Below are positions 1 to 64,000 of a stretch of 64,000 nucleotides of DNA, piece by piece. The translations under genes were made by a program, and so were the position numbers. Where the stretch lies: contig CM074821.1 in assembly GCA_037447605.1 (NCBI GenBank), forward strand, positions 868,001-932,000, in the 5' to 3' direction. How positions within the stretch are numbered: position 1 is the first letter of the stretch; every line of letters begins with the position of its first letter. Below the pieces are notes generated by a model. The model ran no database searches, was not told the DNA's origin, and saw nothing but the letters and a program-made list of their open reading frames with translations. The DNA comes from Zygnema circumcarinatum SAG 698-1b (lineage: Eukaryota > Plantae > Zygnematophyceae).

Positions 1-112
1 GCTGTCGCAGCATCTGCTCGGAAAGAGGCTGCTCCTGGAAGCACCCCACGCAGTCCAGCCATAGCGGGAAGCCCGGCAGGCAGAGGCCCCTGCCGGAGGT
101 ACTTGCTGCCAT
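1..112 (-). CDS. Possible N-terminus of a gene running off the left edge (MAASTSGRGLCLPGFPLW...)
   Basis: ATG at 112 on the minus strand is open to the window edge. It is preceded by a CT-rich leader and two perfect G-boxes. No recognisable domain. Confidence 0.2.
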   Translation of the reverse strand, partial: MAASTSGRGLCLPGFPLWLDCVGCFQEQPLSEQMLRQ

Positions 113-273
113 GCCCCCCCCGGTCTTTAGAATGGGGAAAGAAGTGGCGAGGAGGTGAGAGAGGGAGGGAGGAGGGAGAGAAGGAGAGAGAGTGGGAGAG
201 AGAGGGAGCGAAGGAGGGAGCAGCGCACCCTCCTCGCTGGCTCTCCCTCCTCCGCCAATTTGCGCGTGCGGGA

Positions 274-353
274 GCGCCACGTGGCGCCTCCCCGCCCTCC
301 CCCCCCCTGCGCGGCGGCGGACCCGGTCGGTGGCTGCGGGGGTGCCACGTGGC
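274..353. promoter_or_regulatory. Two perfect G-box/ABRE-type palindromes (GCCACGTGGC)
   Basis: GCGCCACGTGGCGC at 274-287 and GCCACGTGGC at 344-353, in the intergenic region upstream of the VIT-family gene. Confidence 0.45.
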
Positions 354-592
354 GCGCTTCCATGATGGAATCCCGTTTAACGGAGCTACATGGAGATGTC
401 GTACCATAAGGACGGTTTGCCTTACGGGATACGCGCACAGCCACATACGTGCGAGCGAGGCCGCCCATTGGCGCTTGGGCACGCTTTCTGCAAGTGCGAA
501 CTTACATATGAAGAGGGGTGGAGTTAGGGATGGCCGAAATTTTTATATTTCGACTTTTATATTACTTTTATAACACCAAAGGACCATATAAA

Positions 593-730
593 CAATTCTT
601 CGTGGTTCCCCATGAGGCTGATGTTGTCCATGCACATTTGATGGCATCATCGCCACCGTGAGATCAATGCCACTTCAAAAAAAAAAAGTCCATGAACAAA
701 ATCAGCACCATGGGGAACCACGAGGAACTG
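593..730. mobile_element. Short foldback MITE-like element (family with partial copies at ~32555 and ~53463)
   Basis: Arms CAATTCTTCGTGGTTCCCCATG...CATGGGGAACCACGAGGAACTG enclose the core TGGCATCATCGCCACCGTGAGATCAATGCCA. No TSD found. Confidence 0.55.
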
Positions 731-1920
731 GTCACACAGGAACACTTCCATTTCTTTCATAATGAGTTCTAAAAGTAGGGCCTCTCTCTCTCTTGCGGTG
801 GATCCACACAACGTAAGGATGAACCTGGACGGGTCCTTTCGACAGGTACAGACAGGGTCGATCAAAGATCCGGGATCAACTTGACAGTCCAACGTCACGT
901 GAAGGCTCCTCCAAGGTCACAAGGACGCTGGATGACGAAAATTGTCGTCATCGTCACTGTAGCGAATGGAAACGCGCCACGTGCCACTCCTCATGTACTG
1001 TACGTAGGTCGATGCTGGCTCAAATCTGGCCGTCCAGCGTTCTTGCAAGGACTGACGCCAGCTGACGCAAGAACCTCCGTCCAATTGATCTGTAACAGTG
1101 AACATAAAACCAACACAGTCCCGTTCGACAAGGAACGGAGTACGTGGCATCACACCGTAGCTGCCACGATGGCACAATGGACGGTCCGATGCCAGTGACG
1201 TCACTGGCACCGGACCGTCGGACCGTCCGTCTCTCCCTCCGGTCAATCGCTAAAGGTCTACTACAGTAAAACTACTGTACAGTGTGTTCAACCAAACGGA
1301 TTGCCGTACACCCGCACATGGCAGCCGTACGAAATACCCTATGATGTACCGTACATAAGTTGACGTAGATCTGCTGTGCGGTGAACACCTCCGATTGGCG
1401 ATTGTCTAGGCGCTTTCTGCCCAGTTCCAGCCTCCCCCGCTATCTGCCAACAATGTTCGTACCACCGCGGCCATGCACGTGGGTGGCGCGGAGCCACGGA
1501 AAAATAATTTGTTTGAGCTTTTCACATTTAACATATTCTTAAAACCAATGTAAATGCGACACGTGGCACAATTGCATATGTGGCGGCTTCGGAGATGAAG
1601 AAAGCCCCCAACGTGTGGTCCCAGCAGACCTGCAAACTGCAAACCGGGTTTTGGGGCAAACTGGGGGGAAGTTACAAACTTGGCTGAAGTTGAAAAACCG
1701 GGCGACGGTTCAGTGGTCGCAAGGCGTCGCATGAAGTCGCAGGGAGGGCCGTGCGACAGAAAGGCGCTCGGGGCCCTTCGCCGCCGCCACGTGGTGGCCC
1801 CGCTTGCCCTAAAAAAGGCTTAGGGCTTGCGGGCTTCCACGGGGAGGGAGATAGGAGAAAGGGAGCGAGAGGAAGGAGAGGGAGAGAGGGAGAGAGGGAG
1901 AGAGGGAGAGAGGGAGAGAG

Positions 1921-2721
1921 ATGGCGCTGGGAGCCATGGACGCGGCGGAGACCAACGATCAGGTGTACTCTCAAATTCCGCGCGACGTGGAGGGCGCGAA
2001 CAAGGAGGAGGACGTGCATTCCTGCGGGCACGAGCACTTCTCCCACCGCTCGCCATGGCTGCGCGCCGCCCTCCTCGGCGCCAACGACGGCCTCGTCTCC
2101 TGCGCCTCCCTCATGGTGGGAGTGGGAGCCGTTCGGTCCGACCACCTCTCCATGATCATCTCCGGCCTCTCGGGCCTGGTCGCCGGCGCATGCAGCATGG
2201 CGATCGGGGAGTTTGTGTCTGTGTACGGGCAGAGGGACACGGAGGAGGCCGATCTGCAGAAGGAGAGGGAGGAGCACGAGAAGGGGCCCGACGCGCGCGA
2301 GCACGAGCTGGAGGAGCTCACGCAGATCTATGTCGAGAGGGGGCTGACTTACAGACTCGCAAGAGAGGTGGCGGAGGAGCTCTCCAGGATCGACCCCATT
2401 CGCGCCCACGCGAGGGACGAGCTCGGCATCGACATGGACGATTTGTCGAACCCTGCGCAGGCGGCCATTGTTTCGGGAATCGCGTTCTCTGTGGGGGGAG
2501 TTGTGCCGCTGCTTTCTGCGGCCTTCATTGATGATTATGATCTGAGGCTGGCGGTGCTTTTAGTCTCGTCGACGGTCGCTTTCATGGCGTTCGGGGCGTT
2601 GGGGGCGTTTCTGGGGGGGGCACCCATGCTTAAGGCGAGCGCTCGCGGAACCTTTGGTGGATGGCTGGCTATGCTCATTACTTATGTCACGCTGCGCGCA
2701 TTTGGTAGCGCGGGGTTGTGA
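1921..2721 (+). CDS. VTL: Vacuolar iron/manganese transporter, VIT1/CCC1 family (VTL/nodulin-21-like), single exon, 266 aa
   Basis: Family motifs WLRAALLGANDGLVS, AGACSMAIGEFVSVY, AHARDELGI, NPAQAA, VPLL and GGWLAM; five hydrophobic segments; intact ATG-to-stop ORF. Confidence 0.93.
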   Translation: MALGAMDAAETNDQVYSQIPRDVEGANKEEDVHSCGHEHFSHRSPWLRAALLGANDGLVSCASLMVGVGAVRSDHLSMIISGLSGLVAGACSMAIGEFVSVYGQRDTEEADLQKEREEHEKGPDAREHELEELTQIYVERGLTYRLAREVAEELSRIDPIRAHARDELGIDMDDLSNPAQAAIVSGIAFSVGGVVPLLSAAFIDDYDLRLAVLLVSSTVAFMAFGALGAFLGGAPMLKASARGTFGGWLAMLITYVTLRAFGSAGL

Positions 2722-4210
2722 GAGGAAGGGGGGGAGAGGGAGAGGGGGGGGTGGGAGGGCTGTGATGGATTCTTGCAGAAGAGTCAGTGAAGGAGGGAGG
2801 CAAGAAAGAATGCAAAAAGGATAAAAGAAAAGCAATTGAAAAGATAAGAGGGGTCATTGCGTAGCAGTTTAGATATGATCGCCCAGTTTTGCGATAGCAC
2901 TTAGGGTTAAATATGCAGATGCTGCATCGCAAGGCGTGGGGCGAGGGGGGCGGGCGGGGTAGTGGAGGGGAGGGATGGGGGGGGGGGGGGGGGGGGGNNN
3001 NNNNNNNGGGGGCTTAGGTGAAGAGGGGACGTCAATTTGTTGTAGACATAAAGCTTCCCGATGGGATTTTCGGTGTGTTGCAATCCACCCAATGAAGCGT
3101 GGTTTTTTGGTTTTTGGTTTTTGGTTTTTGGGAGGCTTGCATTCCGTCATGCAAAAGCTGATGTGCTCCATCCAGCCTGCCTCCATCGATAGGTGCAACA
3201 GAGTTTGAATGCCATTCTGGAGGGGCCTTTCCCTTACAGATGAAGTTTGGGATTTGGGTTCTTTTCTTCTCCTTCTCTTTGAAGTAGAGAAGAAGAAGAA
3301 GTTTGTGAAGTTTGTGTTTTGGGCATGCTACGAAAGAAAGGCTTGCTCCCCTGTTCACAGTTTTAGGGTTTCAGCAAAAAAGAGGGCCTCTTTATTCTGC
3401 TCAGTTTTTTAGATCTAGGCGAAGGATGGAGCCGTTTCGCACTGCCACGAGTGCTTATGTATACGTTGTATGGAAGGCTAATGCTGCTGTGAAGGGTGTG
3501 CTTTGAAGGACGACAAGGCTTCAATTCTGAAGAAATTGGTATGGCTGTTGTTTCCAAAAGTGAAAAAAGCTGTGTGATGATATCAAGTTATCGCGGTGCC
3601 AATGGTTGAACATATGGGTCTTGAAGGCGCACTGGGCAGTACAAAGTCCGTGTTCCTTCTAGAATTCTGGATGAATATATTCACAACAGTGCCCTTCTCA
3701 GAGAAATGAAAGTTTAGCATTGGGTTGAAGGAATCCGGTGCAAGCAGGAGCAGGCGGGCCATTGGAAGGGGGGAGGGGAGAGGGGAGAGGGGAGAGGGGA
3801 GAGGAAGGGGGGAGGGGGGAGGGAGAGAGTAAAAAAAAGAGAGAGGACGGATAGGCGAGATAGGTGAAGAACGAGGGAAGAGAGGGGGAGAGGGAGGAGG
3901 AAACGGAAGAGGGAGAGAGAAGACGAAAAAGCTGATACGCCCGTGGAAGCCCTACATTCGGAACAGTTTGGATATTATTGGACTTAATGATGGATTCCAT
4001 AACTGATTTCGCTTGCTCTTTAAATTATGGGAAGATTATTTTTGAAATAAATTGTTACGCAAAAACACTAACGATGAAGTTGCATAGCATCCTTCATATC
4101 TGTTATAATATTTACCTGAAAAAACCTGCTTATGCATTAAGAATGACAACCCATTTGCGAATATGTGAGAAATAACTTATTAATTTAGAAATTTCCACGA
4201 GAAAAAAATT

Positions 4211-4633
4211 TTATGTGAAGAAATCGATGAACGGGGACGGCCACGCAGGGCCCGAAACATGCAGAACCTCGTCGATGTCAGAGTTCCAGCGGTGGTTTCC
4301 GCGGCCCCGCCCTTTACTCTCCGCCCCCGCCAGCATTGCGACTGACATCACGAGGAAGCCATGGCGGAGGAGGGCACGGAGGTAGTCTGGANNNNNNNNN
4401 NNNNNNNNNNNNNNNNNNNNNNNNNNNNNNNNNNNNNNNNNNNNNNNNNNNNNNNNNNNNNNNNNNNNNNNNNNNNNNNNNNNNNNNNNNNNNNNNNNNN
4501 NNNNNNNNNNNNNNNNNNNNTTTTTGCCCGCCACCTTGAATTTCTGATCTGGACTTAACGTCACGTCGATAAACCAATCAACCTTCATCAGCTTCACGAT
4601 CTGATCGCCAGTGGCCCACATACCTACCACCTG
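4211..4633 (-). pseudogene. Gap-interrupted ORF fragment, possibly a degenerate transposase (MULE-like) piece
   Basis: WATGDQIVKLMKVDWFIDVT loosely resembles the MULE 'WFxDGT' region. It is split by a ~130-N gap, so assignment is weak. Confidence 0.2.
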
Positions 4634-5511
4634 CGAGTCAATCTGTCATTGTGTGAAATCGCACTGCATGCACATTGCATGATTGAGCGAGCACGGTTGT
4701 AGCGTTATTGTTCAAAATGAGTGGGTATAATATATAATAAAGTCTTTTACTTTATAACACATTACTACTTTTAAACCCGTTGTAAAGTATATAATGTATT
4801 CGGAATTTACAACGCGGGCCATCCCTAGTGGCGACAAAATGGAGGGCGGGGGGGCGGTGGGCGGCGGAGGAGCGTGCGGGGCGAAAGGGGGGGGGTCAGA
4901 CCTGGCCTCCCATACGAGAGTAAAATAATTATTTCTCTATTTGGCGCTCGACCTGCCGAACGCCACTTTTTGCGAGTGCTGCGGTACACGCGGAACAGGC
5001 CGACGGGCTTACGAAATTGGTTTGGCGATGGTCAGGGCTCGGCTCCCTAATGTTTTCGTGGATACACCGGATACTTGCACAGGATTTGTATATAGGTTTG
5101 CCATATTTTCCACTTATATTTGTAATTGGATGAAATATTAGTATCTGCAATATAAGGTTGGTGTTACTAAGCGAGCGGAATTATGTTACAGTTCATGATT
5201 TCCGTACGTATTGTATTCTTTGGGTTGTTGGATCGATCGCCTCATATCATATTGGTACTTGCACTCGTAATTTATCGCATTGCTGGCAAACGTAATAATT
5301 GGAGACCAAGGATTGCTGGCTGCTCACTGAGGTAGCTAACCAAAAAGCTTTGAGCCCCCACGGTGATTACACTGCCGCATTGTGATACGGAGAGCATGCA
5401 TCCTGCAGTATTGTATTTCATCCAAGTCAGAGAAGTGGAAGAGAGCGAGCGCCTCACGGCGGATGCGGCAGATAGGTGAGTTTGCGCAGCGCCACGCCTG
5501 ATACATGTCAG

Positions 5512-6491
5512 TGTATAGTAGTTAGTCACTAGCAAGTTGTCGGGACATTAGTTCTGTGTGCGTGCGCTGTGTGTGGCCTTGCGATGTGCGTGCAGGTTGA
5601 CGGGCGGAGGCACGGACTTTGGCTCGGGTGAGAGCGCGGCGCGACGGAGTCTACAGTACGAGGCGCGACGCTGCAATCGAAAAAGTGACGTGCGCGACGC
5701 GCTGCGCAGCGATTTAACATGTGACGTGACGTGTGAAACCGTTGCGCGCATCAATGACGCGCGCGCGCCAGTAAAGTCTCCCACGCTGACTCGCATTTCT
5801 ACCATGCGACCGTCCAAATTGTCGGCCGTCGCTATTCAGAATTAGACGGAGCTGCGCCGAATCGCGAGGTGCTCTAGACGACGCGAGGACGAGACGCGCC
5901 ATCACCCTGGGAGGCCGGGTCACATCCTACGCCACCGTGGATCAGATGGCAGCGCGAGTCGGATCTACGTAGCAAAGGGCTGGATCCGTGTGAGCTCACG
6001 AGGATCGAAACCCTTGCAGGCATTAGGATCAGGATAGGGTGCCCTTGCAGGCCGCTAGTCGATGTTGTTAGCTCCGTAGCATGTTGTTGTCACGTGTGTA
6101 GTGACACATAAACACTTATTAGCTTTTGTTATGTGGGGTAATAGTTCATCGAGGCTTGTACAGTCTTTGCCATGCCGTCGCCTGTGTCCAACACTACACT
6201 TACCGTGCTTAGGTAGTGAGCTGTGAGTACTACTTGGGTGCTGATTTGAGAGGGGGTCTCTCAATGTATGAGTGAATTCACTATTAAGGAGTTTTAGAGC
6301 GAGGAGCTTTCTCCTATTCATTTCTCTCTATTATTCCGCTGTGCATTGTTTGCTGTGATTCACTTTGTGAGTAAAATGGGCTATGAGTGAATGTGAGGGA
6401 TTTGAATATGTCATCGTCATCTACGCTAACTTTATGGAGGGTGACCAGAAATGAGGATGGGAATCCTGACATGAGGAGTCCCTGCATGACA
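5512..6491 (+). repeat. Copia LTR, family A (5' LTR of element A)
   Basis: TG...CA termini followed by the PBS; homologous to 15351-16359 (minus strand). Confidence 0.85.
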
Positions 6492-7656
6492 AGTGGTATC
6501 ACAGCTCATGGCAGTTCTCAGCATCATTTAAGTTCAGCATTCTGGCCTTTATGGGCAGGTATTACAAGGCGTGGAGATGAGGTTGGTTCCCCCTCTTCAA
6601 AGGCAGGACGTCTGAGATGTCACTGGAGACGAAGGCGCCGGAGTTACCGGCTGCAGCCTCAGCGGCACAGCAGCTCAGCACGACGCAGCGCTTGCACCCA
6701 TGGAAAGCCAAGGACAACAAGGCCCTAACGCAGATTGTAATGAGCGTAAGAGGAAGTTTGTCCTCTATGCTTTATGATCTGAAAACCTCTCATGCCATGT
6801 GGAGATGCCTAGAGGAAATGTATGATGTAAAAGACAATGTGACGATCGTCGATCTTTACACGCAGCTAGGAAATATGAAGATGACTTAAGATGAGAAACT
6901 AGAAGATTATATGGTCAGGTTTGATGCTCTGATGGAGAGGTTCATAGCCCTTGGGAAACCATTAGAGGCAGACCATAAGATAAGCCAGCTTCCGGCTGGG
7001 GCCGATGGGGCTGAGAGACTCGATGCGGCAGGCGGGCTTTGAGGACAGTCCCGACTAATACCACGATGATTTTTGAGGAGTCAAGTGAGGATAAAGGAGG
7101 AGGACTCCATTCAGGATGTCGGCAGCCCTGAGGAGAAAGTGCTTGCGTTGCACACTCGACCGAATCGAAGAGGAGGCGCCCCGAAGTCAGCCCGAGGAGA
7201 ACGCTCGGCAATTACGTGTTACACGTGTGGCAAGACCGGCCACTACTCCAGCGATTGCTTCAAGAACAAAGGCAGCCAAGAGAAGGGNGGAAACGCGACT
7301 TCNNNCGGCAAGAAGGAGAAGAAGGCGTTCAGTGGCACTTGCTTCAAATGCAAGAAGAGAGGCCACAGGAGTTCAGACTGCAAGGTAGCAGTTGAGAACA
7401 ACCTCATGCTGGCGGAGAATACTGAGAATGCGTTTGTGGGAAGGATTCAGGTAGAGGATCCGAAGCGGCTTGCCACCGATTCCGCGCTTCCACGCATGTG
7501 CGGACACACTTGATGTTCTCCAGCTCGACAACCTAGAAGACACGCTGATTCCTCATTAGGAAACCGGTGGAGGAGTCACTGTGATTGAGAGGTGGAGCGT
7601 GAGGACTGATACTCGGAGACGGCTCGGTCATCAATGAAGAAGACATACAAGAGAAG

Positions 7657-8334
7657 TTGTCAATTGGTGACGTTCTTCACACCCCTGGGCTAAAACAGAA
7701 TTTCATGTCTGTTAGCCAAGTGTGTAAGAAAGGATACAGTGTTCTGTTTGAGGAGAAGTCATGCGTGGCCATCCATACAGAAACTGGGAGACAGTTGTTC
7801 AGGGGTTATGAGAGTGGAGGGCTGTATTTTCTTGATTACAAAAGGGAGAATTATGAGCATGTCAATGCAATCTCAGAGAATGCCGTAGATGTATGGCATC
7901 AAAGACTTGGTCACTTACACCATAGAGGAATGCAGCAGTTGGCTGAGAAGGGGTTAGTCCGTGGGCTAGACCCGGGTGTAGTGGAGAAGGAGCTTGGGTT
8001 GTGCCAGGAGTGTGTGGAGGGCAAGGCGCACAGGAGACCATTCGTGAGGAGTGGAGACGAGTCCTATCGAGCGCGAGAGAAGTTGGAATTGGTACATTCT
8101 GACTTGTGTGGCCCAGTTACACCGGCAACCAACGGCGGAGCACGGTACTTCGTCACGTTCCTCGACGATTACTCGAGGAAGATTTGGATTACGCTCCTCA
8201 AGAACAAGTCAGAGGCTTTCGGAGCCTTTCGAGATTGGCTGAACCAGGCGGAGACAGAATCAGGACAGAAGCTGAAGGCTTTGCGCTCAGACAATGGCGG
8301 CGAATTCAAATCCAAGGAGTTCGGCAGTTCCTGA
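7657..8334 (+). pseudogene. Copia pol fragment (protease C-terminus, GAG-pre-integrase, integrase N-terminal core)
   Basis: VLHTPGLKQNFMSVSQ, GLYFL, WHQRLGH, ELVHSDLCGP, FLDDYSR and LRSDNGGEF motifs. Confidence 0.88.
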
Positions 8335-9087
8335 GAACCGCTGGTATAAGGCATTAATTTCTCCGCTGATCCCGAGAGTAATGAGGACTGAGCGAGTGAC
8401 AGGCACATCGGGGGATATGGCCTGGACCATGTTGATTGATTTCCCCTTTCCAGTCTTCCTTTTGGGCAGAAGCGGTTTCTACTGCCTGCCCACATTAGAA
8501 CAGATGTCCGTCTTCCGCTCTGAAAGACCAGGTCCCCCTGAGCAGATGTGGAAGTGGAGAAAGCCCACAGCTTCCCACTTGACACCTTCGGCGCATGCCG
8601 GGCCGCACGCCCAGGCGCGACATAGCAAGTAATCTCACCCCTCGAGCGGTGGAGGGTTATGTTCCCGGCTACTGGAACAGGAGCATGCAACACATGTTGT
8701 AACCCTTGACTGATAGGTCCTGACATTGAGGACATCACAGGCTGATGCAAGGGGGAGTGCTGTTGGTTGTGGCCTGGAGCTTTTTAGAGTTTCCTCCAGC
8801 GAAGTGGATTTTGAGATCTGTATGAGGAGGGAGAGACGAGTGGAGAGCGTGATGTCACTGTGTATGATGCGACATCAGAGAGTGAGAGAGCCAAGCGTGA
8901 GCTGGCGCCAAGTGAGCCTTTACGAGACCGCCCACACAGCTGTCAGGAAGCCTGCATCGACGGACACTCATTCACTGCAGATCCATCCCAGCTGGCAGAG
9001 AAGAGAACTCTGGAGACGGTGCCGCCTACACGCAAGAGTTTGAGGACCTGAAGCGCCCCCAGATAGCTATGTCAGCGAAGACTTCCA

Positions 9088-11448
9088 TGTTTTGTGTCAG
9101 TGCTATGCAGCACAGTCACATTGACGCACATACTAACCGTTGGTACCGATCCGAGAACATGAGATCCGCCAGGCTGTGTGCTGTCTCACATTCACAATGT
9201 CGCTGTCCTGACTCACTGCAGTGCGCCGCGAGCGCCCTGCAGACGGAACGAGCGCGCCACGGGACGCGGCGCGACAGCATGTGACCGCCAGAACGACGTG
9301 CAATTGACGTCGTTTCAAGCGGCTTGCGCATTCTCGCGAGTATGATGGCGCGCACTTTGCATCGTTACTGCCGCGAACCGCCATGCATTGCCGCTGATCG
9401 ACATACACAGTCGGGTGCGGTTGGAACGTGCCACGCATGACCTCAGGCGGGTTTGCCATTCAGTTAATGCGGTGTCGCGGGTCAATTGACTGGAAGCAGC
9501 GTGGTGAAATGGCGAAATTATGGAGAGGAGAACACCAGCTTGACAAGAAGCAGGTCGGCGCTGCGCAGATCTACGAGGGAGCGGCCGGTCTCGCGCATCC
9601 TGAGTGCGCCCACCGAGGACCACACTGTTGGAGAACCCACTGCTTGCATGCGGCGACGTGACATGTGTGTCACGTCACGGACGCCATATTATATAGTGCA
9701 TAGTTTTATTATGGGAAGTAACCCACCCACACTACTTTGTCATAGTCTCGGGTCTTATTCTGTGCCTGCTCGTGCTGCTAGGCTGCCTACACTTGTGTCG
9801 TGTGGTAGAGAGTGAGAGGGACCTTGAAGTAGTGGGAGAACTTCATCGTGGGAAATACACTTCATTATAAGGAGTTTTAGAGTCGTGAGTTTTCTCTACA
9901 CTTTCTCATTGTGATTTCCGCCGCTTGCTGTAGCTTCATTCTGTTGTCATGGGCGATGAGTGAAGTAAGATAGAGCTTTGAGTGTTTGAATGTCTTCATC
10001 CGTGGGAACTATAGTTCCAATTGAGGGCTACACCCAAGGTTGCGCCGCCGGAAGCTGGGCAGCACGCTTCAATAGAGTGGGTATCATAGCTCAAGGTGGC
10101 GAGGAAGACCACGTGAAGTTCAGCATCCCAGTGTTCTCCATGGTTCGTGACTACAAGGGGGTGGAGAGATGGTGCTGGTTCCCCTTGCCTCGTGGGCAAA
10201 GGGCCTTTGGGGTGTCTGTTGGAGGCCTAGTCAAGGCACCGGCGGCACTGGAGCAGCCACGGAGCGGCAGTCCGAAACCGAGACACCGTGCCGCTGAGAC
10301 GGAGGATGAGGACAACAAGGCCCTCACCCGATGTCGTCATGAGCGTGAGGGAAGTCCTCTTTCATGCTGACCACTAAGACTTCACATGCTATGCGGACAT
10401 GCTCACAGGGACATGTACCATGTAAAGCACACGCAATCACATCACCCTTCAGGCACCGCACTTGGAATGAAGATGTCCCTTTGAGAGCTGAGTGAGACAT
10501 GGTCAGATTTGCACTTAATGGAGAGATTTAGGCGCTGGAAGTTGTCAGAGGACACCAGAACGCCTCAGCTTCCCCAGGCAGCTGCTGATTTGTGATGTAG
10601 TAGCTTCAGCCTCAGGCGTTCTCAACGAGATTGCGATGAACTTTGAGCAAGAAAATCCAGCATCAAGGCAGGAGAAGACTGTCAAGACTATCGGAGGATC
10701 GTAGGAGAAGGTGTTGGCGCTGCACTCACGACAAGTTCGAAGAGGAGGTGCGCCGAGGGCAGACCGTGGGGAACGCCCTACGGGAGCGTGTTACACGTGC
10801 GGCAAGACGGGCCACTTCTCGGCCAACTGTTACAAGAACAAGAACACCCAAGATCGGGGTGGAGGAGCATCGTCATCCGTCAAGAAGGGATTCAAGGGAA
10901 TCTGCTTCAAATGCAAGTAGCGAGGCCACAAGAGCACAGAATGCAGAGTGGCGGTGGAGACGAATCTAATGCTGACTGAACATTCTGATTTTGTTGGGAA
11001 GATCCAGGTTGCAAATTTGAAGCGGCCATGGCTGATCGATTCTGGCGCTTCCACGCACATGTGTGGCGACAAGCGAATGTTCTCTACGTTGGACACCTTG
11101 GAGAGGACAAGATCTGTTCACTCGGCAACCGGAGAGGGAGTGACAGTTACAAAAGGAGGAGTAGTAAAGATGATCCTCGGAGACGGCTCTGTCATCTACA
11201 AAGAAGAAAGGGAAGAGCGGTTGTGCATCGGTGACGTACTTCACACCCCTGACCTGAAACAGACTTTCATGTCTGTTAGTCAACTATGTAAGAGGGGGTA
11301 CGAAGTCACCTTCAAGGAGAAGTCTTGTGTAGCTACTCACTTGGAGTCGGGGAAGCGGCTGTTTGAGGGGTATGAGAAGGGAGGCCTGTATTACCTTCAT
11401 TATAAGAGAGAAGAAGATGAGGGTGTGATGGCCGTAACTGAGGGTGCA
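9088..11448 (+). mobile_element. Ty1/copia element B (5' LTR of family B, degraded gag, protease), ending at an N gap
   Basis: 9088-10074 is homologous to the LTRs of element D; degenerate PBS at ~10077-10090; HVKFSIP gag start; CCHC knuckles; protease WLIDSGASTHM at 10948-11447. The left boundary is approximate because the sequence is noisy. Confidence 0.8.
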
Positions 11449-12299
11449 NNNNNNNNNNCAGGTCGCGCCACGTTAGCTTATTTGGCTCAGGAATCTCGCC
11501 AAAACGACTCTACGGGCTTTTCCCTGGTTGGGCCCTTTCATTTGTGTCGGTCCGTTCGAGATTCCGGGCTGGGCCATCATTTCGGAAGGCCCTGACTCTA
11601 GTGGGAACGCCCGGCACTGGCGTTCACACTAGATCGACATTTGCGCCGCCACGTCAGCTGTTCCTCCCCCCCGTGATGGCTGACCGTTTGCGACCGACAG
11701 CGCGGTCTCCTCCGTACCCCCCCTGCCCTAACGACTTCTTATTGGTCCATTTCTACTTCCCGCCTTTTTTTGCCACTTCGCCAACATTTCGCCAGCCTGT
11801 CATACCTTTCGATTTCGGATTCCTCCCAGTTCCACGACCCCTCGACCCTTAACCCTAATTCTCCTCCTCTTGCTCCATCCCCTTCCCTTGCCCCAATTCC
11901 TCCGCTTCCCCTTTCTGTTCATCTACCTGACGTTCTGCTCTGCAGCCCCAGTTCCTTTCACCTCCTTCCGTTGTGAACACTCCAGACTCTCTCCTCCTTC
12001 CAAGGCCCCATGCAGCGCTTTCGCCGTGCGGTCATGCCACTCCTCCCCATTGACGAATGTACGCGGGAGCTTCTCCCCACGGCCACCGTCTCGCCCACCG
12101 CTGCCTCCGTCCCCATCATCATTGTCTACGCCACTTCCTCCTTCCCTCTCGGATTCTCTCTCCTCCTCCCTTCCCCTACCTCTACATTGCATCCAGCTAT
12201 CCCACATCCCTCCATTGGACCTCCACTTCCATTCTTCTCTTCTTCATTGCGCCCGCCGGGGCGTGCGCTTGTTTCCCCCCCCCCCGCATATGCTACAGA

Positions 12300-12568
12300 T
12301 GTAGCGTAGTGGAGCTGCGCTCGACGGATCCGCGTCAGTTCAGTTGTACTTGATATATGCCTCTTTAGAATCACGGAATAGCACATCATCCAGCAAGGCG
12401 CACTCGGAGCGCCGCAATTTGCCGCCGATAGTTATTAGTTGACCTATCATAAGGCTCCACATAGTCAGCCAGGCCACTCAGTGGTCAGTTGGCCAATCAG
12501 AGACTGTCACTACTAAGACTTAGGATTTACTGTCAGAGATAGGTAGATGGGATGTCAGTGATGCTAGT
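12300..12568 (+). repeat. 5' part of a gypsy LTR, inverted relative to the gypsy element at 16360-23193
   Basis: Starts TGTAGCGTAG; near-identical reverse complement of 22991-23193; ends at an N gap. Confidence 0.75.
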
Positions 12569-12578
12569 NNNNNNNNNN

Positions 12579-15500
12579 ACATCTCCCTCGACAATCTAGC
12601 GCCTATCTCCATCGGGCTGGAGCATGGCCTAGAATCCTCCATATGGAACCGGGCAAGAACATCCGATGCATACTTCTTCTGACACAAGAATAAGCTGCCA
12701 TCCTGCCCCCTCTTCAGCTGCATCCCAAGCAGATACTGCGCCTCCCCCAAATCTGACATCTTGAAATTCGCTTGAAGCAACTCTTTCAAGGAACTGATTC
12801 TTTCAAGCGAGAGGCTCACCATTATGAGATCATCAACGTAGATCCCGACGAACATGATGTCCGCCCCCTCTCCTTGACGGTACACGGAATGATCTGTTTC
12901 GAATCGGTCGAAACCATTCCTCCTCAGAAGATCATCTATCTTCTCGTACCACACTCTGGGCGCCTGCTTCAAACCATATAGGCTCTTCACTAGTCGACAG
13001 ACTAGGTGTTCCTNNNNNNNNNNGTTCTCCTCGGGCTGACTTCGGGGCGCCTCCTCTTCGATTCGGTCGAGTGTGCAACGCAAGCACTTTCTCCTCAGGG
13101 CTGCCGACATCCTGAATGGAGTCCTCCTCCTTTATCCTACGCTTGACTTGCTCAAGAGTCATCGTGGTATTAGTCAGGACTGTCCTCAAAGCCGCCACTG
13201 CCACATCGAATCTACTGGTCAAACCCCCTAGAAATTGGCTTATCTTATGGTCTGTCTCTAATGGTTTCCCAAGGGCTATGAACCTCTTGTTGATGTATAG
13301 GTACATCAAGGTGTTGGTACTTAGTTCCTAGCATGGATGTTGTCCGGGAGATCATGTGTTGATGTAGGGACAATGTCATGTATGAATGGTCATGTTTGGT
13401 ATAGGACCAAACATGGGGGATGCCCAAAGTGTTAGGGCATGGTACGGAAGGTCTAGGGAAGGTCTAGGGTCGTAGATTTACGGCTTAGGCTTAGACCGTA
13501 CCAAAGGGGGTGCGCAAGATGCGCATTAATTGATTTGGAGCGCGACTGTACGGACGGCGCGCGACTGTACGGACGACGCGGAAATGTTCGGACGCGGAGG
13601 TCTTTGGCGCGAAAGGCGGATCTGCACTAAGCGACATGATTGGTCGCGCCAGAGTGCAGATCGCGACGCAATCTCCTTGCGGGACATTTCGCATGATTAG
13701 GTATGTACTTTCGAAGTACGGATTTTGGTCGGTGCTGAGGCACAGCGCGGCGGAGTCAGGAGTGACGTGGCGCGACACGGCAGATTCGAAAGTGACAAGG
13801 CGCGGCGTCAGAATGTCGGCGCAGTGAATCAGAAGTGAGGAGGCGCTGCATCAGCAGTGTCTCATGTGGAGGACAGTGGCGAATTGGAAGGCGCCACGTG
13901 TCACATTCGGGGTAAGGCCTGTAGGGCCTAGGTCGGTGGCGACCGTAGGCTTACGGGGTCCCACATGCAGCTGAGTTAGTGAGGAGTCAGATCGTACGGT
14001 GCAGGACGAGGATCAAGATGAGGCTGAGTTGGATCCGACGGGCTGAGGAGCTGGATCCGTGTAAGCCAAGGAGGATCCGACGGAGCACGATTAGGATCAG
14101 GATAGGGCCCTTGCAAGGCGCTGCATGGGTGGCCGTGACGTGACAGGGTCACGTGACAATGGCCGCCATGGTATATGAGGGAGCAAGCTTACTCACTCAT
14201 ACTCACTCACTCGGAACGTTATGCTGCTCAACCTTCGTGTTAGGAAGAGTAGGCAGAGGCTGAGGCCTTGAGGAGTCCGGCCTTGTGTAGGAGGTCGTGA
14301 AAGAACTGTCTCTCATCATGGTTAGCTCTAGTGAAAGAGTTAGAGATGTGTCCCTCTCGTGTTGAGGTAGAGGAGAAGTTCAAGCAAGCATATAGTGCTT
14401 AGCTACTGCAGTTGGGGTGTAAGCTGCCTATCAGAGGATAGGGTAGTGCTCATGAGAGGAGGAGAATCGGGCATAAGGTTATATGTAGATTTCCTAAGAG
14501 AGCTTGTATTACACCTATGAATGTTAAGGAGTTTTAGGGCCGAGGGCTTTCTCCTTATACTTGTGTCATTTGTCACATGTGAGTCCTTGTGTTGGATTGG
14601 AGTGATGGATGAGTGGAGGCGACCATTGTATGGGCGGTGTGTCGCATCACACGTGGAGACCATTGGAGGAGCGTGGAAATGAAGGAGCCGAGACCATGGA
14701 GGAGATGAAGAAGTGTTCTTGTAGGTGGCGCGTTTTGTTTCTCGCTGTGCGCACCTGGTGAGGGGAGGAAGAGAAGGCATATCGTGGCGGAAGCGGTATG
14801 TGGCCTAAGTAGAAGTGGAAGAAGTTTTGGAGTGTTCACTCAAGCAAGTTTTATCCTTCCACTAGTCTCTCCAGTCTGCCCCCTCACACCAACACCTCTC
14901 CATCAGAGCATCAAACCTGACCATATAAGCTTCTAGTTTCTCATCTGAAGTCATCTTCAACTTGCCTAGCTGCGTGTAAAGACTGACAATCGTCACATTG
15001 TCTTTTACATCATACATTTCCTCTAGGCATCTCCACATGGCATGAGAGGTTTTCAGATCATAAAGCATAGAGGACGGACTTCCTCTTACGCTCATTACAA
15101 TCTGCGTCAGGGCCTTGTTGTCCTTGGCTTTCCATCGTGCGAGCGCTACGTCGTGCTCCGACTGCTGCTCCACTGAGGCTCCAACCGGTAACTCCGGCGC
15201 CTTGATGCTGCCATCAACATACCCAAGCAACCCCTTGCCTACAAGCAGGGGAACCAACCTCCATCTCCACGCCTTGTAATCCTGCCCATCAAAGGCCGGA
15301 ATGCTGAACTTGACGTGGTCCTCCGAGTCTCCATGAGCTCTGATACCACTTGTTGGTGCAGGGACTCCTCCACTACTGCCGTCCGTTCCTCCATTCGGGT
15401 CACCCTCCATCGGAGTTCGCGTTCCAATCGACGATGACATATTCAAATCCCTCACATTCACTCATAGCCCATTTTACTCACAGAGTGAATCACAGCAAAC

Positions 15501-16359
15501 AATGCACAGCGGAATAATAGAGAGAAATGAATAGGAGAAAGCTCCTGGCTCTAAAACTCCTTAATAGTGAATTCACTCATACATTGAGAGACCCCCTCTC
15601 AAATCGGCCACCCAAGTAATCTCACAGCTCACTACCTCACAGCACGAGTAAGTGTAGTGTCGCAACACGAGCGAACAGCATAACAGAGACTACTACAGCC
15701 TGAATAAATTGTTACCCCACATAAGAAAAGCTAATCCTTAAGTACTATGTCACTACACACGTGACAACAACATGCTACGGAGCTAACAACATCGACCACC
15801 GCAGCGGCCCTATCCCCATCCTAACTCACGCCGCCGATCCTCAGACTCACACGATCCAAACTTTGCTTCCGCCGGATCCGACCAGCCTTTCCATTCGATC
15901 CACGCTCTCGCGCCGGATCCGACCGCTTCCAAGATAGGGGATGACGCTGAATAATCCTCACGCCCTTCACGCCAATCGACAATTCGGGACGCGCAGTCCG
16001 CATACTTCGGAATCACGCTACGACAATTTGACGCCAAGATCGCCGTTCGGACCGCCATCTAGTGCGTCAATGCTGGGCCAAGGCCGTTTTTGATTCGCTA
16101 CAAGCTAGCTTCGCTGCCACGCCACATCTTCACTCGCTTCCATGGGCCGCCATTCCCGCTACCACGCCACTTTTTCGATTGTCGCTGGCCAAGGCTCGCC
16201 ACTTTGACTTCGCCACGCTACTTCTCCACCTAACACCAAAGTCCGCACTCCTCCTCACTGCTCTGCCTCCAGCGCCATCGCCGCCAAGGGCCACACACAA
16301 CACACGCACACAAAACTAATGTCCCAACAACAACTTGTCTAGTGACTAACTACTATACA
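12579..16359 (-). mobile_element. Ty1/copia element C (LTR family A), inserted in the gypsy pol gene; gag split by a solo LTR; RT fragment between gaps
   Basis: LTR at 16359-15351 (TGTATAG...CCAACA); exact PBS TGGTATCAGAGC at 15348-15337; gag ORF ...ALMER (to 14895) resumes as FIALGKPLE (from 13287); RT fragment LVKSLYGLKQAPR...YVDDL at 12579-13013. Confidence 0.88.
13288..14894 (+). mobile_element. Solo LTR (family C, 1607 bp) with 5-bp TSD CCTCT
   Basis: TGTTG...CAACA termini; CCTCT at 13283-13287 and 14895-14899; removing it restores the copia C gag reading frame. Confidence 0.9.
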
Positions 16360-17802
16360 CGAACAAGAAGTGGAGCCGAAGGATTTCGACTGAGGCCGTC
16401 TGTATTGCCGTGACTTCGTCCGGGACGGTGAGTGACCTTGAGGACATTATACTCCTCCAACTTCATCACCCAACGCGCAAACTTGGGACGTAGAGTAGCC
16501 ATAATGTGCAGCCAAGTGAGTGGCATGTGGTCAGTCCGAATGACAATGGGCTGGTAAGCTGTAAAGAGCTTAAACTTCTCAAGTGCCCAGAGAATAGCCG
16601 CAGCCTCACCTTCAGTAGGGCTGTACTTAGTCTCAGTGTCCGAACAAACCCTGCTAGCATAACAGACAGGGTGCTCAGCATCAGAGAATGCTTGACTGGC
16701 CACTGCCCCAAAGCCCGTCTGACTCCAATCGGCGTCAATAATTGTGGGCAGGGTGGGGTCGAATTGATGCAGACAAGGAGACTGAAGGAGGGCACTATTG
16801 AGCGCATGGAAGGACAAATCCTGCGCCTTGCTCCATTCATAGTCGACTCCATGCTTTTCCAAGGCATGCAGGGGACGTGCGATAAGGGCATAACCCTTTA
16901 TGAATCGGCGATAGAATGAGGTGAGCCCCAAGAAGGATTTAAGCTGAGTGAGGTTCTGTGGAACTGGCATAAGGTCAATCGCCTCAATTTTTTCGAGGGA
17001 TGTCTTCAGCCCATTTATGCCGAGACGATGTCCTAGATGAGTGATTTCCTGATGGCCCCATTTGCACTTCTTAGGAGCAATCTTCAAACGAGCACTGATG
17101 AGTTGTTGCAATACTTGGTCAATGTGCTGCAGATGGGAGGACCAATCCTTGTTGTGGAGGGAAGCATCATCCACGTATGGTTCGCAGAAGGCGCGACAGG
17201 GACCAAAAACCTGGTTGGCCAGGCGCTGGTGAGTTTGGCTGGAATTCTTGAGCCCAAAGGGAAGCACTGTCCACTGCACGAATCGTGTGGCCGTGCGAAG
17301 ACCTGTTTTGCAGCGATCAGCCTGCCGTAGAGGGATTTGCCAGAAGGACTTCTGCATATCCAGTGCAGAGAACCACTGGTCATTAGGAGAAACGCCATGG
17401 AGGATAAGGTCCACATCCGGCAACGTATATGGATCCCACTTCGTCACTGCGTTCAATTTCCGATAGTCTCCACAGAAGCGAAGGGTGCCATCTGGCTTTG
17501 GTGGCAAAACAGCCTGACTGGCCCAAGGACCTTCTCCGGGTTCCATCAATCCGGCAGCAACATTCTCATCAATCTGTCTTTCGACATCGGCTTGCTGAGC
17601 AGCGGAAAAGCGATAAGGGGTCATGGTCATCACTGGAGGGGAATCCCCCGTATCGATGTGATGTTCAATCAGGTGGGTCCTTCCGATGTCCAATGAATGG
17701 CGTGCAAAAACTAGGTGATTGCGACGTAGAACTTGTCGCAATTGAGAATGCTTGATTGGGTCAGAGAGTACTGCTGGCCCCAATCGCATCTGACCCTCTA
17801 TC
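16360..17802 (-). CDS. Ty3/gypsy reverse transcriptase-RNase H (pol, cut by insertions at both ends)
   Basis: PWAS, LRFCGDYRKLN, FSALDMQKSFWQIPL, LPFGLKNS, PYVDD, FLGLTSFYRRFI, DADWS, YSPTEGEA, RTDHMPL and GNTDGLSR motifs. Confidence 0.93.
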
Positions 17803-18975
17803 TGTTGGTGCAAGGGGCAGCAAGAAAGGAAAGACTCAAGGAAGGGCAAACACATGCCCGGGTATCAGAGCTCAAAACTTTTCTTCTTCTTCTCCTTGGG
17901 CCACATACCGCATCCGCCACGATATGCCTTCTCGTCCACCACTTGCCAGGTGCGCACAGCGGAAAACTAAACGCGCCACCTAAACAAGAACACTTCTTCA
18001 TCTCCTCCATGGTCTCGGCTCCTCAACTCCACGCTCCTCCAATGGTCTCCTCGTGTGGAGCAACACACCGCCCATACAATGGTCGCCTCCACTCATCCAC
18101 CACGCCAATCCAACATGAGGACTCACATGACGAATGATACAGTAGTAAGGAGAAAGCCCACGGCCCTAAAACTCCTTAAACTTCATGAGTGTAATACAAG
18201 CTCTTTGAGGAAATCTACATAGATCCCTTATGCTAGATTCTCCTCCTCACATGAGCACTATCCTATCCTCTCATAGATAGCCTACACCCCAACTGCAGTA
18301 GCCAAGCACTACCTGCCTCCATGAACTCCTCCTCTACCTCAACACATGAGGGACACACCATCTAACTTCTTCACAAAAGCTTAGCATGATGAGAGCTAGT
18401 TCCTTCACGACCTTCATATACAAGGCCGGACTCCTCTAGGCCTCAGCCTCTGCCTACTCTTCCTTTACAACAACAGTCGAGCAGCATAACGTTCAGAGAG
18501 AGTGAGTGAGTGAGAGAGCCAAGCTTGCTCCCTCTTAAACTATGGCGGCCGGCGTGACGTGACCACCGATGTCACGTCACAGGCGCACTAGCAAGCGCAT
18601 GCATTCAACAGCCAGCAAGCCGTTCAACGGCCAGCTACGCATTCAACAGCCAGCTTCGCGGTCTCACGTAAACCTACGCCAGCACCGACCTACGCAAGGT
18701 CGTCCGNNNNNNNNNNCCGCGCTCCTTTTCGTTCAAGCACATTCCGTGCACCCCCTTTGGTACGGTCTAAGCCTAAGCCGTAATTCTACGACCCTAGACC
18801 TTCCATAGACCTGCCGTACCATGCCCTAATTATACGGGCACCCCCAATGTTCGGTCCTACACCAAACATGACCATTCATACATGACATTGTCCCTATACC
18901 ACCACATTGATGTCCCGGACAACATTCATGCTAGGAACTAAGTACCAACACCTTGATGTACCCTATACATCAACA
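17803..18975 (-). mobile_element. Solo LTR (family C) with 5-bp TSD CTATC, inserted between gypsy protease and RT
   Basis: TGTTG...CAACA termini; CTATC at 17798-17802 and 18976-18980; homologous to 13288-14894; excision rejoins ...EEWLEI to EGQMRLG... in frame. Confidence 0.88.
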
Positions 18976-19792
18976 CTATCTCCAGCCACTCTTCATCACT
19001 GATGGTCTCGTGGGCGGGGAAGCTGGGTGCAGCTATCACTGGCGGCAAAAGGTCTTCTGTCTGCGCACAGAGGGCTGAACCCGGAGGAGCAGGAGTGGGA
19101 GTCTCTTCCTCAGTATCAGAATTGGCAGAACCATAGGAAGAATGGGGACTGCCGGCAGCATGATACATGTTGATCTCTGGGTAGGATACCTGTGCCGTGG
19201 CGTGTCGTTTGGGGAAGGCGGAGGTGGCAAGGGACTCAAGTATGATGGGGAAGGAGCAATCTGTCCCTCCAGCAGATAAGTGCAGCTGACACGTAGAAAA
19301 GTCAATTTGTGCCCCCATTGCAATGAGCCAATCTGAGCCAAGCAGGATAGAATAATGCTCAGCGGCCGTGATGACCGCATTCACTGTGGCTCCCATCTCT
19401 CCAAGGCTGATGATCACCTGTGCACTGCCCAAACCTTCATGCAGACTACCCTCAACCCCCACATATCTGGGGATGGGTTCGAGTGTCTTGTCCAACTTAA
19501 CACCTGTAGCCTTCATCACTGGTTTAGACAGAACTGTGCGCATAGCTCCAGTGTCTATCATGGCCTTGCTAGGATGGCCATTCAGCCATACATTGACAAT
19601 GATGCGCACGTTGGGTGTTGGGATCAGAGGGAGGACATGAATCGGGCGCAGGAGGCCGTAAGGAGAGCTTAATCCAAGTCCGGGAAGAGGCCGCGGCCAG
19701 CGTGGTGGCATTCTGTGCTTAGGGAATGCCCTGAGGAGGTGCCATGGAACCGGGTGGGAGGGGCTTCCAGAGTGGCTCTCTCGTGTGATCAA
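18976..19792 (-). CDS. Gypsy aspartic protease region of pol
   Basis: VWLNGHPSKAMIDTGAMRTVLS and ILLGSDWL retropepsin motifs. Confidence 0.85.
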
Positions 19793-22700
19793 GCCGCCGG
19801 CCAGCCTTTACGAATCTGGCTACCGCAAAGACTGGAACCAAATGATCAACTGCGACAAGGTAATTCCTGACCTTAGCCTTGTCCCCATAAGCCGGCGAAC
19901 CATGCTCAATCAAGCGATAGGCCATCCGTCGGGGAGGTGGGCGCGACGCCGCTGGGGATAAACGGGCCTCGGAGGGGCTGGCATGGGGGAGGATTCACGC
20001 AGCATGTCCTTCCTCGCCTCCGCCAGCCGCTTCCCTCGGGCCGCCTACGCTTCCCTCGCTAGGCTCCGCGCCGGCCTCCCTCCCCTCGTGCATGGAACCC
20101 AAGGGATGACCTGTGTGGGAAGGAGGGAGGCGAAGCTTCTCCGACAGGGGGTAACTGGTGAGCAAGCCGTGAGGAGCCGCGCTGCTGACATTGGCAGGGA
20201 GGAATGGCAGGGGATGCGAATGAGGATCACTCTGGTTCACAGGGAGCCTGCGCAAGGCCGCTGCAATCTGTGCGATACGGGCTTGAGCACCCTCCTCAGA
20301 ATTGATGGGGGATTCAGACCAAGCCGGTTGCAATGCTGCGGCAATCGGCGCAGTGCGTGCGCGGGCAGCCAGATCGGACTCGGCCCCTAAGGCGTTTGTC
20401 AAGGAAGGGGACTCCATAGGATGCAGATGGATCGGCGGACGTTGCAGGATGGTATAAGAGGGTGAAGGAGGTGGATGAGGGCGAAAGGGGGGAGGAGTTC
20501 TCGATGGTGTGTGAGTAGTCGGGAGCATGTCCATGAAAGTGATCTCTGTAGGAGAGCTCCCTGCAGGTGCATCCTTCCCCTTTCGGGCTTTCTCACTGGA
20601 GAGTCTCCGCATGCATACACGGGCATCATGTCCCGTAATCTGGCAAAAAGTGCAGGTCCATGGCCCACAGCGCAGCCTCGGATTATGATTCGTGCCACAG
20701 TAAGCATTGCACTTCTCTGTAACTCCCGGGCTATCCTGACCTACAAGAATTCCGCAAACCACTCTCTTCTGCGGGAGTGCTATCAGATAAGGACCCCCGA
20801 GCAACTCGACGAGCCACGCCGGAATGTGAGGATTCACCGGGCTGGGTTCAATGGGATGCTAGATCGTAGAGGGTATGGAGAAGGGGAAGGGGCTTGATAG
20901 TTGGCCGGGTTATAAAATGTGAGGCCGCGACTCGTTGTGGGCTGCCCTGACGCCCCGGAAAGCGGATGCCGTGAGATGTCTTGTTCCCGAAGCCGGCAGG
21001 TAAGGATCATGGCTACCGCCGCCATTCCGGTCTTCGTGAATTGCCGATATAGTCGACCTCGACGGATCAAGAGTATTCATGTAGTGTGGACGCGACATAA
21101 ATGGGTTGCCTCTCTTGATCTTCAATTCGCTCGCCTCTTTCTAACAAAGCCCTCGGCATCTCACAGGGTTGTCGCCAGCCTCACGACCTAGGTGTGAAGA
21201 TCTTTTCGCCATGGCCTTATGGAACTACCCGGAGAACCCTGGGAAGTCGTAAGTTCTCGATCGTGTTTGCCATGCGTACAAAACGCCTGCGAATCTGCTA
21301 AAACAACCGCCATCATCAGAAAGCACCTCTATGTAGCTAAGTCGGGTCTAGCACAGCGATTGATTTCGGGAAATCCAGCGCGAACCGAAGCCTCGCTGAA
21401 TGTGTCCTTTAGTCGTGTGCCAATGATGCTCGCCTTGCGCCAGCTTTGGGACAGCTTCCAATTGATCGCCTTCTCTTCCAAAGGCCCCAGTACAAATTTT
21501 GATCTAATCGGGTCATCCTTCAGTTCCCGCTTTGCGCCGCTTTTCTCCGCATGTCTCGCCCAGGCTTCAGATCTTCCGCTTCCAGTTGAATCCTCTAATG
21601 ATGATACCCGTGGTATCTCTCACCTCACTCTTTTCAGGGATGATGGCTATCAGTTTTGTCATCATCTCTTCCATCTTGCTGGGGACCTCAGATCTGGAAC
21701 ATGTGCTTCTCTGCAGGTTGGTGCGAAAGCTGGAGGGACCTTGCGATCGGCCTGCTCTTGCCCCTGAAGCAGCTCGCCTGGGGCTGCCGGGTGGGTAATT
21801 TGTGGGTGAGGGTGTCTTCTGAGGAATCCCTCGTCATTGCAGGGATCGTAGCGCCGCCAGCCGAAGGCCCCCTCGTGCAAAGAGCTAGCCGACCGGTGGT
21901 CACGCGGGTTTTGTCTCGTGGGCTGCGCCGGGACCGTGCTCAAAGGAACTCCTCTTCACCGCATCTTCAGCCGCGGATAAGAATCGGGCAGCGCCGACAC
22001 CTGATTCTTCAAGGCATAACGCCGCCAGTGTAAATCTATGGCCATCACTTCCTAGATGGAGTCGCTGCAGTTCTTCGATTGAATCAATCTGTTCAAGGTA
22101 GGCCAAACTGGGGTAAGGGTTATCTTCTGTGATGCCCATTTTCAGTCTTTCTCTGACTGCTTCCTCCTCTGAGTCTGAATCCGTCCTTGGGTTTCCTATC
22201 ATATGCTCTTCTTGATGTCCTAAGTCTTCATCTGAAAATTCATGAAGATCTGCTTGTCCCTCTTGTTGCAGCTCTTCATTTATGGCTGCTGTGACACGGG
22301 TCACAGAATCGGCAGCCTCATGTATCAAGGTACGTGGATCTGCAAAACCTTGAGCTCTGATACCAAGATAAGTGGGGTTAAGAGGAGACCGGCCGTCTAG
22401 CCGGCGGTGTCACTGCATCTAAATCCAGTGCATCTCGCCCCTACACTAATGAAGGGCTGGATTGGGGCCGTGCGGGTCTCGGCAAAGATAGAGCCGTGAA
22501 CCGGGGATCTAGAGGTACGCGCAATGAAGACGAGGGACCAAGATGTTCCCCGCCGCGTACCGGACTTGATGCGCGAAGAGCTCTCCCCCGGGGTTCTCCC
22601 TCTCTTCTGCTCTCTCTTCGCCTATTCTTTGCTAGGCTCCTAGTTATCATTGGTCATTGGGAGGAATGGAAGGCAGGCTACAGCAAGTTCAGAGCTTGGC

Positions 22701-23250
22701 ATAGAGGCAGCAAAGGGAAGATAGGAATCAGCTTAGAAAAAGGGTGTGTCTTTGAAACTCACCCCAGCCAGCGATTGGCTGGGGATTCTCATTACAATAT
22801 AAGTGTCTTCTCACTGAAATGCTTGTCTGGCTGGGCTGAATGGGATGTCTAAATGCTATCAGCAAGAAGACTCTCTCTCTCTCTCTTTGTAGTGGAACTC
22901 TTTCTCTCTCTAACTAGCATCTGTTGCTNNNNNNNNNNNNNNNNNNNNNNNNNNNNNNNNNNNNNNNNNNNNNNNNNNNNNNNNNNNNNNGTGACAGTCT
23001 CTGATTGGCCAACTGACCACTGAGTGGCCTGGCTGACTATGTGGAGCCTTATGATAGGTCAACTAATAACTATCGGCGGCAAATTGCGGCGCTCCGAGTG
23101 CGCCTTGCTGGATGATGTGCTGTTCCGAAGAGGCATATATCAAGTACAACTGAACTGACGCGGATCCGTCGAGCGCAGCTCCACTACGCTACAAGTGTCA
23201 CACACCGTGTGTACGAACCCTAGTGAGCTTGTGTAAGGTCATGTTGATGT

Positions 23251-26200
23251 TGTTGAAGCAGGGGTTTGCTCCCCACTTCCGGCGCCACCTCGGGTGTCGC
23301 CCTCCATTGGAACTTGAGTTCCCATGGATGAAGACATTCAAACACTCAAAGCTCTATCTTACTTCACTCATCGCCCATAACAACAGAATGAAGCTACAAG
23401 ACAAGCACAGCGGAAATCACAATGAGAGAGTGTTAGGAGAAAGCTCACGGCTCTAAAACTCCTTATAATAAAACTGTCTTCCCACAATGAAGTTCTCCCA
23501 CTACTTCAAGGTCCCTCTCACTCACTACCTCACGACACAAGTGTAGGCAGCCTAGCAGCACGAGCAGGCACAGAATAAGACCCGAGACTATGACAAAGTA
23601 GTGTGGGTGGGTTACTTCCCATAATAAAACTATGCACTATATAATATGGCGTCCNNNNNNNNNNCCGCCATTGCAAACCCATGCACTGAGTCTGAGTGGG
23701 CGCACTCAGGAATAGCGACCGGCTAGCTGCCTCGTAAACCTACGGCAGCGCCGACCTAGTTCTTGTCGGCTCGTACACCTGTCCGTACAGTTTCGCCGTT
23801 TCGCCAGCGCTCCTTCCCAGTCTTCGCCCGCCGACACCTCGGCCGTACACTCGAACTCGCGGACCCACATTGCGAGTGGTCCACGTGGCGCATTCCGGTT
23901 CGCCGCCAAATATCTTCTATGTCGTTTCCGCGCCGCAACTTTGCGCTCCGCGTTTCGCGCCCGCGCCGCGACCAATCAAAGTTGCGCGTCCGTTCTCCGC
24001 GCACATGTGTCAGCGCCGCGTCCAATCAGCGCCGCTCGTTCGTACTCCGCGCACTCGCGGCGCACTCACCTGAGTCAGAGCACCGACATTCCTAAATCTA
24101 AGAGCACTACGCCTAGCAGATCTCATGTTCTACAAACTGAGTACCACAACAAGTTAGTGTGTGCCATACAATGTCTAACTATCATACACTAACACTAACA
24201 ATCCCCCTCTTGGGACTCAGTTCCTCATGGGCCCTAGCCCAATCAATCTGCTGTTCACTAGTAGTGTCTCCCCACTGACCCCTTTGGTCAACATGTCTGC
24301 AGCCTGCTCTTTTGTTCCTACAAACTTCACCACTATCATCCCTTCCTCTACCAACTCTCGCACATAATGATATTGCACCCTAATGTGCTTGGTTCTCTTA
24401 TGAAACACAGGGTTCTCCATGAGGGCTATAGATGACTGGTTGTCCGTAAAAAGAGTCAATGGTGTTTGTGGTTGCTTACATTCATCAAAGAAATGTTGGA
24501 ACCACATCCCCTCCTTCGCTGCATGGCACGCTCCCATGTACTCTCCTTCGGTGCTCGACAGCGCCACCGAATCTTGTAACTTCGAGCTCCATGAGATCGC
24601 GCCTCCTCCGTTCAGGAACACAAATCCTGACGTCGATCGTGACGTGTCCACATCACCTCCCCAATCAGAGTCGGTGTACCCGATCACTCTGGTTGGCCCC
24701 CTTTCAAATCTGAGACCGTAATCCAAGGTCCCTTTCACGAATCTGAAAATCCGCTTCACGGCCTCCCAATGTTCAGGACCGGGATTCTCCATGAACCGAC
24801 TTGCTGAGCTCACGGCTTTTGCCAAGTCAGGACGAGTACCTATCATCAGATACATTAAACTCCCGATTGCCGATCTGTACGGCACTCCGTACATTCTCTG
24901 TACCTCCGCATCTGTCGCCGGCATCATATCTCTCGACAATCGCATTCCGATCTCCATCGGACTCGAACAAGGACGGCACTCCTCCATTTTGAACCTGGCA
25001 AGTATATCTGCGGCGTACTTCTTCTGACAAAGAAATAAGCTACCGTCCTGCCCCCTCTTCAACTGCATTCCTAGGAGATACTGCGCCTCCCCTAGATCCG
25101 ACATTTTGAAGTTAGCTTCCAAAAGCTGCTTCAAATCATTGATTCTCTCCAATGAGAGGCTCACCATTATGAGGTCGTCCACGTAGATCCCAACGTACAT
25201 GAGATCCGCCTCTTCTCCTTGTCGGTACACGGAATGATCCGTCTCGAATCGCGCAAATCCGTTACTCCGCAGGAGGTCATCAATTTTCTCGTACCAAATC
25301 CTGGGCGCCTGTTTCAGTCCGTACAGACTCTTCACAAGACGACAAACGAGATGCTCCTGCCCCGGGACAACTTTCCCTTCGGGCTGTACCATGTAGATCT
25401 CCTCAGCGAGATCTCCGTACAGAAACGCGGTCTTGATATCGAGTTGATGTACGTGCATCCCCTCGGCTGCTGCAATCGATATTAGGGCACGGAGGGAGTT
25501 GAACTTCACCACGGGGGCGAAGGTCTCCGTGTAGTCGATTCCGTACGCCTGGCTGAAGCCCTTCGCCACCAGCCGCGCCTTGTAACGGTCGACACTCCCG
25601 TCCGCCTTTCGCTTCACCTTGAACACCCACTTGCATCCAATGGCCCTCCTTCCCCTCGGCAGCTCCTCAAGTCGCCACGTGCCGTTCTCCAGCAAACTGT
25701 CCCACTCGCTGTCGATCGCTGCTCGCCACTTCTCTCCATCGACCCGTCGTCGGCTTCCTCAAAGGTTTGCGTTCGGTGATCATAAAAACAAAGGCAGCCC
25801 TCGCAGGTCCGGCCACCGAAGTCCTGTAGTGCACTCTTCCCCTGCACTAGGTTATTCAAGGAAGGCCTCAGATGACCAGCCTCCTCACCACACGGGTGCG
25901 CTCCTCCGGGAGGTCCTTGGCGCTTCCCTCCCGGGCCTCGTGTGTTGAAGAAAATCCCGGGACAAACCGGGAGGCATGCTTCGACAACATAGCCTCTCTC
26001 GGCCCGTCTCAAATCCTCGGACTCCTGCCCATGCAAAGTACGATTTCGTGAGTTCTCACCTCGTCAGGGCCAGTGAGTGTGTATTGGTGCGTCTCGTCGT
26101 CGAGGTTGCGGCTCCCGCTTCGCGGCTCCTCGGAGTTCAACTCCACGGCACGCCTCCGTTCGGCGTTGCTTCGGCTTCGGCTCCCTGCGCTCTCGAGCGT

Positions 26201-29200
26201 CTTGATCTCCTCTGGCTGGGGACTGGCGTCCGCCTTCCCATTTGGTCTCCTCATCCTCCTACACAATTTCAAACACGCCTTTGGGGTGCGGGTCTCACCC
26301 TAGCAGTCACAGCCTTGCTCGTCCACCGTAGCGTCTCTCGAGCTGCGCGCCGTTTGCTCGAGGGTTCACCACCCACCCGGTAGATGCGTATCCCATGTTG
26401 TAGCCGAGAAGGTACCCTTCGACGGCTCGGGGGTCGAACTTTCTCTTCTGCCTCTCTTTCGGCACTGTCGACCAGCAGCGCGCTCCAAAGGTCTTCAAGT
26501 GGGACACCGTGGGTTTCCTCCCACTCCACACCTCTTCAGGAACCTGATCCTTAAGCATAGAAGATGGGCATCTATTTCTAAGGTAAGTGGCGGTCATCAC
26601 CCCCTCTCCCCAAAAGGATGCCGGAAAGGGGGAATCTATCAGCATGGTTCGCGCCATGTCCCCCAACGTCCTATTGACCCTCTCAGCAGCTCCATTACTT
26701 TGAGGGGAGTAAGGGGCAGAAAATTCATGCCTTATTCCGCGAGCCTTCAAGTACCCGCCGAACTCCGTCGTCTTGATTTCTCCTCCGTTGTCCGAGCGCA
26801 GCTTCGTCAGTTTCTGACCGCTCTCTCGCTCCATCTGAGTCTGCCAATCTCTGAACGCTCCGAAAGCTTCAGATTTGTACTTGAGAATTTTCACCCAAAT
26901 TTTCCTCGAAAAATCGTCGAGGAAGGTGATGAAGTAGCGAGCTCCTCCACTCGTTGCCGGTGTCACGGGTCCACACAAATCGGTATGAACCAATTCCGGT
27001 TCTCTTCTTGGCGTGAAATGACTCTACCTCTCCCTCCTCGAAAGGTCTCTGATGGCTTTCCCCTCCTACACACTCTTTGCAAAAGCCTAGCTCCTTCTCA
27101 ACTACGTCAACGTCTAACCCGCGGACCAGCCCCTTTGTAGCAAGCTGTTGCAGTCCCCTATGGTTTAGATGACCAAGTCTACGATGCCAAAGATTTACTG
27201 CACCCTCAGTTACAGCCATCACACCCTCATCTTCTTCTCTCCTATAATGAAGGTAATACAGGCCTCCCTTCTCATACCCCTCAAACAGCCGCTTCCCCGA
27301 CTCTAGGTGAGTAGCTACACAAGACTTCTCCTTAAAGGTGACTTCGTACCCCCTCTTACATACTTGACTAACAGACATGAAGTTCTGTTTCAGGTCAGGA
27401 GTATGAAGTACGTCACCGATGCACAACCGCTCTTCTCTTTCTTCTTCGTAGATGATAGAGCCGTCTCCGAGGATCATCTTTCTTACACACACCTCCTTTT
27501 GCCAGCTGTCACTCCTCTCCGGTTCAGAGGTGAGCGGATCTGGTCTACTCAAAGGTGTCCGGTAAGAAACATTAAACTGTCATACACGTAATGGCGTGGA
27601 AGCGCGGAGTCGTCAGCCATGGCGGATCCGCAACTGGATGCTTCCCAACAAAATCGAGAATGTTGATCGGCCTTGAGATTCGTCTCCACCTGCCGCCACT
27701 CTGCGTCGTGCTCTTGGCCTGCGCTTCTTGCATTTAAAGCCGGATTCCCTTGAATCCCTTCTTGACGGATGACGATGCTCCTCCACCCGATCTTGGGTGT
27801 TCTTGTTCTTTATGCCGATCGGCGGTAGCCCGTCTTGCCGCTGGCGTAACCGTAGCTCAGCGGTACGTTCCCCTTGATGCACTCTCGGCACCTCCTCTTA
27901 GAACTTATTATTGATGCGGCGCCAACACCTTCTCCCTCGGTGCCTCCAGCGTCTTGGGCGGTGTTCTCCTCCTTGATCCTCCGTTTCACTTGCTCAAGGG
28001 TCATCACGGTGTTCGTTAGAACAGTCCTAAGAGCTGCAACTGCTACATCAAATCGGCCAGGCAGTCCCCCTAGAAACTGGCTGATTTTATGGTCTCCCTC
28101 TAACGGTTTTTGCAGCGCTATAAATCTCTCCATTAGAGTATCAAATCTGACCATATATTCACTCAGCTTCTCTTCCGAGGACATCTTCATTTTCCCAAGC
28201 TGCGTGTAAAGGCTGACTATCGTTACGTTATCCTTTACATCATACATCTCCTCTAAGCATCTCCACATAGCATGTGAAGTCTTAAGGTCATACAGCATGG
28301 AAGAGGGACTTCCCCTCACGCTCATGACGATCTGGGTGAGGGCCTTGTTGTCCTTGGTCCTCCATCTGGCGAGCGCTGTGTCGAACTCCGACTGCCGCTC
28401 CGCCGTGGCTCCCTCCGGCTGCACCGGTGCCTTGATGGTGCCGTCAACGTACCCCAACAGCCCCTTGCCCNNNNNNNNNNGGAACTTGAGTTCCCACGGA
28501 TGAAGACATTCAAACACTCAAAGCTCTATCTTACTTCACTCATCGCCCATAACAACAGAATGAAGCTACAAGACAAGCACAGCGGAAATCACAATGAGAG
28601 AGTGTTAGGAGAAAGCTCACGGCTCTAAAACTCCTTATAATAAAACTGTCTTCCCACAATGAAGTTCTCCCACTACTTCAAGGTCCCTCTCACTCACTAC
28701 CTCACGACACAAGTGTAGGCAGCCTAGCAGCACGAGCAGGCACAGAATAAGACCCGAGACTATGACAAAGTAGTGTGGGTGGGTTACTTCCCATAATAAA
28801 ACTATGCACTATATAATATGGCGTCCGTGACGTGACACACATGTCACGTGGCGTCGCCATGCACAAACTTCATGCAGCGATGCAGTGGGCGCACCAGTGA
28901 ATAGCCGGCAAGGCTGGCTGCCTCGTAAACTTCTGGCGTATGCGACTGGATAACACAATAAAACAAATGCGCTTTGTCCGTCTGGGTTTGGTTACGCCCC
29001 GGCGCTCCTTCGATCTTAAGCGCGTAGACACCGGTACACGCACCGAACTCGCGGACCCGCATTGCGAGTGGTCAGCGTGGCGCATTCGGTTCGCCCAAAT
29101 ATGTATGTCGTTTTCAGCGCAACTGGCGCTCAGCGTTTAGCGCCCGTAGCGTGACGATCAAAGTTGCGGCGGCGTCGAATTTTCGCGAATCAGCGGCGGC

Positions 29201-29431
29201 GCCGACCAATCAAAGTTGGCGGTAGTTCTCTCCTTACATCAATGTCGTATGCGTCAATCGGCGCCCGGCTTCGTTAAATTACTCAGCGCACTCATGGCAG
29301 CTCACGGTCGAGCGCGACATTCCTAAATCTAAGAGCACTACGCCTAGCAGATCTCATGTTCTACAAACTGAGTACCACAACAAGTTAGTGTGTGCCATAC
29401 AATGTCTAACTATCATACACTAACACTAACA
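23251..29431 (-). mobile_element. Full-length Ty1/copia element D (~6.2 kb) with both LTRs and 5-bp TSD GATGT
   Basis: GATGT at 23246-23250 and 29432-29436; LTRs at 29431-~28481 (gap) and 24200-23251 with TGTTAG...TCAACA termini; PPT at 24201-24210; gag 27810-28470, protease/integrase 26307-27552, RT-RNase H 24217-25695. Confidence 0.95.
24217..25695 (-). CDS. Copia reverse transcriptase-RNase H (intact ~490 aa)
   Basis: GCKWVFKVK, YKARLVAKGF, QLDIKTAFL, SLYGLKQAPR, YVDDL, YTDSDWGG, ALSSTEGEY, TDNQS, KHIRVQYH and ADMLTK motifs. Confidence 0.95.
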   Translation of the reverse strand: MLENGTWRLEELPRGRRAIGCKWVFKVKRKADGSVDRYKARLVAKGFSQAYGIDYTETFAPVVKFNSLRALISIAAAEGMHVHQLDIKTAFLYGDLAEEIYMVQPEGKVVPGQEHLVCRLVKSLYGLKQAPRIWYEKIDDLLRSNGFARFETDHSVYRQGEEADLMYVGIYVDDLIMVSLSLERINDLKQLLEANFKMSDLGEAQYLLGMQLKRGQDGSLFLCQKKYAADILARFKMEECRPCSSPMEIGMRLSRDMMPATDAEVQRMYGVPYRSAIGSLMYLMIGTRPDLAKAVSSASRFMENPGPEHWEAVKRIFRFVKGTLDYGLRFERGPTRVIGYTDSDWGGDVDTSRSTSGFVFLNGGGAISWSSKLQDSVALSSTEGEYMGACHAAKEGMWFQHFFDECKQPQTPLTLFTDNQSSIALMENPVFHKRTKHIRVQYHYVRELVEEGMIVVKFVGTKEQAADMLTKGVSGETLLVNSRLIGLGPMRN

Positions 29432-29472
29432 GATGTGTACGGTCAACTCGATATCTGACGGTATTTGTCGAT

Positions 29473-30278
29473 GGGGGCGACTATTTACAGTGTACGGATT
29501 CTGAATGTAGTGTACGATTTCGCCGGGCAGCAAAAAAATCCTTTTTTGGTTGCCCGGCGCTGTTTCATACTTTTTAGAAGGGGGCGACTATTTACAGTGT
29601 ACGGATTCTGAATGTAGTGTACGATTTCTCCGGGCAGCAAAAAAATCATTTTTTTGGTTGCCCGGCGTTGTTTCATACTTTTTAGAATAGATACAGACCT
29701 TTTTTTGTCGGATGTACGGATAGTGATTTGAAATGTACGAAGCGCTCGCGTCTACAAGGTAGAAGGGCGCAACACGTGGAGCGACATGATTGGTGCGGCA
29801 ACTTATGACGTGACAAGTATGTTTGGGACCGTGACGTGACGAAACGAGACGCGACAAAAGTGGAGTCCGCGGACGGCAGTCGGAAATGGCGGGAATATAA
29901 ACTGACAGATTTTTCCTGAAACACGCTACGTTATGTGCCCTATCTTTCTCTGTCAGTTTTAATTCCGGCCATTTCCGACTGCCGTCCGCGGACTCCACTT
30001 TTTTCACGTCTCGTTTCGTCACGTCACGGTCCCAAACATACTTGCCACGTCATATGTTGCCGCGACCAATCATGTCGCTCCACGTGTTGCGCCCTTATAC
30101 CTTGTAGACGCGCGCGCTTCGTACATTTCAAATCACTATCCGTACATCCGACGAAAAGAGGTCTGTATCTATTCTAAAAAGTATGAAACAGCGCCGGGCA
30201 ACCAAAAAAGGATTTTTTTGCTGCCCGGCGAAATCGTACACTACATTCAGAATCCGTACACTGTAAATAGTCGCCCCC
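29473..30278. mobile_element. Foldback (MITE-like) element with ~330-bp inverted arms plus a 107-bp tandem duplicate of the left end
   Basis: GGGGGCGACTATTTACAGTG... at 29473 and again at 29580; inverse arm ends ...GTCGCCCCC at 30278; short central spacer (~29910-29950); no TSD found. Confidence 0.8.
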
Positions 30279-30288
30279 TTTAAGATTA

Positions 30289-30955
30289 GGAAAATTCTAT
30301 TCTCACACCCTTTTTGTCTACACACAGACCTTTTTTCGCCTGGCAGATCTTAAAATAGTAAAAAAAGATTAATAACAGAAAATGCTCTTTTCACACTTTT
30401 TTTGGAATCGACACACACCCGTTTTCCGTCGGGCAGAGTTTTTTTAAAATCCGCTCGAAGCGCGCCACGAGATCGGTCGCGGCTGTGCGTCCTTCACACG
30501 CGTGGTTAATCTCAGCCGTCGATTCTTTCGTAGATCGCACCACGGCAGATACACCGTTCGATCTGCAGCCGGGCTCGGTCTCAGCGAATGGCACGCGCCA
30601 AGGACCTTTGAGCCGGCTTGTGTGTGACACGTGGGCGCGTGCCATTCGCTGGGACCGAGCCCGGCTGCAGATCGAACGGTGATCTGCCGTGGTGCGATCT
30701 GTGAGACGATCGACGGCTGAGATTAACTGCAAGTGTGAAGGACGCACACCCGCGACCGATCTCGTGGCGGACGGATCTTCCGCTCCGAGCGGATTGTAAA
30801 AAAAATCTGCCCGACGGAAAACGGGTGTGTGCCGATTCCAAAAAAAGTGTGGAAGGAGCATTTTCTGCTGTTAATCCTTTTTTTACTATTGTAAAATCTG
30901 CCCAGCGAAAAAAGGTCTGTGTGTAGACAAAAAAGGTGTGAGAATAGAATTTTCC
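30289..30955. mobile_element. Mutator-type (MULE) foldback MITE, 667 bp, with perfect 9-bp TSD TTAAGATTA
   Basis: TIRs GGAAAATTCTATTCTCACACC... run ~310 bp each; TTAAGATTA at 30280-30288 and 30956-30964. Confidence 0.9.
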
Positions 30956-31327
30956 TTAAGATTATTTTGTATTCTCTGTACCCTGTCTGTACTTTTTTGT
31001 ACTTTGGACGACGTTTTTGTCCCATAGGAGCATTCGAATCTCATCAAAACCCATCTGCAAAAGTCGAAACTGCGAGCCATCCATACATCATTAACCATGC
31101 AAACCCCTAACTGCAAATTTAAGACCACAGCTTCGCTTACATTTTCTGCATTTGACATGCTGTTCATGTCTAACGGCGGATGAAGCAGCAGAGTTCGACT
31201 TCTCTTTCACCCCATGCATGCATTGTGACTAAATCCGGTTCTTTCGTAGAGTTGAGTCGATTCAGATGGGTTCCCTTAACCACGAAGTGCAGCTTTCCCT
31301 GTGGTTTCCATAGCCGCAAGCCAAGGC

Positions 31328-31531
31328 TTACTCACTGGTCCAAGAACTGAAAATTTGGAAATGCAACTCTCTCTTCACCCTTCTTTTCTCGCCCAAAAGC
31401 GAGGCAAAAACGACACACAAGCAGGCACAAGGCCTGTTTTTTGAGTCCTGAGCAGTGACTTTGAGACCAAACTTGTCGTCATATCCTTGTTGGAATTTCA
31501 GAAACTTCTTGCTCGTCGTCGTTGGCGGCAT
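31328..31531 (-). pseudogene. Frameshifted N-terminal remnant of a probable DNA-transposon protein
   Basis: FQQGYDDKFGLKVTAQD and, after a frameshift, VCRFCLAFGRE recall a recurrent (Y/F)GLxV...CxFCxxFGRE motif of transposon-associated proteins. Recognition is from memory and unverified. Confidence 0.3.
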
Positions 31532-32554
31532 TAGAATGGCGGCTGTTAGTGTTATATTAGTTAGTAGTACATAGTTTGTTAGGGCATGTGTTTCTTAAGG
31601 AGTCTAGAAGGGCTAGACGGCAGAGCTAGGGTCGAGCTAGGATCTGGCCGGAGTCCAGAGGTGTGCGTATACCTTTCGTCAGCGGATGACGCTTCGGAGT
31701 TGCAAACCGGAGCGGAAAGTTTGCAACCCACGAAACGAAGTTTTCCACAGTATCGTAACAGCTGCGGGCGCACGCTTGCATTGGCTGGTGCGCATAGTTG
31801 CCAACTATTGGTTCCCGACTTTGCCAACATTGGCAATGGTTGCCAACCGTTGGCCGTCCCCGTACGGAGACATGTTGTCATGTTCGCCGTATGGTCCCCC
31901 CCACGCTGGCAGATTCGCCAAGGCAAATTGTACGGCTATAGTACGGCAGCCGGTCAGAACCCCGCCGTCCGTCCGTCCGCCCGTCCGTCGGACGGTCGGT
32001 CGGTCAGTCGGTCGGTCGGTGGGTCGGTCGGGCCCGGCCCGGGGCCTGGCCTACTTAGGGACACGTGGGGGGCCATACAGTAAAATGGCCCACGTGTTGT
32101 CGTTTCATCGTCCGTACAAAGGCGGTTTGTCGGACTAGCGTGGAGGGCCGCAGGTTGGAGCCGTTCCCGCCAATAAGAACGTGCCACGCGGCGTCGACTT
32201 GGCGCCTCTGACGAAATCATCTCGAAAACAAGAGGAGAAGGATATGCCACGTGGCGTGGTTTGATTGGTGATTGGTGGTGTGGATTTTGCTTTTATTGGG
32301 GTACCGTACGATGAAGCACCCGAAATCTGGAGTGGTCCATGCAACTCCCGTACGGTAGATCATTGGATCAACCATTGGACCAACTATTGGATCAACCATT
32401 GGCAATGGCTGGCAACTATTGAATCCATTGGGCCGAATCAACCATTGACATATTCACGGCCGCTTCGAGGGAGGGCTGCGTTGTTGCGCCGAGGCGTGGC
32501 TTTCCGCTCCCCAGCTTTATTCTTTATCCTTCAGTCCTTTGCGATCAGTTCCTC

Positions 32555-32625
32555 GTGGTTTCCCATGCTGACTTTTTGCATGTACGTATGATGGCATCAT
32601 CGCCATCGTGAGATCAATGCCACAT
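32555..32625 (+). mobile_element. Partial copy of the 593-730 MITE-like family
   Basis: CAGTTCCTCGTGGTTTCCCATG...TGGCATCATCGCCATCGTGAGATCAATGCCA. Confidence 0.6.
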
Positions 32626-32635
32626 CATTGCTATT

Positions 32636-32722
32636 CCAATGGTTGCCAGCCATTCGGCGGCCAACCATTGCCATCCAATGGTTGCCAGCCATTCGGCGGC
32701 CAACCATTGCCATCCAATGGTT
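32636..32722. repeat. 39-bp tandem repeat (~2.3 copies) of an internally palindromic unit
   Basis: CCAAT starts at 32636, 32675 and 32714; each unit contains CAATGGTTG...CAACCATTG. Confidence 0.8.
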
Positions 32723-35364
32723 GTCGATCCCGTCCACGGTCCGCCCGTGCAGGCTCTGTCCCACGTCCTGTCCCCGTACGGACACTTGGACGCGACCGCT
32801 GCGGGCGGGCCGCCAGGTGTCATCCGTGGATTCGGTACCGTACGGTGGTGTGGTACGGCGCCTGCGCCAGTCAGCAAGTTGGGGAGGCGGCGAGACCTGT
32901 TCCGTGCTCCGACGGGCGCGCAGTTCCGAGTTTCGTACGCCCCAGCCGTCCAATCCACAAGCGGATGGGCCCAGCAAAATCGGAGAGGCCGCCGACCCGC
33001 AATTGGCGGACAGCGGAAATTTTCGTTTTCATAAAAAAAAATAATTCGGTGTGGGAGACCAAGAAAAAAAATATTTTCACTAGTGAGAGTCCTATTGGCG
33101 GAACAAAATGTTGACAAGCATTTTCCTGACAGTGGGAATCTCAAAAATGAAAAAGTTTCAAACTTACTAGCATTCTGGTCCCCCGAAGATCGCCCTAAAA
33201 GTCAGAACGGACAAAAAATCCTCTTTGGCCTCTTCCCAAAGGGCGGCCGTACCGCCTCCAGCCTGGCGAATTTCTGACACTTGACCACGTGAGTACCTTC
33301 GCGGAACCTTCCAATGCCTCCTGAGCCGTCCCATCATGCTTCTGGCATCATCGTTCGCACGGGCAGCTTTCCTCTCCAAAACATTCTTTAATACCTGCCT
33401 GGAACGTTATGTGTCATTAAAACAAATATTTAGGCCACTCAAATCGTAGACACGTGTAGTTTATCAGCGACGATTGGTCGGTCAGTTTTCGAGCAGAATT
33501 TCCAAACCGTTTTGTTTCCTGCCCGATACATCGGGCAGCAATGTCATCGCTTTTTTCGCTGCCCGTTCCTGGGCGGTCCCCCCGTTTCCCGCGGCGCCGG
33601 ATCCCAGCGCGCGGAGCGGCCGGGCTGGCGTCATAAATGGCAGGCGGGGGGGAGGGGGTTCCATGTGACGCGAATTTACGGATTCCAGCATGGAACGGCC
33701 CAGTTTCACTGCGGTCTGACACATGGGAAGGCGCCGCCCCCCGTTGGGCTGCGATCCGGGCGGCCGTCAGAACTCAGAAGGCGCCTCTGCGCACAGATTA
33801 GGGTTCCGGCGCTGGGGAGGGAAGGAGGGAGGGAGGGAGAGGCCGAGGGAGAGGGAGAGGGACAGAGGAAGGAAGAGAGGGAGGGCGAGGGGGAGGGAAG
33901 GAGAGGAGCGGGAGGGAGAGGAGAGCGGAGAGGGAGGTGGAGGGGGAGGGGAAGGGAGGAGGGAGGGGAGAGGACGAGGGAAGGGGAGGGATTGAAGTGG
34001 AGATGCTGTGAGCATGGGAGAAGGGGGGCGGGCAGGGAGCGCAGGTGAAGCACTGCCATGGCGGCTGGGAGGTTACGGGGGGGAGAGAAGGCGGATGTCT
34101 GCAGTAGCAGAGTGGTGATTAGGGTTTCGCGGGGGAAGGAGGAAGGGGGAGTAGGTGCGGGAGGGAGAGGCAGAAGGGACGTGCGTCGTCGCTGGAGCCG
34201 CATCTTGATAGTTTGATGCCTTTTAGCATCTGAAAAGTGAGCAAGGAAGACTTTCTGGATGTTTTTACCACATCCGATACCCTTTTTGCATGCAGACGAA
34301 TGTGTGCTTAGGGCTTGGAGTATGTCGAATGAGTTAAGGTCGTGGTAGAGGATGGAGTGATCATGTGTGGGAATCAGGAGGTTGTTCAAGAGCGTTGTGA
34401 GGATGTTAACTCTGGCGATAGAAGGTTGGTGAGAGACCGAGAGAGCGATGGAGCGTGATATGAGATTTGGGAGAGCCCTGTTGCGATGTTTACTGCATGG
34501 ATTCCTATGATTCTCGGAAGGATCACATCAAAAGCGGTTGTGATTTGCCTTTTTTGTTTTTCTCTAGTAATCTGTTGCGGTCTGTTTTACAATAGTTTTT
34601 TCTGAACGCATTCCTTGAAACGAGTTGAGTTGCTCCCCTTTTGTAATGCTTCACAGGGGAGGTCCTTTCTGTTTTGTTTCGTACATGCTTGCCGAATGCC
34701 GTAATAATGCTGCCCTCTCACACTCTCTGTGCCTAAGAATGTATCTGACACTAGGGTCCACATCTCTGAGTTGTCTATTTGTTAGTGCATGTCTGTCTTT
34801 TCTCTCCATGACCTGCTGTAACGTGCATGTGAAACTTCCACTTGATGCGCCTTTTTCCGGTGAACTTTTTTTATCAAATGCAGCTAACAAGCTAAGTCGA
34901 AGTCCCATACATTTCTGTGGGAGGCACTGAGAACTCTGAGTTTAGACAGTGAGCCTGGATGCGATGCACTGCAGTATTTGATTGTGTAGGAGCATGCATG
35001 AAAGTGTGAAGTTTGGATGTGGATTTATTAAAATGATCCGCTTCTGTCTCTCAGCTAACTGTCACTTCATCCGGCTGCTCTGGTTGCAGGGAATATCTGC
35101 AAGCAAGGGAGCTCGAATTTAGCTGACTTGTCAACTCAGCAGCAGGGTTTTTTATTTCGCCGGCGTTCATTATTGTTAGTTGAAGTTTGTAGAATTCAAT
35201 ACAAGGGATTGCTTGAGGTGGCTATACAGTTAATACATCTAGATAATGCAGGTGACTATCTGAGGGACAGTTACCCGAGAACATAGAATTGGCGGGCCCC
35301 TTTCGTCTCGACTCATATCCCTCTAGTGTGAGGGGGGGACCTCAAATTTGGCCCTTTGAAAGGT

Positions 35365-38300
35365 ATGGGGTGTGTATATTCAAATCCGCATCTGGAATCT
35401 GAGAGCCCTCGCGAGAAAAGCCGTTCACGTCGCGCAAGTACAAGTCTGGCAACCGAAACATCTCCGCATGCACCGAAGTTGAAGCCTTCCAGACAGGCCT
35501 CTCTCACGCAAACGGGAGACGAGGTGGCGGAACGGAGGAAGGAGCGGGTGGGGGAGGGAGTGGGAGAGGTGGCAGGGAGACCCACTCCCAGCCCTCTAAT
35601 GGGGTTGATTCCAAAGAGCATTGAAGGGGAGCAGGTGGCAGCAGGTTGGCCTGCTTGGCTTGCAGCAGTTGCAGGGGAGGCTATAAAGGGATGGGTGCCC
35701 CGTAGGGCTGACTCTTTTGAGAAACTGGACAAGGTGAGTGGAGATTCTTTGCACAGTTATAGGGGACTAGAGGGGAAGGGGATGTACGCGTTTTGCGAAA
35801 GAATTCCTTGAGTGAATTGAAGCTTCCGAGGTAGGAGAGTTTTGCTTTCCTTTGTTGGGTTTTCTTGGGTTCGGGAGAATTTGGCAGCGCAGTGATGGTT
35901 TTTTCTTGTTAAGTTTACAGAAGGGGAAAGGTCGTGGGACTTCAAATGCTATATACTCACTAGTTTCTGCATACGGAAAGTATATTCTAACTGCATGTCT
36001 CATTGAGTCCATTGTTAGAACAGCGAATAGAAGGTGCAGAGGGTCTTTACTGGGGTGCTGGGAGGCTCTGTAAGGGGTGCTAAAATTCTATTTTGCGTTA
36101 CCATTTCTTGCAGATAGGGCAAGGTACATACAGCAATGTGTACAAAGCCCGAGATTTGGAGACTGGCAAACTTGTGGCTCTGAAAAAGGTTAGATTTGAT
36201 AACTTGGAGCCGGAAAGCGTGCGCTTTATGGCAAGAGAGATTGAAGTATTGCGGCGGTTGGATCATCCCAACATCATCCAACTCCTAGGTCTTGTCACGT
36301 CACGGATGAGCTGCAGTCTGTACTTGGTATTCGAGTACATGGAGCACGATCTTGCGGGACTAGCAGCATGCCCAAATATCACTTTTACTGAGCCGCAGGT
36401 CAGCCCCTTTTGCACTTTTACTACGAGGTTTTTTGGTTTTTGGTACATCGCCACAATCTTGTAGGAGCTATAAGCTCTTTTCCATGTTGCATTCATTGGT
36501 TATCTCGAGATAGATAGCAATGTGTGTTACGAAAAATAGTCTGGAGGAACAGGCAATGTGTGTAGATATCCTGTGAAGGATGGAAGTTTTCTGGCGATGC
36601 AGGTTAAGTGCTACATGCAGCAGCTTTTGATGGGGTTGGAGCATTGCCACTCCCGAGGAGTTCTCCATCGAGACATCAAAGGTTCAAACCTTTTGCTCGA
36701 CAACAAGGGCATTTTGAAAATAGCAGATTTTGGGTTGGCCACATTTTACCGACCGGAGCAGAACGTCCCTCTCACAAGCCGTGTGGTTACTCTTTGGTAT
36801 CGACCCCCTGAACTCCTTTTGGGAGCTACAAGCTATGGGGTGGCTGTCGACCTATGGAGTTCAGGCTGTATTTTGGCTGAGCTATTGGCTGGAAAACCCA
36901 TTATGCCCGGCCGTACAGAGGTGGGTTTTGGAATTACTAGGGATTTGAACTTGTTAGATATGGGTTGTTGTTGTTGTAGATAGGACACTTGCGAGAGGTT
37001 TTGTGTGTAGTCGTTCTTTTCTTGCACCCAGCTTCCATATAGCTTTCCATTCATTCTCGTTTTTACAGAGACGCAGGGCCAATGTGAGGAGAATCTGCGT
37101 TTCTGGATGTACTTGTGAGTGATTTGGGATGATTTAGTAGAATTAGTGGGATTTTGTGTTGTAACAAAAGAGTGGGGATTTTGAATGTTGTGGGGAGCAG
37201 GTGGAGCAGCTTCACAAGATTTTCAAACTTTGCGGATCACCTTCGGAGGAGTATTGGCGTAAATCTCGCCTCCCCCATGCAACCATCTTCAAGCCAACTC
37301 AACCGTACAAACGCAGTCTCTCAGAAGTGTTTAAGGACTTTCCTCCAACCAGTCTTGCTCTGCTTGAGAAGCTGCTTTCGATTGAGCCGGCAGATAGAGG
37401 AACGGCAAATCAGGCTCTGCAGAGCGAGGTGTGTGAAACAAATGAATGACTGAATGAAGGAATGAATGCAGTGATGTGAAGTGAATTGGGTGAGCACATC
37501 GATGAGATTATGAAGTCATTGTTGCCGAATGACATGGCTCAGTCTGTGCTCATTCACTGTCAAGAAACTGAACGAAAGAGAAACAGTACTGATCAGATAC
37601 AGTACTTGGGATAGCGTGGGTTTTTGCAGCTGTGAATGCTATTGGGCTGTTCGATGGATAGCATTTCAGGCTGTGGGCAAAAAGGCTGAACGACTTAGCA
37701 ACTTGTTATCACCCTTTTTTTCTGTATTGCTCTGTTACCTGTTTTATGAGTGTTCTGAAAGCTGCAGTTTTCCTTATCCAAATCTGTAAATCTGTACTTC
37801 TTTTGTACAGTTCTTTACCGCCAAGCCTTTGCCATGCGACCCGAGCAGTCTGCCAGAGTACCCTCCTAGTAAAGAGTACGATGCAAAGCTTCGAGATGAA
37901 GAGGCACGCAGGTAGATTCTTTCGCCCTCCCTCCCTCCCTCCCTCCTCTTTCTCTCCCTCTCGCTGCGTCAGTGTTCCATCAGTGACTACTATGTTGGCG
38001 ATTTAGGCCCTGTACAAATGTCGAAGTTGTTTGACTGCAATTGCTGCATATTTACAGGTTGTTTATGTTCTTTTTCATTGCGAACCTGCTAGGAAGCTGC
38101 ACTTGAATGCAGCCCAGATGCATGATGCAGATACTTCTTATTAAAAAGGCTTTTCCCAGTGATTTTCCCCTAGTGTCCGTTCTAGTTACCTAGTAATGTA
38201 CCTTTAGGAGCTGTTACCTGAAGGGTTTTCAAACCCGTACTATGAGTTAATCTGCTTGTGAAATTGTCGGACCTGAAATTTGCAGGCAAAGAAATCAGCC

Positions 38301-39778
38301 CGGACGAGTTAGCCGCGCAGCTGTGGAACACAAAAGACAAGGCTCATCAAGGAGCCGCGCTGTGCCGGCACCCCACGCTAATGCGGAGGACCCCACAGCC
38401 ATAGCCTCCATGGTGAGCTTCTTCCCTCTGCAACTCCCCCCCCTCCCTCACTTTCTCCGTTGTACGCAGTAGAGAGGTGAGGTCGATAGAATGTGGCGAA
38501 CCGCTACTTTGTGTCTTCGGATTTTGAACTTTTCTAGCATTAGCAGAGAGTTCGACATACTTCTTACGACTTTCCAGAACTCTCATGCAAGAAGTTCTTG
38601 TTCAACAAGGATTTAACCCTTCCCCTTCCTTGTGCTTCTCCGTTGCCTTACCCTTTGCAGAAAGCTCGACAGAGCCAATCCTCGTCAAAGAAAAGTCAGT
38701 CTGAAAAATTCTCATCAAATGAACAGTCCGGGGCATTCCACACCTTAGCTGGGGGAGATACGCGGGAAGCTTCCGCGCAGCTGCAGAGTAGCCGTCCCCA
38801 CCCCCATGCTTCTAAGTCCGGCCCTCAGCCGATGCTTCCTGGAAAGGGGGGAGGGGCGGGTCCATCCTCTGCTTGGGGAAGTAAGGGGGCGGGAAATCCC
38901 GGTGAGCTTCCGGATGTGAGAATGGCCCCCCCTAGAATGACTTCTCGACCGGGAAAATCTGTAACTGTTCCGGACTTTGCCCTTCAGGGAGGGTACCCAG
39001 ATGTGCGGCCAAGGTTGGAAGGGGGGCCACCTGGGTTTAACGGTTCGCAGAATGGGGTCAGAGAGCATTCGCGAGATCATGGGGGGTCGAAAAAGACGCG
39101 TGAGAGGGAGCGGGAGAGGGAGAGGGAGGGCACACGAGATAGGGAGCGTGAGGGAGGCCATAGCGAAGCTCGAAGAGAGCGAAATCTGAGCAGCGACCAT
39201 GTGGTAAGCTTGGGAAGCTGCCTCTTCTCTCTATTCTTTCCTACTTTCACCCTATGTTTACCTGTCCATCTCTCTCTATGGGGAAGGCTGAGTTAGCAGC
39301 TTGCAAGGCTAAGCCTAATCCGAGTGTTATAGCCAACATCATCAACATCATCATGCATCCTTTGCGAAATTGGTATCATGTTGGGAGCTGGGCAATGTGC
39401 ATATTTGAAAAATTGCGGGGTGGGATGGGGGCAAAGATTTGACAGGTAGAAGGGCGAAGTCGTGCAATCAGCAGCAGCGGTGCGAGTGGCAGTCAGCCCC
39501 CTCTTGAGAGTGGGAGAGAGTTGGAGGCATCCCTCCAACATCACACTCCCACTTGGAATGAGAGTCGGGGGGGTCACAGCGGACCCCTGCAGGTTACCAA
39601 CATGGGAATTGTCCCCGCAGGGGGGGGACACCATAGGACGGGGTCGGGCTCTTTCTCTCTCGGAGCAGCTACCGGCCCCGGAAAGGGAGGGGTCTCAGAG
39701 GAGAGGAAATTGGGGGTAGGAGGAGGGGGAGGGTATGGGAAGGGAGGAGGGCGGGAGGCCCCATCTGGAAAAGCTTGA
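35365..39778 (+). CDS. CDK-like Ser/Thr kinase, plant CDKC-related At1g54610/CKL family, ~767 aa, 8 exons
   Basis: Exons 35365-35733, 36114-36398, 36603-36920, 37201-37428, 37811-37911, 38286-38412, 38661-39203, 39446-39778, all GT-AG and phase-consistent. MGC start; GEQVAAGWPAWL, GQGTYSNVY, HRDIKGSNLL, DFGLA, TSRVVTLWYRPPELLLG, PPSKEYDAK, SEKF and HSGPL motifs. The last exon is less certain. Confidence 0.95.
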
Positions 39779-39948
39779 CAGCTGTCCCATTTATTTTCTT
39801 AGTCTGTGGATGTAGTAACCTTAGAGACGCTTCTGCCCTGGGATTTGGGGTCTTCACATTCCTTTACTTTGCCTTTTAAGTCACATCGGAAGAGTACAGG
39901 CTTCCTGTTTGGTGGGGGGTTGGGGGGGGGGGGGGGGGNNNNNNNNNN

Positions 39949-42534
39949 GGGGGTTGGGGGGAGGGAAGGGGAGAGGGAGGAGTTTAGGGAGCGGAACTGG
40001 GAAAGGGCTCGAAGTCAGTGCCCTCTCCCCCCCCACCCCCTATTCCACTCTCTCTGTGTCTCTCTCTCTACCCTGATAGTGTAGCAGACAGTGGCTGCGG
40101 GCACAGGGGTACAGTAATAAGCAGATTAGGGAGTGCATAATGTAGAGGAGCAGGTAGACAGCACGTGCCAAAAAGGCGACCTTGTCTTATACGGCCGCAG
40201 CTTAATAAGTTTTCTCAATGCCCTTTGGGAGGGGGGGGAAGGGGGGGGGCAACATGTGGGAGGGGGGGCTCTGTGCCGTATTCGGCAACTGAATTGTGAC
40301 AAAGACAGGCTCGTGGGATGCTATGTCGGCTAATTCACTTCGATTGACAGTCCCTCCTTTTGTGACTAGGTTTTCGACCGATAAAAGTCAATTTTTAGGT
40401 TTTCTGATTATTGTGGGCTCTGTTGTGAGGGCTCTGCCTTATCGCAATTTGTTACTTGGATGTGAATGGAAGAACGGGATTAAGGGGACCGAGCTCTCAA
40501 CAACAACAATATTTCTTGTTTTTTTTTCTTTTCTCTCTTATGTTCTTCAGCAAATGTTGGAAGAAATACCGTATATACCCTTGTAGTGATTGTCTTCCCT
40601 TTTGAAGTCCTGATTACAAGTCGAAATGCAGACAATAAACACTTCATAACTGAAGGGGATGTTCGTATTATTCTTTTTATATACATTAGAATGTTAGAAT
40701 CTCTAAAAGCGCTCACATCCCATAAAATAATCTAAAGGCCCACCTTCAGGAGGAAAATGAACCCCCTCCAACCCTGTCTCAATCTCTTCTATGGTTTTTT
40801 GTTCATACTGAAACATGAAATGAGTATCCCCACTTCAACATAGGGCGTGTTGCCCGAGCAATCGCCTCCCCCACTGAGATACCAATTCTTTCTGTTGTAA
40901 TCTGCCGACAGCCCCCCCCATGGCCCCTGCTCGGGCCACAAACCCCTCTCAAATCTTGCACATCAAAATCCTTCATGGTAAGCCTAGACAGCTTGTGACA
41001 CATTTATGTGCCCTCTGACGCTGACAAGTGTGACAGTGTACAGTCTAGAACATAGAAAAAATTCCCTACGGAAGCAAACTTTTCTAAATGACAGGAGGCA
41101 TAGATTGAGGGGAAGTGGTGGGGTTAAACGCCTATTTAGGGCATTAGGGTTTCTAGGGTAAACGAGGCGCAATGATTAGCTTGTTTTGCATTGCTTGTGG
41201 ACTGAGAAAAATGAAATTGAGCAACCATTGTGTGAANNNNNNNNNNGGGGGTTGGGGGGAGGGAAGGGGAGAGGGAGGAGTTTAGGGAGCGGAACTGGGA
41301 AAGGGCTCGAAGTCAGTGCCCTCTCCCCCCCCACCCCCTATTCCACTCTCTCTGTGTCTCTCTCTCTACCCTGATAGTGTAGCAGACAGTGGCTGCGGGC
41401 ACAGGGGTACAGTAATAAGCAGATTAGGGAGTGCATAATGTAGAGGAGCAGGTAGACAGCACGTGCCAAAAAGGCGACCTTGTCTTATACGGCCGCAGCT
41501 TAATAAGTTTTCTCAATGCCCTTTGGGAGGGGGGGGAAGGGGGGGGGCAACATGTGGGAGGGGGGGCTCTGTGCCGTATTCGGCAACTGAATTGTGACAA
41601 AGACAGGCTCGTGGGATGCTATGTCGGCTAATTCACTTCGATTGACAGTCCCTCCTTTTGTGACTAGGTTTTCGACCGATAAAAGTCAATTTTTAGGTTT
41701 TCTGATTATTGTGGGCTCTGTTGTGAGGGCTCTGCCTTATCGCAATTTGTTACTTGGATGTGAATGGAAGAACGGGATTAAGGGGACCGAGCTCTCAACA
41801 ACAACAATATTTCTTGTTTTTTTTTCTTTTCTCTCTTATGTTCTTCAGCAAATGTTGGAAGAAATACCGTATATACCCTTGTAGTGATTGTCTTCCCTTT
41901 TGAAGTCCTGATTACAAGTCGAAATGCAGACAATAAACACTTCATAACTGAAGGGGATGTTCGTATTATTCTTTTTATATACATTAGAATGTTAGAATCT
42001 CTAAAAGCGCTCACATCCCATAAAATAATCTAAAGGCCCACCTTCAGGAGGAAAATGAACCCCCTCCAACCCTGTCTCAATCTCTTCTATGGTTTTTTGT
42101 TCATACTGAAACATGAAATGAGTATCCCCACTTCAACATAGGGCGTGTTGCCCGAGCAATCGCCTCCCCCACTGAGATACCAATTCTTTCTGTTGTAATC
42201 TGCCGACAGCCCCCCCCATGGCCCCTGCTCGGGCCACAAACCCCTCTCAAATCTTGCACATCAAAATCCTTCATGGTAAGCCTAGACAGCTTGTGACACA
42301 TTTATGTGCCCTCTGACGCTGACAAGTGTGACAGTGTACAGTCTAGAACATAGAAAAAATTCCCTACGGAAGCAAACTTTTCTAAATGACAGGAGGCATA
42401 GATTGAGGGGAAGTGGTGGGGTTAAACGCCTATTTAGGGCATTAGGGTTTCTAGGGTAAACGAGGCGCAATGATTAGCTTGTTTTGCATTGCTTGTGGAC
42501 TGAGAAAAATGAAATTGAGCAACCATTGTGTGAA
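39949..42534. repeat. 1298-bp-period identical direct duplication joined by a 10-N gap (probable assembly artefact)
   Basis: 39949-41236 is repeated at 41247-42534 and gives identical ORF sets offset by 1298. Confidence 0.85.
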
Positions 42535-42749
42535 CTTGTTCCTTAACGATGGCCAAGGGCTTCCGAGCTTTGATTGAGTCAAACCCGCTTGCCAGCATAC
42601 CAGCCCTCCCAAAAAAAACGTGGATGCAATGCAACCTTATCTTATCGTTTACCAAACAAGAAAAAAAACCAAAAAACAAACAAAAAAAAAAAAAACTAAA
42701 AACTAAAACACTCGTGGCGCTTCACATAGTGCATGAGCCCGTCTGCCTG

Positions 42750-45700
42750 CTAGAAGCCGACGATTCTGGAAGCTTCTAGAAGGGCTTGCAAACTGTTGGG
42801 AGCGAACTTGCGTGCAAAAAGGTAACAGAGGGAAGCTCGCTTTTTCCCATTCGTGCAGAGGTCCGCCCCCTCCCGGGAGGGATCTTTGCGGTCTTCCTTG
42901 TCAAAATGCGTTCGGTTCTGCAGCACGGAACAGTACAACACAGAACCAGCCAAATAGTCCGTAGCAGAATCACAGCTGCATAGATCTCATCAGTTTGTGC
43001 ATCCCCTCCCTCTGAATGAATATTCGCCAGTTTTTGTTTTCCCCCTAGAGGGGTGAAGACCAGAGAAACGTTGAAACAAAAAAAAAAACCCAACGACAAA
43101 AAAAACAAAAGCTGATGAATCTCGGAAAACCTGAGAGCCTGGGGACCTTCAAACGCAAAAAAAAAAACAAAAAAAAAACAAAAAAAAAACAAAAAAAAAA
43201 AAAGAGAGCCCACAATCTCACACCACAAAAAACAAATGGATGCTGCTTCCTGTCACTTAAGAGCTCATGTTGTTCTCTCATTCATCCTAAAAGCTTCACT
43301 CACTTGAAGGAATTGGATGAATCCTGGAGTGACATCTGTCGCATTGAACTCATCAGGGTGCCAACTGTCCGGGGCAAAATGTGTATATGTCAACGAGCGT
43401 CTGTTCAGATATTTTTCTTCCTCAAGAATCTGCCTCCTCCATCCCTCCCTCCTTTCACCCCATAAGAAGATGTTCTGACTATGACTAACGTACAGAGTAC
43501 AGCCAATAGTTCCCACTCCATGCATTGCTTTGTTCTGTTATATGCGACTGAACAGGAGAAAAGAGGGGAAAAAACCTGCCAACTGAGAAGGAGTACTCAC
43601 CGCCATCAGTGTTTGCACATAGAACTCATCCGCAATCTGAATGAGTCTCCATCAGCACCCACAACAGGACAGTTTAGGTTTTGGGTTCAGTGAGTCTTGG
43701 ACTTAAGACTGAATCAAAACGATCGATCGATTTTCAAGGTGAACTGATTTTTTAGATTGCACATTTGTTGTTCCCTCCTCACCTTGAACTTCCTCTCCTT
43801 GAAGAGGTTGAAGTAGGTATCATCCATTACCACTTTCTCTGCGTGCCTTCGGTTGAGCACGAACCACTGCATGAGGGAAGACATCATGTCACGTCACGCA
43901 CATGTATTGCATGCCACACATGCCAGAGGCCATGGCCTGACATTAAAAAAAAAGGAAAAAAAAAAAAACTGATAGCAAAAAGTGCACCTCTTCATCTCAA
44001 ATTTGAGGTTGTTTTTGTTTATAGAAGCCAACCCTTGATGTAATCAGCATTCACAAACCCATTCAGTGCCTTACATTTCTTACATTTCATTTCATTTCTC
44101 TCTTCTGCTTTCAGTATTTTTATCAGTATTGCCAAAAGAACCAGGAAAATATAAGGGGAAGTGAGCAGGAAATGGAGCATTCTTCGCCATTTGCAACCCC
44201 AACCTGTGATCCTTTCCGCCATTGTCTGCCCTTTATGATGGGGTCCATATCTCTGTCATATCGCGGATTGTTCTTTCGATGACTGGAAAACAAGAGGGGT
44301 TCGAACAGACTCAGATTGGTTCAAACATTTCCTACTCCCCATAAAGGACAAAGAGAGGGAAGAGAAAAGGAAGAGACAAGTGGCTAAACCTTCAAAACCC
44401 TAAACAGACATAAGCTAAATGTTTAAAAGCAAATTCGATGAAGGTGACAGACCAAGATGATGAAAATTTGTGTGTGGGTTTAGGGTTCCTACCTGGTCAG
44501 ATGACTCAAATTGGTGGCAAAGAGGTAATCTTGAACATAGGTGAAGTTGTGGAGAGGGATGCATCTGTAGTTGGGAGATAATGACCCCAATCTCCCAAAT
44601 CACGAGTGAAACAAATTTGCTTTCTTCTGAATGCAGAAACACTTTTGGAAACGAATCGGAGAGGGCTTCAAAACTGGAATATCAAAAGGTTAAGCCTCTT
44701 TTAATGATCAATCAGTAAAGTCTATGGCAATGTACAGCTTATAGCTACAAGGTTGGCCACATAGAAGTCAAAGCTTCCCCCTCAGCGTTTTTAACATTTC
44801 TTTTCTTCTCAAGTAGACTCTTTATCGGAACACCCGTTAAAGACCATTATTACCACCCATTATGATATGAGACTTCCTCGTAGTTTCAAAAAAGTTCCCT
44901 CTTAACCTTTGCAAGTCTGCCCCAATTCGAGTCTACTTTAGAATAAAAAGGGCCCCAAAGGAGGGGCATTTCTCAGAAAGGACAAAAGATGCTCACGCTT
45001 CGGAAAGAAGGATGAATCGCTGCACAGTTTTGTCGCGTAGTGCTGTAGCCAGTAGGCGCCTTGTGGCTGTGACAATTGTCACACTGCCCCAACGTATCTG
45101 TAATAGCCGCACACATGCATACACATATAGTTACATATGTCTCATATATATATATATATATTATATATGTATATATATCAGAAAACTCACATGAGTGAAT
45201 CTTACTCACGTCTCACGCCATGGCTGAAGAGGTGGTAAAGTTTTTTTGAAAAATCGATGCCATCAGATGAAAACCATACATAAATTCTGAGCCGCAGATA
45301 AACACATAGCTTGAGCAAGTCTAGCTTCGTGAAGGAGCCTTTGTCGTCATTCAGATGCCCTAAACAGGCATAGTTAAGGAAATAAAGGTTTCAAAAGTGA
45401 GAGGGCGAACTCACTGGAATGCTTGGAATTTGAGTGTTGTAAAATTCCCGAGCGGCGACAGTGGAGGAATTATACTGAAAAGAGCTATTGGAAGAGTGAA
45501 CATGAAGAACATACTCCCCCTTATGGCCCTGCAAAAATCTCACTGCCCTTATGAATCATCAAAATGTCGTCTTAGTGAAATACAAACTACTTCGCCGAAT
45601 ATGAATTCCTCCCCCCCCCCCCCCCTCCCCCCTCCTCCCCCCTCTCTCTCTTTCGCTCTCTCTTTCTCCCTCCCCTCTCTCTCTCCCCCCCTCACTCACT

Positions 45701-46387
45701 CTCTCTCTCTCCCTCTCTCTGAGAAGGATGGTGAAGAATAAAATTTTGCACCTTCAGAAACTTGCGCCAGAGGGCTGCAAGAGGGAGTGGCCCTTGAGTC
45801 AAAAAAAGGAACGCCATCTTTCCTTTGGCATCTTTCGAAAACCCTCCCTTCAAAATGTGCCTCCTCGCGGACCCCAGAATGCGTTTATCGATCGCTTGCT
45901 GCTTCTCCTCCTCCTCCGCAGACAGCACAAGAGGAGAGAAGTGCTTCCTTCTATTGCTTTTCCCATCCGTACTCTGCCCCTCCTGTACTACCCCACTGGT
46001 CACGTTTTTACTTGCAAACTCAGCACTTGCTCCTGCTTCTTTTCCGCCCGAGCCAATACCCATCAATAGGTTTTCTAAGGGCTCACTTTTAGTAACATTG
46101 CCCCGAGACTGCGCTCCACTCTCTGATGCATTCTTTGATTCCATGCCCTCCTTGATGCTGCCAGTATCTGCACCTCCCGGATGCTGCTTGCCAGTCACAT
46201 TGCCTCCCCCTTCTTTCCATTTTGCAGGCACTTCCACATTCCAATCTGATTCTATTCCTTCAATGGGGCCCTTCACTTGGAGCGTGGAGCCTCCACTGAT
46301 AATTATTGCTGTTGTGATCAAGAAGGTGAGTAAGGTCAGCAGTGCAGCTGCAGCTGCAGCCCCAACATAGGGCTGCTTCACATCCAT
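42750..46387 (-). CDS. Core-2/I-branching-like glycosyltransferase (DUF266/BC10-like, GT14-related), type II membrane protein
   Basis: Exons 46387-45752, 45528-45415, 45097-44997, 44564-44493, 44282-44204, 43866-43783, 43636-43601, 43534-43494 (inferred from phase only), 43400-43304, 42917-42750. N-terminal TM helix; KMAFLFLTQGPLPL, RRLLATAL, FILLSEACIPL, QWRKGSQWF, ADEFY, RSLTY and CYLFARKF motifs. Confidence 0.92.
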
Positions 46388-48061
46388 CGTCTGCCCCTTC
46401 CTAGTTAAAAAAAGCGCATTTTGATGGACTCGAGCAAAGCAATCTTCCTGTTTCCATAGTCAGATCGCTTGGATGAAGACAGCTACTGTTGCAGACTGAA
46501 ACACAGCAGGAAAAGAGAGAGAGAGAGAGAGAAAAAAAAAAAAAAAAAACACAACAGAGGAAGAACCCGAAACCCTTAAAACCACAAAAATCCAAAAGCC
46601 CTTTTCAGCAGAAAGGTAGAATTGCAGACTTGAAAAAGAAGGGAAGCTCAGACTTCGGCCGAAACCACGCGATCAGGCCTCCGAGGTTTTGAAGAGAGCC
46701 CCATTCACATGTGAGCGCCAAACTTTCAAAATTTGAAAAGATCAAACTGCGCAGTTCCCATTAAACATAGAACGTATCAAACCATATCGAGATATTTCGA
46801 TATTTAGTACGTTCTTATGTTTGGGTCGATGCTGGACTTGTCACGTGGCGATCGGGAATTCGTTCCCCGTGATAGGATCCAACGGCTGGGATTGCAGTGT
46901 GCACGGATGGATGCGATTTGGGACGTCGGATTTCTGTCACGTCACGCAATGGTAGACAATTCTCCCTCCCGGAGAGCCCTGGAGTGCGCAGGAAACGTTG
47001 GGACGATATCGTGGGTTTGAGTGGTTGCATGTTTTTTGGTTCTACAGTTTTTAGAGTTTCTAGGGTTTTGGGGCTTTTGGGGTTGTTGGGCTTTCAGGGT
47101 TTTATGGTATGGTCACTACTTCGACAATATAAAGAAGGCGAACTGCTGGGAATGCACGCAAGGAGTGCATGAAAGCGCTGACTCTCTATGCGTAAGAAAC
47201 ACGAGGAGTCCAAATTTTCATAAACCCGCAGACAGTTCAGGGTTGCTTCTTTGTGAAAAAAGTGTGAAACATGCAAAAAACATGTTTGATTTGTCAAAGC
47301 CACTCTCCGATCTATTATCAATAGGAAGAATGCAGTTTGTAAGAGGTTGGAATATGGAGCGGGGAAGAGGGGGAAGAGGTAGACAGAAGTTGGAGGGGAG
47401 AGAAGCGAGAGAGAGAGAGGATGAGGGGAGAGATGGAAAGAGCGAAGGAGATGGAGAGGGAGAAGGTAATGGAGAGAGAAGGGGGTGGAGAGTGAGGAGG
47501 TGGAGAGAGGGCGATGGAGAGAGAGAAGGAAAGGGATGGAAGAGGAGCAACCCTGTTAGCCATGGAACGTGAAGTGACTAAAATCGATTATTTGCTCTAA
47601 AAGAAGCCTTTCGACTACAGTACTGCGAGATGAGAGGGCATACCTTTGTCTAACAAAAGAAAAAAAACTGGCTAGAATTACAAATTGGCAAAAAGATCAC
47701 TAGCTTTACAAGGTGCAAATTTAAATTCACCTCTGAAGTTTGGACAATATTCACATTTGCCTCTGTAATTGTAAGGTGGGGCGAGCGTAATTTACACTGA
47801 AAGTGCACTAATGGAAAGAACGAGAAAAATGGGACAGGGAAGGAAGAGAGAGAAAGCATCTAAACTACGTCAGTTCCTATCAGTTCCGTTTAGTTCCATT
47901 CAGTTCAGTTCTGTTCCTCCTCCGAGCCTTAATGATAATCACAAAATGGGCCGCTCCATTCGATGGTAACCAAATTAAAGAAGTAAGGCCTCATAGGGCG
48001 GGCAGGCCCTCGAATGCCAAAATTGGTGTCAGGAATCGAGGTCGCAATTTTGAGAGCTTGT

Positions 48062-51000
48062 TCAATAAGAATGCAGAATACTTTCCAGCACCTTGAGCCG
48101 CTCCAGCTCTTCTCCTTCGGCCATATCAGGATCGACATAGCACAGCTGATTCCCATGTAATCCACATCACATGTGAATGTAAGTACAGACAGTGAAAGAT
48201 AGACGTGCAGGGAGAAGATCAAACCCTCCTTTCTGACCGATTCATACTCTAATCCAGGGCTGAAAATTGGCAGCTCTACTTGCTAGTCCTAAAAATTTTG
48301 AGAGACAGACCCTGATACATTCATGAAGTGCACCCAAAAAAAAAAAAAAAAAAAAAATGGAAATCGGGCAAAGAAATGAGGCACCCGAGATCGGCGTTGT
48401 CAAACAGAGTGTACATGTTCACCTGATACATAGCTTTATGCAAAGTATGAACCCCTCGTTTCACCATTCTCTGCCATCCTTTGTGTTGCCTCAATGCTTT
48501 CTCAAGTTCTTCCGTGCGCTGCTCCCCACCACCGTTACAAACTTTAAAGCTCTGCTAACAATGATGTCAAAATGCAATACAGAGATGATTACGCTGAGAT
48601 AGAGTTGATTGATGATAGTGGATGCTCTCCAGAGCATTTAAACTGGATTTGAAATCTTAGGTACTCCCATTCCTCTTACCTGCGAAGGATCCAACACCAA
48701 AAGAAAGACTTCTTCATGAGAGCTCCCATTTCTTCGTCGGCGCTCTATGCCCACAATTGTCCTGGAATGACCCTGATGTTGGAAATACAGTGGCCTGCAA
48801 ATTCAGCAGTTTTCCAAGCCACATAATCACGCTTTGGGTCTTGTTGACTTGAAGGAAGAAATAAGCAGAGATGGGAAAGGAACACGATGACCAAAAAGCT
48901 ACCAAGCAACAAGACTATGAATTGCCAGGTATAGCTCATCTACTGGCATTCAAACAGAATAGTTCCTCCACATTCTGATTCAGAATTCGGTAAGCCAAAC
49001 CAGAATTCTCCCTTCTCCCTTCTCCCTTCTCCCTTCTCCCTTCGGTGTTCTTGCCTATCAACAAATAAAGTGACTTGAAAACTGCAGAAGGGTAGTTTGC
49101 CAATCCACAGTTGAAGAAAGTATAGAGAACACAGGCCACAGGATGATTTTGGGCAACGACTCTAGTACAGAACGTAAAATATGTACCTGCAGTTTTAGAA
49201 GATATTCAAAATGCAATTCTTTCAAGAACTCAGGCGCAGGATCCTTCAGTGAGGAGGTTACGCTTACGGTTTATTGCTCATATAAATCTTCTGCTCCAAT
49301 GCATCAAACGCATTCCTTGCCTCTCTGTTTCGCCTCCTTTCTTCGGTGAAGTATTCCCAGACCCATTCCACCAATCTCATATGTGCTTTTGACCTTGGCC
49401 TCTCTCCTGCAGCTTCCTCCACCTTCTCTTTCCCTTCGGACTGCCATATCCTCTCAAATCCTCCCTCTCTATTCGTGCCCACAGCACCGGAACTCGACCT
49501 GTCGAAGCTTAAACTTACTAATGAAAATTTGCGAGGAGATCCGCCTTCCCTTCTCGTGTTGCAAGTAGCAGAGCTATGGTGTGCGCAGCTTTTTTCAGTA
49601 TCTCTGTCACAACAGTGTGGAGAAAGTCTGACGCGTTTTCTCACGGTGCACCTATCTTCCTCCCAAATTCCAAGACTCCCTTTATCACAAACGCCCCTAT
49701 CACTGTCAGCTATCCTTCCCTCTGCCGAAGTTAGAAATGACGGTGGAGCAGTCTGACTTTTTCCCTTATGCGCACCCCTCCTTTCGGCACAATTACCTAC
49801 AGCTTCAACACTGCCACGGCGTTCACCAGCAGTTGCTCCATTTCCATGGCCTTCGCCTGCTTCACAGCAACCAAACCAATACACCTTCAGACACCAAGCT
49901 TCAATCCTGAAAATAAGGACCATAGTAAGCAGGTGAATACACATAACGGATTAGTATACTGCGTTGCCCCTTAGCTAACCATTTTGGCTTCCTTGATCAG
50001 AGGTGACTGCAGCATACCTTGACATGATTGTTCTTGTCCAGGACTGGCTTCTCTGAAGGAAGGTTTCTTTAAATGCACCGTTTCACTCGAGTTTGCCTCT
50101 CCAAGTGACGACTTGAAGTCCACAATCCTTGCTTTGAAGCCGAAAGACCTCAAGAGAGTTGCACATTCTGTAGTCCCAATCCACTTATGTGTACCACAGA
50201 CCTTATGGGATAGCTGCTCCGCCCCCACCTCATCAAAACCCTGTTTCCAGGCAATTTCAAGCCACTGCTGCAAGGCCGAAATCTCGGGAACGTACCCGAC
50301 TCCACCAAATAAAGCCATCTTACTCTTCTCGTCTCGCCGCATTAAGTGCGAGCACAGCATCTGAACATAGTCAATCAGAAACGAGACACTGCGGGCCCTT
50401 GTCACACAAGTTAGCTTGGCAACCCTGGCATATATGTGCCTTGTTATGTGAAGTACAGACGAAAGAGTCACCAATGCTACCAGATCTGAATGGCAACAGT
50501 ACACGGACTGTAGGAATTGCTGACGGTAGTAGTTTGATTGCTTATAGGAGGAACCTTTATCAAGTGCACCAAAAAGATCTGTTTGAGATGCAGTTATTGA
50601 GGAAAAGTTTCCTCACAGTTGCAATGAACTTCACAGTATATTTATTATACTTGTTCTATAAGAAGAGACGAAAAATGTGGATCTTAAAATAAACTCTGAA
50701 ACCTCAAATGTGGGACCTATCCGTATGTGCTCACAAAGTCGTCAAATTCTTCCATGAAAGATGTTGAAGCTATCCTTCCGACAATTCGTGCAAATGCACA
50801 GCAGGTGAAGCAACCTTCCCTTCCTAAACTAAACTTGCCATTCAAAAGCTCAGAACAAGCACGTACCTGGATGTTTCGCCAGCCACATCCCCACCCGAGA
50901 TCATCTAAACGGCGGCTAAAATAATGGTCGACATGTCCCGACAAGGCGGCCCTGGAGTAGCCTGTGTTGTCAGCCTCTAAGCAGCGCCGCAAAAGCAACA

Positions 51001-51574
51001 CAATCCCTTCTGCCGATTCAGTGAAGCCCGCACGAGCTTGGTGCAGGACCAGGCTCTGAATCTCCTTCTGCAGTACATCTCCCACATGAAGATTCAAAGC
51101 TCAAACCTCAAATCTGGAATCAAGGATGCCTGCCCATTCTGGAGTGATAGCCTGAAAAAATCCGCTAATTGGCACGGATATATATGCTTAAGTACCCAAT
51201 AGTGAAGCAGGCTTTGCCACGAACGCACACTTTCAAAGTAACTGCCCGAGTTGAATGAACTTAAACTTGAAACAAGCAAAAAATCTAGTATGATCCTGCA
51301 TATTCACCTTCAGTTCTACTGCTTGCTCTCCTTCCGGTTCCTTACGCAAGTGGCTCGCCCCGAAAACTTTGTTAGCTAAATCTTTGGCCGGCGAATGCCG
51401 TGTTCCTTTTCTTTGTCGTTCGGGTTCGGAGTTTGACGAGGTTTTTGTGGGTTTGGGCGATGCAGGTCCGTTGTCCTCCTCATCAAGCTGATGCTGAAGA
51501 TGGTGACTGTCCCATTCAGACATGGGCATGAGAGATCCGCATGTGCAGCACCTAACGGGAACATCCCCAGGCAT
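48062..51574 (-). CDS. ZUP1: ZUP1/Mug105-like peptidase C78 (deubiquitinase-like) with N-terminal zinc finger, ~564 aa
   Basis: Exons 51574-51308, 51067-50867, 50360-50018, 49856-49268, 48794-48680, 48518-48423, 48145-48062, phase-consistent. CCTC...HHLQH finger; catalytic [14 protein letters not shown]; KWIGTTE; [16 protein letters not shown]; LVLDP; YQLCYVD. Start codon inferred. Confidence 0.9.
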
Positions 51575-53462
51575 TCCAAGAGCAGCCACACGTATAGATT
51601 CTGGCTCTTCCGCTTCACACGGACTGAGCTTTTCATAAAAATATCGTTTCCCTGATGACCGTTGCTGCACAGACCACAACAACGTCGGTGCTTGAGGACA
51701 AGCTTATACCTTTCCGAAAAAGACGCCGCCTTTCAGAAATTCGGCAAGGAGGAGGGAAACAAGGCAGAAAAAAACAAGGGAAAGTAGACATGGGTTGATC
51801 CTTGACAAATGGGACAGCCTTGCAAAGAACGAGAGCAATCCGACCACTCAAGCATGCAGCAACTGCAAAAATACGCAGCTCCCGAAAAAGTAGTCGGCTA
51901 TTTGTCTCAATGCTTTTCCACCAGTGAATCCCCTGTTTTTTCTTGCCCGGCGACCATCAGGTAAATACCTTATTTTGTAAACTTGCCACCTGACTGGGCC
52001 CTTTGTCTCTCATGATCTCCTCGTCATGTTTAATCACGTGTCTGCAGCATGCCAGTACGTCAACGTATGACTAACACATATCAGAGCAGGAAAACAGAAG
52101 CGAGCTTTAAGGTCTAAACTAGGAAATCCAACAACTGAAAAAAACTCTCGATGAAATACCGCCTAAACAATTCAACAAAGGTATGGAGGTCTGTTGTGTG
52201 ATACATATAGACCAGACTGTTCTATTTTTTTGTTCTGTGCCTTCTCATTCTGTTCTGAGCACATTTCTTCCGTGTGATGATGTCCTGGAGATGCATAACA
52301 ATCAGCACCCTTTCTAAATGATGCAGAATTCTTCAAAATAGTATGAGCAGACAGAATTCACTTCTGATTTAAGTTCCCAGTCCTGCTATCCCTCACACCT
52401 TTGCAGATCCACCAATGGAACTAACCGATTGCTCGTAGGGCAATACCCTTTCATTTGAATGTATACACGTTATGTTTCAAGCGACACGCTCAGGCACACA
52501 GGCTCCCCCCTAAAGGTGATGTTGCAACCAATCAATCTGCAACGCACATTTCATACACACTAATATTATACATTGTTCACTTTACTACGCAAACCCGCAC
52601 TTTCCAGAAAACTTACAGCCTTTGCATTGCCTCTTGACATTCTTTAGGTTCAACATCTTATCATAGTCAATTACCACAGCTGGCTTACTGAAAAAAATAA
52701 TGCTAATTCAATTACAGACCAATGAGGCCTGAGTGAGATGGGCAAGCCTCAACAACTGGCCAGCTTTGAGTTTCATCCTTGTCAAAACGAACCCATTAAA
52801 GAGATAGCAATCTGAGCAATCAATTCTGATATGGAGAACATACGAGCCTGAAACTCAAGAACCAAAAAAAAAAAATTACAAGAAGGAAAAACTAGCAAGA
52901 GCCTCTTACATGCACCTTCCGCGCTGCGCTTCTTTGAACTCTTGCCTTTAAGGGATGAGTCTACATCTATGAAGCTGAGTGCAATCACTCTCTGCCCTCT
53001 CTCTCGTATCTTTACTTGTAAATCCTCACAAACATCTCATTCCTGCTTCCGAGAAACTCATCAGGCTGAGAACAGCCCTTGAACCCGAACAGTCAACTCT
53101 TTCTGACAGTCGCTCCGCCACTGAATACATATGAAACTGTGCATTTCCTTCACCTTAAAACAGCTTCCTTCCTTCCTTCCTTCCTCGTGCAAGTTCAGCT
53201 CCACAGGACCTTCGTCCTCTCACAAATTCAGCATGGAGCCAGAGAGCTGCCTAGTTCAGTCATCACTTTTTTCTAAGCATTTCCTAAGATGACTTGTCGA
53301 ATAATTACCAGCAGAATGAAAATATATTACGCGAGCAAGGAGAAACGCCGAGCAGATGAGAGCAATAGTGCACAGCGCGCATTGGCATTGGCGTTTGCAG
53401 GAACTTTAAGTGAAAGCCCTTTTCATTAACTCCAGGTAAACTTCAAGAGGCGAAATGTATAT

Positions 53463-53552
53463 ATGGCATTGATCTCACCATGGCGATGATGCCATCCAAT
53501 GTACTGTACATCTATGCACAAAATCAGCCTCATAGGGAACCACGAGGAGCTG
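53463..53552 (-). mobile_element. Partial copy of the 593-730 MITE-like family
   Basis: Reverse complement reads CAGCTCCTCGTGGTTCCCTATGAGGCTGATTTTGTGCAT...TGGCATCATCGCCATGGTGAGATCAATGCCA. Confidence 0.6.
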
Positions 53553-53603
53553 GAGAGCCGCTCCAAACTTTTTCTTCCAACAGCCAACGTGGGGGAATAA
53601 TAG

Positions 53604-54047
53604 CCATTGGATGTGCCACCTTGACAATAGTGAGATCCAGTCCGTCGATAGTTCGGACAGAAGGCCAGAGGATACGCCACGTAGAAAGGCGTGAACCGTT
53701 GGATAAACAGACACGATAAATAGACGCGTGCGACATTTGAGGAAGTTGAGAATATGTGACGTGGACAATAGGACGATTTAAGACCGTTGGATTTACGCGT
53801 GCGATATTTTTTGGCCGCTGGATATGCCACGTAGATAATGAAATCCAAACCGTTGGATAGCCCTGTGTGGAATTGGAGAATAATTAGCCGTTGGATATGC
53901 CATGTGTACTCTCTTGTGAGATCCAGACCGTTCGATAGACGCACGCGAGATTTCGGGAAATTGGCCGTTGGATATGCAGCACGGCAATCGTGAGATCCAG
54001 ACCGTTGGATAGATGCGTTCAAAATTTCAGTTTTATGGCCGTTGGAT
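53604..54047. repeat. Degenerate tandem array (~37-bp spacing, ~75-bp dimer) of CCGTTGGAT (MSA-like) motifs
   Basis: Exact CCGTTGGAT at 53696, 53784, 53850, 53888, 53965, 54002 and 54039, plus ~5 degenerate copies; alternate units carry GCCACGT or GTGAGATCCAG. Confidence 0.8.
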
Positions 54048-55972
54048 GGTCCACGCGGTCCGGTTTGAGATTCAGACTTTCGGGGACTCGCAGACTCGGC
54101 TTCCCGTTGTTGAATCCGAATCCGACTTTGCCCGATCAAATCCGTTAGCATGAAAATTCGAATTTCATACGGAAAAGTCTGAAGTCGGAAAATTTCTCGT
54201 ACAGTACCTTACTGTATTTCGTACTTTGAGTACTTGAGTGGTGGCCATAATCCGTAGACGGCAGTTTCGGATTTCAGAAGGGGAAGTCTCAAGTCTGAAC
54301 TCCCTGATTTGAACTTTGAGGGGGCCCCTCTCCATTTGCCTCTCCCCCCTCTCTCTCGCGAGGGCGCCCTCCTCCCCGTGCAGGGAGAGACAGCCAAGTG
54401 GTAGGCATTGGGGAAGGAGCCACGTGGCGCTACCTGGATCAGAGAGGTGAGTCCATGGCCATGGCTGCCTGCTTACAGGCCCTCTTGGTTTTGAGATATT
54501 TTGCAGGACTGCGGGATGACTGGGAAGAAGGTCGCAGAGACGTATAGAGAGAGGAGTGATGGGAGGGGAATAGAATGGAGACGAGGAGTGGGAGAGTGGG
54601 AGTTCTGCATTGTGTGAGGAGGAGGGAGGCGGAAGGGGGTGGGGGCGCGCAAGGTGCCAGCTGGTTCAGGGGATTTTCATGATGCAAGATGAAGAGTCTA
54701 AGCTTGTGAGTGGGATGAAAGTGAGAGTGAGAGTGAGAGTGAGATTGGGAGGTGAGTATACTGTACAGTATGTGAAGTAAGGGATGTGGGAGAAAAGTAT
54801 GCGTTTTCAGTAAAATGCAGAAGGAAAGTGATTGGTGGAATTCAGGGTAGTGGAAACTGAGGCAGGTTGAGTGAAAAAAAGATATGGTGACCTTGAAACG
54901 GATCAAAAAGGAAGGGCATGTCTATAGTGATGGATTAAGAGAGCGGTGTATTATTCGAGAGAACGGATGTTTCGAGAAAAACAAATATAGACGATCTAAG
55001 TCTGGAGAAACTCTCTCAGGGTGGCTTCGGAGGGCTCATTTGGAGAGAGTGGAGCAATGTGGGGGAGTAGAAGGAGCAGAGAGAATTCGTGTGGGAATGT
55101 GTGCATGCATGGATGTCTGTTGAAGGTATACATCGGTGCTCAGGACAGGCCAGAACATAAGAGTTAGGGTAGTCCAAGTGAGGTTGCATGAAGAGAGAGG
55201 GCTTTTTTTCCCTCCCTCCTTCCTTCCCTAAGGTGAGGGTACGGTTGTACTGTGAGCAACAAAAAGTCGAAGGCGAAGGTAGTTGTTCAGAGAGGACGAA
55301 TAGAAGGACGTAGGATAATGCAGGTAGTTCGAGGGTTATCAGTAAGTTAGGTGAGCTACAATGTACACGATTGAGTGTACTTAGTAATCTCGGAAAAAGA
55401 GGACGACTATCCAGGGAGGGGGGGCGGGGAGGGGGGATGAGGAGGAGGAGAAGGGATGAGAATGAAACGAATGGAGAGAAGAGAGAACAGACGATGGGGT
55501 GGAAGTGGCGTAGGGTTGGAAAAGTATTGATTGGGGAAGAGAAGAGATTATTAAAGTTTGCATTTCGTATGAAGTATCCTTGATGATTCATATGCACCTT
55601 TCCAGGTGGCATTTATAAAACGTTATAGATCTGCATATTCTAGCCACCTAAGGTTTTCTAAAGAATTGCGTGGAACTATTTTGACTTTGCTCTGGTTGTA
55701 CACAGAATCTAATGCAAAATCATCGCTTAGGTACTATTAGTTCCGATTTCTACTGTTACATTTTAACCCAATAGCAGGGGCCTGTTCAGTTTGCAGCATC
55801 ACTCTACTTGTCCTACAAACTTATCATCGATCCATACTCCAACTTCGAAACGAAACACTCTCATCTCCTTTATCCCTTTCTGTGGACAGGCCAAACCCTT
55901 CTCGATAAGCTTTCCTCCCTTCGACTCCCTCTTCCTTTAGCTAGAAAGTTGCGAACTTCTCCCTTCATCGGA

Positions 55973-57211
55973 ATGAGCGGCCAAGTGGCACCTCCCCAAC
56001 ACACCAGATCTTTTTTAGCCTCTAGTAGTAAAACTAGTCGCCACATGGAACGGGAACTCGGAGCCTCTTCGGGGCCTTCTCGCTCTGACAATGCAACTTG
56101 GCGACCGGGAAGTATGCAAAATACTCGCCTTGGAGGGGGAGGGGGAGGGGGAGGAGGAGGGGGAGGGGGAGGGGGGGGAGGGAGCTTTAGCAATAATAGA
56201 CGTATCGCCGCCCAAGCTTCATCAACAAGCTTAGCAACAACTTGTCCCGCGGTTGCTACAAGTGATGGGTCGTCTGCTGGAAGCATTGAAATGGACAAGG
56301 GGCAGTCCACTTCTTTTGGAGGGAGAGAGGAGCAAAGAGACTGGAGATTGGGAGTGTTCAAAGAGACCGTTCCATATGACCGTTTTGTGCTTATGGCTAC
56401 CTGCCTTATAGGCCAAACTGTGGAAGTTCACACAAAACTGGGGCCGGTGTATACCGGAATATTCCATACTGCCCGTGAGCATGATTTTGGTGAGTTTTGG
56501 AGCTTTCATGTCAACCCTATCTGGAGGGTTTTTGCAGTTTTCGATTTTCGTTTCCGGACAGAGCTTCCTATAAAGACTTGTGTTTTTCCGATTCATAGTT
56601 AAGAACTGGTTGTGGGGTCCTTGGAAGCAGAGGTGGTTTTGAAGATGGCGAGGCAAACAAATGATCTTGTGAACAAGGAGAGTTTGGCAATGAGGGAAGC
56701 TGCTAAGAAGCCCCCTCTTAAGGTGTTGATAATCAGTGCAAATGACTGTGTCCAAATCATTGCTAAGGTGAGCTCACTTCATAGGTACATAGTTTCCTGT
56801 TTTCCTTTTCTTGGGGTATTCTGAGGATGAAATCCTCACTCTCCACATATTTTCAGTCCGATGTTGAGTGAGGGAATTGTGGAACCGTGATATGGAGTCT
56901 TGCTTGATGTATATCCTGTTATTCATACAGGCTGGTTGGAGTTTATGTTATTCTCTCCTACTCAAATCTTAAACTGCATATTCTATGTGAGTTCAAAACT
57001 CCCAATGGTATCTATGCAGGATATCGTCATAGGTTGGGGCACACACCAACAAGGAGAAAGGAGTTCGGAGGGTTTGCGGATGGATGCTGCCTTCAATGGA
57101 TGCTCTTCAGCCGGGTATGTTTTTAGGTCCTCTGAGAATGAAGATTGGAATAAGTTCCGTTCAAATGCCATGGTGAAAGACAAGATTACACCACACATTC
57201 CTCAAAAATGA
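55973..57211 (+). CDS. CID3/CID4: Truncated ataxin-2/CID3-CID4 paralog (Sm-ATX domain only; 281 aa if exon 3 reads to its own stop)
   Basis: Exons 55973-56489, 56631-56767, 57020-57211 (or 57020-57114 if spliced onward). DRFVLMATCLIGQTVEV...YTGIFH...DF.VVLKMA...VQIIAKD Sm motif. Same intron positions as the copy at 62748. Confidence 0.8.
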
Positions 57212-57605
57212 AATTTCAGTCGCGCTGTTAGAACTCTTGAGCTCATTTGATTCAAAGTTTGGTCAGAGACGCTCGTCTATTAGTCAACGTTTTGAGTGAA
57301 CATAGCTTAACTACCCCTATGATTATCTTGTATTATCGTGCCAAAGTATTATCCTTACCAAAGTTTGTGAGATAGGTCGAACGTTGGGTCGATCGGGCAT
57401 CACACACTTCTAGAAAACATCTATGTTTGTTGGTTAAGTGGTCCATTCTATGAGCTGCTGGGTTGGATAGAACCTTCAGAGAACACAAGAAAGTGGAGAA
57501 GTTAGAATTTTGAAAAGTTAGGGAGAGCATTTCTTGTTCTACTCTGAATCTGGAAGGTTTGGCTGCAGATCTGCAGCACTCAGAGGCTCGTGCAACTCAG
57601 GGAAT

Positions 57606-57997
57606 ATGGCGGAAGGAAAATCTCCCGCAGAGCTGGTTGTGGTTGCATCAAAAAATGTGGTGAAGGTTGATGCTACAACTCGAGCATTTCAACGAGCTTT
57701 TCCCGAAAGCTCGTTCAGATTCGAAAGGTTTAACGCCAATTCAGGAGTGTCTGCACAACCTCTGTCTGATGAAGAAACGTTGCGAGGGGCAAGGAACAGG
57801 TATCTGTCCTCTTATGCAACTTTATTTTTACTTACATCGGAAGAATCAGCAGCATAGAATGCCTGGCAAAGATTGTACTACTTCATGTATGATCTTTCTG
57901 TTATGTTTTCAGCTGGAAGTGAGCATTCAACCTACAATCAGGTTTCATGTCAGTCTGTCGATAGTATCCTGCACACTTTCTTTCCTTTTGTTCGTTA

Positions 57998-58032
<35 letters not shown>

Positions 58033-58039
58033 GCATCAG

Positions 58040-58098
<59 letters not shown>

Positions 58099-58099
58099 G

Positions 58100-58132
<33 letters not shown>

Positions 58133-58830
58133 TATCATTATCATCATCATCATCATCTTCATCTTCATCATCATCATTCTGACATATGCACAAAGCTCTG
58201 TGAACTGTTTCCGTAGAGCAAAACACGCCATGGAAAGAGTGGAGCAGGCGGACTATGTGGTGGCCATAGAAGGAGGTGTGGAGTGGTCCCGGTTGGAGTG
58301 TGAGCCACAGCTCATGGCCTTTGCGTGGGTGGTGGTCCTATCGCGGGACTTGGAAGGGAAAGCAAAGACTGCAGCCTTCATGCTGCCTCCTCCCATTGCA
58401 GAACTCATAGCAGGTGTGCCCTTACCCCCTCCACCAAAAAGCTTCAGGAGCAAGCTTGCCACTTTGTTACAACAGTCAGTCTGTTGTGCAATAGGAAAGT
58501 TCAATATGTCGTTTCTGGCAGTAGCCTTTCTTACAGTTTTTCAGCTTTTAGGGTTGCAAAATCTACCTATATTGAGTTTGCTTTTTGAGGGGGGGGGGGC
58601 TGTTGATGTGTGCAGGTGGCAAGGACTTAGGAGAGGCAGATGATGAAGTGTTTGGACGGACCAATGGGAGGCAGCAGAATGGCACCATTGGCATGCTCAC
58701 TCGCGATGAGATTCAAAGGCAAACTTATTACGAACATGCCATCACGTTGGCCCTAATCCCCTTTGTGAATCCCGCGCTTTATCGGAGCCCTTCCGTCCCT
58801 GTCATCCCGGCGGGCTCCTTGCCCTTATGA
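57606..58830 (+). CDS. yjjX: Non-canonical purine NTP phosphatase (ITP/XTPase, YjjX/NTPase_I-T family), 201 aa from its own ATG
   Basis: Exons 57606-57799, 58217-58413, 58616-58830 with consistent phases (2,1). VVVASKNVVKV, SGVSAQP..EETLRGARNRA, VAIEGG, A.LPP, LG, GTIGMLT...RQTYYEHAITLALIPF align by eye with E. coli YjjX. Confidence 0.9.
57998..58177. repeat. (CAT)n microsatellite (~60 units) in intron 1 of the YjjX-like gene
   Basis: Directly visible; source of the poly-S/I/H and poly-D/M spurious ORFs. Confidence 0.95.
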
Positions 58831-59030
58831 TGATGACTCTTTCAGGGGGGGGGAGGGGGGAAGGTAAGGGCATAGATAGGGAGGAGGGCTACCATAGAAG
58901 TGGTGCTACTAGGGGAGATGGAGGAGATTTAGGTCAAGGAAACGAGCAACTAAGGAGTGTCTCGTTCTCTGCGAAAACTAAGGGTTGAATTTGTACTTTT
59001 TGAAGGTCAGTGTCAATGGAATTGATAGAA

Positions 59031-59083
59031 TTAGGGTTAGGGTTAGGGTTAGGGTTAGGGTTAGGGTTAGGGTTAGGGTTAGG
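59031..59083. repeat. Interstitial telomere-like tract (TTAGGG)8 plus TTAGG
   Basis: Eight perfect units, 200 bp downstream of the YjjX-like stop codon. Confidence 0.9.
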
Positions 59084-59530
59084 TTGGAGGGTGAGTCCAA
59101 TGACTTTCCAAGGTGTTCTGTGGCGTGTACCATACAAGATTTAGCTGCTCCATGAAGAGTTGGGTCCGTTGTAACTGCCTGTGTATATAGAAACGATACA
59201 TAGAACCTCAGGGAACGAATGTTTAACTGGGGGTGAGGCTGGGCCTTACAGCTTTTGGGGCGCAGAGAATTTTGGTTTGTACCTTTCAAACTCTTCTCTG
59301 TGAGGGAGTCGGTCAATCAACCTCTCTCAATGAGAATTTGAGGCTGGTAGGGTTCTGCTTTCATCTGCTTCTTTCATTTCTTATTTGCTTCTTTCTTTTT
59401 TTCTTTCTTTCTTTTCTTTCTTCCTTTCATGCTCTGATCTTTTGTTGAACAAAGGGGTTGACGAGAGAAACCCCATGCAGGCCCGTCTTGTGGGAAAACA
59501 AGAACGGGATTTGTAAACTTTATTTTATTT

Positions 59531-59687
59531 GGTAATTGCTATTTACACACCTTTTTGTTTAGATAAACACCTTGTTTGTCTAGATACGCACCTTTTAAAA
59601 AAACCCCACAACCATAAAAACCCGAAAGTGGAACCTGAGAAATAAGGTGTGTACCTAAACAAAAAAGGTGTGCAAATAGCATTTACC
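59531..59687. mobile_element. 157-bp MULE-type MITE related to the 30289-30955 element
   Basis: TIRs GGTAATTGCTATTTACACACCTTTTTGTTTAG / CTAAACAAAAAAGGTGTGCAAATAGCATTTACC; AT-rich imperfect flanking duplication. Confidence 0.7.
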
Positions 59688-59696
59688 TTTTAATTT

Positions 59697-60264
59697 GGAG
59701 AACTATATACCCCCCCCCCTTTGGTTATCCCCCCCCCCCCTGTTTTTTTTGAAATCCCAGTCTCCCATTTTGGCTATTCTGTCCCCCCTCCCATTTTGGC
59801 TACCCCCCCCCCCCCCCCCATTTTGGATATTTCGGGAGAAGATTCTGCTCATTCTCTCTCGCTCCTATGCTCTCTCCTCTGCTCTCACTCCTCTCCTCTC
59901 TCTCTCTCTCTTCTATACTCTCTCTCCTCGGCTCTCACTCCTCTGCTCTCTCTCGCTCCTCTTCTCTCTCCTTTGCTCTCTCGCTCTCTCTTCTACTCTC
60001 TCCTCTAGTCTCTCTCTCCTTGCTCTCTCTCTCTCTCTCCTCTGCTCTCTCTCCTCTACTCATTCTCTCTCCTCTGCTCTCTCTTTACGAATGTCTTTAC
60101 GGACGTTGCGCTGATGTGTGAGAAAGAGAAAACAAGGGGGGGAATGTCCAAAGTAGGGGGCGGGATATCCCAAAATGGGGGGGGGAATAGCCAAATTGGG
60201 AGAGTGGGATTTCAAAAAAAACAGGGGCGGGATAACCCAAAAGGGGGGCGGTATGTAGTTCTCC
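59697..60264. mobile_element. 568-bp MULE-like MITE with ~110-bp imperfect TIRs and CT-rich interior
   Basis: GGAGAACTATATAC... / ...GTATGTAGTTCTCC; TTTAATTT on both flanks (59689-59696, 60265-60272). Confidence 0.75.
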
Positions 60265-62747
60265 TTTAATTTTCGACATTTTCCATCCAAATTTGTGAAC
60301 CGTGAACCGTACGGTCGTCCCACGACGACCCCCGGGTCATGTCATGATGGGAGTTGACCATGGTCACCATAACATGCCATGTAGGAACGTACGGCCTACG
60401 ACAGTAGGCATGTACGGCCTAGCCCTTCGCCCCGATCCGATTTGCAGTTCCCAAAATCGGAAGTGAATCTGCGCGTACCTCCCGTGTGCTTGGAGGCGGA
60501 CCAGTTTTATCATTTCTTTCTTTCTTTTTTTTTTTTCAATTTGAGGCACCTTCGAGAAACAATAATTTTCCTTCTCGGATTTTGTCTGACCTTCCATGAT
60601 GTCCGCCAATCACAAGGCGGCGTGTAGTTTTTCAAGCGGTCCGTTTTCTTTTGTTCCGGTACTTGACCCTGCCCTCAGAAATATTTTTTATTTCCAAACT
60701 GAGCATTCCCTCCAAAAATCCGCAAAAAACGTACAATTAAAAATATGTATCCGTACATTAAAACCGTACGGCTCGCTCCCGTTGGTACGTTTCGCCCGCA
60801 AAAAAAACACAGTTGACCGCAACGGACCAGTCCGCTTGCGTCTCCATTTCATTTGAAATCGATACAGCGCACGTCCTTTGCGAAGTACCCCCTCCGACCT
60901 GCGCCATCTCCAGACTTTGCCCCCTGGCCCTGTTCTCCTTTCTCACTCCCTCTCCCTCCCCCACTCTTCCTCTCCCTTTTTCTACCAATAAGAAGTCGAC
61001 ACGTGGCAGCCTGAGGTCGCTCCATCCCCGGCCCGGCTCAGCGGGGAGGGGACAGCTGGACGCCTGCTCGGAGGGGTACGTGGCATGTGTCAATGGATGC
61101 CAGCTGGCAAGCGTCCTAGCATTTGTAGGGTTGAAGGATGTGCAGGGGATGGCTGCTCCGTTCACCCTAAATTCTGTGATTGGGGGGTGGGGGAGGAGAG
61201 GAGGAGAGGGTGGATGAAGGGGTTCAGAGCTCTACGATTGGGTTAGGGGAGAGAGGCAACAGTGGGGGGCGGGAGAGGGTTTCGCTTTGAATTGGTATAT
61301 ATTGTTTCTAGAAGTCTGATTTGCTCAATTTGAATGTTGGAACTGTGCATAGAAACGGGCACAAAGGAGGGTGACGGGGCAGAGCGATTCCCTCCTCCAG
61401 CTGTCGCATGTAGGCATTTTTGTTGTGATGTATGCAGCGTGGTTGTGGATTTCAAATTTGTAAAACAGTTGATTGATGCAGGGAGGGATTTTTCTTCAGT
61501 AGCCCTAAATGCAAAGGTCCAGGCAAAAAAAAACTGTCATGTTAAGCAAGATGCACGTATCGCCAGTTGGTTTTGAGAAGTGGAATACGGGAGCAGATTC
61601 CACCTAGTTTCTGTTAAGTCGAACCTTGAAAAAGGGCTGATTCATTGAGTTAGCTTACAACACTATGTTCACCTGCTTCGTGAAAGAAGCGTGTTAGAGC
61701 TGAACGGAATTCTTGAAAGGGTAATTAGGGTTAGAAAGGAGAGAAGCCTTAAGGGGGACTTCTGAATGTGAGACCTCTCCACTGAGGCATATTGAGAGAG
61801 GGACTTTCTGGAGAAGGAGTGGAGGATAGGAGGAAGGGAGAGGCAACAGTTGAACTGAGTGGGGATGAGAGACATGCATTCGTCTAGTGAGGAAGATTGT
61901 AGGCTATGGAAGGAGAGTTCAGAAAGCGATAGACTATTGGTAAGGCGTTGGATGAGGGCCTTCATAAGTTGAATCAAAAGCTGGAGGTAGGCTGAAGGAA
62001 AGGAAGGTCACTGTTGTTTTGAAAGGAGAGGAAGGGATGTATAAAGATGAAAAAGGAATAGGGTGAGATGAAGCCAAAGTGTGAGAATGGAGTGAATAGA
62101 GGGTCGAATATAGGTGGATGATGGGTGAGGGAAATGATGGATGGCTGGTAACTGAATCACAGAGAAGGTGTATCGGCAGGGATCAAGCAAGTAGATGAGT
62201 GTGATAGAGGTGGGAGGATCCTGGAAGAAGAATGCAATCGCTCAGGCTTTGCATGTGATGGCCAGCGAGCAAATGCGGTGGCATAGAATGAGAGATGAAT
62301 TGGGTAACAGGGAGTGAAGATGAAAGAAAGAAAGTGTTCCAGTCGGGGATTCCGTAAACAACAAGGACTTGTTTTACCAGATTGTGTTGTTGGGTTATCT
62401 TCAATTAGGTCTTGTTCATGATGTGTTTCATTAACTGGGTATTTTCCATGCGTTGTTCCATCTGTAAGTGGTCTACTTCAATATGGTGCTGCATCACTCC
62501 TCCTACTTTGTACCTTCCTGAGAATGACAGACGACCTTTTCTCCTCTTCAAACCAGCCAAAGCACGCATTCCTCCAACCCTAAATGAAAAGTTATCATCA
62601 CACCTAAAACTTAACACTGACCCTTCTGCAGGCAGGTGACCTGCTGGTTGGCGGTCACAAATCCGGCTCGCCCCGTCCCTTAGTCCGGCGGTCCTGCAGC
62701 GCCTCTTGGTAGCTTATCCAAACTCCTCTCTTTTCCTCTTCATCAGA

Positions 62748-62908
62748 ATGAGCAGCCAAGTGGCAGCTCCTCAACACACCAGACCAATTGCAGCCAATGG
62801 CGGAAACCGCCGCCGCATGGAACGGGATGTGGGAGGCAATTCTGGGCCTTCTCGATCAGACAGTGCAAACTGGCGATCAGGGACAACGCAAAACACTCGA
62901 TTAGGAGG

Positions 62909-62949
<41 letters not shown>

Positions 62950-64000
62950 GAGGAGGAGTGGGAGGAGGAGGAGGAGGAGGAGGAGGAGGAGGAGGAGGAG
63001 GAGGAGGAGGAGGAGGAGGAGGAGGAGGAGGAGGAGGAGGAGGAGTGGGAGGAGGAGTGGGAGGAGGAGGCAATAACAGCAGCCGAGGGGGCCCACAGGC
63101 TTCTTCCCTGGGAACTGCTCCCCCACCCCAAGGGCCGGCAAGTGGGGGCCCCTCTGCTAGAAGCTTGGTGGTTGAGAAATTGCTGCCTCCCTCTGTAGGA
63201 GGAGGGAGAGAGGAGGCATTGGGAGTGTTCAAGGACAACGTTCCATATGACCGTTTTGTGCTCATGGCTACCTGCCTTATAGGCCAAACTGTGGAAGTGC
63301 AGACAAAACTGGGGCCGGTGTATACCGGAATATTCCACACTGCCCAAGAACGTGATTTTGGTCAGTTCTGCAGATTTCACGTTAACTCCGTTTGGTGTAG
63401 GTCTATTGCTGTGAGGGGTTGGCCAGTTTGGATTGCCCCAAGTTTTGGAGGAGTTTGGTTGTCAGATTGACTGTTTTGCTTGGTGGTGGGGAACAGGAGT
63501 GGTCTTGAAAATGGCGAGGCAAACCAAGGACCTTGTGAATATGAAGAGTCCGGCAGTGAAGGAAGCTGCACGCAAACCTCCTTCCAAAATTCTGATCATC
63601 AATGCAAAAGACTGTGTTCAAATCATTGCCAAGGTGAGTAGTAATCTCTGTCATCTCCACCATGAGACAGACTGATAGTTCTCTAAATCGAAAAAAACGC
63701 TATAGTTTAGAAAAAAAAATGCTCGCTCCATCCATCCATTTTCGAAGTCCTTTGGCAGACCCCAAAAGGAAAAGCTGTTTATCAAGAAAGAGATATGGAC
63801 TGGGTTTATGCTGGGTTTGGGGAGTAAAACTGGGCTAGTAAGCTGGAAATGCTAATTGGACAATCCTTAAAAGTGCTTGTCAACCTAAGAGAGAATTGAA
63901 GTCTGGCTATGCAGGATGTTACCCTGGGGGGAGATTCACAAATGAATGGAAAGCTGCGAGATTACAAAGGGGAGCTTGTAACAGACACGGGAATCTCAAA
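62748..64000 (+). CDS. CID3/CID4: Ataxin-2 homolog (CID3/CID4-like), 5' exons; continues beyond the window
   Basis: Exons 62748-63360, 63497-63633, 63915->64000; Sm-ATX motif; exon 3 contains ELVTDTGIS, typical of the region preceding LsmAD. Confidence 0.88.
62910..63071 (+). repeat. Coding (GCA)12-(GGA)n repeat giving Ala12 and a 42-residue Gly-rich tract
   Basis: Directly visible in exon 1 of the ataxin-2 homolog. Confidence 0.9.

Follow-up and report, generated by a model that had tools for sequence, protein, structure and literature searches.

An ataxin-2-type Sm domain spliced in frame to a YjjX-type NTPase: an expressed fusion gene in the streptophyte alga Zygnema circumcarinatum

Do two neighboring stretches of coding sequence in the alga Zygnema circumcarinatum SAG 698-1b, one resembling the 5' part of an ataxin-2 gene and the other encoding a YjjX-type enzyme, form one gene or two? 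Both lie in the window analyzed here, a stretch of 64,000 nucleotides (assembly GCA_037447605.1, contig CM074821.1, positions 868,001 to 932,000). A sequence-only reading of this DNA had proposed that the two stretches are joined in a six-exon, stop-free frame of 463 codons, and when we recomputed the borders, phases and lengths of this model, all of them agreed (Table 1). The exons sum to 1392 nt, which is 463 codons plus TGA, and are separated by introns of 141, 252, 454, 417 and 202 nt. GT donors and AG acceptors are present at the borders of the six-exon model with compatible phases, all six exons lack a stop codon in their own phase, and the junction codons encode E, G, R and G.

Table 1. 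Features of the fusion gene and of the paralogous ataxin-2-like gene (positions are those of the window)
Feature	Position	Strand	Length (nt)	Content
Exon 1	55973..56489	+	517	ATG, Ser/Gly-rich low-complexity N-terminus, first half of SM-ATX
Exon 2	56631..56767	+	137	Second half of SM-ATX
Exon 3	57020..57114	+	95	31-codon linker, ended by the donor 57114/57115
Fusion intron	57115..57568	+	454	Read-through of exon 3 and the former YjjX upstream region
Exon 4	57569..57799	+	231	12 codons of former 5' leader, ancestral YjjX ATG (57606), first third of NTPase_I-T
Exon 5	58217..58413	+	197	Middle of NTPase_I-T, IEGG motif
Exon 6	58616..58830	+	215	C-terminal third of NTPase_I-T, algal tail (SPSVPVIP...), stop codon
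Parent paralogue, ataxin-2-like 5' part	62748..64000	+		Runs past the window end; exon 1, 62748-63360; exon 2, about 63497-63633; exon 3, from 63915

The gene is spliced and expressed as a fused RNA. The RNA evidence consists of contigs assembled from public runs, which we compared with the genomic sequence over positions 56190-57990, avoiding repeats (poly-G/A and CAT). In each of four runs (X1, X2, X3 and X6, from three studies), a single contig carries the joints 56489>56631, 56767>57020 and 57114>57569, the last of these with 96 nt on its shorter side, and in all four the contig extends into exon 5, the loose end past position 57799 being the start of that exon. Thus, the chimeric splice that had been read from the genomic sequence is found in RNA with the exact donor and the first-choice acceptor. 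The alternative acceptor at 57583/57584 is used in none of the four runs. Exon 1 is covered by contigs over 56190-56488, and the part upstream of 56437 is tied to the fused contig by equal depth alone, because the assembly graph is interrupted at a stretch of 74 nt that also occurs in the paralogue. The junction of exons 5 and 6 (58413>58616) lies outside the compared stretch, and we infer it from two spliced relatives (P0001 and P0012), which have AELIAG-G at the same point.

The Sm half of the gene is a partial duplicate of an adjacent ataxin-2 gene, as had been suggested: a parent gene with matching intron 1 and N-terminus lies 3.9 kb downstream on the same strand. Exon 1 matches positions 2-35 of the 81 in the Pfam SM-ATX profile (PF14438) with 39.3 bits (E 7.8e-10; cutoff 29.8), and exon 2 matches positions 42-81 with 21.3 bits; by these profile matches, exons 1 and 2 together encode a complete SM-ATX domain. 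Pfam finds SM-ATX in exons 1 and 2 of the parent as well; of this gene the window covers the 5' part and stops short of the region where LsmAD and PAM2 would lie. A blastn comparison gives 75-76% identity between the copies over 55956-56141 and 56328-56772 and spans intron 1, which is about 60% alignable and identical. The N-terminus encoded by exon 1 is 60% identical in protein to that of the paralogue, and the exon 2 protein 76% identical to its counterpart. Beginning at a common start codon, the copies share the N-terminus, the Sm domain and intron 1, and the correspondence carries on into the first codons of exon 3, where DIVIGWG aligns with the DVTLGGD that opens exon 3 of the paralogue. 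Based on this alignment, exon 3 derives from the beginning of the post-Sm exon of ataxin-2, from which it has strongly diverged. The regions upstream of the two copies show no similarity to each other. A word-based protein search with the frame of exon 1 (55775-56599, region 67-238) returned none of 397 candidates at E≤0.001, but the candidates were 151-481 residues long, so this search is uninformative about longer ataxin-2 proteins.

Exon 3 has no match to any Pfam family, and neither the exon nor its read-through to 57211 matches LsmAD in Pfam at E≤10. A candidate LsmAD relic in the read-through, suggested by its sequence 'EDWNKF', was dropped on that empty result. Strict and loose PAM2 patterns, a weak test, are absent from all exon translations and from the read-through. 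These two elements mediate known interactions of ataxin-2, and it is through PAM2 that poly(A)-binding protein is bound, at its MLLE domain. Because no PAM2 was found in the fusion copy, the link to poly(A)-binding protein would be gone.

The second half of the gene retains what is expected of a YjjX enzyme. Exons 4, 5 and 6 match positions 1-49, 51-110 and 113-162 of the 162 in the Pfam NTPase_I-T profile (PF01931; E 1.8e-13 for exon 4), and they correspond to residues 12-66, 70-121 and 127-182 of the 183-residue chain of Vibrio cholerae VC0702 in PDB 1zno (E 2.3e-13 for exon 6). Judged by these matches, the three exons together encode a complete NTPase_I-T domain. We examined the family motifs S-x-N-x-x-K, S-x-x-Q-P, E-T-x-x-G-A-x-N-R, E-x-x-G-G and others; exon 4 holds S-x-N-x-x-K and SxQP...EET..GA.NR. 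A column was counted as family-conserved if 85% or more of 99 homologues keep it; 30 of 31 such columns are kept, one of them through the exon 4/5 junction codon AGA, which encodes the invariant Arg. The sole exception is the Pro of S-x-N-P-x-K, which is replaced by Val; at this position P0012 also has Val and P0001 has Asn. Exon 5 is 88% identical to the relative transcript L001. The acceptor of the fusion intron lies 37 nt upstream of the old YjjX ATG, whose homologous Met opens the proteins of relatives. YjjX-type enzymes destroy faulty nucleotides (ITP and XTP), and we infer that the fusion protein is a putative, still-active ITP/XTP-hydrolyzing house-cleaning NTPase.

To our reading of the collections searched, no other organism has this combination. 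All searches used either single exons or proteins from databases. SM-ATX is absent from 88 close homologues (204-649 residues) and from the 30 named Atlas clusters, and no partner of this kind occurs in the best matches with an N-terminal extension that were checked out of 310 YjjX hits; the literature search returned no publication that mentions both YjjX and ataxin. The claim that no fusion of Sm-ATX and NTPase_I-T is known thus held among these proteins and in the literature, and LSm plus YjjX is, on domain matches, a new and lineage-specific architecture known from no other organism examined. In three further sources from streptophyte algae, YjjX comes without an Sm domain, although the unfused state is judged here from a thin sampling of relatives: L001-L003 and L005 are YjjX transcripts of two other algae and contain no SM-ATX, and L004 is Closterium genomic DNA with no SM-ATX within 10 kb on either side of YjjX.

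The fusion gene looks evolutionarily young. The two Sm copies differ by a dN of 0.12 and a dS of 0.44 (ratio 0.28), values that sum changes in both copies and are not specific to the fused one. The YjjX of the window and L001 differ by a dN of 0.155, with saturation at synonymous sites (pS 0.72). From the comparison of a dS of 0.44 with saturated sites, the duplication would be younger than that species split, and the fusion appears to postdate the separation from the nearest relative sampled.

To account for these observations, we lean toward a single transcription unit that arose by exon capture by the partial ataxin-2 duplicate and has a tethered, still-active YjjX as its product. The copied block would comprise about 1.1 kb of the ataxin-2 gene, beginning 17 nt ahead of the ATG and reaching the first part of exon 3, and would have landed upstream of a resident three-exon YjjX gene once the lineage had separated from the nearest relative sampled. 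LsmAD and PAM2 would have been lost from this copy, and a donor, either new or formerly unused, would have captured the YjjX exons. In the present gene, transcription would begin at the promoter of the duplicate; after three ataxin-2-derived exons, the donor inside the old third exon is joined to the acceptor at 57568/57569, which gives an mRNA with a single frame of 463 codons and its stop in the last exon. The predicted protein would consist of a disordered N-terminal region rich in Gly and Ser, an ataxin-2-type LSm fold and the YjjX enzyme. Its LSm module may be able to bind RNA or RNP partners, but presumably not poly(A)-binding protein, and the bulk of the YjjX enzyme from this locus would be the RNA/RNP-tethered form. 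A simple tandem duplication of YjjX together with the 5' part of ataxin-2 is unsupported: it would leave a second YjjX copy upstream of the Sm copy, whereas the window has none, the upstream regions are dissimilar and no more than about 1.1 kb was duplicated.

Could the chimera instead be an artefact, or a by-product of two genes? That short-read contigs were mis-assembled, or that the runs represent DNA and the RNA is not made at all, is very improbable. The type of the runs is unrecorded ('RNA?' or '?') and the evidence is contigs rather than reads, but a single record skips three stretches at exactly the predicted GT..AG borders and reaches exon 5, and this recurs across the runs and studies. 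In addition, the runs contain 39-45% of the sampled words of the stretch, similar to the modeled exon share calculated from the coordinates, and a de Bruijn mis-join requires a shared 31-mer, of which a blastn self-comparison finds none between 57114 and 57569. It is also unlikely, if less so, that there are two functionally separate genes, one for an Sm-only protein of 281 residues (read-through stop at 57209-57211) and one for a YjjX of 201 residues with its ATG at 57606 and a promoter of its own, with the spliced chimera a read-through (conjoined) by-product. This alternative draws on the contigs that three of the four runs have inside 57119-57543, with depths reaching 60% of that of the fused contig and exceeding the coverage of introns 1 and 2, on a YjjX ATG and N-terminus like those of stand-alone relatives, and on the long unspliced leader with which one relative transcribes YjjX. 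Coverage inside the fusion intron ranges from 0 to 60% of the fused-contig depth across runs, although contig depth is a poor gauge of expression level: it is 19.4 versus 32.3 in X2 (60%; 57181-57543) and 5.7 versus 15.7 in X3 (36%; 57119-57532), and in these two runs exceeds that of the other introns. Thus, another isoform exists besides the fused form. However, X6 has only the contig 57121-57316, at a depth of 6.1 versus 79.7 (8%), X1 has no contig within the fusion intron, and in both of these runs exon 4 occurs only within the fused contig. Each of the four runs has the fused form as its deepest contig, and the depth of this contig, about 80 in X1 and X6, matches the 70-77 of upstream exon 1. 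Moreover, a stop codon well before a downstream exon junction generally marks an RNA for nonsense-mediated decay; the minor intron-retaining RNAs are probably degraded as nonsense transcripts because their stop lies 588 nt upstream of the next exon junction. Some transcripts may also start internally, at 57569-57605 or in the fusion intron. The read-through stop and the YjjX ATG are separated by 394 nt, a spacing that had been described as lacking a CT-rich leader; C+T is 45% in the 200 nt before the YjjX ATG, compared to 63.5% and 59% in front of the start codons of the two ataxin-2 copies. A small RNA hosted in the intron was rejected as the origin of the intronic contigs, since no Rfam family matches within 57115-57568; the sub-threshold matches fall only on the CAT microsatellite and are attributable to chance.

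A more serious competitor, which we consider possible but clearly less probable than the tethered enzyme, accepts the fusion mRNA and protein as real and regards the Sm module as a functionless passenger: the duplicate would have provided a promoter and a start codon, the enzyme would function unchanged, and the N-terminal part would now be drifting without any role at RNA or RNPs. This would fit the absence of the fusion from the relatives examined and its origin after the nearest species split, the far divergence of exon 3 from the parent and the loss of LsmAD and PAM2. Similarly, the second Sm half scores 21.3 bits in the fusion compared to 26.3 in the parent, and the summed Sm scores are 60.6 and 65.4 bits, although these sums are a rough stand-in for outgroup-polarized rates. 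A drifting Sm module is harder to reconcile with the Sm-domain dN/dS given above, which holds while intron 1 has decayed to about 60% identity, and with an intact Sm frame in which exon 1 by itself exceeds the Pfam gathering score. However, a gene-conversion tract would likewise keep the Sm copies similar, so the dN/dS evidence is not decisive. Beyond the tethered fusion that we favor, one can ask what tethering would be for. The sequence-only reading had raised recruitment to mRNP granules as a possibility. That the LSm module places a working ITP/XTP hydrolase on mRNPs or in RNA granules, where it would clean deaminated purine nucleotides at the sites of RNA synthesis, storage or repair and be kept by selection, is a long shot.

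Comparison with known systems indicates what is shared and what is particular to this gene. The ataxin-2 family (human ATXN2, yeast Pbp1, plant CID3/CID4) likewise has a low-complexity N-terminus followed by SM-ATX (LSm), but the fusion copy ends about 31 codons past the Sm domain, with neither LsmAD nor PAM2 found, and the enzyme replaces the C-terminal part. With the YjjX/UPF0244 ITP-XTPases (E. coli YjjX, PDB 1u5w; V. cholerae VC0702, PDB 1zno and 1zwy), the predicted protein shares the full-length NTPase_I-T domain, whereas the gene is eukaryotic, with intron positions consistent with sharing across streptophyte algae; a C-terminal tail SPSVPV-I/L-P is common to the fusion and its algal relatives, and the 230-residue N-terminal extension with the LSm domain occurs in the fusion alone. 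Other YjjX fusions that we saw are tandem YjjX-YjjX and fusions to NmrA, a GNAT acetyltransferase, NUDIX, PF02698, PF07866, PF01337 or Lys/Ala-rich tails, and in none of these is the partner an RNA-binding LSm domain. In young chimeric genes made by partial duplication, the duplicate likewise gives the promoter, the start codon and the first exons through a newly used donor; here, however, both halves are complete predicted domains, the fused RNA is dominant and the recipient is the only YjjX in the window.

A functional parallel may exist in viruses. One paper describes ITPases of plant RNA viruses as 'replicase-associated ITPases' (PMC10768138), and a review is also available (PMC7865087). 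The HAM1-type ITPase of cassava brown streak viruses and of euphorbia-infecting potyvirids and secovirids is a precedent for an ITP/XTP cleaner that is attached to RNA machinery rather than freely dissolved. The analogy is functional only: the viral enzymes are Maf/HAM1 rather than YjjX, their partner is a viral polyprotein or replicase, and they belong to a virus and not to a cellular gene. If tethering were true, the fusion would be a cellular counterpart of these enzymes and would define a new functional class, the RNP-tethered house-cleaning enzyme; if the Sm part were a passenger, the locus would still be a well-dated replacement of promoter and start codon in a streptophyte alga. Under the exon-capture reading, the gene for a house-cleaning enzyme came to be expressed from a partial copy of a gene for an RNA-granule protein. 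The locus would then be a clear example of a gene born by exon capture, one that was first predicted from the sequence and afterwards confirmed in RNA. It would also serve as a natural experiment, both on how fast a new protein of several domains can become the chief product of its locus and on any benefit of tethering a nucleotide-sanitizing enzyme to RNA or RNPs.

The locus also contains simple repeats. A GGGGGA-type repeat, at about 56132-56184, encodes the poly-Gly tract in exon 1, and a CAT repeat extends over 180 nt.

The gene at 55973-58830 is read as six exons, of which the first three derive from an ataxin-2 gene and the last three encode a YjjX enzyme. A script check of borders, lengths, phases and stops confirmed the stop-free model of 463 amino acids put forward in the sequence-only reading: AG and GT flank every one of the six proposed exons, the phases are compatible, no exon contains an in-phase stop, and the codons divided by introns encode E, G, R and G. 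The exons sum to 1392 nt (463 codons plus TGA) and are separated by introns of 141, 252, 454, 417 and 202 nt. A 180-nt CAT/CAG microsatellite (57998-58177) takes up much of the 417-nt intron that separates exons 4 and 5 of the YjjX part; the reverse strand of this microsatellite gives the region's only Rfam matches, sub-threshold and due to chance. Domain and homology searches were run exon by exon or with database proteins.

Exons of the fusion gene, and contigs from four sequencing runs lying in its 454-nt intron
Feature	Positions	Strand	Details
Exon 1	55973-56489	+	517 nt; SM-ATX positions 2-35
Exon 2	56631-56767	+	137 nt; SM-ATX positions 42-81
Exon 3	57020-57114	+	95 nt; no family found in Pfam search
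Exon 4	57569-57799	+	231 nt; NTPase_I-T positions 1-49 of 162
Exon 5	58217-58413	+	197 nt; NTPase_I-T positions 51-110 of 162
Exon 6	58616-58830	+	215 nt; NTPase_I-T positions 113-162 of 162
Intronic contig, X1	none		depth 0 vs fused 79.6
Intronic contig, X6	57121-57316		depth 6.1 vs fused 79.7
Intronic contig, X3	57119-57532		depth 5.7 vs fused 15.7
Intronic contig, X2	57181-57543		depth 19.4 vs fused 32.3

Of the words sampled from 56200-57990, 39-45% occur in each of six public sequencing runs from one organism and three studies; by arithmetic from the coordinates, the modelled exons occupy a similar share of this stretch. Contigs of four runs (X1, X2, X6 and X3) were placed on 56190-57990, a stretch chosen to avoid two repeats, the G/A-rich one of exon 1 and the CAT microsatellite of the 417-nt intron. 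One contig per run (565 to 1140 nt) carries all three joints and exon 4: each covers 56437-56488, skips 141 nt to 56631 and 252 nt to 57020, omits the 454 nt that separate 57114 and 57569, and covers exon 4 to 57799, after which the next 30 letters are the exact start of exon 5 (58217) in all four runs. The three skipped stretches all have GT..AG ends; thus the runs are cDNA, in which the predicted donor and the first-choice acceptor are in use. The alternative acceptor that had been proposed (57583/57584) is not seen in the contigs of these four runs. Three of the fused contigs extend 616 to 624 nt beyond 57799, which would correspond to exons 5 and 6 (412 nt) and ∼210 nt of 3′ UTR, ending near 59035. 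An interstitial telomere-like repeat, (GGTTAG)x8, occupies 59035-59082, ∼200 nt 3′ of the stop codon.

The enzyme half looks catalytically intact, as judged from its domain coverage and from the conserved residues that it keeps. On the Vibrio cholerae VC0702 chain of 183 residues (1zno), exon 4 matches residues 12-66, exon 5 residues 70-121 and exon 6 residues 127-182; the structure matches to the Escherichia coli and Salmonella YjjX proteins (1u5w, 1u14) are weaker. Alignment with 99 homologues shows 31 columns that at least 85% of members conserve, and the YjjX half retains 29 of them; an invariant Arg absent from this count is an AGA codon split over the exon 4/5 junction, and the sole real change replaces the Pro of S-x-N-P-x-K by Val, at a position that in two homologous proteins is likewise Val (P0012) or Asn (P0001). 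Stand-alone YjjX relatives begin at the position that aligns with the ATG at 57606, and therefore the 12 codons from the acceptor at 57569 up to this ATG represent a former leader. A C-terminal tail, SPS-V/H-P-V/I-I/L-P (58780-58827), follows the bacterial domain and is common to streptophyte algal YjjX proteins (P0001, P0012, P0009).

A full HMMER scan of exon 4 against 1.84 billion representatives (E ≤ 0.001) gave 310 hits, of which P0001 was the best; the nearest named homologues are from Closterium species. The source of P0001 is a set of transcript contigs (L001-L003) from another organism, in which YjjX exons 4-6 are spliced as in the fusion and ∼745 nt of unspliced leader, free of Sm similarity, precede the ATG. 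In L001, a Cys-rich leader ORF of 166 codons (244-744) is in frame and continuous with YjjX (P0001, 371 amino acids); it matches no Pfam family and may be due to chance or be a different N-terminal extension. No SM-ATX adjoins YjjX in a second alga (L005; P0012, P0151), nor is any found within 10 kb on either side of YjjX in Closterium genomic DNA. PF14438 is present in none of 88 homologues (204-649 amino acids) from a word search with the P0001 enzyme domain, and SM-ATX in none of 20 of the best matches that were scanned with Pfam. Most of these 20 are extended or multi-domain, with tandem YjjX, NmrA, GNAT, RecO_N or Lys/Ala-rich tails as partners; P0003 and P0073, among the tandem homologues, have two full NTPase_I-T domains per chain. 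Among the Atlas clusters closest to the domain, all 30 that are named contain PF01931 alone, and our literature search found no paper with both ‘YjjX’ and ‘ataxin’. The architecture suspected of being new thus had no other case in these sets, and we read the locus as a young chimeric gene whose domain architecture is found nowhere else, an absence that rests on the content of protein collections in which the fusion protein itself is not included.

The Sm half has its paralogue downstream on the same strand, in an ataxin-2-like gene that starts at ATG 62748 and runs past the window end. By blastn, the copies are 76% identical over 55956-56141 and 75% over 56328-56772, which spans intron 1. They share the start codon and a phase-1 donor, exon 2 has 76% protein identity, and the third exons open alike (DIVIGWG in the fused copy, DVTLGGD in the paralogue) and diverge afterwards. 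Since similarity extends from 17 nt 5′ of the ATG to early exon 3, the copied block is ∼1.1 kb. These results support a partial duplication of the adjacent ataxin-2 gene and, with it, the structural and evolutionary interpretation offered from the sequence. A simple tandem duplication of YjjX with the ataxin-2 5′ end is unsupported, as there is no second YjjX in the window and no mutual similarity between the regions 5′ of the two ataxin-2 copies. The poly-Gly tracts of the copies are encoded by different expanded repeats, a GGGGGA-type repeat of ∼50 nt in the fused copy (56132-56184) and (GCA)n followed by a far longer (GGA)n of ∼150 nt in the parent (62913-63070). Two inverted-repeat pairs, 59697-59812/60156-60264 and 59531-59580/59637-59687 (82% and 86% identity), lie where genes are few, after the YjjX stop and before the parent gene, and could be the relics of a small transposon.

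It is as good as shown that the locus is one transcription unit with one open frame, in which the fused form predominates in the four runs. The greatest depth in each run is that of the fused contig, and the depth of upstream exon 1 in X1 and X6 (70 and 77) equals that of the fused contig there. The assembly graph breaks at 56393-56466, a 74-nt stretch common to the paralogue and differing from it only at 56428 and 56431. The predicted joint is in contigs of all four runs, and we consider an assembly artefact highly improbable. Because depth at the shared stretch is approximately doubled and in X6 it bears the paralogue's two letters, expression of both paralogues is suggested. A minor RNA form exists besides the fused one, since the 454-nt intron, in which no Rfam family was found, has higher coverage than the first two introns (none, or 3.7 in X2). 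Three sources would fit this form, and contigs cannot separate them: retention of the intron, a short Sm-only RNA with its end past 57211, or a YjjX RNA that begins within the intron. Intron retention leads to a stop at 57209-57211, 588 nt ahead of the next exon junction; by the exon-junction rule, a stop this far upstream marks an RNA for nonsense-mediated decay. We regard as unlikely the explanation by two separate working genes with the fused RNA a read-through by-product.

We somewhat favor a fusion product that would still be an active house-cleaning enzyme for ITP/XTP and that now carries a disordered N-terminal region and an LSm fold of the ataxin-2 type. SM-ATX in exon 1 scores 39.3 bits, exceeding the curated Pfam cutoff, and the fused copy is without the later ataxin-2 parts LsmAD and PAM2; the fold could tether the enzyme to RNA or RNPs, but not to poly(A)-binding protein. 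In the chief rival reading the protein is the same and the Sm part is a drifting passenger that donated merely a promoter and start codon; we hold this reading to be possible, if clearly less probable. The second Sm half of the fused copy scores 5 bits below the parent's on Pfam. The two Sm copies have a dN of 0.12 and a dS of 0.44 (ratio 0.28, Nei-Gojobori), a ratio that sums both copies and, for want of an outgroup, does not assign the constraint to the fused one. Their dS is uneven, ranging from 0.18 for the exon 1 part to 0.95 for exon 2; the first Sm half (56365-56466 versus 63236-63337) has ∼95% DNA identity and intron 1 ∼60%, and a gene-conversion tract around 56365-56466 may lie behind this. 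For the YjjX half compared with its nearest relative's transcript (78% protein identity), a dN of 0.155 with saturated synonymous sites (pS 0.72) shows that the enzyme has been strongly constrained, and the duplication is accordingly younger than that species split. For the fused, RNA-tethered enzyme, the closest functional analogy, and only an analogy as the enzyme family differs, is the ITPase built into polyproteins of some plant RNA viruses, which is described as replicase-associated in one paper (PMC10768138).
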